This document shows positions 1 to 64,000 of a stretch of DNA of 64,000 bases, piece after piece. The notes beneath the pieces were generated by a model that ran no database searches, was not told the DNA's origin, and worked only from the letters and a program-made list of their open reading frames with translations. Both the position numbers and the translations under genes were made by a program. Source of the stretch: the human T2T-CHM13v2.0 reference genome, Homo sapiens. The DNA lies in the NCBI RefSeq assembly GCF_009914755.1, contig NC_060929.1; one strand, written 5' to 3'. Every line of letters starts with the position of its first letter. The first letter of the stretch is position 1.

Positions 1-2405
<2,405 letters not shown>

Positions 2406-3711
2406 AGGGCTGTAAATATTGCTCCAAGACAATCTAAATGCATCCCTCAAGATCTGATATATATTTTTATTATATTCATTCCATTCTAATATTTTCTAAT
2501 TTCTATAGTGACATCATAACTTTTTCATTAGCTATTTAACTGTATATTTAAATTTTTAAAACATGAGCTTTTAAAAGTCACTTTTGTTACTTTCTGACTT
2601 CAAGGAATGATTATCAGAGAACATGGTCTGTTCAGTTCCTTATTTTGGGAACCTGAGGTTTGTTTTATAACCTAGTATGTGGGGAATTTTTAAAAGATAT
2701 TCTATAAGCACTTGAAATGAACATGCAGGGTTCTCTATGTGTTCATTGTATCAACCTTGTGAAATGTGTTGTTCAAATTATCAATAACCTTACTGTGCTT
2801 TGATTTGCTTTACTTATTTGCTTTATTTTTTGATTTGCTCTATTTACTGAATAGGTACATTAAAATATCCCACAATAATTACAGCTTTATCAATTCTTCC
2901 TTGTAATTTTGTATTTGTTTTAATATTTATATGCTGTATTATAATGCCCAAGCAAGTTTAGCATCCTTAACATCATTTGCCTTAAAGATCATTTTGTCTG
3001 ATACTAATATTGCCATATCAGCATACTTTTTTCTAATTGTCTAGCATATATATAATTCCTTTACACTCAACCTTTCTGTATTCTCGAGTTTTATGTGTCT
3101 TTTGTAAACATAATATAGCTAAATTTTTTATTGAATCTGAGAACATTAAATTCCAACTTCCCAGCACCCCCAGCCTTGCTCACACTACTCTATTTTATTC
3201 ATAGCACCTAATATATTTTAACATACAAAAAACATACTTAACCAGTGTATTTTATTGGACTTTTTCCCTTAACTAGAACATTAGTTCCATGAGGGTGGAA
3301 ATTCTTGTCTAGTTTGCTTGCTGATGCCCCATGTATTTACAGCAGAGCCTGGCATATAATATACACTGAGTATTTGTCGAACATTAAGTGAATATGTCTC
3401 TTCTAATTGCTAAGTTCAATGCATTTGTATTTCTTGTAATTACTATTATATTCAGATTTCTACAATCCTATGTTTGAAGCATAGTTTAGTAGACCATCTA
3501 AGAAACAAAAAGATAAATTTCTAAAGTACAGCTTTTCTTTGCTAGCCAACCAGTTGTTTCTTCATCAGGAAATTCAAGAACTGACGGACTCCTTCATCAA
3601 ATGTTCTTTGGTTAATGTACTGGCCTTGATGAAGAGTGAGGATGTTCTTCCATCCACCACAATTGGGGATCTTTTGTCTTAAATGTAAAATTGAGTGAAC
3701 TTACTTTTCTT

Positions 3712-5160
<1,449 letters not shown>

Positions 5161-5716
5161 TAATAGTTGAGTTATTTGAGTCCTCTGTATTTTTTTATTG
5201 GTTAACCTAGCCAAAGGTTTGTACATTTTGTTGATTTTTTTTTAAATCCACTTTTGGTTTTACTGATTTTTTTTACTGTGTTTCTATTCTCTACTTAATT
5301 TATTTCTGTGTTAGTCTTTATTTCCTTCTGTTTGCCTTGGCTCAAGTTAGCTCTTTTCTGATTTCCTAGGGTAAAAGATTATGTTTTAATTTAATATTTT
5401 TCTCCTTTTTAAATACAGGTGTTTACATCCATAAATTTTCCTCTAAGCGCTGCTTTAGCTACATCCTCTAAGTTTTGGTATATTGTATTTTCATTTACAC
5501 TCATCTCAAAATACTTTCTAATTTCTCTTGTGATTCCTTATTTGACCTACTGGTTATGTAGGAGTATGTTAACAAATTTCCACATATTAGTGAATTTCCC
5601 AAATTTTCTTGTTATTGGTTTCGAATTTCTACTGTTGTAGTTAAAACATACTTTATATAATTTGAATTCTTTTAAGTTTATTGAGACTTATTTTATGGTC
5701 TGACATGAGGTCTAGA

Positions 5717-6014
<298 letters not shown>

Positions 6015-7212
6015 GGGAGAAAAGAATTTTAAATGTGTATTTGAGAAGAATGTGCCTTACACTGTTGGGGAGAGTGTTTTATAGGTGTCTATTAGACTAG
6101 TTGGTTTATAGTGTTGCTGAAGTCTTCTAGTTCCCCAGTGATCATCTACCTATATGTTGTATCCATTTTTCAAAGTGAGGTATTGACATCTCCAACTATT
6201 ATTGTTGAATTGTCTATTTTCCTTTAATTCTGCTGGGTTTTGCCTCATTTATTTTGAGGCTCTGCTCTTAGGTGCATATGTTTATAATTGTTATGTTTTT
6301 TTGATGGACTGACCTTTTTAATATAAAATGTTCTTCTTGGTCTCTAGTAACAATTTTTGTCTCAAAGTCTATTTTGTCTAATACTAGCACAGCCTCTCCA
6401 GTTCTTTTTTGGAGAATTGTTGTATTCTGTATCTTCTTCCATCTTTTCACTTTCAACCTATTTGTTTCTCTGAATATATATTTGTCTCATAGATAGCATA
6501 TAGTTGGATTATGTTATTTTATTCATTCTCTTAATCTATGCCTTTTGACTGTAGTGCCCATTTCATTTCTTGGAATTACTGATGAGATTTACATTTGCCA
6601 TTTTGCTGTTTTCTGTACATGCCTTTATGTTCCTCTATCCTTTCATTACTGCCTTCTTTTGTGTTAGTTTTCTAGTATACCATTTTAATCCACTTGTTAG
6701 CTATTTTACCACTTTTTTTAGTTCTTTTATTAGTATTTGCCCTGGGGACTGCAATTAACGTCTTAACTTAAAGCAATCTAGCTCAGAGTAATATTGACGT
6801 AATTTCAATAATATATAAAAACCCTGTTCCCGTACAGCTCCATTCCTTCTCCTCTCCTTTTATTATTATTGGCATTAAAAGAATATCCTTACACATTATT
6901 AAATATATAATTATAATTATTGCTTTATGTAGTTGTCTTTTGAATCAGATAGAAGAAAAAGGTTACAAACAAAAATAATATTTATACTGACTTTTACATT
7001 TACCTATAGAGTTATCTTTACCAGTACTCTTTATTTCTCTGTGTGGATTCAAGTTACTATTTAGTGTCCTGTCATTTCAACCTAAAGAACCCCCTTTCAT
7101 ATTTCTTATAGGGCATGTCTGCTAGTGAAGAATTCTGTTTTTGTTTACATGGGAATGTTTTAAATTCACCTTAATTTTTGAAGACTAGCTTTGCTGAATA
7201 TACAACTCCTAG

Positions 7213-7666
<454 letters not shown>

Positions 7667-7672
7667 TCTCTC

Positions 7673-7944
7673 TTTCTTTTTGAGAGGTCTGGTTCTATTG
7701 CCCAGCCTGAAGTGCAGTGGCACAATCTTGGCTCACCACAACCTCTATTTCCTCCCATCTCAGCCTCCCGAGTAGCTGGGACTACAGGCATGCAACACCA
7801 CGCCTGGCTAATTTTTGTATTTTTTGTAGAGACAGGGTTTCTCCATGTTGCCCAGGCTGCTCTCAAACTTGTGAGCTCAAGTAATCTGTCCACCTCAGCT
7901 TCCCAAAGTGCTGGTATTACAGGCATGAGCCACTGTGCCTGGCC
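7673..7944 (-). mobile_element. AluJ adjacent to the AluY
   Basis: Diverged Alu in the same orientation. Confidence 0.85.
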
Positions 7945-9454
7945 AAGATTCTTTCTTGATCTTTGGCTTTCAATAGTTTGACTATGACGTGTCTCTAGGT
8001 TTATCCTACTTGGAGTTCACTAGTTTCTTAGTGTGCAGATTAGTGTTTGTTATCAAATTTGTAGTTTCTTGCCATCATATCTTCAAATATTCTTTCTGCC
8101 CTTTCTTTTTCTTTTCTTTTGGGATTCTCCTTATGCATGTATTGATACATGTGATGGTTTCTCACAAATCTGTATGGCTCTGTTCATTTTTCTGCATTCT
8201 TTTTTCTTTCTGTTTCTCAGACTGGGTGATCTTAAGTTCACTGATTCTTTATTTTGCAAGTTCAAAAAGGATGATGAGTCCCTTTAGTGAATTTTACATT
8301 TCAGTTATTGTATTTGTCAACCAGAATATCCATCTGGTTTGTAAAATAACTTATATCTTTTAATTGATATTCTCTATTAAGTAAGACATCATTCTCAAAC
8401 TTTAATTCTTTAGACATAGTTGTCTTTAGTTCTTTGAAAATATTTATAACAGTTGGCTTAATGTCTTTATTTAGTAAGTTCAATATCTAGGTGTCCAGTC
8501 TGGTTTTTTCTTGCATGCCCTTGTCCCCTCTGTAGTCTACTCTACAAAATAATCTTCTATGATCTCACTCATAGTAAAACCTCAAAGTCCTTCCCCCGAC
8601 TTTCAAGGTTCTGCATGCTCTGATATCTGGCTACTTCATCTACTAAAGCTCCTTAACCTTGTTCATTCGTTCCAGCCACAGTAGCCTGACCTTTACTTTT
8701 CCTCAAAAACACCAACTACTCTCCATTCCCAGACACCTTGTATTTGTTATTCCCTTTGCGTGAAATGTTATTTTCTTTTACTGCCTTCAGGATTCTACTC
8801 AAATGACTCTACTAAGAGAGAGTTTCCTAGTCTCTCTATTTAAGATAGTAGACTCTATCAATCTCTACCCTGTTAGGCTGCTTTATTTTTCTTCATAGAA
8901 GAAGCTAATCCAGGTAATTGCACTTCGTGTCTTTTGTAAAAATCAAAGTAAAATCCTGTTAAGTTTTTAATGGTAACAAGAGAAGAGTATACATTCTAGA
9001 GTAATTTCTGAAAACAAAAGGAAAGGTCAGAAGAGGGAGGAAAAAAGAAAAAGTATAATAAAGAGAACTGACTACCACACTCACAGGCAGCATCTCTAAG
9101 AAAGAATTAGACCTAAAAAATGATGGTTCCATGGTACACCAAAAAGAGTACCAGGACTTGTCATCTCCAGTTTCATGAACCCCAAAGTGGCATAGAAGCA
9201 GAAAACTACCATCCTTTAAGGAAACTGTGGATATGGACAAACATCCACATACTAGCCCAATGACCATGACAAACTCAAAGTTAGAAGTTTTCCTTCTATT
9301 TTCTAGCAACCTTGTTAGTTTGGTGGGAACTTCTGAGGTGACACAGCCCTAATAGTGACTGACAATACATTTCTCACCAGCTCATCAGGGAAGAGTATCT
9401 AAGTCAAATTTAATTTGAATTAGGAAAAAAATTACAATACGCTATTTCTTGCTT

Positions 9455-9495
<41 letters not shown>

Positions 9496-9776
9496 AGATG
9501 GAGTCTTACTCTGTTACCCAGGCTGGAGTGCAATGGCGCAATCTCGGCTCACTGAAACCTCCACCTCCTGGGTTCAGGTGATTCTCCTGCTTCAGCTTCC
9601 AGAGTAGCTGGGATTACAGGCACCTGCCACCATCCCCAGCTAGTTTTCGTATTTTTAGTAGAGACGGGGTTTCACCATGCTGGCCAGGCTGGTCTCGAAA
9701 TCCCGACCTCAGGCGATCCACCCGCCTCGGCATCCCAAAGAGCTGGGATTACAGGCGTGAGCCACCATGCCCAGCC
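9455..9776 (-). mobile_element. AluS with long T tract and 22-bp TSD
   Basis: TSD TACAATA(C/T)GCTATTTCTTGCTT at 9433-9454 and 9777-9798. Confidence 0.95.
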
Positions 9777-10277
9777 TACAATATGCTATTTCTTGCTTAC
9801 CAAGGTTTAGATTCAGATTTTGTACACACAAATTGGATCAAGTTTCTTCTACTCTTCAAAAATTTCAATGACTTCACACTACTTTTTCAATAAAATACAA
9901 ACTTTTCACCATAGACTTCAAGATTCCGCAGTGTCACCCTTGTTTAGCATACTACCCTTCATCTGCCACCACATTCCCTTTGCTCACTATGAACCAGCTT
10001 CTCTTTCAGTTCTTCAAAAATGTCAAGCTCTCCTATCACTCAGGGTCTGTTCTCTTGATTTATAATGCTCTTTCCTTTCCCTTCCCTTCTTCACACTTTG
10101 ATTCCTTCTAGTCTTTAGTATCAGCTTTATGTCACCACTACAAAGAGATCATCCCTAAACAATCTATCTGAAACCCTTCTGCTCTGAGATTCTCTACCAC
10201 TGAACCACCTTGATTTTTCTTAGCAAACTCAGAGCTTTTCAGATTGAATAAATAAAACAAGATCCAAATACATGCTA

Positions 10278-10718
<441 letters not shown>

Positions 10719-12256
10719 TTAGAATAAGAAATACTGCTAGAGACAAAAGGAAACATTTTATAATGTAACAAGAGTCAATATATCAAAAAGATGTAATAAT
10801 TATAGATGTATATCACTTAATGAAAGCCCCGAAAGACATAAAACAACAATTGACAGTGCTGAAAGAAGAAATAGGTAATTCAATAATAGCTGGATATTTT
10901 GAATACCTCACTCTTATGAACTGGTAAAACAACCACACAGAAAATCAGGAAGGATATACAAGATCTGAACAATGCTATCAACCAATTTCACCTGACACCT
11001 ATAGAATTCTCCATCAAAAAACAGCAGAATACACATTCCTTTCAAGCTCACACAGAACATCCTCCAGGAAAGACCATATGTTAGGTCACAAACCAAGTCC
11101 TGATAAATTTTAAAGATTTAACTCATACAGAATATGCTGTCCAACCACATGGAATTAAACATAAAAAATAGAAAGAAATCTTGAATATCTTCAAATATTT
11201 GGAAATTGAACAACATTCTTCTAAATAACCCATAGGTCAAAGAAGAATTCACAATGAAAACTAAAATATATTTTGAACTAAATAAAAACAAAACTACAAT
11301 ATATTAAAATTTATGGGATGCAGTTTCAAGTGGTACTTAGAAGAAAATGTATAGCTTTAAATGCCTATATTTAAAAAAAAGTCTCTAATCAATAACCCAG
11401 GCTCTCACCTTAAGAAACTAAAAAAGGAGGGGCAAGTTAAAATGATCAAAGCAAGCAAAATAAATGAAATAATAAGGATAAGAGCAGAAATCAACAAAAT
11501 AGAAAATGGAAAAATAGAGAAAACCAAAGAAACCTAAAGGCTGATTATTTGAAAAGATCAACAAAATTGACAAACCTTTAGACTGACCAAGAAAAAAATA
11601 GAGAAGATAAAAATTACCCAATAAAGGGACGAAAGAAAGAATAGACTACTGATCCTATAGAAATTACAAGGAAATGCTGTAAACATCTTTATGCCAACAA
11701 AGCAGGCAACTAATATGAAGTGGAAAAGTTCCTAGAAAGGTACAAATTACCAAAATGAACTAAAAAATATACAGAACAATCTAAATAGGCCTATAAAAAG
11801 TAAAGAAACTGAATTAGAAATGTAAAATCTTCCCATAAAGAGAATTCTAGGCCCAGATAACTTCACTGGTGAATTTTATCAAATATTTAACCAAAAAATA
11901 ATGCTAATCCTTCACAAAGTCTTCAGAAAATAGAGAAGAGAACAGATCCCAACTAAATCTAAGATGTTTATTACCCTAATCCCAAAGCTAAAGACATCAT
12001 ACAGAAAGAAAACTACAAAACCCTCATGAACATCATCATGAGAATCCTTAATTATTAGCAAACTAAATCCAGGAATATGTAAAAAGAATGTATACACCAT
12101 GACCAAGTGAGATTTCTGCAAGAATATGAGGTTGGTTTAACATGCAATTAATGTAAGAGACTATATAGAATAAAGGACACATGATTATTTCCACAGACGC
12201 AGGAAAGGCATTTGACAAAATTCAACACCTATTTATGATTTTTAAAAAAAAATCTA

Positions 12257-12579
12257 GGCTGGGCATGATGGTTCAGACCTGTAACCTCAGCACTTTGGGA
12301 GGCCAACGCGGGTGGATCACCTGAGGTCAGGAATTTGAAACCAGCCTGGCCAGCACGGTAAAACCCCGTCTCTACTAAAAATACAAAAATTAGCTGGATG
12401 TGGTGGCGCACACCTGTAATCCCAGCTACTCAGGAGACTGAGGCAGGAGAATCACTTGAGCCCGGGAGGTGGAGGTTGCAGAGAGCAGAGAGCAGAGATT
12501 GTACTGCACTCCAGCCTGGATGACAGAGTGAGACTCTGTCTAAAAAAATAAACAAACAAACAAACAAACAAACAAAAAA
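12257..12579 (+). mobile_element. AluS with (CAAA)n tail
   Basis: Dimeric Alu. Confidence 0.95.
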
Positions 12580-13659
12580 CCTCTCCACAGACTAGGAATA
12601 GAAGAGAACATTCTTAATGTGATAAAGACAGATACGAAACTCTCACAACTAACATCATACTTAATGGTGAAAGATGGGCTGCTTGGCTCCTAAGAGCAAG
12701 AACAAGGTAAAACCTATCAAAATCTTAGCTGGGCTTGTTGTAGAAATTGACAAGCTGATCCTAAAATTCACATGGAAATAAAAGGGACCCAGAATAGTCA
12801 GAACAATTTTGAAAAAGAATGAAGTTGAAGGACTTACATTACCTAAAGGACCAAGGAAGTCTTCTCTCAAGGACATCTATGCTTAGCCCACTGAAATAAA
12901 TAGATAGGCTCTTGACCACTCTGCTCACCCTCTCCCAAGAAACACTTCAGGAAGAAAGCCTGACCAGAGGTAAGTTGCTCTCTCTTTGAGGTGATGTTAT
13001 AATTTCATCTAGAACTCTATAGCCCTTATAACTCTCTCCCTTAAGCTGGCCAATTAGGAAAACTAACTCATCTGCTTAGTCATTTTGTTTATAAATTCTC
13101 TCAATTGTTCTATCTGAACAATAGCTGCAATAATAACATGAATTGATATATTATCCCATTGTTATAGCAAAGTAAATTAATGCACAGTGTCATTAAGTTA
13201 ACTTGCTCTAGGTCATCCAGTATGTGGTGGAGTCAGTGTCTTATTGTAGAACCAGGATAGGAAGAGCTGTTTAAAAATGTATAATCATCTTCTAAGTTAG
13301 TATCAGCTAGCATTGATAATAGCATTATACAAAGTCTATAAGGTAGGCATGGCAAGAATTTTCCACTGTTTGAAGAAACCAATGACGTTCTAAATATTTA
13401 AGTGATGTATCCAAATTTAGACATTTGCTATCTCACTGGTGGCTACATCCAAAATTGGAATACAATATGAGAGAACAGAGAAGATTTAATTCATTTTTTT
13501 ACAAAGACCATGATTTAGAGAAATATTTTTGTTTTTTTTTCCAGGTTATATTTAAGTGATTATATACCTTGGAACTGAGGAGCTAAACCCACTTAAACTG
13601 ACAGTAGTTTCTCATTGTTACTTTGCTGTTATTGAATAATCTTAAGAAGAAAGGTTGAT

Positions 13660-14720
<1,061 letters not shown>

Positions 14721-14932
14721 TGCTGTAATAAATTAAATTTATGAATTTAATAAAACTGAACTATATCACAGACCATTAAACTTAAATATTTAGTTATATG
14801 TACTTAGTACATATTTTAGTTATATATACTTAGATGGAAAAATCTTCAAGACATATTAACAAAACTATAGAACAGTATGTATGATTCTATTTATGTAAAA
14901 CAGAACATCTATTTGCGTGATATATACCTAAA

Positions 14933-15128
14933 GCACTGTCCAACAAATCTTACTGCAATCATTGAAATGTTCTATAATCTATGCTGTTTAATTCTGTAGC
15001 CATGTGTGGCCATTGAACACTTAAAAATGTACTTAATAGCACTGAGGAACAGAATTTTTATTTAATTTTAATTAATTTCAGTGTAAATAGCCTCACGTGG
15101 CTAGTGGTTACAGTATTGGATAGTGTAG
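14933..15128. mobile_element. MER3-like hAT-Charlie MITE
   Basis: CACTGTCCAA...TTGGATAGTG inverted ends and the internal GCCACGTGGCTAGTGG-like motif. Confidence 0.7.
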
Positions 15129-15553
15129 TTATGGAAAATGATATATAACAGATTACCTCCAGAGCAGTTTTTCAACCTGGGCACTACTGACATTTGGGAT
15201 AGGAGAATTATTTTTTTTATTTTTATTTTGTTTCCTTTGGATTACCAGTGCAAAACACATTTTTTTACAATTACAGTGCAAAATCCATATTTATTTGGCT
15301 AGCGTTATGTATTTATTTTTAATCTATGTATTAATTTTTTTTAAAAAGCCATAATAAACACTTGGATTCCAAATACAGTATTTTGTTGAATACTGTGCCA
15401 AATACATATCATACAGAGTAAAAATTTGAAAATATCTCCAAACCATAACAATAAACATAATAAGGTAATGATATAATACCTTAGAAGGTGTTAAGAACAA
15501 AGGAAGGAAACAAGACTATAAACAGGTAATGGGAACTGTGGGTGATGGTGTTG

Positions 15554-16282
15554 TTTATATATATATTATAATATATATTTAAAATATATTTTTATATTTA
15601 ATATATTTAATATTAATTATATTAAATATATTTAAAATATATATTAATATATATTAAATATATATTAATATATTAAATATATATTAATATAATTAATATA
15701 TATTTAATATAATTTAATATAATAAATATATATTATATATTAAATAATATATATTATATATTTAAAATATATATTAATATATATTATATATATTTAAAAT
15801 ATATAATATATATTAAACATATTTAAAATATATATTTAAAAATATAAATTATATATTATATATAATATATATTATATATTATATATAATATATAATATAT
15901 ATAATATATAATATATATATTATATATAATATATATTATATATTATATATTTATATATTTATATATTGTATATTTATATATTGTATATATTTATATATTA
16001 TATATTTATATATTTTTATATATTATATATATTTATATATATTATATATATTTTTATATATATTTTTATATATTATATATTTATATATATTTTTATATAT
16101 TTTTATATATTTTATATATTTATATATATTTTTATATATTATATATATTTATATATATTTTTATATATTATATATATTTATATATATTTATATATTATAT
16201 ATATTTTTATATATTTTTATATATTACATATATATTTATATATATTTTTATATATTATATATATTTATATATATATATTTTA
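15554..16282. repeat. ~730-bp AT-only low-complexity / (TA)n-derived array
   Basis: Only 4 G/C bases (15818, 15968, 15983, 16227) in 729 bp. Confidence 0.97.
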
Positions 16283-16370
16283 GTGCCCAATAGGTAGTTT
16301 TATTCCAGTAGTATCCCCTAAGTCAAGGCAATCAAAATTGTCTCCAGACCTTGTCAAATATCTCCTAGGG

Positions 16371-16712
16371 AAGAGGTCCCCAATGCCCAGGCTGCAAATC
16401 AGTACCGGTCAGTGGCCTGTTAGCAACCGGGCTGCACAGCAGGTGAGCAGCAGGCGAGTGAGCATTACTGCCTGAACTCTGCCTCCTGTCAGATCAGCTG
16501 CAACATTAACTTCTCATAGCAGCGCAAACTCCACTGTGAACTATGCATGCACATGCGAGGGATGTAGGTTGCATGCTCCTTATGAGAGTGTAATGCCTGA
16601 TGATCTAAGGTGGAACAGTTTCATTCTGAAAGCATCCCCCACCAACCCCCGTCCATGGAAAAATTGTCTTCCATGAAACTGTCCCTGGTGCCAAAATGTC
16701 TGGGGACCACTG
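16371..16712. mobile_element. MER1B-like hAT MITE inserted in MER20
   Basis: GGTCCCCAA...TGGGGACCACTG ends and an 8-bp TSD TCCTAGGG/CCCTAGGG. Confidence 0.85.
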
Positions 16713-17812
16713 CCCTAGGGGACAAAATCTCCCCAGCTGAGAACCACTGCTAAAGACATAGGAGAGTAATGGGAGGGAGGGGGCACTGTAATATTTTATT
16801 CTATTTCTGTTTTGCCTAAATTTGCTTAGAGGTAACATGCATGTACATTTTCTTTGTGTAATTAATAATTTTAAAAGTAAGCCTGTTTTCTCATGAGTAA
16901 AATGGGAACTATATACCTAAACTCTAAGGTTGCTCTAAAGATTAAGAGCAAAATAGAAACGAGTTACCAATTTCCTGGAACAGTGGGGGAAAAATACCAA
17001 GCAAAGTGAAAAAGGAAGTTCACATGAATAGTTATCAAGAACAGTGAAGAAAGAAGAGAGAATCGCCTCCTAGCTGAGGCTAGGAGAATGATCAGTCATT
17101 TTTGCCATTTGCAAAGATAAGTAAAACAGAAATAGGAACCATTTAAGGGAAGTATAATGAACCTGGTTAGGGATCTATTAAAATGGAAGAACTTGCGGGC
17201 CATCTAAGTAGAGCTGGAGCTGGAAGTTGGAAAGTAATAAAAGCTAGAATTAAAGACTCAAGAGTTATCAATATCAATATACTGATATCAAGTATTTGGA
17301 ATATCAAGTATTTGGAAGTCATGAGCCTTCAGAGAAAAAAAAAATGGCTATAAAGAAACTCTGAGCCATAACTGAGGATTGGGAAAGGAGGGCCACAGGA
17401 GACTACGGTATTGAGAAGTTGTAGGCAGAGATAGAAGAAAAACCAGAAGATAGTTGGATCATGGCAGCCAAGAGAAGGGTTTAAACAAAGTGGATAATGT
17501 CTCCTTAGATCTCACCTTTATTAAAAAATAAATATTAACATATCAATACAAGAAGAAAAGAGATGAAATATATTTCATTCAAGAGAGAGTGGGGGTCAAT
17601 CTCAAAACAGCACTCATGGACCATCAAGGCAATAACTCTGGAACTGAGAAGTCACTGGCCCAACAAATAAAGAAGGCAAGTTCTGCTGGAAGGAAACCCC
17701 TGGCACCTCATGCACTTCTACGACTGCCTGATCACTCAGGGCTCCTACAAGGCACCAGGCCTCAAAACCTTATCTGTATTCCCGTCCAGCTGGAGGGGAG
17801 CAGATTACACTC

Positions 17813-18108
17813 TTTTTTTTTCCCCCAAGAGAGTCTCACTCTGTCGCCCAGGCTGGAGTGCAGTAGCGCAACCTTGGCTCACTGCAACCTCCAACTCCTA
17901 GGTTCAAGCAATTCTCCTGCCTCAGCCTCTCAAGTCACTGGAATCACAGAAGTGTGCCACCACGCCTGGCTAATTTTTTTGTATTTTTAGTAGAGACGGG
18001 ATTTCACCATGTTGGTCAGGTTGGTCTCAAACTCCTGGCCTCAAGTGATCCACCCACCTCGGCCTCCCAAAGTACTAGGATTACAGGCGTGAGCTACTGC
18101 ACCCAGCC
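17813..18108 (-). mobile_element. AluS
   Basis: Dimeric Alu; TTACACTCTT repeated on both flanks. Confidence 0.92.
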
Positions 18109-18765
18109 AGGTTACACTCTTAATAGCAACAACTTCGTAAATTATCTGAAGCAGGCCCTGGTCTCTGACCAGGCTAAGGCTATTTGGACTGTGAAACATG
18201 CAACCCACAGTTAATCAGAAACTCTCTTTGAAATGTTAACAAAAGACCATGAGATGCACAGAGGAAGAAAAGGGAAAAAAAACTATTTTCAGAGGGAGAA
18301 ACAATCTACAAATTGGGGAATGCAACCTCCCAGGAAAACCAAAAGGACATACTCCAAAAGGGAATAGGAAGCTGGTATTTATGCCTTACAGGGATACTCC
18401 AGGGTGTGCGTGGTTTGCTCCTGTCCTCAGCACATTTGATCATGTCACTGCCTGCAATTCTGTCATCTTTGCTCCAAGACAGATAGATTTGGATCCCTTT
18501 TTTCCTTTTTCCTCAGCAAGTTCAGAAAAAGAGAAAAGTGTTGCTTGGCTATTTCATTACACACCAAAGTACAAAATGGGGAGGAAGTGTTTCCTGCATA
18601 CACCATGGGCCCTAAAAAAGAAACTCACCATTGCCCTTCCCTTCCCTCTTCTGTCCCCTGGAGCTTGGCTCCCCTCTCACTTCCTTGGGACCTTGTTATA
18701 GTTGACTCCTAAAATTGCCGCCGCCATACACACACGCCCACATGGATCAGGGGAATCTGTGTTTA

Positions 18766-19461
<696 letters not shown>

Positions 19462-20652
19462 TCTAGGGCTCCAGATTTTTCATTCTATGTTGCTACTGCT
19501 AAAGACAATGTTTCCATAAATCAGCCTGATGTGATTAATCAGGGTTAACGTTTGATGACGGCTGGAATACAATGCATTCCCATTGTAAGTTTCCAAATCT
19601 GATGCTTATCTGTGAAAACACACTTTTTCATTTTATCATTATCATATCAGGAAGCTCTAACCAAAGCCTCAAATTCTTGAACTACAGAAGGTCTAGGAAG
19701 CTTTGAAACAGGCAAAATTTTGTGTGCACTTTTTAAAGGGATAAAGACCCTGAAATTTCATATGGGTCTCAAGAGGGTCTGTCACCCCAAAAGGTTAACA
19801 GTCATTGTAATTGTATTTTTCCTACATCAGGCCCTATTTGTGATCATTTGTTGAATAATTTCTGACACCTATTCTAGATGTTGGTCCAGGTGGGTATGTC
19901 CTCTAGAAGGCTGGATATAAGGGTCTAAAACAGAGCTCAAGAGAAAGATTTGAGTACAAAAAGACAATTCAATAAATCATAAACATATACATGTTAAAGC
20001 AGTGGAAGTAAAGATCCTTCCTCCTATAGCATACAGTACTACCGTGAAAAGGAAACAAACTAGACTAGGGAACATATATATGAGAAGCCTAGGCTGATGA
20101 AAAGGAGCCAGGGAGGCCGGAAATAAAGGAGAACTTGAATCACGAAGTGCTTCGCTAGAGGAAAAAAAAAAAACTGTCCGAAGTGTCTACTGGGTTTGGC
20201 CACTAGGAGGACCCAGAACACTTTACCAGACAATTCCAGAGAATTAGTTGGGGGAGACTCACTGCGTCAAAAATTTAAGAATGGAAGGTGAGGACAGTAA
20301 ATCTAGCATAAGCAGCTTGCCTTAAGCTTCTTGAAATCAAAGAAGCAGGCAAGATGACAGCTGTGAGCCCACTGGGTACAAAAGCAGTTTGGGTCATTAC
20401 TTTAGTGAGGCTCCGTTGGCTGCAAATTTCAAGAGAAAGAGATGGACTTTTCAGAGAAGAGTAAGAGAAGGGAGGACCAAGCTGGGGTGTGGGGAGGGGG
20501 CTGATCCTCCATGTTATAAACGCACTTTCAGAAAGACACTGAAAAGTGCCTTAAAAACAAAAAACTTTGAGCTTGCCAAATACCCATGGCCTTTCCTACC
20601 ACTTATCTTCTCACAACCCCCAAATGCTTTACAAAAAAAAAAAGTTGGCAGA

Positions 20653-20693
20653 AGGGGTATAGCTCAGTGGTAGAGCATTTGACTGCAGATCAA
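20653..20693 (+). pseudogene. Retroposed 5' fragment (nt 1-41) of tRNA-Cys(GCA)
   Basis: AGGGGTATAGCTCAGTGGTAGAGCATTTGACTGCAGATCAA matches the human tRNA-Cys-GCA 5' part (anticodon GCA at 20685-20687). No T-arm or 3' acceptor strand. Flanked by perfect C(A)11GTT direct repeats. Confidence 0.92.
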
Positions 20694-20779
20694 AAAAAAA
20701 AAGTTTCCCCCGAGTTTAGAATAAAGAATCTTCACAAAAGTTAAACCTCTTCAAAGTAGCGTCAGCCTTAGATATTACG

Positions 20780-21260
20780 TCCAAGACATCATTTGACGCA
20801 CCCAGACCCCCGCTCAGAGCACATCCTTGACTCACCAGCCTCTCTCTGACTCTGTCCTTGCGGAGGGACCGCCTCACAGGACAGAGCCCCACTGGCCCCA
20901 GGAGCCTTGCGAGCTGGTCCTGCGGGGCTGCTCTGCCAGACCAGGTCGGAAAGGAGGGGCCAGCCAGAGCCCTAAGCCAGGGCAGCCACAGACACAGCCT
21001 GTAGCCCCACTGCTGTCCGCTGACCCCGCCATTCTCACCACCTGACCTCTAGGAACACGCCCACAGGTCAAAGGCCTTTCCAGAAACCTCTGACCCTGCC
21101 AGACCCCGCCCCCAGGTCCTCAGAGGCCACGCCCCTTCCTGTGGCCTCGCACGGCCTCGCCCTTTCCCGAGGCCTGCGCGGGGGAAGGGGTGGTGTCCTT
21201 TATCTGGGGGGTGTCCTTTATCTGGGTACTGAGCTCCGAGTGCCATTTCAGTGCCCACTG
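20780..21260. promoter_or_regulatory. GC/CpG-enriched intergenic candidate enhancer or promoter
   Basis: AP-1 TGACTCA at 20828-20834, GC box at 21104-21113, KLF/SP GGCCACGCCCC at 21125-21135, two GATA sites (TTATCT at 21200 and 21218). Confidence 0.5.
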
Positions 21261-21419
21261 AGCAAGAGAGGCTGCTCGATGCTTTCCAAAGGCCCATTCT
21301 GGGCACTGGGGATAGAGAAGTGGAAAAGCAAAGTTCTTTCCTTCAAGGACCTTCTATACCATGGGGGAGACAGACCACGAACTGATACCCAAATTAAATC
21401 TCTTAACGGGTGGTAGTGA

Positions 21420-21855
21420 TGTGGGGCAGGTGAGCCCCAAAGTGGAGCTTAGCCCACGAGAGTTCTTGGCTTTGCCCAGGAAAGAATTCAACGGCAAGCC
21501 AGAGGTAGAAGAAAACAGCTTTCTTGAAGAGGCAGAGCAGGGCTACCCCATTGACAGTGGGTAGCAGCTCAGGGCAGTTTTGCAGTCATGTTTATTACTA
21601 CTTTTAATTACATGTAGATTAAGGGGAGGTTTATGCAGACACTTCCAGAGAAGGAGTAGTAACTTTGGGGTCATTGGGTCATTACCATGGAAAGGGGCCC
21701 TAACGCCAGGGTGTTGTCATAGCAACTGCAAACCGACGTAGCACCCTGGTGGGCTGATTGAAAGCTACTTTGGCCCTGGCCCTGTTTTAGCCAGTCCTCA
21801 ATCTGGTCCGGTGTCCGACGCCTGCGTCTGGAGTCAAGTCCCACCTTTTACCTCA
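21420..21855 (-). mobile_element. Solo ERV1 LTR (LTR9-like)
   Basis: TG...CA termini and 4-bp TSD GTGA; minus strand begins TGAGGTAAAAGGTGGGACTTGACTCCAG. Confidence 0.8.
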
Positions 21856-21870
21856 GTGATAAGTGCTCTA

Positions 21871-22445
<575 letters not shown>

Positions 22446-22858
22446 TGAAACAAGAAGAACTCTTTTGGATAAGGTAATCTTTGATCAGTCTTGAAAGGAA
22501 TGAGGGTAGAAACTACTAGGTATTGGTACCTTCCAGGCAGAAGGACCAACAAGCACGAATGTACTGGGGCCGTCAGTGTGACTGAAGCAGAGGGAGCTGG
22601 GGAGAGGGTCATGGCAGTGGGGAATATGCTCGCTCCTCTGCCCTCGGATGGAGTGAGGCTGCTGTGTTCTTCTAGACCTGGTAAGGACTGGACATACCTA
22701 CAGGCTGGACAGTGTGACACAGAAGCCATATGACTTCCCGTGTGTGCGCTTCAGTCATCCACATAACCAGCAATCAAACAGGCAAGACGGTGTTGGTGCA
22801 ACAGTTACATTGTACTAAGAAGCAGGCAGCTTTTTCAACCATGTAAGATAATTATTTT

Positions 22859-23014
22859 TAGAATTACCAGATATTATACAAAATGCCCAGTTAAATTTCA
22901 GATAAGCAACAAACTTTTTAGTATGCATATATCCTATGCAAAAATTATGTGTTATTTATCTAAAGTTAAACTGGGTGTTACTTGTATTTTCATTTGCTGA
23001 ATCTGGCAAATCTA
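22859..23014. mobile_element. MER53-like palindromic MITE
   Basis: TTACCAGAT...GCCCAGTTAAATTTCAGATAA and TTATCTAAAGTTAAACTGGGT...ATCTGGCAA inverted arms. Confidence 0.75.
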
Positions 23015-23268
23015 ATATTGGAGTCAAAATGCCAAGTTTGGAAACTTAAGAGCAGTGCTGTGCCAAACTATATTGAAGCCTGAGGCAAAATGAAAAACGT
23101 ATGCTTCTTACGTACGTTTTCGTGTTTTTGTTAATTTTTACACATTAAATTGGTTGACAATATTGAAAGTTGGTATATTAAAACTCATATTAAGTTTAAA
23201 TATTTTATACCAATGACTTTAATGGAAGTAAACTGATCAATAAAATTGTCAAAATCTACTCTTCTTAA

Positions 23269-23573
<305 letters not shown>

Positions 23574-23620
23574 TCTTAAATAATTCTTAATTAACTTCAG
23601 GATTTTGCAGGATACCATGG

Positions 23621-24331
23621 TGCATTGGTCTGTTCTTGCATTGCCATAAAGAAATACCTGAAAATGGGTAATTTATAAAGAAAAGAGGTTTATTGGCTCA
23701 TGGTTCTACAGGCTGTACAGGAAGTGTAGTGGCTTCCATTTCTGGAGAGGCCTCAGGAAACTATGAATCATGGCTAAAGGCAAAGGGGAAGCAAGCACAT
23801 CTTACATGGCTGGAGAAGGAGCAAGAGCAAGAGAACGAGACAGTGAGAGAGACAGAGAGAGAGAGAGAGAGGAGGTGCTACATTTTCTTTTTGAGACAGG
23901 TCTCTGTCACCCAGGCTGGTGTGCAGTGACACAGTCTTGGCTCACTGCAGCCTCCACTTCCCGGGCTCAGGCAATTCTCCAACCTCAGCCTCCTGAGTAG
24001 CTGGGACTACAGGAGTGAGCCACTATGCCCAGTTAATTTTTGTAGTTTTTGTAGGGATGAGGTTTCACCATATTGCCTAGGCTGGTCTTGAACTCCTGAG
24101 CTCAAAGCAATCCGCCCGCCTCAGCCTCCCAAAGTGTATACACACTTTTAAACAACCGGATCTCACAATAACTCACTATCAAGAGAACAGCACCAAGGGA
24201 ATGGTGCTAAACCATTCATGAAGGACCGCCTCCATTATATGATCTAATCACCGACTACCAGGCCCATGACCAACACTGAAGATTACAATTTGACATGAGA
24301 TTTGGTGGGGACACAGATCCAAACTATATCA
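23621..24331. mobile_element. MaLR MST-type LTR interrupted by an AluJ (~23882-24136, minus)
   Basis: ATAAAGAAATACCTGA...GGTAATTTATAAAGAAAAGAGGTTT start and GATCCAAACTATATCA end. Confidence 0.85.
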
Positions 24332-24455
24332 CACTGTGACTGGTATTGTTTTAAAAAAATTATCAGGACCATTTTGAAATTTGGGTAAGGCTGCCCGAAG
24401 AAAAATTTGCAAATCCGTTTTAGAGGATACAAACATCATGATTTTATATTACAAA

Positions 24456-24880
24456 TGTGAACAAAAGTTCCCTGGAAGAAAGAGACTTTATTCCAGTGAA
24501 TAGTTTGCAAACTAGGGAGTCCAACACAGCCTTCAATGTAAAAGGAAGGTGCGGTCCAAAGAACAAAGGAAGGGTTCTAGCTTTATAGCAAAAGTTCCTG
24601 CCCTGGTTCCCAATCAGGTGCACTGATACAAATGAGATGGAAACACAGTTCTGATTGGTTGATACAACTGAGCAGCAAGGGAGGTGGGCTCTGATTGGCT
24701 GGTTCAGGTGAGCTCTGAAAGTTCCAAAGTTAAAGAGGTGTGGGTTTTCAGGGAACTCAAAATAGGTGTGTGGCCTCTAGTCACCAAATGGCTTCTTGGC
24801 TCTGCTTTAAATTTAGGCCCACTCAGCCACTTAAGATCCATCTTGAAGGACTGGCTCTTTCAGGGTCACATTTGTTCATG
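24456..24880 (-). mobile_element. Solo ERV1-type LTR with three CCAAT boxes
   Basis: TGTGAACAAA...TTTGTTCATG inverted ends, CAAA flanks, minus-strand TATA-like (~24585) and AATAAA (24487-24492). Confidence 0.7.
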
Positions 24881-24964
24881 CAAACTATTGATATTGCATG
24901 CTATTTACCACTATTTCAGATGAAATTGCCACAGGATATAAATCATTGGACTATTTAAGAGGTA

Positions 24965-25940
24965 AGTCAAGGCCATGGCTGCTTTTTGTTAATCAGATGT
25001 ATTCGTAGAAAATTTCTCCAAGTAAAAATACAAAAATACTTCATTTGATTTTTCATATCTCCATCTCTAGGACATCTGTAATCTCTTTAATTTCTATTCG
25101 ACGAACACTTTTCCCACAATAATTGATATACTCATTCAGTAATTTGTATATTTCTGATTTTTCTTTAAGTATATTTATATCTCTTTTAAAGTTTTACATT
25201 AACGAAACATAACTTTAAGTTACTTTCTCTCATTTGTTATAAGCAAACGAATAGGCCTTTTCTTAAGCATGCAGCTTTGTATATAGTCTTTTTTTTCATA
25301 AACCTTTTTCTACTATATTTAGTTCAAAATGCCATGCCACATAGACAAGTTACATGAAAATTTGTAATCTGTTCACACAAAGATGGTTCCTATTTCAGGA
25401 TATTGTATTTTGTCATTTTATGTTCTTTTAATATTTGACAAACATCTTTGTGTAAAGTACCTTGATCATATTTGACTTTGATGCCTCTCAGGATTTGTTT
25501 TTAATGTAGTTTTTAGAACAAGCATAACATTCCACTGCTCAATGAATTCATAAAAGATTATGTATCATTTGTACACACTAAAAAGGTTATATTTTAATTC
25601 ATAGAAGCAGCATTTTTGCACAGATTATGAACTTATTTGGCATAACCATTTTGGGGGAAAATAATGGCTTTTCCACCCTTATATACACACCTGCTGTATT
25701 TGTCCAATTATATCCATGGCCTCAAAGATATTTTATGTCAATATCTTTTTTCAATTTATTAATAATTTCATAAGAGCCTATATCTCTTTTCTCAAAATAA
25801 AAAACTTCTAGTGTTATGACATTATTCTTATGCAAACATACTTAATAATCAGATACATTTGTTCATGATGGGCTATATCTGATGTACAAAGAGTAAGGAA
25901 AAGTATTTTGCTTTAGTCTCAATAGTATATCAGATCTAAC
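24965..25940 (-). mobile_element. hAT-Tip100 (Zaphod-like) transposase remnant
   Basis: Minus strand translates to TSDIAHHEQMYLIIKYV near 25885-25835, resembling the hAT D..H.EQ.S...RYV motif, followed by further degenerate transposase-like sequence. Confidence 0.55.
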
Positions 25941-25949
25941 ATGATTTCC

Positions 25950-26283
25950 TAGTAGTTTTATGTGTTCTCCCAAAATTCATATGCTAAAGTCCTAACCCAA
26001 TATGTGACTGTATTTGGCAACAGGGCATTAAAGACATAATTAAAGTAAAATGAGTTCATATGTGCAGGCTTTAATCCGATATGACATAGACAACACATAG
26101 ACCAAGAGGTGACATAGACAACACACAGACCAAGCCAGGCAGTGAGGCCTCAGAAGAAACACAACCTGTTGACACCTTGATCCTAGACTTCTAGCCTCTG
26201 GAACAGTAAGAAAACAAATTCCTTTTGTTTGATCCACCCAGTGTGTGGTATTTTGTTATTGTAGCCCTATCAAATTATATACA
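25950..26283. mobile_element. MLT1 (MaLR) LTR with an internal 28-bp tandem duplication
   Basis: CCCAAAATTCATATG...GTGGTATTTTGTTAT; TGACATAGACAACACA(T/C)AGACCAAG twice at 26082-26134. Confidence 0.8.
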
Positions 26284-27870
26284 TTATAAATTCATTTTGA
26301 ATTCTATTAGACAAATAAGACACAAATTCCTTTTTATGATTAGCTACATCAACATTATAGTGACTAATTCAACGAAATTAAGAAACATAACATTTGTGTT
26401 TTTCACTTTTAGAAGCAACTTACTATGGCTACTAAAATAATGTCCAAAGCATAACTGACCGGCAGTTGGGAGACAAAAGGGTATATGATACTTAATTCTA
26501 TGTGTCAACTTGGCTAGACAATAGTGATCATTTGTTTGGTAAAATTCTAGTTTAGATCTTCATCTCACCATCTTAGTTTTAACCAAACAAAAAAATTTAT
26601 GTTGCCAGGCAAACAAGAGAGGACTATACAAAATATAACTATCAAAAAATGGCAAAGGCAGGGGGAGGTACCATGGGAGATAGTGAATATAAACTAAATG
26701 ATCATCTCTCAAATTTCTGAAGTGGAAAAATCAAGGAACAGCATTTTATAAGCATTTAATAGGCAGAAAAATTTAAAATAATTTGAAAAGGTTCCTCTAG
26801 GAAGGGGGACTAGGAGTTGGCAGTAAGGTGGGACAGCAACTATTTAGGGTAATTTCCTTTGTCCCTTATTTTTTAAGCCACGTGCATGTATTTTAAACTA
26901 GGATAGCACAGTAAACAAATTCCTGCTCATACTTCAAGACCCAGCTCCAACGGTGCCTACTGTAGTGCCAACTTCTTGGTTAAAGTAGACCTTCACTCTA
27001 CTGTGCTCCTCAAGCACATTCTCTGTTACCAGACTTCTCACATTTCACACACCTATTTATGAGTCCCTTCCATTGCTCAGAATTCTTTAAAGATAAAGAC
27101 AGTCTTTATGTTTCCCCATCAAATCTTTAATAACTGTTAAATGCATGAAAATATAAATTTTGTTTTAGAGCAAAGGCTTTTGGAAGCTGCCACAGTTTCA
27201 TTCCCAGGTCCTCCACTTACCAGCAATGAGACTTCATGTGACCTCAGGTATATTACCTAACCTTTCTGACGTTCTGCTTCTTATGTATTCGTTCTGAAGA
27301 GTTGCTGAATGCAGTAATAGACTGTAACATCCCTAGCACAGTACCAAATGCATAATGAAACGCTCAATAACTCTTTACTGCCCTAGTGAACATATTAATG
27401 CCAAGCTCAATTAATAAGGATTGCTGAAAGCAGTGCCCTGGCTCTAAGACAGAAGTTATCTCATGCTTGTTCCCAGGACCATGCTGGGATTGATAGGCAG
27501 ACATCAACATATAATAAGATTCTTTAACGGCTGATTCCATGCTTAATGTCAGAAATGCTCAAGATGAGTGTGAAGCGTCTTGTTATACTAGGTAACAAAA
27601 GAAGATATGAAAGATAAGGTTTTCTGTATCAGTATAGGAAAAATGATTTTTTAAAAAATGAATAGGCCACTTCTACTTCCAAGATAGAGTAGCTTATGGT
27701 AGACCAATTTTCATTCCTAGAATAAAGCTGAATAAAATCTCTTAAAATTGTTGGAAGACATCAGTCAATTGCTGAAGCAAAAAGAGTTTGAGCATCAAGA
27801 TCCTGAAGAAGGATAAATCTTGTGGGTGAGCCAAAAGTCTGTAGTCTCTTTTATCCTTAAACAATTTACT

Positions 27871-28206
<336 letters not shown>

Positions 28207-29024
28207 TACTGATTGTAGCCATGGGGTAAGAATGAGGATCCAGAGCAATGGGCAACTACTAAGAGGCAGAGAAACCAAAATAATTTTTGACAGTGTCAAG
28301 GGGCATTGAAAAACCAAAATTAGCCAGTAGTTTCTCAGAATATTGAATAAGAGGGAGGAGTGGAGAACTTGGCCACTCAGCCTGTTTACCCACTGAGGCA
28401 TTTTCTGAATTCTGACGCTGTGCAGAATGCAAGGCTAAGAAGGTAAGCAAAAAATATCTGCTTAGATTCAAAAATTCAAATTCTTTGAAAAGGAGGATAA
28501 ATTTTTTGGGCTGAGTCTGGTACTGAGAAGACAAGAATTAGAGTTGAGGAACTGCCAGTGGAAACAGATCCAGTGAACACACTAGGCTCTCAATTAGAAA
28601 ATCCTGGAGGACTACATCCTATAAGGGGGGAAATAAGGGTAAACCAGAGATAGAGTCTTAAGAAAACTACCACCCAGTCTTAATTTTAAGTCAGCTCAGA
28701 TCCTTACTGGATTAAGGTGATTGATCCCCACTCTGCATAGTAGAGGAAAGGGTGAGCCCTTTGTGCAGGAGGTTATCCATCCAGAGGCTCTACAATTTGT
28801 CATACACATTCAATCAAAAATTGCCAGGCATATCAACAGAGTGGACCAAATGACCAGAAACTAAGGAGGGAAAAAGACAATAGAAAGAGAGCCATAGAAA
28901 ATCGAAATCATGGCGTTATCGGACAAAAAAATTCACATAACTGATTTATCAGTCCGAGAAAAACACAGAGAAAACAGAAGACAGATTCTCCAGAGAGTTA
29001 AAATCCATTAAAAGGACATGAATG

Positions 29025-29540
<516 letters not shown>

Positions 29541-30135
29541 TCAGAGCAGATAGAGAAAAAATGGGACAGAAACAATAGTTGAAGATATAATGTCTGAGAA
29601 ATTTCCAAAATTGATCAGACATCAACCCAGAAATTCAAGAAGCTAAATGCCAAGCAAGAAAAGAAAAAGAAACCCATACTAAGTACACCATAGTAAAACT
29701 ACTGAAAACCAAAAAGAAAAAAATCTTTAAAGCAGCCAGGTGAAGGCAAAATCACCTTCAAAGGAACAACAAAGGACCAGATAGCGACTTTTCAACAGAA
29801 ATGGTATAAGCCAGAAAACAAAGAATTACATCTTTAAAGTCCTTAAACAGACTCCTGTATGCACTTGATAGAAGACAGAATTAGTGAACTTTGTACAAAA
29901 CAGCTATAAAGTTCTCCCCAAATATAGCATATATATAAAAATATGAAAGACAGATTAAGAGATAATATCATGATATGATCCAACTTACATTTAATCAGTT
30001 ACAGAAGAAACAGACAATGCTGAAAGAAAAAATCATTTAATTTTCCACAATTGATTAAGGATACCATTGTACAAATTCAAGAATCCAAAAAAGTCTCAAA
30101 CAGGAAAAGAAAAAACCTACAAACAAACCACCTAG

Positions 30136-30310
30136 TGTGCCAGTCACGTTTCTATTCTCAGCTGCAAGCTCATCCTTGTAGTCTCTACTGTTCTACTGTA
30201 GCTGCCACTCTGTAAACTACATTTCCCAGATTCCCTTATCAGCTGGCTTCCTGTTAGGGTCTACCAATGGAAGCCACTAGAGGGAGATTAGACGGCAGTA
30301 GATAGCAATT
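30136..30310. mobile_element. ERVL LTR33-like fragment
   Basis: AAACTACATTTCCCAGATTCCCTT...GCTGGCTTCCTGTTAGG...CCAATGG signature. Confidence 0.55.
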
Positions 30311-30806
30311 GCCCTAGACCCAGTGGTTTTTTGCATGAGACAATTTTATATATTAAGCCCCTGAGATTTAAGGATTATTACTACAGAAAAAGCCCATCCT
30401 ATCCTAATAAAATATGCAAAAAATTAAAAGTAGAACTTTACACTTCATACCACGTATAAAGATAAACCTAAATGACAAAGACTATATAGCTTTCAGAAGA
30501 GAACACAGGAAACATCCTCATGATCTTGGGGTATAGAAGGATTTCTCAAATAAGACATAAAAAACATAAATCAAAAAGAAAAAGCTTGATAGATTTGACA
30601 TAAAAATTAAAAGCTCCTGTTTATCAAAAGACAGAACTAAAATAGTGAAAAGACAAGCCACAGAAGATATTTGCAAAATATATAACAAAGAACTTGTGTA
30701 CATATTTTAAAATTTGTATGAATAAGAACACTTGAAGAAACCTAATAACTAATAAACATGAAAAGTTGTTCAACATTATCAGTAATGTTCAAATAGACAC
30801 TATACA

Positions 30807-32150
<1,344 letters not shown>

Positions 32151-32489
32151 TCATATTTTTTTAAGTATACATCTGTGTATCATGAACAATTCTTATCTCA
32201 AAATTTAAAAATGAAGTACACATTATAACAGCATTACAATCATGAACACATGTGCTATGTTCTCTGGGAGACAAAGAGAAACTATTTACCCTACTTTCCA
32301 GAAAAGGACACTGACACTTAGAGGGAACACAAGTGTTGAAACCAGGTCTGAAATCCAAGACCCAAGATGCTTTTTTGCTGCTAAAGCATTCATTATCCAG
32401 ACTCTGCCTGCATGAAGGTGATGCATAGGAAATGATGAACCTGGTAAAAGCTTCCAGTCTTAAAAATACTCCAAGTAAGGCTCTTTAAG

Positions 32490-32883
32490 GCTTCTGGTAG
32501 GGACATTTTATTTTTTGGTAAAGCCACAATAGATAGAAATGCCATAAAAACAAACATGTAAACAAGGTATCAGAACTTTGGTTCACTGAAACATCTCACA
32601 CCTAAAACACCTGAGGTACAAAGGCACCTTGCTAGGCGCTAGACAGCTAACTCTGCTGCAGCCACTTTGATCCTAGCCTTGGGGCCAGGGATGGCACAGG
32701 CTGAATGGAAGGGCTGGGACTTCAGTCACACAGGAGTCGCCCTAGTATGGTCTCCCTCTGCTCCAGACAAACATTCATTTCTCCAAAAATCAGCCTGATA
32801 GGAACATACAAAGGAACATACAAAGGTGTCTGTCACGTTGACATGGGCTGAAGGACCAGGAAGGGGAAGGACAGAAAAGGATG
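32490..32883 (-). other. P4HA2: P4HA2 3'UTR (proximal poly(A) form)
   Basis: Lies between the stop codon and the AATAAA-defined cleavage region; contains a 12-bp tandem duplication at 32800-32826. Confidence 0.7.
32507..32512 (-). terminator. P4HA2: P4HA2 polyadenylation signal AATAAA
   Basis: TTTATT on the plus strand about 370 nt past the stop codon. Confidence 0.75.
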
Positions 32884-32954
32884 TCAGTCAACTTCTGTTG
32901 ATCCACAAGGTCTCAAGAACTCCTGTCCTCGTTCATGGAACCACTTATTGGAGA
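32884..32954 (-). CDS. P4HA2: P4HA2 last coding exon ((V)SNKWFHERGQEFLRPCGSTEVD*)
   Basis: ttcacag| acceptor, 71 nt, TGA at 32886-32884; contains the 2-oxoglutarate-binding Lys. Confidence 0.97.
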
Positions 32955-34799
32955 CTGTGAAAAGAAAGCAAGCATGTTACAATCCTATTGGTCAGTTTAG
33001 TAGCCTGAATGAATGACTCCTTCATGATGACCCCCTGCACTGTGCCCTGGAATCAGACACAAATAAGACAAGACATGATCTCAGGCCTCAATTTGCTGAA
33101 GAATTGGTAAGGAAGACACATGTAAACAGATAATTGTATGAAATTCTGCCAGTGGGACAAGATACATGTGTGCAGGTTGCCATGGGAATAGCACCCAAGG
33201 GCATCTAATCATGCCCTTTCATGCCCATGACCTTTGATGCCCTTTGGCTCTATTCCCATGGCAACCTGCACACATGTTTCTTGCTCTTAGAGGGAAGAGG
33301 AAATCCTAGGGCTAGAATATAAAGCTACATAGAAGTTATCCTGGGAAGAAGATGGGCATACCCAGATGGTTCTCTCACCAAGAGGGTCCCAGGAGTGACA
33401 ACAGGATGAGAAAGTAATCAAGGCAGAAGCCACCCTGACGTGTGTTGGGGACTCAAGAGGCCTAATATTACTGGGAGGTGGCAGGTAGAAACTGAGAGGT
33501 AGGGTGTGAGGATGAGGAAGACTGTCAGCATTGCAGAGGGCTTGGACATTAACCTCAGGAGCCGTGGACCAGCAGATCCAGTCTGTATGCCATGGGCACA
33601 AGAGCAACAGAGCTGCTGCCAGCACTATCACCCCACGCCATATCTTCAAACACACAGGAACCATGATTCTGTTCCTCACAGACTCTCTCATAATGAATAA
33701 AAATTTTATTTCAATGCACTACTGAAGTCACAGAGCTTTTAAAATATAAAGTAATAACATGTACTTCATTGAAAAAAATAAAATTGTCGCAAGGCTTATA
33801 ATGATAAATAGCACTCCTCCTAAGCCTCTCCTTCCCATCCCTAATCTCCACTCCCAGGGAACATTAAACTCCTCTAGCTGTTTCTTCTGATATTTAACCT
33901 CATTTTTCTAGATAAGATGCTTATAGTTCTATTCCTTGACTTTCAACTTTGGAATTCTTTTATTCTACCCCTAAAACACAAACTCATCCCCTCCCACCTT
34001 TCCAGTACAGGTAAATCATAAGTTTTAGTTAAAGTAATACTCAGTGTGTACATAATTATATCATGTGTTACACCTGAGCCATCTAGTAGATTATACTTAC
34101 ATTTCCTTTCTTGTACAACTTTTTTTCCCCTGAATTCAGCAACTGCCTTGTTTTCTTTTCCATTTGCTTAATTATCTGCAAACCTATCACTATTTATCTT
34201 CAAAACTCTCCAAGGGGGCTACACACTCATCTCCTTACAAACACTTCCTGTCATATCCTGGTTTGAGCCTCTCCGAGGCTCACCACAACTGCTCCCAGGA
34301 TAAGGCTCAAGCTTGAGCCTCTGCAGTTTGGTCCCAGCCTCCAGCCTCATCTTCTGGCCCCTGTGCCACAGGCCTCCCTTTCTTCAAGTGACAAGGGAGC
34401 CAGCCCCCACACCCGTATGCTGGTTTTAGCCTGTGCCTCCATCCATATGGGCCTTGTTTGCCTGAGACACTCTTTCCCCTCACTGCTTCCAGCTCTCCAC
34501 TCTGCTCCCTCAGAAGCCTTGCCAGAGGGTCCTGGACCTATGGTGCTTATGCAGCTATTCGTCCTCAGGCCTTCTTCAGCTTCCTGTGTATCTCTGAGTG
34601 TTTCCAACCAGCTGCCTTGGCATTTACCAGCTGCATGGACATTACATGGCTGGATGGTAATAACAGCAGAAAAAAACCTAAGAAGGGAGACAGTCTCAGC
34701 AAATTTGGCAGCAGTTGCCTCCCAGCTCAGAATCTAAGGCCAATAAGCAAAGCCCAAGCTGAGGCCACCAACACCAACACTACCCCTTAAGACACTCAC

Positions 34800-34896
34800 C
34801 CCACTTGCAGCCCACAAGCACAGGGCAGGCAGCATGTCTTGTTCGGTAGTCACCTTCCCCGCTCCGCAAGAGGTTGTACCAGAACACAGCTGTACC
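34800..34896 (-). CDS. P4HA2: P4HA2 exon 14 (GTAVFWYNLLRSGEGDYRTRHAACPVLVGCKW)
   Basis: 97 nt, cag| and |gtgagt; contains the distal Fe-binding His. Confidence 0.97.
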
Positions 34897-35285
34897 CTGG
34901 GAAAGAGATGGCCTTTCAGAACACATTCTTAAGAGACTGTGCTCAGGGACCTGACTGCAAGCATCACAGAAGCTCTGCCCTGAGCAGAAACACCCTCATT
35001 TTCCCATGGACAGGGGATAGGGCTCTGGGACTCCAGCAACAGAGACATTTCCCAGAAAGCACCTACCTTTCTGAGGTAGAAGTCTGGGAACTCACCCGCC
35101 CCTGAAGGGACTTCCCTCCCTGTCCTTTCTTCACAGGGAGAAGCTGGGCTACCAGGTCAGACCCCAGGTGGGCTAAGGCACATCACAGTGACAATCAGGC
35201 AGGCCAGGTAATGGTACTGGGGGACATGGACAAAGTAAAGTCTGAGCCTTGCTTCAACCTCTGACCCACAAGAATCAGAACTTAC

Positions 35286-35354
35286 CTTCTTAGGCCAAAT
35301 TGCAGCCCCCAGATCAGGGAAGACGGTGGCACCACCAGCTTCTACATCACTCAT
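35286..35354 (-). CDS. P4HA2: P4HA2 exon 13 (MSDVEAGGATVFPDLGAAIWPKK)
   Basis: 69 nt, cag| and |gtaagt. Confidence 0.97.
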
Positions 35355-36346
35355 CTGGAAATATAAGACATAGAGCTTGACCCTCCTACCCAAGGCTCTC
35401 AGAGCAATTGAGCCACAAAGGACATGACAAGGTATATAGATTGCCCTCCTCTCAGCATGAGTGACACTACTTGGTGTCTGCTCCATGGCCAGCCCTTTAG
35501 CCAAGAAAGGCTCTTCCCATGCCTACTTAACCAGTGTGATTCATTAGAACAGTCTCCATGTCATGAGTGTTCAAGAGTTGAGGCCCACAGGAGACCCACA
35601 TCCGGGCTGTCCCTGGATGAAAATAATCTGAGTCTGTACTCAGAAAATGCCTGTTCTGACCCCACCCTTTGAATCCCCATCTAGCCTTGGCCTTGCCTAA
35701 GCCACTGTACTCTGCAAAGTGCCCTGACCAGGAGCTCTGTACTGTTTCCAACACCATGTGCAGTCCCCACTGCAGCTCTGTTTCTCTGGCTCTAGTAGTT
35801 TGCTGCTCTAGTCAGACCTTCACCTTCCCAGAGTAGCCACCCTTCCTGGGGCCAACTGAGTGGAAGGGTGGGGCACTGTGTCTCTAGAGGCCCTGCTTTC
35901 TCCTATGGTAAGGCCTTAAACTACATTGAACACAAGTTCCACACTAGCAAGGCTGTACTCATGCCCACAGAGCATGCCTTGACTCATGGCCAAAGCACTA
36001 CTTCTTTCCCATCTGGCTCTCTTACTTTTTTTGTCCATAATTTAATAAAAATTGGAGGTAAAAAATATTTCCACAGGACACATACCAGACTCACTGAAGG
36101 GTACTTGACAGACATATGGTAAATGAATAAGACAAAAGCTCTGATGGCTTCTCACAGCCCTGTGGATCAAACTCAGATTCTTTTCTAGAACCCCAAGGCC
36201 CTGTCAGTCTCACTAGCCTCTCTCCAGACACACCAGCCTTTTTCTACCTTTCCAACATCCCAAGTTCCTTTTCTCTTACAGGACTACATACACTCTCTCT
36301 TCTGCCAGAAACCATGTTCTACCAGCTAATTTCCACTCAACTTTTA

Positions 36347-36964
<618 letters not shown>

Positions 36965-37087
36965 TCAGCAGAGGGGAGAGGAAACTGCTCCTCATGTGAA
37001 AGATAAACCCTACAACCTATGGATAAAACAGAGGCAAGAGGTGGGAATCAGGCCATTAAGCCTTGGAGAACACAAAGGCAGCTCTCA

Positions 37088-37845
<758 letters not shown>

Positions 37846-38079
37846 ACACTGGGGAAAAAAATAGGAGCCAGGAATGTTAAAGTCCTGCTGGTGGCAGTGG
37901 GGAAAATGAATAGAAACAGAGGCCAACTCTCCCTACTGCAGCCAAGAAGGGTGCTGAGAGCCAGAAGGACCTGACCATTACTTAACAGCAGATGAGATCA
38001 GCCCTGATGGGGGTGGGATATAAGGCAGCCCTCTGGACCCAGGGTCCCCTTAGGGCTCATCAGCACACATCATACTCAC

Positions 38080-38145
38080 GTAGTTTAAGAAAGTAGCCAC
38101 ACGATTCCCCGTCCCTAAATGCTTGAAAGTATCTCGCTCATCATT
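38080..38145 (-). CDS. P4HA2: P4HA2 alternative exon 12b (NDERDTFKHLGTGNRVATFLNY)
   Basis: 66 nt, tag| and |gtgagt, phase 0-0. Confidence 0.95.
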
Positions 38146-38194
38146 CTACAAAATTAAGTGAGAATGAACAGGTGGGCCTGGACCCAGTACTTAC

Positions 38195-38254
38195 GTAGTT
38201 AAGAAACGTCGCTAACCTATTCCCCTCTGTTTTGAGGCCGCTGTCAAAAGGTCG
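38195..38254 (-). CDS. P4HA2: P4HA2 alternative exon 12a (RPFDSGLKTEGNRLATFLNY)
   Basis: 60 nt, cag| and |gtaagt, phase 0-0; paralogous to 12b. Confidence 0.95.
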
Positions 38255-38752
38255 CTGCAACAGACAACAACTTTCACCCAAGTTTACAACAGGCTTCATC
38301 CACCACCCACAAGACTAGGACCAAAAGGGTCAGGGAAAAGTAATAAGTGTGTGTTCCATAAATCAGCCTGGAATATGTGCCAAAGCTGCAAAGTAAATTC
38401 TGGCTAGGGCATGGAGTAGACGGGGAAGAGGAAAAGGGACAAGAACAGTTTTCACAAAGACCTAGTGAGGCTCTTTGCTTTAGAATCAGGGCAAAGGGTG
38501 ACAGAATTAGGGCAGGGGACGAACGCCCCACATCTACAGGGGAGACAGCCAGGCTCCACTGCATTCTGCAGGACCCTTGGTTCCAGATTTGGGATTCACC
38601 AGTAACGAAGAGTTTCCCCTGGTGATGCAGAGGTGGAGGGAGGACAAGGGGTGGGGGTACTGATGTGGAGGCTGAAATGCTCCTAGAAGCTCCACCCTTC
38701 TCAAATCAGCTAGAGCAGGGCCCTTTGAAAGCACCTGTGATTTAGGCCTTAC

Positions 38753-38806
38753 CCTAGAGAAGTCGAAGTGCGGTTCATACTGTCCTCCCACTCCATAATT
38801 TGCAAC
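38753..38806 (-). CDS. P4HA2: P4HA2 exon 11 (VANYGVGGQYEPHFDFSR)
   Basis: 54 nt; contains the HxD Fe(II)-binding motif. Confidence 0.97.
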
Positions 38807-39792
38807 CTGTGGGAAATAACAGCATTAGACCTTGTAAGCAGCATGAACAGCTCTGTAGCAGCCAATCACTCTAGGGATACCATCTTCCCAGGCCTGAAAA
38901 CAACCAGAACTCCCAAGAGCAGCCTCTCTAAGGTGGAAGACAACCATGCCCTGGCAGCACAGGCAGAGCAAACATCACAAACAAGTCTACAGTTCTGTCC
39001 AAGAGTAAGGCTGCGGCACAAATGTGGTTTCCCAAACAAAACAAGATGGGTGAACTGCATATGATCACTGAGGAAAAGCACCAGCCCTTCATGGACACTC
39101 AGACAGCAGCAAAGGGAACACTGCTTGAGGCGGGCCCTGGCCTGGACCCAGTTTGTTTGGGACATATTAAGAAAGTAATCCAGAGGAAAGTGAGTAACAA
39201 ATTTAAGACGAGGATTTTCTTTTTTAAACTAGTTTTGGAGGTACTCAGCACCTGGCACTGTTCCTACCACCTCTGCTATTCCTGGTGAGACTGAGTGGGG
39301 CAGACTCCCACAGTGGTCTACTGCATGGAGTGAAACAGCACAACATGGGTGGCCAGCTGCCAGGCAGTCAAGAATTACCGTGCTACATCAGCAACCCCAG
39401 TGTGACCCTGGACCTGAAGTAACATCTGAGCAACTACCAGGTGTCATAAATTGGATTAGAAATTGTAAATGCCTTTGTGGACAGCTTATCAGCACAATGG
39501 GAAGTCCTAAATCACAATTATTGTCTCAGCGTCAGTAGACAGAATGAGAGACAAGGTTAAAGATGAAGCACAGAATCTGACATGGAAGCTGATGGATCAA
39601 GTAGCACCACCAATGTCCATCTGGGAACAGTTGGCTATTGTGTCTCACTGAAAACATAAAAACCTCTGGGGCTAGGCCATAAGTTCTCAGAAAGTTGGTA
39701 TTTTTTGTATATCCTTTTCTGCAATCCCAACAGTCAGGTGAGAGATGCTACAAAACTAGCAATAACAGAGACCTATAAAAACGTGGGACAGA

Positions 39793-40100
39793 AGCCAGGC
39801 GTGTTGGCTCACGCCTGTAATCCCAGCACTTTGGGAGGCTGAAGTGAGAGGACTGCTTGAGCTCAGAAGTTTGAGACCAGCCTGGGCAACATAGCAAGAC
39901 CCCATCTGTCTCTACTAATGAAAAAATTAGCTGGGCACAGTGGCGTGCACCTGTAGTCCCAGCTACTCAGGAAGCTGAGGCAGGAGGATTGCTTGAGCAC
40001 AGGAGTTCAAGGTTGCACTGAGCTATGACTGTGCCACTGCACTCCAGCCTGGGCAACAGAGTGAGACCCTGTTTCACATACACACAAAAAAAGAAATGCA
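39793..40100 (+). mobile_element. AluJ inserted in the CLASP2 retrocopy
   Basis: Diverged dimeric Alu; CLASP2-like sequence resumes after it. Confidence 0.9.
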
Positions 40101-40414
40101 AGAAAGAAAGGGACAGTGGACTTTATAAGAGATGAAATCCTCTTATTAGAGCACAAAATGTTGGCAGTATCATTTTCCATGTCTACAAAAATAAAAATTT
40201 TAATACAAAGCATGGATGAAAACATGTTGTCATCCATTGCTTCAGCCTTTAAGATTCCTGTACCAAAAATACCTGGAAATCCTGTCAACAGCACAAGGAA
40301 GCCTGGTTCAGCAGGTGGCCCTAAGGCTGGAGATGCATCTAAGGAGAGAAGTGCCAGAGCAGCTGAGAAAGCATATCTCTTTTTGTAGTCAAGAGCTTGA
40401 AGAAAATTTTTTTC

Positions 40415-40559
40415 TCTCTCCTTTTTTTTGGGGGGAGTGGGGGTAGAGACAGAGTCTCACTATGTTGCCCAGACTGGTCTCAAACTCCTGGCTTCGAGCA
40501 ATCCTCCTGCCTTGGTCTCCCCAAGTACTGAGTTACAGATGTAAGCCACGACACCTGGC
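40415..40559 (-). mobile_element. Alu monomer (FLAM-like) inserted in the CLASP2 retrocopy
   Basis: GAAGAAAATTTT duplicated on both flanks. Confidence 0.8.
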
Positions 40560-42744
40560 ATGGAAGAAAATTTTAAACACAACTGTGACTGCTGTGCAGG
40601 TACACTCAGGAAAATTCAATTAGTGCTTGTTGCTGGAGCTGCAAAGTATGACTGCATTTTCCAATACTTCCACTTGTTAAATGGATTGCTTAAATTTACA
40701 AATCCCAGGCAGTGAAAGAAGCTGCATTGCGAGAGCTGGCTCATCTTTTAGGTTTGGAGAATTATATTTGATTATGGTTCTGAAGCCACCGTACCTACTT
40801 TCTTTAATACAGTTCCCAAATAAGTACAAAATGCATAGGACCATCTAGATTTGCAGCAGTAAGATTCCCTATCCAGGCATACTCAAGTCCCCAGGCTCAC
40901 GCCTTTAATAACAAGAAACTGTACGTCAAGACCGATTCATGTGAGGAGGTATTCACTTAAATCTTTAGACTTACTATTGTAAGAGTGGGGTCAGTTATTT
41001 GAAAGATGTGGGTATTTACAATGCTAAGGACAGAGTAAAGGCAAAATTAAAAAGGTCAGAAATCACTTTTCTGGTGAGGCTGAGACATCATGCAGCCAAA
41101 GTCTTCAATCTTTAGAATCCTAGAGGTGTAGCATCTCTTCCTCTCTATCAGATAAGCCCTCATCCAATTCACCAGAAAGCCTCAATTACCTTTTTCCTTC
41201 AAATGATCTACAGCAAACATGTGAGCTACAGCTGAAAGAATGTCAACAGATAGAAGAACCAGCTCCTTTCCAGAGGCCTGCAGCATTTCCTAAAGGACCT
41301 GGTGTGAGGGCTGTTGCTGGTGCCTAGGCATGTATCATACCACAAGCATTTCATATGGAGTAAGCACTTAGGGATACATGCTGAAACCCAGGTTCCTGTT
41401 CCCCAGACCATGAAGGATCAAAGCCTTCAATACCACTGACTGGCAAAGGAAATGTCGAGACAGTTCCTAGGAGAAGAATACAAACAAAAATGGCATCTCA
41501 ACCACTTGGCAGCTGTGGTCTGAATTTCCAGAAGATCCTTAACTATAAGAGCCCCTCTACCAAGAGGTCTGGCATTCGGGCCCCAGACAATTGAGCTACA
41601 ACACAATGAGAGGCCAGACAAGATAAAGGCTGAATTGTAGCAGAGAAGTCAGTCCATAGGCAAGAAGCTGCTATCTTCCACGGGTGAGTGTAAGACAGGG
41701 ATACAGTGAGTACAGCCGCACAGCTAGCCAGGAAAGCAACAGAGCCACAGGTCCTGTCTACTCAGCCTCTTGGTCCAGGGTATGAAATCAGCCAAGCAGA
41801 CTGTGGTCTTTGATCAGGACCATGAAAGTCCTGAAGACTGGCTCTAACACAGAGGAAGCAGTGGCAGATGTCTTTAAAAACAAAAACAAAAACCTGCTCC
41901 AAGAAGATATGAATCAAGACAATGCCAACAGGGACTCATCTAGCACATCAAGAGTGCCTATCACTCTTGAAATGGTGGTGCTCTTACACATACGCAGCAA
42001 GTGGGAGATGAGGCAGAAGTCCTCCATGGATGTGCTTATCTGCAGAATTTATTTAAAAATTACAAAACACTAAGTTGAGCTGAACTGAAAAAAAAATTAA
42101 AATTTCACAGTACTATTTGCAAGGTAATCAGTATGCTTTTTAAAACTCTGGTAGACTTCACACCAATCCATAAAGATGACCTTCAAAATTGATTTTCCAA
42201 TTGCTGATGCAGCTACACAGAAAAAACAACAAAAAGAAGGCTGATTTGCTTAGGCGTGTCCAAGCAAAAGTTCAAAAAATCTTTTCCAAATGATCTTTAA
42301 TCAATATTCTAATGAGATCTATGGTAGATCAGACCCAAATGCCAATCCTAAAGGTAAAGGCTGCTATCTTTAAGTATACAGAAACTTTGGCCAAACAGAG
42401 AGACCCAGAGGCCTCTAGAAAGATGCCAGTGAAACTTCTCTGATGGTGTCTCAGGTCATCAATTTTACAACAGAACACAGAAGTTCCAATATTTATAAGG
42501 GAACATAGCCAGTGCTGATTTGGACTCAATACCCAAGAGGACACTTTACTAAGCTTTACCCAAGAGGATACTTTAATAAGGAGCTTTACCCAAAACCTTT
42601 CAGCAGGGTGCTGCCACATTTCTTCAAAATCACCTCTGAATAAAGGCAGGAAGCCAGGGTCCCAGTGGGAGTACTTGGACAAGAACATTCCACCTGCACC
42701 AGCTTAACCAGTCCAGGCCTCTCACTTCCACCTACATATCACAG

Positions 42745-43221
42745 TGTAAGGTCCCCCAGACCCACCCCGCCTTTCTTTCTTTGTTCTGACTGAAAATCAG
42801 ACTCCCTTGACAGCTCTGTGACCCAGCCAGCTGCAGGTTTTTCCCTTCAGGCTGGAACACAAGCTGGAGTCTTCAACATTCCCAGGCACTGATGAAGGTG
42901 TTTAGGTTGTTGCCCATAACACTGAAAGAAACTAGCCCCAGCCCTGAACCAAATTCCCTAAACCCTCAAATAAACTCCACACTCTGACTCCCTCACTGTG
43001 GAAATACTTAGGTAAAACAATTCTTGTCTCTTGCTGTCCATTTTGAGGATTGCTGCAGCCCACTCTGCAAGTTCCCTAATAAATGCTGTGGACTGAAGAC
43101 CCAGGGGTTTAGTGCCGCTTTCTTTGAATTCTCAACTGACCCCATCTTGGCAGTCCCTCATGGGAAGTCCCCTGCTGCTGCTTTTGGAGCAACTTCAGTT
43201 GTGGTTCAGCAGGAGAAAACA
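42745..43221 (+). mobile_element. Solo ERVL-class LTR (MER54/MER73-like) inserted in the CLASP2 retrocopy
   Basis: TG...CA termini, 5-bp TSD CACAG at 42740-42744 and 43222-43226, AATAAA at 43078. Confidence 0.8.
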
Positions 43222-43621
43222 CACAGAATACTTTGACCTTCAAATGTATTTGATTATGACACAGAACCATGGCCTCTGAAGTCATTTTTAGCTCTCTTAG
43301 AGATGTCCCTGAGACCATTCAGGATTTGAGCTTCTGTTGTCAAGAAGACATGAACGAACCTACCATAACTACCCCTGATCCCTAGCTTGCAGCACACTTG
43401 GGCACACAGCAGATGCTCAATAGATATTTGTTGAACACTAATTGTTGAAAGCCAGCAGGCATGATTAATTCTGGTTTCCTAAAATGAGATCACTCCATAT
43501 TCATAGCATCAGGCAGTAGTCATACAGTTGGGCCTCTTGGCCCAGTTCTGGACACCCTGTGAGACCATCTAGCCACAAATACCCACTTCCCAACTCCTAC
43601 AGTCCCAGGTACTATCTGTAC

Positions 43622-43721
43622 CTGTAACAATTCTGCAGTCTTTACTGTTAACCCTGTGATATGCTGCATCCGACGATTTACTCGGGCCACAACAGGGTCA
43701 TCATCTTCCTCTAGCCAGGAG
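43622..43721 (-). CDS. P4HA2: P4HA2 exon 10 ((S)SWLEEDDDPVVARVNRRMQHITGLTVKTAELLQ)
   Basis: 100 nt, cag| and |gtacag. Confidence 0.97.
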
Positions 43722-43955
43722 CTGGGCAAAAAGAAAAGGGCAGAGAAAAGAAGACGGAAGGGCAGGCTTCCATGAGGTCCTGAACTCTGTCCCCAGAGTC
43801 AGGGCCAGCATGAACAGGCAGTACAGGATGCCTGCTGCAAGGGGGTGAGGAGGTGCCAGCAGGCAGGAAAAGGCAAGCCACCCATCCCTAGGGTAGGCAC
43901 TGAGAAGTCCTGAAGTTGGGGCTTGAGCAGCTACGAACCCCTGCTCTTTGCTTAC

Positions 43956-44026
43956 CTTTTGGAAACCCGGTAGCTGGCGACAGTGAGGACTCCTGTCTTG
44001 GGATCACGAACGGTGGCTCGTGCAAG
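43956..44026 (-). CDS. P4HA2: P4HA2 exon 9 (LARATVRDPKTGVLTVASYRVSK)
   Basis: 71 nt, tag| and |gtaagc. Confidence 0.97.
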
Positions 44027-44904
44027 CTAGAAGGAAGGAGGAGAGGGAAGACTTGATTTGTTTGTTTGTTTGTTTTGCCTTGAATATTTTCCCAGAGAGC
44101 ACTGGGACCAGATTTACTGCCATGCTAGTGGAGGAAGCTTTGCAGCCAATGGCTCTAGCCAAGGCCCCAAGATCCTGCAGGCCAGTTGAGGGCAAGAGTC
44201 TGAGGCCTCCACATTCCCAATCCGCAATCAGTTCCTGGCTATTGCCCTGCTCGGTCACTGCTCATCCCTTCTCCTCCCCAGGTCCGCTTTGCCTGCAGAA
44301 TTATGCCTGCCTTGTCTACCCATGCATCTGCCTGACTAGCCCCTTTCCTTGCCAGGCCCACATACCACCCCTGCCTGAGCACAGCCTGCCTGAGCTTAGC
44401 TACTCCCACCATTTTCAGACTGTGCCACCATGCCTGAGCCTCCGCCTTATGTACTTCTCTCAATTGAGTCAAGTTCCACCATCCTTCCGAACCTCAGTGG
44501 GCTCCTCTGCCAAGAAACCCATCCAAACACTCTCCTGCTGCACCACCTCACACTGGGTTCCCACAGCCTCAAGAAGCAAAGACAGATGGCACAGTTTTCG
44601 CTCCCTTGGGATCCTTACAAGTCAGATGATAAAACCAGGAAAAGATTCTGTAAGTTAAAATAAGTGAACCACTGCCTGGAAGCCACCCACTCATACAGGT
44701 ACACACTACACATGCACTCCCTGCATCTACTTCATCTCCCCCAGCCTCCACAGTTAGGCTTAGTGAAACCCCAAGGGGGACTCGCCGCCCAGAGCCAGCC
44801 AACATGGCAAAGGTCCATGTGCTTCAGCTGTGGACTGTCCTCATGACCTCACATGGGTGGGGCCATAGGCCCAGGTACTCCCACCCCAACACACTTCCCC
44901 TTGA

Positions 44905-45545
44905 TTTCAATAAATATTGATGAGTGCCTACTTTGTGCCTGGCACTATGCTAGGTAACTGAGACATGGCCCCTGCACTCTTACAACTCAGTCAAGTGGGG
45001 AAAGCAGAAAACCAGTCAGGTAACTGCAGCACAGCATGGGTGAACTTACCATCCTGTGGAAGCTTAGGGTATAGTGTCAAGAATAGCTTCCTAGGGGAGG
45101 AGACCACCTAGCTGAGGCCTGAAGGGTTAACATGAGTTATCCAAGTAGAGGAACATTACAGGAACAGGGAAAGAGCAGCAATCCAGAGGCCTGGGAATGA
45201 AAATGGGTGTTGCAGTAGGTGTGGATTAAAGGTTATGGGAAGTAGTAAGAGAGAACAGGCTGAAGAGACAAGCAGGGGCTAGGAACTAGATGCAACCTTG
45301 TGGCCAACGAGAAATGGGGAAGGCTTTATGCAGGGGAGGGACACTCAAAATGTGAATGTAAAATGGATCACTGTGAATACCTCATGGAGAGTTGACTAAT
45401 GAGGGGCCAGAGTGGGGACTGGGAGGCTAGTGAGGCCACGACAGAGGTCAGGGCAAGAGATGATGGTGGCCCGGGCCAGGTGGTGGCAGAAGGGATGGAG
45501 AGGAGTAGATGGACCAGAAGGCTAGTAAGGGGGTGAGATGGACCA
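44905..45545 (-). mobile_element. L2 fragment
   Basis: TTCAATAAATATTGATGAGTGCCTACTTTGTGCCTGGCAC 3'-end signature. Confidence 0.7.
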
Positions 45546-47581
45546 ACTTGGACACTGTGCTGCTATGGCATGATCTGGTAAGATGGCCAGCACAAGCAGG
45601 ACAGACGGCTCCCAAGCTCCTACTCATGGCCCTTCCTGAGCTTCAGCTCATGTCAGTCCCTCCCTGAAAACTGCAGCCACAGCCAGACCCCATCCAAACA
45701 TCTGTGCCTCAGCATTGGCCTGACACCCACAAAGAGGCTCTGAGCAGCTGTGCTCTGCCCCAGGGGAAGCACAGGGCTATTTTGAAAGCAGGCCAGAGAC
45801 CCCACAGACAGCTGCCAGGCATTCCCCACAGGCCAAGTTAAGCTCATTGGCTCTACTTCAAAGCCAGAATAGCATCTGTCCCTCACAGTCTCCGGAAAGG
45901 AGGGGTCAGCTTATCTTTGAATAGAAGCCATGTTAAGAGCCAAACATGTTTGCCAACCTTGTTTGGCTCTTTGCATGGCTTCTATTCAAATATATCTTTT
46001 CCTAACACTACCCTCTGGCCAGCCACACACATGTGTACACATATGCACACATGCACAGAGAAATGTTCTCAGTGTCTGGAACTGAAGAACGGGTAAGAAA
46101 TCTCTCAGGAAATCCTGGCACAACCAACAAAGTAGTTTTCTTTCCTGGAGGACTCTGGAGCTGAGTAGAAAGGGGAGTCCTAGTCCCCATTCTCCATATA
46201 TCTGGCTAGCCCCCTTCCTCAGCCACATCGATGATGCCAACCACTGACTCAAAGCCCTAGATGTCCTAGTACCTCAAGCCAAAGCTGTTCCAAGATGAGG
46301 TCCAGGGGCCAGGATAGGAACCTATTTCAGGTCTCTCCATGAGTGTCGGGCCTCCTGGTCACCTCGGCCCCTACAATTCTATTAGGAGCAGAGCAATAGA
46401 GAATCGAGCTAAATCCTCCCTCCCAATCATCAGTGATGGGATATGGCAGCAAATAGGTCTCTTTGAAAGATGTCAAATGGGGAACAAATCTTTTATGAAC
46501 TAGAAACAGAAGAATAATTTTAAAACATGGCATATATACAAAACCAACAGCCAACTGCATTCTTAGCAGTAAAATACCATAGGAATTTCCAGGAAATTCA
46601 GGAATGAGACAAGGATGCCTATTCTACGTAATTATGCTCTAGAAGTTCTGGGCAATTCAATAAGGTTATAAAAACAAAGGAACTACAAGTATCAGGAGAA
46701 AATAAAATTTTCCTTATTTCCAGGTGTTAATGCTATCCAGGCAACCAAAGAGAAATCAGCTAAAAACCAAAAAAGAAATAAGTAAATTCAACCACTAGCT
46801 GCAATCTGTATGAGTTTGCTTTTTCATAGGTAAAACAGAGACAGTGACATCATTATGAGCAGCTGTTCATAACTGTGACATAACACTTAATATATATGTT
46901 AAGCACTTAGAAGTTCCTGCCACAGTTAAGAATTCAGTAAACATTAGCTCTTACTATGAAATGTATTTGTAAAATCAATAGTTTGGCATATAATAGTAAA
47001 CTAATAAAATAATGTAACCAGTTAAAAATAATAATGAAGAAATAAAGTAAATTAACAGTAACAAAGAAACTACCAAGGAATAAACTTAAGAAATGTTCAA
47101 GGCTTATATGAAGAAAACTTAAAAAGATATGGAGAGACCTGTCATGCCCTTGGATGAGAAGACCCAATATTATAAAGATATACATTCTCCTCTAAGTCAT
47201 TCACCTCATTTACAGTCCTAATCAGGAGCTCCACAGGACCCAGCTTCATAGCATCCTATGGAACATTTCCAAAAAACTCACCCACGCACCAGTCTCCCAA
47301 CCAGGTGAACTGACACACCAGTGTAGACCTGCCCTGTTCCCAGCGTGACCTTCTATGATAGCACTTGGCTGTCCACATTGGTTACCCTGTTCTTCTTCCA
47401 CTGGACCATGAACTCACAAGGTCAGGCTGAGTCTGAAGCATCTCTGTATCCCCACGGTAGGCCCATGCTAGATATGGATAAAGGGTGGCTAGATGGGCAA
47501 ACCAACCACCCATAGTGCTAGGGATGAGAAAAAGGACCTTCCCCCTTCAGTGACCCGAGAAGGACCTACAGTGACACCTAC

Positions 47582-47758
47582 TTTAGGTTTTGCGATCTCC
47601 TTGATCCTCTCGATTTCCTCATCAGACATGACATCGTAGTACCTGACGATGTGCGGGCTGTCCCACTCGTCCTCCTCTTTGAAGGGGGCAATGAGCAGCT
47701 GTGGGGCCCTGTTGCCATGGTGGTACCTACAGAAAAGCCTCTTCTGTCTACGGGGTGT
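47582..47758 (-). CDS. P4HA2: P4HA2 exon 8 (TPRRQKRLFCRY...IKEIAKPK)
   Basis: 177 nt, cag| and |gtaggt. Confidence 0.96.
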
Positions 47759-47900
47759 CTGGAAAGCACAGAGTAACAGGCCCTGAGCTGAGTGAGTCCT
47801 AATCCTCGGTCCCAGTCTGGCTGTCTGCAGACACTGGACTCACCTCATGGCCAGCAGCTGCTCCCTCCCACCACACCACAGAAGAAAACAAAAGTCCCAG

Positions 47901-48160
47901 CAGGTGGGCATGCACAGTGGCTCATGCCTGTAATCCGAGAACTCTGGGGGGCCAAAGGATAGCTTGAGACCAGGAGTTTGGGACCAGCCTAGATGACATA
48001 GACCTGTCTCTAAAAAATTAGCCAGGCATGATGGTGCATACCTGTAGTCCCAGCTACTCAGGAGACTGAGGCAGGAGGATTGCTCAAGGCTGGGAGGTCA
48101 AAGCTGCAGTGAGCTATGATTATACCACTGCACACCAGCCTGGGCGACAGGGTGAGACGA
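47901..48160 (+). mobile_element. AluJ
   Basis: Diverged, internally deleted Alu. Confidence 0.85.
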
Positions 48161-48343
48161 AAGAAAGAAAAGAAAAGGAAAAAGAGGAAACAGGAAAAAG
48201 AGAAGAAAAAGGAAGGAAGAAAGGAAGGGAGGGAGGGAGGGGAGGAGAGAGGAGGAGAAGGGGGAGGGGAGGGGGAGGGGAGGGGGAGGGGAGGGGGGAG
48301 GGGAGGAGAGGGGGGAATGGGGGGAGGGGAGAGGAGAGGAGAG
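48159..48343 (+). repeat. Polypurine tract (GAAA, then GGAA, then GGGGA repeats) derived from the Alu tail
   Basis: About 185 bp of nearly pure A/G with many G4-G6 runs. Confidence 0.92.
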
Positions 48344-48809
48344 CCCCTTCAGCTTAACTGGCATGAAATAACACCCCACAAATCATGCAATTTTTCTTCT
48401 CTCCCAAAATCACCTCACATCCTCAAGTCCCATGGCAGAAAGTAATTCCTGACCCTTTTCGTGAAGACTTGAGTAGGTCTGAAGGGCTGGGACAGGGGAG
48501 AAACCTTTCTTGGTGGAGGAGCCAGTAGAAGCCATGCAGACAGGGGCATGGAAAAGGCTCAGAGCCTGTCACACCTGGGCCTCCTCAGGAAGCACTAGGA
48601 TCCCAGGGCTCTCAAAGGCTCGATACCAAGCTCTAGTACACGCTGGTGTCTTTACCACAGAGACTTACTCTCCACTTATACCATGACTTCTTTTGGGGCC
48701 TGAGGTACGTCCACCCATTGTTTTCTTCCCAACAGTGAGTGAAGCAAAAAGTGGGACATATTGGGGTAAGGAGGCGAGCTCACTGGTAACTTAGAGGAGC
48801 AACACTCTA

Positions 48810-49256
<447 letters not shown>

Positions 49257-49373
49257 TCATTTAGAGAAATTATTCTGTAAGGGTTTCTCTCCCAGCAGCT
49301 CACCTGCATGCTGCATTCTACCTTCCACAGCATCTAACCAGAGTACGCTGGTCGTAACTGGAAAACCAACAGA

Positions 49374-49662
49374 GGCCAGGTGCGGTGGCTCATACCTGCA
49401 ATCCCAGCACTTTGGGAGGCCGAGGCGGGTGGATCACGTGAGGTCACGAGTTCGAGACCAGCCTGACCAACATGGTAAAACCTCATCTCTACTAAAGAAA
49501 ATACAACATGGGGCATGTGCCTCTGTAATCCCAGCCACCTGGGAGGCTGAGGCAGGAAAATCTCATCAACCCGGGAGGCGGAGGTTACAGTGAGCTGAGA
49601 TCGTGCCACTGCTCTCCAGGCTGGATGAGTGAGACTCTGTCTCAAAAAAAAAAAAAAAAAAA
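49374..49662 (+). mobile_element. AluS
   Basis: Dimeric Alu with small deletions and an A tail. Confidence 0.9.
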
Positions 49663-49947
49663 GGTAGATGAGTTTTAAAGGCACAGTGCTTTTGGCCTTC
49701 TTCAGTCCAACAGCACAAGGCACACAAAGTATCAATGCCATATGAAGTCCTACTATTAGACCTCAGGCCTCTAATAGCACCGCTACTGTTTGTCACTGTA
49801 ACAATCCTAAAGTACAACCTGACTCCTGAGCTGCTCCTGATGTAGTAAAGGTTCCACCCTGTGTAGTCCTGCATGGTGACAGATACACCATAACAGAGTC
49901 CTTATTAAAAAGGCCCACAAGTGCCACAGGCCTGAGCGTATCTATCA

Positions 49948-50418
<471 letters not shown>

Positions 50419-52079
50419 TCAGGCTCCAAAGAGCCTCTGGATTAGGGAAAGAGATTCCCACTTCAAGGAAAGCCTGAGCCACTGGATAGGGGGCATCACC
50501 AAGCAGAACTCCATCGGACATTTAGACTGCATATCCTAAAGGGCCACTGACACAGTGAGCACAGACAGATGGCCCAGCCCTGCCCTGGACTGGGGTTCAC
50601 AGCCACCTCTTAGCCTCAGATTCCCCATCTCCCAAGTGGGAAGGGGCCTTTTTAGGGGGAGCCCCAGAAACCCACCAGGAAGCATTGTTGAGGACAGTGG
50701 GAAGGTCCTGTGGACCACAGAGAAGAAGATGTCTGGTGGGCAGTTTGCCATATGAGTCTAGAGGATGGAAAAATTAGCTGAATATAAAAAACATAAATTT
50801 AGGTGGCAACCAAGCCATGGGTGAGGAAAATAGCTTGCAGGAACTCTGAGGAAAGAATGGAGAAGATGACTAAGGCCAGAGCTCCAGGGAGCACCTACCC
50901 AGAAAGAACAGACAATGAATAACCCTGAGAATGAACTAAAGATAGGAGAAACAGAGGGAGCGGGAGTGGTGTGAGAGACACCAAGGGAGGCCAAGAGCCA
51001 AGGTTGCAGTGCCAGCTTTGGCTGTTAAGTGGCAGGGACCTTGCTGAGTATCAGTTCAGTGGGTCTTATGACCAAAGGTCATCTGCTGTAGAGGGAGTGC
51101 TGGAAAGTGACCATGAAGATAGTTTCAAGCCAATATGAAGAAGCAGCTATAGGGAGATGCAGGATTTAGGGTGAGCTCAAGATGGGAAAGACTATGTGTG
51201 TGGTTCCTCAGAGAATAATGAGAAAGCAGATACCATGGAGGGGAAGTGGGGGCTGTGACTCTCCCTGGAAAGCAAGGAAGACTCCCCACAGCCCCATTAA
51301 CAGCAACCTGGGCATGGCTGACACAAAAGAACTCAGAGAAGGCTCTTTCTGCCTGGAATGAAACCACTACACAGTAGGCTAAATGCTTCAGAGACCAGGG
51401 TCTGCTAACCCCGGTGGCTCAGGAACCAATAACGAGGAATAGGAAGTTGGGGACAGTAAACACAAGATGAAGTCCCTAGGTAGGCCAGGGACTGGGGGGC
51501 TCCTGGAGCCCCTTTTCCTTCTCCACAGGTCTCCTCTGGCTCTGCAGGCCCAGGAACCTACATTGCTGGGGCAGAGTAACATAGCTGACTGAGCTGGGGC
51601 TCTGGAGCTGAACTAAACTAGGTTTGTGTTGGCCTCACTAGGGCGCCAACCAGCTGTGTGACTATAGACAAGTTACCATATCTAAGTCTCAGTCCCCTTA
51701 TCTCTAAATAAAGATAATATCATCAATTTTAAAGAGCTTGTGGCAAGAATTCAATAAGATGACATATGAAGATGTCTCCTATGCTCCCCAGGATGCTAAT
51801 GACCAGTAGCTATTATCAACATGTCTCCCAGATGCCAAGAATGCTAAGAATGGCTCCCTGGCACTCAGCATCCTCCCCAGAGCCAACTCGAATGTCTACT
51901 CCCTGGAGAGCATTTGGGAGAGTGACAGCTGAGCTGAGTGCTGATAGGCAATCAGACATGGAGTAGCCTAGCTGACATGGGTAAAGGTATTCCTATAGAG
52001 GGGTTGAGACAAAAGAGCTGAGTGATAGGGAAAGCTGAGTACAATGGGCAAGGAAGCCAGGAAAATGGAGTCATGCAGG

Positions 52080-53600
52080 ACCCCAAAGACCACACACAGG
52101 AGGAGTTTGGGTTTAGCTTTGGAAATTAAGCACAGTAATCAGGAACTCATGTGAACAAATGTGTGCTTAAGACCACATGGAGGATGGTCTTAAGCAGTAA
52201 GCTGGAGGTAGGAGACAAGTCAGAATGGTATTTTGATAATCAAATTGAGAAAAAAGTAGCTGTGAGGCTGGAGTCAGGGGATAAGCACGGAAGACATGAG
52301 AGAAGGAGGTAGAATCCATAGGCCTTAGGCTTCTGGCTTAGGCAGCCAGAGGATGGAGGTCCTTTTTGCTGAGATAGAAGGATGAGGGGGAAGGTAAAGT
52401 GTTTACAAGGAGATGAGGATTTCAGTTCAGGACACATGAAGTTCGAGAAGTCCATGGGACATTCAAGTACAGATGTCCCAAAGGCATCCGTCTACACTGG
52501 TTAGAAGCTCGGGAGACAAGCCTTGGCAAGAAACACAGATCTGGATGTCATCCACCTCAGGTGATGGAAATGGCTGTGCTCACCTGGGGAAGGTGCTCAG
52601 GGAGAAGATGAGGTAAGGATGGAGTCCTAGGGAGTAATTCCTTTCTGCCCCATAACCCTATTCAGGACACTCATGGGTTTGCTGAGTGAACGTGAGAGGT
52701 CAACGCCAGGGTATGGTTCCCTCCTCCAAGCAACCAATCTCAAGGCTACAGAGTGAACAGATCTTGCAGGTGCCCTGAACTGCCCTCTCTCTAATGGAGT
52801 CTAAAGGGGGCAGCTGAGGTTCTGGAGCTGGAATAAGCTGGGTCTGCATGAGCCTCACACAGTGAATCGCTGGGGTTACTTGTCTCCAGCAGCCCTCAAA
52901 ACATCTTCTTATAAACACTAACACTGGGAAGTCAGTGGGAGAGGGGCCACTTGAGAGAAAATGACCAGAGAGGCTAAAAGAGAAGCAGATATCAGTATGC
53001 CAGAATTCAAAGGAGGAGAGAACATCACAAAGAATGAGGCAATCTATCTGTCAAATGCTGCTGGGAAGTTAAAGAACATTATGTGTGAACCTTGTTCGCT
53101 GGGTTTACCAGCCAAGCGGCCACTGATGACCTTGTAAGAACAGCATCAGTGACAGTGGGGAAAAAGGCCAGATACTGTGAGTTCAGGAGTATATGGGAAC
53201 CAGGAAAATGGACAGAGTGTAGATTACTCTATCCAGTAGCCTAACCAGGAGGGGAGAAGAGATGAATCAGCAGCAAAGACTCGAAAGACTCTCAGATACC
53301 GAGGGAGGCAAGTGTTAAGATGAGCAAGAATAGAGCCTATATGGGAGCTCAAGGGTAGAACCCAGAGAGGTGGAGACAGAATGTATAGGAGCAGAGACTG
53401 TAACTAAGAGGACTCAAGACAGGGGGATAGTAAGCCCAGATCAGCCTTAGATGAAAAGACATTGGAGGGTGGGAGACAAGAAGCAGGTCTGAATGCAGAT
53501 CTGTGTGGTGCTCTGGGGACAGACGTGGAGGGGGTTCCTGAGCAGCAACTTTGGCTTTCTCTGAGATGCAAGAGGAGAGGGCCTTGGCTAATACATGGAG
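52080..53600 (-). mobile_element. Degraded L2 fragments
   Basis: L2-like purine-rich sequence, e.g. TTCAGTTCAGGACACATGAAGTTCGAG and TGTCAAATGCTGCTG. Confidence 0.55.
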
Positions 53601-53788
53601 GGAGGTGGCAGGGCAGGGGCTGAGGGAGAAACCTGTCATGGGAGAGGGAGTCCAGCACAAACTGGTGAGCCAAGAGGTGCACCAGAGGTGCACCCGAGGT
53701 TAAAGGCCACAAGTTGGTGGTGGCTCCAACCTGTCCCGCCACTAAAGAGACACATGCGGGACAGGCAACGCCTGGAGTGGTGAGTTAC

Positions 53789-53926
53789 CTGGAAGTTCCC
53801 CTCTGGAAATTGTGCCTGGGTCCAGCCTGTATGTGTCCTGAAGTCTCATCAGGGCTTTGGCAGCTCCTATCTCGTCCTCATCAGTGGGGAAGAACTGCCG
53901 CTGCACAGAGAGGTTGGCGATAAAAC
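53789..53926 (-). CDS. P4HA2: P4HA2 exon 5 ((G)FIANLSVQRQFFPTDEDEIG...GELP)
   Basis: 138 nt, aag| and |gtaact. Confidence 0.96.
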
Positions 53927-55560
53927 CTTCCAAATGAGAGTCAGAACAAGAGATTACCCTTGATCCAGGGGCAGAATTCCACTTGGGACCAGAGAGGCAG
54001 CCACAAAGAGGGTCTCTGGCTAGTGAAATTTCCCCGCCCCCTCCCTCAAAGGCTGTTGCCCCCTTCCACCAGGAAGTTGTCCCTGATGACTCCAGTCTAT
54101 GGGGACTTTTCCTTTCTTACTCCTCACCATACCTACTGCCTGTGTTGCTCTTTGGAACTAAGTAGAAGCAGCCCCCCATATTGGTTAATATTTAGGAGTC
54201 CAGAAGTCTTGGCTCCAAATCATTCAGTCAGAGCTGGTGGAGACAGAAGAAACAGAGGATAGAGAGGGTAACTGAGAAGAGCACGGGAGAGGACTCAGGA
54301 AGAACTGTCAACCACTCAGTGGAAAATAAATCCCATGGAAAACCTTGATCCAGGGTAATTGGGCTAGTCAGGTAAACACAGACTTCCAGCACACATTTCA
54401 AGTTGAGGAGTCCAAGGGACAATGACAGTTAACTAATGAAGCCGAGCTGGCCACTCATTACTGACCACTGGCACTTATCATCCAGAAAGGTGATGATGAA
54501 AGTCCTGGAAGTCATCCCCCTCCCCCTAGGTTGACAGCTGAAGGACCACCTAGACAGGCCAAGGACCAAGGTGGGGTTGCACCAACCCAGCAAGGTCCGT
54601 CCCCTAAGAGACCACGGTGGGCCTGTTCTCCTCTGTACTCCCACCACTCAGACCTTCAATGAGTTCAGGGCATGGGCTCTCCAGTTATGGTGCTCAAGAC
54701 CACAGCCTGAAGCGTGGGAGAGCTTTTGACCACAGAAGTACTCCAAGGAGGCTTTTCTGGGACTCCAAGCCCTAGCTGTAAAGTAAGATGTGTACCTCCT
54801 ACAATCCCAGGTGGGAGCCAAGCCTTCCCAGGCTGACTTAGGGCCTTCAATTCTGCCTCTAAGCTGAGAAGTGAGAGGGGAACAACAAGGCCATTCCTTC
54901 CCCAACCTCTTCCCAAGAGTAGCTGTATCCACTGCCACCTATGACTTCAGACCTAAACATCCACTTCAGCCATAACTGGGGACAGGGACCAAGAAGCTGT
55001 AACCCTGCCTTCCTTGTCTTCATAGCTACATGGTCAGGGACTCTAAAGAGTTTAGAATCTGGTGGGGTGGGAGTAGGGGAACATGCTGCCAGGAAAAGCC
55101 ACACTGTCAGCATGCCCTGCTCGTTTCAGGGGCAAGAACTCAAAGTCAGAGATGAAAACAACCAATTATTCTCTGGGCCTGCCCTATCTCCTTCCAGGTA
55201 ATCATAAGGTTTTCCAAAGGAACCAGATGATGGTGGGAGTGTAGGGTGTGGAGAACAAGATTGGAGAGAGGAGGTCATCTGGGTAGGCTTAGTCTCCTGC
55301 CGTGCAGGCAGAACAGCCTGTCCCGAGCTGCAGGCCCAGGCGGAGAGGCGGGAGTCTGGGAAAGGCAGCCGTGGTTTCTGGAGGCAGTGAGCTCACTGGG
55401 CACAGCTCCAGCCTGGCTGAGCTCACCAATCCCTCTCCAGAGGCCACCCTGCCCCCAGGCCCAACCCAGTCTGGCCACATGGGCTAAAATGTCTCAGCCA
55501 GAGAGACAGCTAGTCTGAAGTTAATCAGCACTCACAGCTCAGGGAAAAGAGGCAGTGAAG

Positions 55561-55719
55561 AGCTGGGTACAATGGCACTGTGCCTATAGTCCCAGCTACT
55601 CAGGAGGCTGAGGCAGGAGGATCACGTGAGGCCAGGAGTCCAAGGTTGCAGTGTGCTACAATCGCACCTGTGAATAGCCACTGCACTCCAGTCTAGGCTA
55701 ATATAGTGAGACCCTGTCC

Positions 55720-55760
<41 letters not shown>

Positions 55761-56065
55761 GCGGGCATGGTGGCTCACACCTGTAATCCCAGCACTTTGG
55801 GAGGTGGAGATGGGTGGATCACGAGGTCAAGAGATCAAGAACATCCTAGCCAACATGGTGAAACCCTGTCTCTACTAAAAATACCAAAAAAAAATTAGCT
55901 GGGCATGGTGGCATGTGCCTATAGTCCCAGCTAGTCAGGAGGCTGAGGCAGAAGAATTGCTTGAACCCGGAGGCAGAGGTTGCAGTGAGCCGAGATCCCG
56001 CCACTACACTCCAGCCTGGTGACAGAGTGAGACTCAGTCTCAAAAAAAAAAAAAAAAAAAAAAAA
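55561..56065 (+). mobile_element. FLAM/Alu monomer with a long A tail, followed directly by an AluS
   Basis: Monomer at 55561-55756 and dimer at 55757-56065; both followed by related A(n)G(G/T)CAG(C/T)G sequence. Confidence 0.88.
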
Positions 56066-57074
56066 GTCAGTGAGTCCAGGGGACTAAACCCAGGGCTAGG
56101 AGTTAGGAGAGCCCACCTCCAGGCCCACCGTACCATCTCTTCTTATTGACAGAAAAGTATTAGGGCATAAAAAGTATTATCACAATAAAAGCACCAAGTA
56201 TAGTTTAAAGCTTTTAAAAAGTTCACACTCTCATCGGTAATATCACTTCTAGGAACTTACCCTAAAAAAGTAATCAGAAGTATACACCAAGAAATATGTA
56301 AAAAGGTGCTGATAATTCAGAAAAAATCCCATATCCAATGACTTGACCCATTTGACAGTATTATCAGTATGACAGATTATCACCATCTGACAGGTAATCA
56401 CCATCCAGCCATTAAAATCATGTTGCAGAAGAACATTGAATGGCATATAAAGAAGCTGAGAAATTCACAGAATTTTTTCTTCTGTCACAAATCTACCAAC
56501 AGATATGCTTTGTTTGTAAAACATATGAATAGGAATGAATTTAGATCAGACCTATGCTCCCCAACTTGCCCTGGCCCCACCATCCAGCCCACTTGACACT
56601 TGTAAATTCATTGTCCCTCCAAGCAACTGAGTTTGCATGCCCTGGTATGTATGTATAGTTCCATTTTTTAAATGTATATGCATAGGTAGAAAAACTACAA
56701 TTTTAATAATGCTCACCACTGGGCAACTGGATTAAGAATTATAATTCTCTTGTTTTTGTGTTTTCCGACTTTTCTATAAACATGTATCACTAAAGTATAA
56801 TTGGAAAAATGTCATTAGCAAAAAATAAGAAAAGACAGACACTAAAAAAAAGACGCTAAAAAAAGAACTGAACATCATTACATGTTAAAAACCAAGGCCA
56901 GCCAACTTCCAGGTCCCCACAGAGAAGGGAGAGAGCCATGAGACCAGCAGGGTCCTGTTTCCACAATGTACTTGCCCACCAACACCCAGACCCAAGACAG
57001 GCTCAGACACAACAACCCAGGCATGAGCACACAAACATATGGGCTCACTCAAGCACCTGCTCACCGTCCCTCAC

Positions 57075-57226
57075 CTGCAGCTGAGTCCTGCAGGACAAGG
57101 TCCTCCAGCGCAGGCCAGTCTGTGTTTAGCCGCTTCACCAGTTTGTAGGCATTCACAGGGTGAGCCAGGTAGCCCTCAGCATCAGCAGCTGACTTGCTAG
57201 TCAAGGCTTCCATTTTGTTGGCCCAG
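57075..57226 (-). CDS. P4HA2: P4HA2 exon 4 ((S)WANKMEALTSK...LQDSAA)
   Basis: 152 nt, cag| and |gtgagg. Confidence 0.97.
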
Positions 57227-57629
57227 CTGTGGAACCAGAGGAAAAGGAAGACTAATGCGTCCACCCACATAGGTCTTGACCTGTGACAATTTTCCTAGTG
57301 AGAATTCCCTGGTGCCAGGTTCTGGGGCCCTTTTCATCAAGAGGCAATGAAAAATGAATACAGTAACTCCCCACAGATACTTCTAGCCCCTTAATCTAGA
57401 TAACAGCTGGGACCCCCAATGTAAGGGAATAGGTCTTAAATAGAAAATAAACAGTGACTCCTTAGCCCATGTACTTAGCTCCTCTCAAGCACTGGCATGA
57501 AGTAACCAGGCCAGCCCCACATCACCCTCTCAAAGGTTTCCTCTTATAGGCACCCTGGATGGCTTCCTTGTTCCTTGAGGGGCAGAAGGGAAGGAAGGCC
57601 AACTAAGGATGGTTGGGGACTTAGGACAC

Positions 57630-57726
57630 CTCTTAATCTTGGAAAGCTTGGCTTCCTCCACAAGGATGTACTCTTTCAGAGACTGCACCAGCTCTTTCTC
57701 TGCATAAATCAGGTCAGTCATGTGCC
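57630..57726 (-). CDS. P4HA2: P4HA2 exon 3 ((G)HMTDLIYAEKELVQSLKEYILVEEAKLSKIK)
   Basis: 97 nt, cag| and |gtgtcc. Confidence 0.96.
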
Positions 57727-57796
57727 CTGCAAGGGAGAGAAGAAAGACACCAGTGAGAAACAGATGAGGGATGTCCAGCCTCCTTCCTTGGGGCAC
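57727..57796 (-). ncRNA. MIR6830: Mirtron-type pre-miRNA hairpin ending at the 3' splice site (MIR6830)
   Basis: 5' arm CCAAGGAAGGAGGCUGGACA pairs with 3' arm UGUCUUUCUUCUCUCCCUUGCAG, whose end is the intron AG. Name assigned from recall. Confidence 0.75.
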
Positions 57797-58422
57797 AGAA
57801 TACCAGCACAGAAGCAAGTCCCCTGGGATAAGAACATGTCAGCTCTCTGAGGATTATGGGGACTTGGAGTTAAAGGGGGCCTAGGCACTCATGGGGCTCT
57901 ATCTCGCAACTTCAGGAAGAAAGAGGCAGAGGCACCAAGGGGATGTTTGAGATAAGTGCACTGGATGTCACTCAAGAAGCAGCCCTAAATCTCATTCTCC
58001 GACTGTTACATAGCTGGTCATGACACTGGGGCATGGATATCCTGGGGGCTCACCACAGGATAAAAAGCTCTGAACTTTAGGTCGGAAGGATAGGAAAAGC
58101 TTGATCCTCAGGATACAAAGGATTTGCTGCTCAGAACCACTCTCTGGTCCATGGGCAAGGTGGTCAAAAAGACCAGAGAGCCCAAGTGCAGCCTGCACTT
58201 CCCAGGAAGAAAGACCCAATTCAGACATCTGGCTCCCTGAACATCCAGATCATTGGGATCTTATAGGGGAAAACAGCAACTCTGCCAGTTCCACTCTCCT
58301 CAGAACTGGCCAAAACCAGTAGTTAAGGCTATCCCACTCTAAATGAGAACAGGCTGCAGCCAGAGACATCCGTGGCATGTGAGCCAAGGTGTCAGGGAGA
58401 CGACAGTCCTGTTGGCACGTAC

Positions 58423-58504
58423 CAATAGAGGTGAAGAATTCGGCCTGCACACAGCTCAGGACACCAAACCAGGCCATCAGCAATGCAGACACCCAGAGTT
58501 TCAT
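58423..58504 (-). CDS. P4HA2: P4HA2 first coding exon (signal peptide MKLWVSALLMAWFGVLSCVQA + EFFTSI); exon starts at 58522 with 18 nt of 5'UTR
   Basis: GTGACCATGA start context, acceptor cctttcag|, donor |gtacgt. Coding exon lengths sum to 1608 nt (535 aa + stop) with exon 12b. Confidence 0.97.
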
Positions 58505-60615
58505 GGTCACAGAGGGAAGTGTCTGAAAGGCATTCAATGACAATCACTGGATCAACAAAGTGAAAAAGACTAATTTAGGTGAGGAGACACATAGGCATGT
58601 ACACACATATGCAGATAATCAAACATATCAAAATCCTGGCCTAGCACACAGAAGCTAAAAAGGACAAACAGCAGAAAGAACAAAGAGCGTGCAGCCAGTG
58701 ATGTGTGCTCAATTCTGGTCCCTGCTCTGGGAAGTCACGTGCCCTGCGGAGAGAGCCCATCCTCTCAACTCCCAGCAACCACCTGTACCATGAGAAGGCG
58801 GAATCGCAGTGGGGTACAGTCAGCTCGGGTTCCAATGGTCTGTCAGTCCAAGATTCTGGCCCACTCCTTCTTATTTCACAGACTGCTGTTTGTTTCTATC
58901 TTACCTTCCAACACATATGCCAGGACAGTGCCAGGTTTTGGGGAACCAGTCCCTGCCCACAAGGAGGCAACAGTACATGAGAGACAATAACAGAAAGATA
59001 ATTTGACACAATATCCTCCAGAGTACCAACACCCAAACTAAGGTGTACAACAGATGGCCAGCCAGAAGAGGAATAAAACTAACCCTTGTCAGTCTGCACC
59101 TGCCAGAGAAAGAGCAGTCAGAGGAGACAGTCTCCTAGGTAGACAGTGTTCTTCCTGTAGTAAGGCTCCTTGGCAGACACTGTTCTCACTGGCCCGTCAC
59201 CATTCATTCACAAATATTTACTGAAGACCTGCAGATGCCAGGCACTGATCTAGGCACTCAGGATACAAAAATGAATATGGCACACATGGCCAAAACCTCA
59301 GGCTGGGCTGCTGACATGGGAAAGGGGCCAGCTACTGTCTTCTCATCAGCCCAGAAATAGGCACAACCTGAGACAAACCCCACTGGCAGTAAACCTCAGT
59401 CCACAACAGAAGCCTCCGATACCGTCTCCCAGCTCAGCCATGCAGCCTAGACTGTGCTGGAGGATTAGCACCCATCTGTACCCCAGCTCTGCCGGTCTTC
59501 TTCCTGCCCTGCTTTTGAGCACCCCACTGGAGTGCTCAAATGGAAATTCACTAAGACAAAGCAAGCAAAACAAAGGAAATACAAATGCTTTCCCAAAAAA
59601 ACATAAGCCTTATCTGACAGAATTCTAAGTCTAAGATAATGCCAGTTCATCAGTTTTTTGCCCGCCATACTTGATTAGACACACAGCACACCCACCATTC
59701 CTCATCTTACTCTTTCAGAAGAAATCCTAATCCATTGAGATTCCAGGTTAGGCTCAGAGAAGGCCAACCACAACTCCCATCTGCAAATGGATCCTCTATC
59801 AGAAGGAAAGCATAAGTGAATGGCGCCATGTGTTCATGCCTATGCCAAATGTCTGCAGAGCTGACAGTCTTCCTGTCATAGTCTAGGTGTGGGGGTCCCA
59901 AGACACACAGGACAATTATCTTCCAACCTGGAACCTGCTGCAGGGTAGGGCGTATTGTGCTAAGGGGTCCATTAGGGAGTTAGAGCAGCAGAAGAGAGCA
60001 AGTCATCAAGAGAAAGTGAGTAAGCCTGGGCTTGCCCTGAGGCAGAGTCCAGGCCCTCCTGGTTCTAGCCACAGGTCTGCTCCAAGGCCTTACTATACTG
60101 TCTTCTCTATCCCAGGATTTCAGAAGGCTTCTCTCTTGCTTACACAAGCCCCTTATACCTAAGGGATTGGGTGTCTGTTTCTTGTTCCTCAAAAGGCTTG
60201 ACTGGCTCAGGCTCAGCACCTTCTGTATGTATGTAGGGAGGGGACAGTGAAAACATAGAGCTGGGAGGATGTATCTGTGATCAGAAAGGGACCAGCTGAC
60301 TGCTCCTCAGAGCTGGGGTGGTGGGAGAACAGGGCCCAGGCAGGTTCCAAACCAGACATGGTTGGAAGTGGGGAACCCAGCATCTCTACCCAGGTGTGTC
60401 TCCAGTTGCAGTTGCATACCTTTTTAGAGGCCAGATAAATTCCAGGGAGGAAGTCTGTCCATTCCTTTCAAATCATTCTGCTCCTATCATCTACGGTTCA
60501 TACCTCACAACACTCAGGGAAAGCCAGGTTTCTTCATTACATGAATACCAGCTGTGATTTCTCTGGAATGTGCGATCTGGCTTAGACTGAGCCCATTCTT
60601 GAATCTCAGCCTGGA

Positions 60616-60704
60616 GGCAGAGCCTCAAAGAATCACAGATAGGGTTTGGGCAGAGCCTCAAAGAATCACAGATGGGGTTTGGGCAGAGCCTCAAAGAATC
60701 ACAG
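60616..60704. repeat. 33-bp minisatellite, about 2.7 copies
   Basis: Unit GGCAGAGCCTCAAAGAATCACAGAT(A/G)GGGTTTG. Confidence 0.93.
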
Positions 60705-63140
60705 GTAATTACAGATGACTTACCTACCAAGAGCCTGCAAAGTCTTGCTCTGGTGGGAGAAGGGGATAACTAACTCTGCTAGCCTGGAGAGCTGGGCACC
60801 TCCAAGCAGCAGCTCCCAGACTACCACATCAACACTGACATCTCTGGCAGGGGTACTCTGGAGCCCTACCCCATTTCTCCCAAGCCTGGGCCCCTTAACT
60901 CAAAAGGCTCTGTACAAAAAGTCCTCTAATTAGAGTCAGATTGGGAGGAGGCAGCATCCGAGAGGGACTGTGCCCCACAATGTGGGAAAGGCCAACCTCC
61001 AACCCATCTCATAACTATGCCCACAGCTTGCTTAAGACAGAGTAGGTGAAAGTATGTGTACCTGCTGAGTGCCCCTACAAAGTGTCCAGTGCTGCTAAAA
61101 GCCCTCCCAGAAACCCTCAGAATCCAACTGGAATAAGTCTGGAGGTGAACAATGTCAAACCCACTTTTATGAAAAACAAAGTGACATCTTGAGCAGAAAA
61201 CCAATACTGAGTTTTATCTGTGCTGCATCCCCAGAGTTTAGAACAATGTCTGTCCCATACCAGGAACACAACAAAAAATACTTCACCACAGACTTGTTCA
61301 AATTAGGAAACTACAACAATAGAAGATTTTACATTTCTTCTATACAATGAGTTTTTATGGAGTATATTAAAAATGAATACTATATATCAACATGAAGAGA
61401 TCTAAGCATACTGTTAAGTGAGAAAAGTGGGCCCCAATAATATGCACTCTATAATTCCATTTTTGTAAGGAAAAATTAATGTATATGTGTATATAGAGAG
61501 ATGCAAGAAAAGAGTCATACATCTGGCTATATCTTGGTGAAATAATTTCTTTTTATTTTTATGCTTGTTTCTCTAATCTTTCTACAAGAAATTCTATAGC
61601 AATTTTTAAAATTATTTTATCATATGCTTAAAATGTAAAGAAAACAAAGCAGGCCCTTCTCAAACAGACTCCAAACGGGCCCTGCCAGCCCTAGTGTTTG
61701 GACCCCCACAGGAAAGTCCTGCAAAACCTGCCAACATCCCAGCAACAGTGATTCACCCATCAGGCGACTGGCACTGTTTCTAAACACAGGGCAATTCCAA
61801 GACATACAACCAGAGGTCCCACCAAACCTGAACTTTGGAAAAGACATTTACAATCTGGCCAAATGGCCATGAAAAGATGTTTCCAGCTGCAAACCAGCAG
61901 CGTCCTTAGCTTCTCTCCTTACCTCATCAGGCAGAATCTCTGCCAAGCTCCCAGCTGCAACCCAAATGCAACAGCCTGAGTTTTAACAATGTATTTAACA
62001 GCCTAGAGACAGAACATGAGCTTGCTGAGAACAAACTGGTCTTGCTTGGCACTGAACAAGAACCTGCCTGCCTTCTGTGAAGGGGGAAAACCTAACTGGA
62101 CACGGCTCCCCGCTGCCTCCAACTCTAGGATAACAGGGCTGAAAGGACCTGTGTGTTCAGCCTAAGAGGATCCAGAGGCTCCAGGAGACCCTGCCACCAA
62201 AGCACATGGATGTCCATTCAGGCCTATAAGCTGCTGCCACGGCACCCTAGGCAAGTATGGGGGGTACCCTACTCTCCTTAGCCTCAGTCATCACCCTGAT
62301 CTGAGCCACCCCTAACTTCCCCTACAGGCATCCTGGCCCCCACTACACTGGCCTCTCCACATGTCATCTGGCCTTCCTCCCACCTCTGCTCTACAAAGTA
62401 GCCAGCATGGTTTATCAAAGCCCTCCTTTGGCTCTCTACTGCCGTCAAGATAAAGTTCAAACTCTTTAGCCCAAAGGGTCCTTTTGAGTGTGTGACCAGG
62501 CCCTACTGCCCTCTCTAGCCTCATCTCACCATGCCAGGTTTCGTATCTTCAACAACTACTTTATGTGAAAAAATATTCTCCTTCACGAAGAACCTAATAA
62601 AGCCAAGATGTTTATCTGTATCTATCCACATACTTTCTCAGTCTGGTACATGAATAGTGGTTGACTTCCACTTCCCCACCTGGGTACCATCACCACCACA
62701 AAGTCTTGCTTCAGTAACTAGACAATGAAGTAGCAGAGAAGGCTGTTAAAACTGACATGCAAAAGCCAAGTTGGGTTTTCAGTCATAGTCTTGGCAGAGA
62801 CTTGGCAGTCTGGATGAGACTAACCCACAAAAGGGAACTACACTTGAGGATAAAATCCATATACCACTATATTGGATGCATCTTACGTCCCACCTTGCAA
62901 CCTCTTGGTCTCACCCATCTCCCAGGTCCCAGGGTATTTACTTTGCCTCAGCCCAGTGGAGGAGACTATCCAGGCCCACGCCAGAATCTCTGGCTCCTCT
63001 CACTATCTCCAGACTCTGTTGAAGTACCAGACTGGCCTCCCCAGTGGCTACCAAAGGGCCCTCATAGGGTAACCAAGTACATCTCTGTGCAGAGTAGCCA
63101 GCTTGCTAAAACACCACCTCCCATCCTCCTTTATACCTCA

Positions 63141-63438
<298 letters not shown>

Positions 63439-64000
63439 TGCACCTCACTTTTGTTTTCCCTCACCCTGGCTGCCCTGCAATTACACCTTCCAATAAAGCA
63501 TTAAGTACTTAAGCTCTGTCTCAGGCTGTTTCCTGGGAACATAGTCTGAGATAAGCACTATTTGTTTCCAAAAATCTTTCATTTCTACTATCTAATTCTC
63601 ACCCAAACCTTCTAAGCTAGATAACTACCTCCATTTCAGATATAAGATAGATACAAATGACAAACAGCTGAGGCTGAGAGAAGGTTTCCTACATATCTGA
63701 CATCTGACAGCAAATCAATGACAGAACCAAGAGTCAAACCCAAAACACACTCTGCTAGATATTGCAGCTATCCAGTCCTACTCAATAATCTGTTACCTTA
63801 AAGTGCAATGGACTCCCAAACAGGGAAGCCACACTTTGCCCAGGAAGAACATGCCTGCCCAGGTTAAGGACTTTATCATGGGTTACACCAAAGGTTCATA
63901 AAGCAGGTCCATGACACGCCTGGCTGGATCTCACCAGAGGGAGGAACGCAACATGGACCCAGAAAACAGCAACATGGTCCCTTAAGTTCAGATGGGCAGT

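What the first reader, a model, noticed from the sequence alone, without database searches (positions are those of the whole stretch)
39325..43361. Hidden ~4 kb CLASP2 retrocopy filling P4HA2 intron 10
Seen: plus-strand sequence that is not a repeat translates, across frameshifts, into colinear blocks matching CLASP2. The match runs from the N-terminal TOG1 domain (GLEIVNAFVD, KLMDQVAPPMSIWEQLA) through TOG2 (LVAGAAKYDC), the S/R-rich linker and TOG3 (VQAKVQK, LKVKAAIFKY) to ...QEDMNEP, with no introns. It spans about 84% of the 4.8-kb intron that precedes the HxD catalytic exon. Inference: an L1-mediated retrocopy whose 3' end was lost or truncated. Every P4HA2 pre-mRNA therefore carries several kb of diverged antisense-CLASP2 sequence. 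It is degenerate enough that it may be unannotated. The CLASP2 comparison is from memory.
Basis: partly seen in the sequence, partly recalled or inferred. Interest (0 to 1): 0.8.

Follow-up and report, generated by a model that had tools for sequence, protein, structure and literature searches.

The report
Ancient dead CLASP2 retrocopy in P4HA2
Most of one intron of the human collagen-hydroxylase gene P4HA2 is an old, badly decayed, intron-free copy of the microtubule-regulator gene CLASP2, which is an ordinary processed pseudogene with no sign of function.

Summary
Window 39330-43361 (+ strand) is one colinear, intronless copy of CLASP2, whose parent lies on contig C3 at 33.54-33.72 Mb, minus strand.

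- **DNA match:** 19 parental exons match in order and abut one another. Identity is 76.3% over 1979 columns.
- **Protein match:** a frameshift-aware alignment to a 1491-aa CLASP2 protein covers aa 13-1159. It has 985 codons, 56.6% identity, 17 stops and 36 frameshifts. It scores 1678 against 40-48 for five controls.
- **Parent:** CLASP2, not CLASP1. There are 158 sites shared only with CLASP2 and 32 shared only with CLASP1.
- **No constraint:** differences by codon position are 20.8, 21.3 and 28.7%, so the copy was dead on arrival.
- **Age:** roughly 100 My or more, by inference.
- **Later insertions:** an Alu, an antisense Alu fragment and a solo LTR, each with target-site duplications.
- **3' end:** homology stops inside an exon. 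There is no poly(A) tail and no outer duplication.

The copy lies antisense to P4HA2, in intron 10. The supplied RefSeq table has no row for it, and four of my seven paper searches, which targeted it directly, found nothing. GENCODE and the retrocopy catalogues could not be consulted. Interest is low.

The parts
39330..43361 (+). CLASP2 processed pseudogene (retrocopy). It corresponds to aa 13-1159 of a 1491-aa CLASP2. After removing three inserted repeats, 3061 nt of CLASP2-derived sequence remain.
   Evidence: 19 colinear exon matches at 76.3% DNA identity. 985 codons at 56.6% aa identity, with 17 stops and 36 frameshifts.
38807..43621 (-). Host intron: P4HA2 intron 10 (4815 nt), between exon 10 (43622-43721) and exon 11 (38753-38806, which encodes the H-F-D motif).
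   Evidence: Hub gene table; translation.
39794..40109 (+). Full-length Alu inserted into the retrocopy. It is flanked by the 7-nt duplication GGGACAG (39785-39791 and 40110-40116).
   Evidence: many genomic copies at 80-84% identity; junctions; Rfam Metazoa_SRP hit at 39930-40077, + strand.
40411..40562 (-). Antisense Alu fragment with a T-rich leader. It is flanked by the 12-nt duplication GAAGAAAATTTT (40399-40410 and 40563-40574).
42745..43221 (.). Solo LTR-like dispersed repeat with TG...CA ends. It is flanked by the 5-nt duplication CACAG (42740-42744 and 43222-43226).
   Evidence: 12 other genomic copies at 73-77% identity among the 40 candidates scored; junctions.
41876..41893 (+). (AAAAAC)x3 microsatellite inside the retrocopy. 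It accounts for extra codons at that point in the alignment.
43380..43435 (.). Fragment of an old dispersed repeat, 19 nt beyond the end of CLASP2 homology. 'MIR-like' is my recalled label, not a tool result.
   Evidence: 4 scattered genomic matches at 82-97% over 34-56 nt.

Best explanation
A full-length-N-terminus (TOG1-containing) CLASP2 mRNA was reverse-transcribed and inserted, antisense, into P4HA2 intron 10. This happened roughly 100 My ago or more. The mRNA lacked four alternative mini-exons.

The copy never had coding constraint and has decayed neutrally. It has lost about 11% of its length to small deletions. It was later hit by an LTR element, an Alu fragment and an Alu. Its 3' third (the C-terminal domain, 3' UTR and poly(A) tail) is absent, most likely through a later deletion.

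Today it is inert intronic filler, transcribed only as part of the P4HA2 pre-mRNA and spliced out.

**Shown:** identity, parent, lack of introns, disablements, neutral pattern, nested insertions and the position of the truncation.

**Inferred:** L1 machinery, age, deletion as the cause of truncation, and lack of function.
For: - **Genome hits:** own-genome DNA searches with repeat-free parts of the region hit only C3 exons besides the region itself. The counts are 1 of 2 matches, 5 of 6 and 2 of 3.
- **Exon order:** 19 exon matches are in the same order as in the parent gene. Neighbours abut or overlap by 0-9 nt in the window, while their parents lie 1.4-7.9 kb apart. About 179 kb of gene is compressed into about 3.1 kb.
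- **Protein alignment:** score 1678 against 40-48 for controls.
- **Names of relatives:** 5 of 8 homologues of the 107-aa ORF carry names, and all five are 'CLIP-associating protein 2'.
- **Parent assignment:** across 1047 three-way columns in 8 exons, 158 sites are shared only with CLASP2 and 32 only with CLASP1.
- **Neutral pattern:** differences at codon positions 1, 2 and 3 are 131 of 631, 134 of 630 and 182 of 635. Parental CpG sites changed at 37 of 63, other sites at 432 of 1916.
- **Nested insertions:** all three inserted repeats have their own target-site duplications.
- **Other copies:** a whole-genome protein search gave 32 matches: 18 on C3, 12 on C2 (CLASP1) and 2 at this locus.
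Against: - The hallmarks of L1-mediated insertion were not found. There is no poly(A) tail and no outer target-site duplication, and the 5' UTR is not detectable (local score 15 against a shuffle maximum of 16.5).
- A 5'-complete, 3'-truncated copy is the reverse of the usual pattern for retrocopies.
- The age rests on a recalled substitution rate. No other mammalian genome was available to test for an orthologous copy.
- Absence of function is inferred from sequence decay alone. No expression data were available.
- 0 of 13 ORF fragments reached any Pfam family. This is expected for short, decayed pieces.
Confidence: 0.93

Rival explanations
1. The 3' truncation arose at birth. Reverse transcription was primed on an internal A-rich tract of the CLASP2 mRNA instead of the poly(A) tail, so the copy never contained the C-terminal domain.
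For: In the parent, the roughly 39 nt that follow the last homologous base are A-rich and end at the exon boundary. The break falls inside an exon, not at a junction.
Against: The window has no A-rich tract at the junction. The sequence after 43361 is unrelated and runs into an old dispersed repeat at 43380. No target-site duplication is available to mark an original end.
Confidence: 0.15
2. The copy is biologically active. Either it is an independently transcribed + strand RNA, or it acts as an antisense-CLASP2 tract within P4HA2 pre-mRNA that pairs with CLASP2 transcripts.
For: The orientation makes the P4HA2 pre-mRNA antisense to CLASP2. The longest perfect match is 33 nt, ending at 40326, inside a gap-free 120-nt block at 82.5% identity.
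Against: - A 33-nt run is not unusual at this identity (simulated P = 0.06).
- Overall identity is 76.3% with 81 gap columns.
- Decay is equal at codon positions 1 and 2.
- The hub's RefSeq table lists no transcript or functional element in this intron.
- Four paper searches targeted at such a copy found none. A fifth, 'CLASP2' with 'processed pseudogene', listed 3 papers by title and abstract start only, with nothing about such a copy.
Confidence: 0.03
3. The similarity is due to chance or low complexity, or the copy derives from CLASP1 or from a DNA-level duplication.
For: Single ORF pieces give no Pfam hit (0 of 13). Exon 1 is only 62% identical.
Against: - Controls score 40-48 against 1678.
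- 158 sites are shared only with CLASP2 against 32 only with CLASP1.
- DNA searches gave no C2 hits.
- Exon matches are contiguous with no intronic sequence between them.
Confidence: 0.01

Closest known systems
Processed pseudogenes (L1-mobilised retrocopies of cellular mRNAs) in mammalian genomes
   Same: Intronless copy of a spliced mRNA on a different chromosome from its parent. It is riddled with stops and frameshifts and evolves neutrally. It sits in an intron, antisense to the host gene, and carries younger repeats nested inside it.
   Different: It is 5'-complete but 3'-truncated, and it lacks a poly(A) tail and detectable outer target-site duplications. It is unusually long (about 3.1 kb of CDS) and old.
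CLASP2 (CLIP-associating protein 2), parent gene on C3
   Same: Colinear with aa 13-1159. It covers the segments solved as CLASP2 aa 1-227, 293-543 and 847-1078. These are TOG1-3 in the literature, from my recall.
   Different: There is no open frame. The longest + strand stop-to-stop frame in the region is 107 aa. It lacks the C-terminal domain, aa 1248-1483, and shares 56.6% aa identity.
Pseudogene-derived antisense or endo-siRNA regulators (for example PTENP1 antisense RNA and mouse-oocyte pseudogene siRNAs; recalled, not checked here)
   Same: A pseudogene sequence is transcribed antisense to its parent mRNA, here as part of the P4HA2 pre-mRNA.
   Different: Here there is no evidence of a stable transcript or small RNAs, and the divergence is much higher (76% identity).

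Membership tests
Processed pseudogene / retrocopy | Colinear with the parent's spliced mRNA; introns absent at exon junctions | tested here: met
   19 exon matches are in order. Adjacent matches abut or overlap by 0-9 nt (for example 39518/39518, 42278/42271 and 42358/42352), while the parental exons are kilobases apart.
Processed pseudogene / retrocopy | An intron-containing parent gene exists elsewhere in the same genome | tested here: met
   The parent is on C3 at 33.50-33.72 Mb, minus strand, and matches exon by exon.
Processed pseudogene / retrocopy | 3' poly(A) tract | tested here: not met
   Homology ends at 43360/43361, about 39 nt before the end of an internal exon, and no A-rich tract follows.
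Processed pseudogene / retrocopy | Flanking target-site duplications | tested here: inconclusive
   The original 3' end is missing and the 5' boundary cannot be fixed, so no pair can be sought.
Processed pseudogene / retrocopy | Disabling mutations and neutral substitution pattern | tested here: met
   17 stops and 36 frameshifts; codon positions differ by 20.8, 21.3 and 28.7%.
CLASP2-derived (versus CLASP1-derived) | Shares derived sites with CLASP2 to the exclusion of CLASP1 | tested here: met
   158 sites are shared only with CLASP2 and 32 only with CLASP1, in 1047 columns. Identity is 73.5% to CLASP2 and 61.5% to CLASP1.
Functional CLASP/TOG-domain gene | Intact open reading frame encoding TOG domains | tested here: not met
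   the longest + strand frame is 107 aa; 0 of 13 fragments match Pfam.

The most novel reading that the evidence does not exclude
The antisense-CLASP2 tract carried by every P4HA2 pre-mRNA could pair with CLASP2 transcripts in the nucleus. The tract includes a 33-nt perfect match and a 120-nt gap-free block at 82.5% identity. Such pairing could yield editing or small RNAs that couple expression of a collagen hydroxylase to a microtubule regulator.
Probability: 0.02. Interest if true: 0.5.

Novelty: new member of a known kind. Interest (0 to 1): 0.1.

Why it matters
The main value is for annotation. The supplied RefSeq table has no pseudogene row here, although the copy fills 84% of the intron. 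Recording it would help in three ways:
- It would prevent misreading CLASP2-like reads or variants that map to P4HA2.
- It would give a dated neutral marker, with nested repeats, for this 5q31 region.
- It would document the only CLASP2-like locus found outside CLASP1 and CLASP2 in this genome (a strict first look).

Nothing suggests a new mechanism.

Tried and rejected
- **Whole-intron genome search:** swamped by Alu and LTR copies. Only 40 of 11,730 candidates were scored, so I repeated it with repeat-free pieces.
- **Pfam on 13 ORF pieces:** 0 hits. The pieces are too short and decayed.
- **Search for 5' UTR homology:** not above shuffles. By eye the match may reach the start-codon region at about 39296, but I do not claim this.
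- **Search for the missing 3' part:** tblastn over the whole window found only chance hits (E of 0.74 or more). The genome-wide protein search found aa 1188 onward only on C3 and C2.
- **Upstream flank 38807-39329:** no other genomic match.
- **Paper searches:** 'CLASP2P1', 'P4HA2'+'retrocopy', 'CLASP2 pseudogene' and 'CLASP2'+'retrocopy' each returned 0 papers. 'CLASP2'+'processed pseudogene' returned 3 papers. I saw only their listing, and the titles and abstract starts show no such copy.
- **GENCODE clone names:** AC063976.1.2.3 and .6 appear in 5 papers. [quoted passage not shown] None gives a position or a biotype, so this lead did not settle whether GENCODE annotates the copy.
- **Parent gene sequence:** Some parental exons were therefore never fetched and were compared only at the protein level.
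Full report
**What is there**

They are not isolated coincidences. tblastn with two mammalian CLASP2 proteins gives ordered hits in all three + frames from 39330 to 43361/43376. These proteins were retrieved by searching with the 107-aa frame 40065-40388. That search returned 8 proteins among 231 candidates, and all five that carry names are 'CLIP-associating protein 2'. Nothing else in the 64-kb window scores better than E = 0.74.

I then removed the three repeat insertions and ran a frameshift-aware dynamic-programming alignment. It joins everything into one path covering aa 13-1159 of a 1491-aa CLASP2 (P0002):
- 985 aligned codons with 558 identical (56.6%)
- 17 in-frame stops and 36 frameshifts
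- 138 parental residues with no counterpart in the copy
- score 1678

The same procedure on controls scored 48 with the reversed protein, 40 on reverse-complement DNA, and 44, 40 and 41 on three shuffles.

**Parent gene and absence of introns**

The window's own genome is held, and the window is C5:132,680,001-132,744,000. DNA searches with repeat-free parts of the region hit only the region itself and exons on C3 at 33.56-33.70 Mb, minus strand.

After fetching exon-sized stretches, a sensitive blastn gave 19 exon matches in strictly parental order. Neighbouring matches abut or overlap by 0-9 nt in the window, while the parental exons lie 1.4-7.9 kb apart. In total, about 179 kb of gene (C3 33,718,844 to 33,539,680) is represented by 3061 nt of CLASP2-derived sequence. 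That figure is my arithmetic from the coordinates.

A whole-genome search with the CLASP2 protein gave 32 matches: 18 on C3, 12 on C2 (the paralogue, CLASP1) and 2 at this locus. The tool noted that a stricter first look was used for that search.

In three-way alignments of 8 exons (1047 columns), the copy shares 158 sites only with the C3 gene and 32 only with the C2 gene. Identity is 73.5% to C3 and 61.5% to C2. The parent is therefore CLASP2, and the copy was made from spliced mRNA.

The source transcript included the N-terminal region, and P0002 scored best in the alignment. P0002 lacks four insert blocks of 18, 21, 8 and 17 aa that two other isoforms compared, P0007 and P0003, carry.

Solved CLASP2 fragments map to aa 1-227, 293-543, 847-1078 and 1248-1483 of P0002. 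From my recall of the literature these are TOG1, TOG2, TOG3 and the C-terminal CLIP-interacting domain.

**State of decay and age**

Over 1979 ungapped columns the copy is 76.3% identical to the parental exons, with a K2P distance of 0.292 and 81 gap columns.

| Site class | Differences |
|---|---|
| Codon position 1 | 131 of 631 (20.8%) |
| Codon position 2 | 134 of 630 (21.3%) |
| Codon position 3 | 182 of 635 (28.7%) |
| Parental CpG sites | 37 of 63 (58.7%) |
| Other sites | 432 of 1916 (22.5%) |

Decay is equal at positions 1 and 2. The small excess at position 3 matches the short parental branch, which is 0.027 by three-point arithmetic on the distances, while the copy's own branch is about 0.30. 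This pattern means there was no period of coding constraint.

CpG decay explains why the GC-rich first exon is only 62% identical.

With a recalled human-lineage neutral rate of about 2.2e-9 per site per year, a copy branch of 0.25-0.30 implies roughly 110-135 My. This is an inference. It could not be checked against other mammals because no such genomes were available.

**Nested repeats**

Three repeats interrupt the copy, and each has its own target-site duplication, so each arrived after the copy.

| Repeat | Position | Strand | Duplication | Supporting evidence |
|---|---|---|---|---|
| Alu | 39794-40109 | + | GGGACAG | Rfam SRP-type hit at 39930-40077 |
| Alu fragment | about 40411-40562 | antisense | GAAGAAAATTTT | |
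| Solo LTR-like repeat | 42745-43221 | undetermined | CACAG | TG...CA ends; 12 other genomic copies at 73-77% identity among the 40 candidates scored |

A small (AAAAAC)x3 array lies at 41876-41893.

**Ends**

Homology stops at 43360/43361, which corresponds to C3 33,539,680. This is about 39 nt before the end of an internal exon. No A-rich tract follows. Nineteen bases further on there is a fragment of an old dispersed repeat, which has 4 scattered genomic matches. I recall it as MIR-like.

At the 5' end the alignment starts at aa 13. 5' UTR homology is not detectable above shuffles (score 15 against a maximum of 16.5).

The classical marks of L1-mediated insertion are therefore missing. Retroposition is shown by the lack of introns, but the machinery is inferred.

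The 3' loss is most simply explained by a later deletion. An alternative is priming on the A-rich stretch that follows the breakpoint in the parental mRNA. That alternative is weakened because the window has no A-rich remnant at the junction.

**Context and function**

The copy lies in intron 10 of P4HA2, between exon 10 (43622-43721) and exon 11 (38753-38806), on the opposite strand. Exon 11 encodes the H-F-D motif.

Its longest perfect match to CLASP2 is 33 nt, ending at 40326. At this level of identity that is not unusual (simulated P = 0.06). Nothing in the sequence points to function.

**Annotation status**

The hub's RefSeq table has no row in this intron. Four paper searches returned nothing. 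One search returned 3 papers, of which I saw only the listing, and their titles and abstract starts show no such copy.

GENCODE clone-based names (AC063976.x) occur in 5 papers. [quoted passage not shown] None gives a position or a biotype.

So the call stands. Novelty is limited to a possibly uncatalogued member of a very common class.

**Verdict**

Biologically it is ordinary.

Noticed in passing
window 20653-20712 (+): Rfam tRNA model hit at 39 bits against a gathering score of 29, E = 1.1e-4. It could be a tRNA-derived repeat or a tRNA pseudogene.
   Followed up: no
L054 (C3 33,539,679-33,539,640), parent gene: The parental CLASP2 mRNA is A-rich in the roughly 39 nt immediately after the point where the retrocopy ends. 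This is a conceivable internal priming site.
   Followed up: partly
window 40213-40332: This is the best-preserved block of the copy. It is 82.5% identical to the parent over 120 nt without gaps, and it contains the 33-nt exact run. The run is not statistically unusual.
   Followed up: yes
window 38807-39329: The upstream part of the intron has no other match in the genome at the sensitivity used. It appears to be unique intronic sequence.
   Followed up: partly
literature, 5q31 clone AC063976: GENCODE clone-based gene names AC063976.1.2.3 and .6 are used in expression and eQTL papers without positions. One of them might be this pseudogene.
   Followed up: partly
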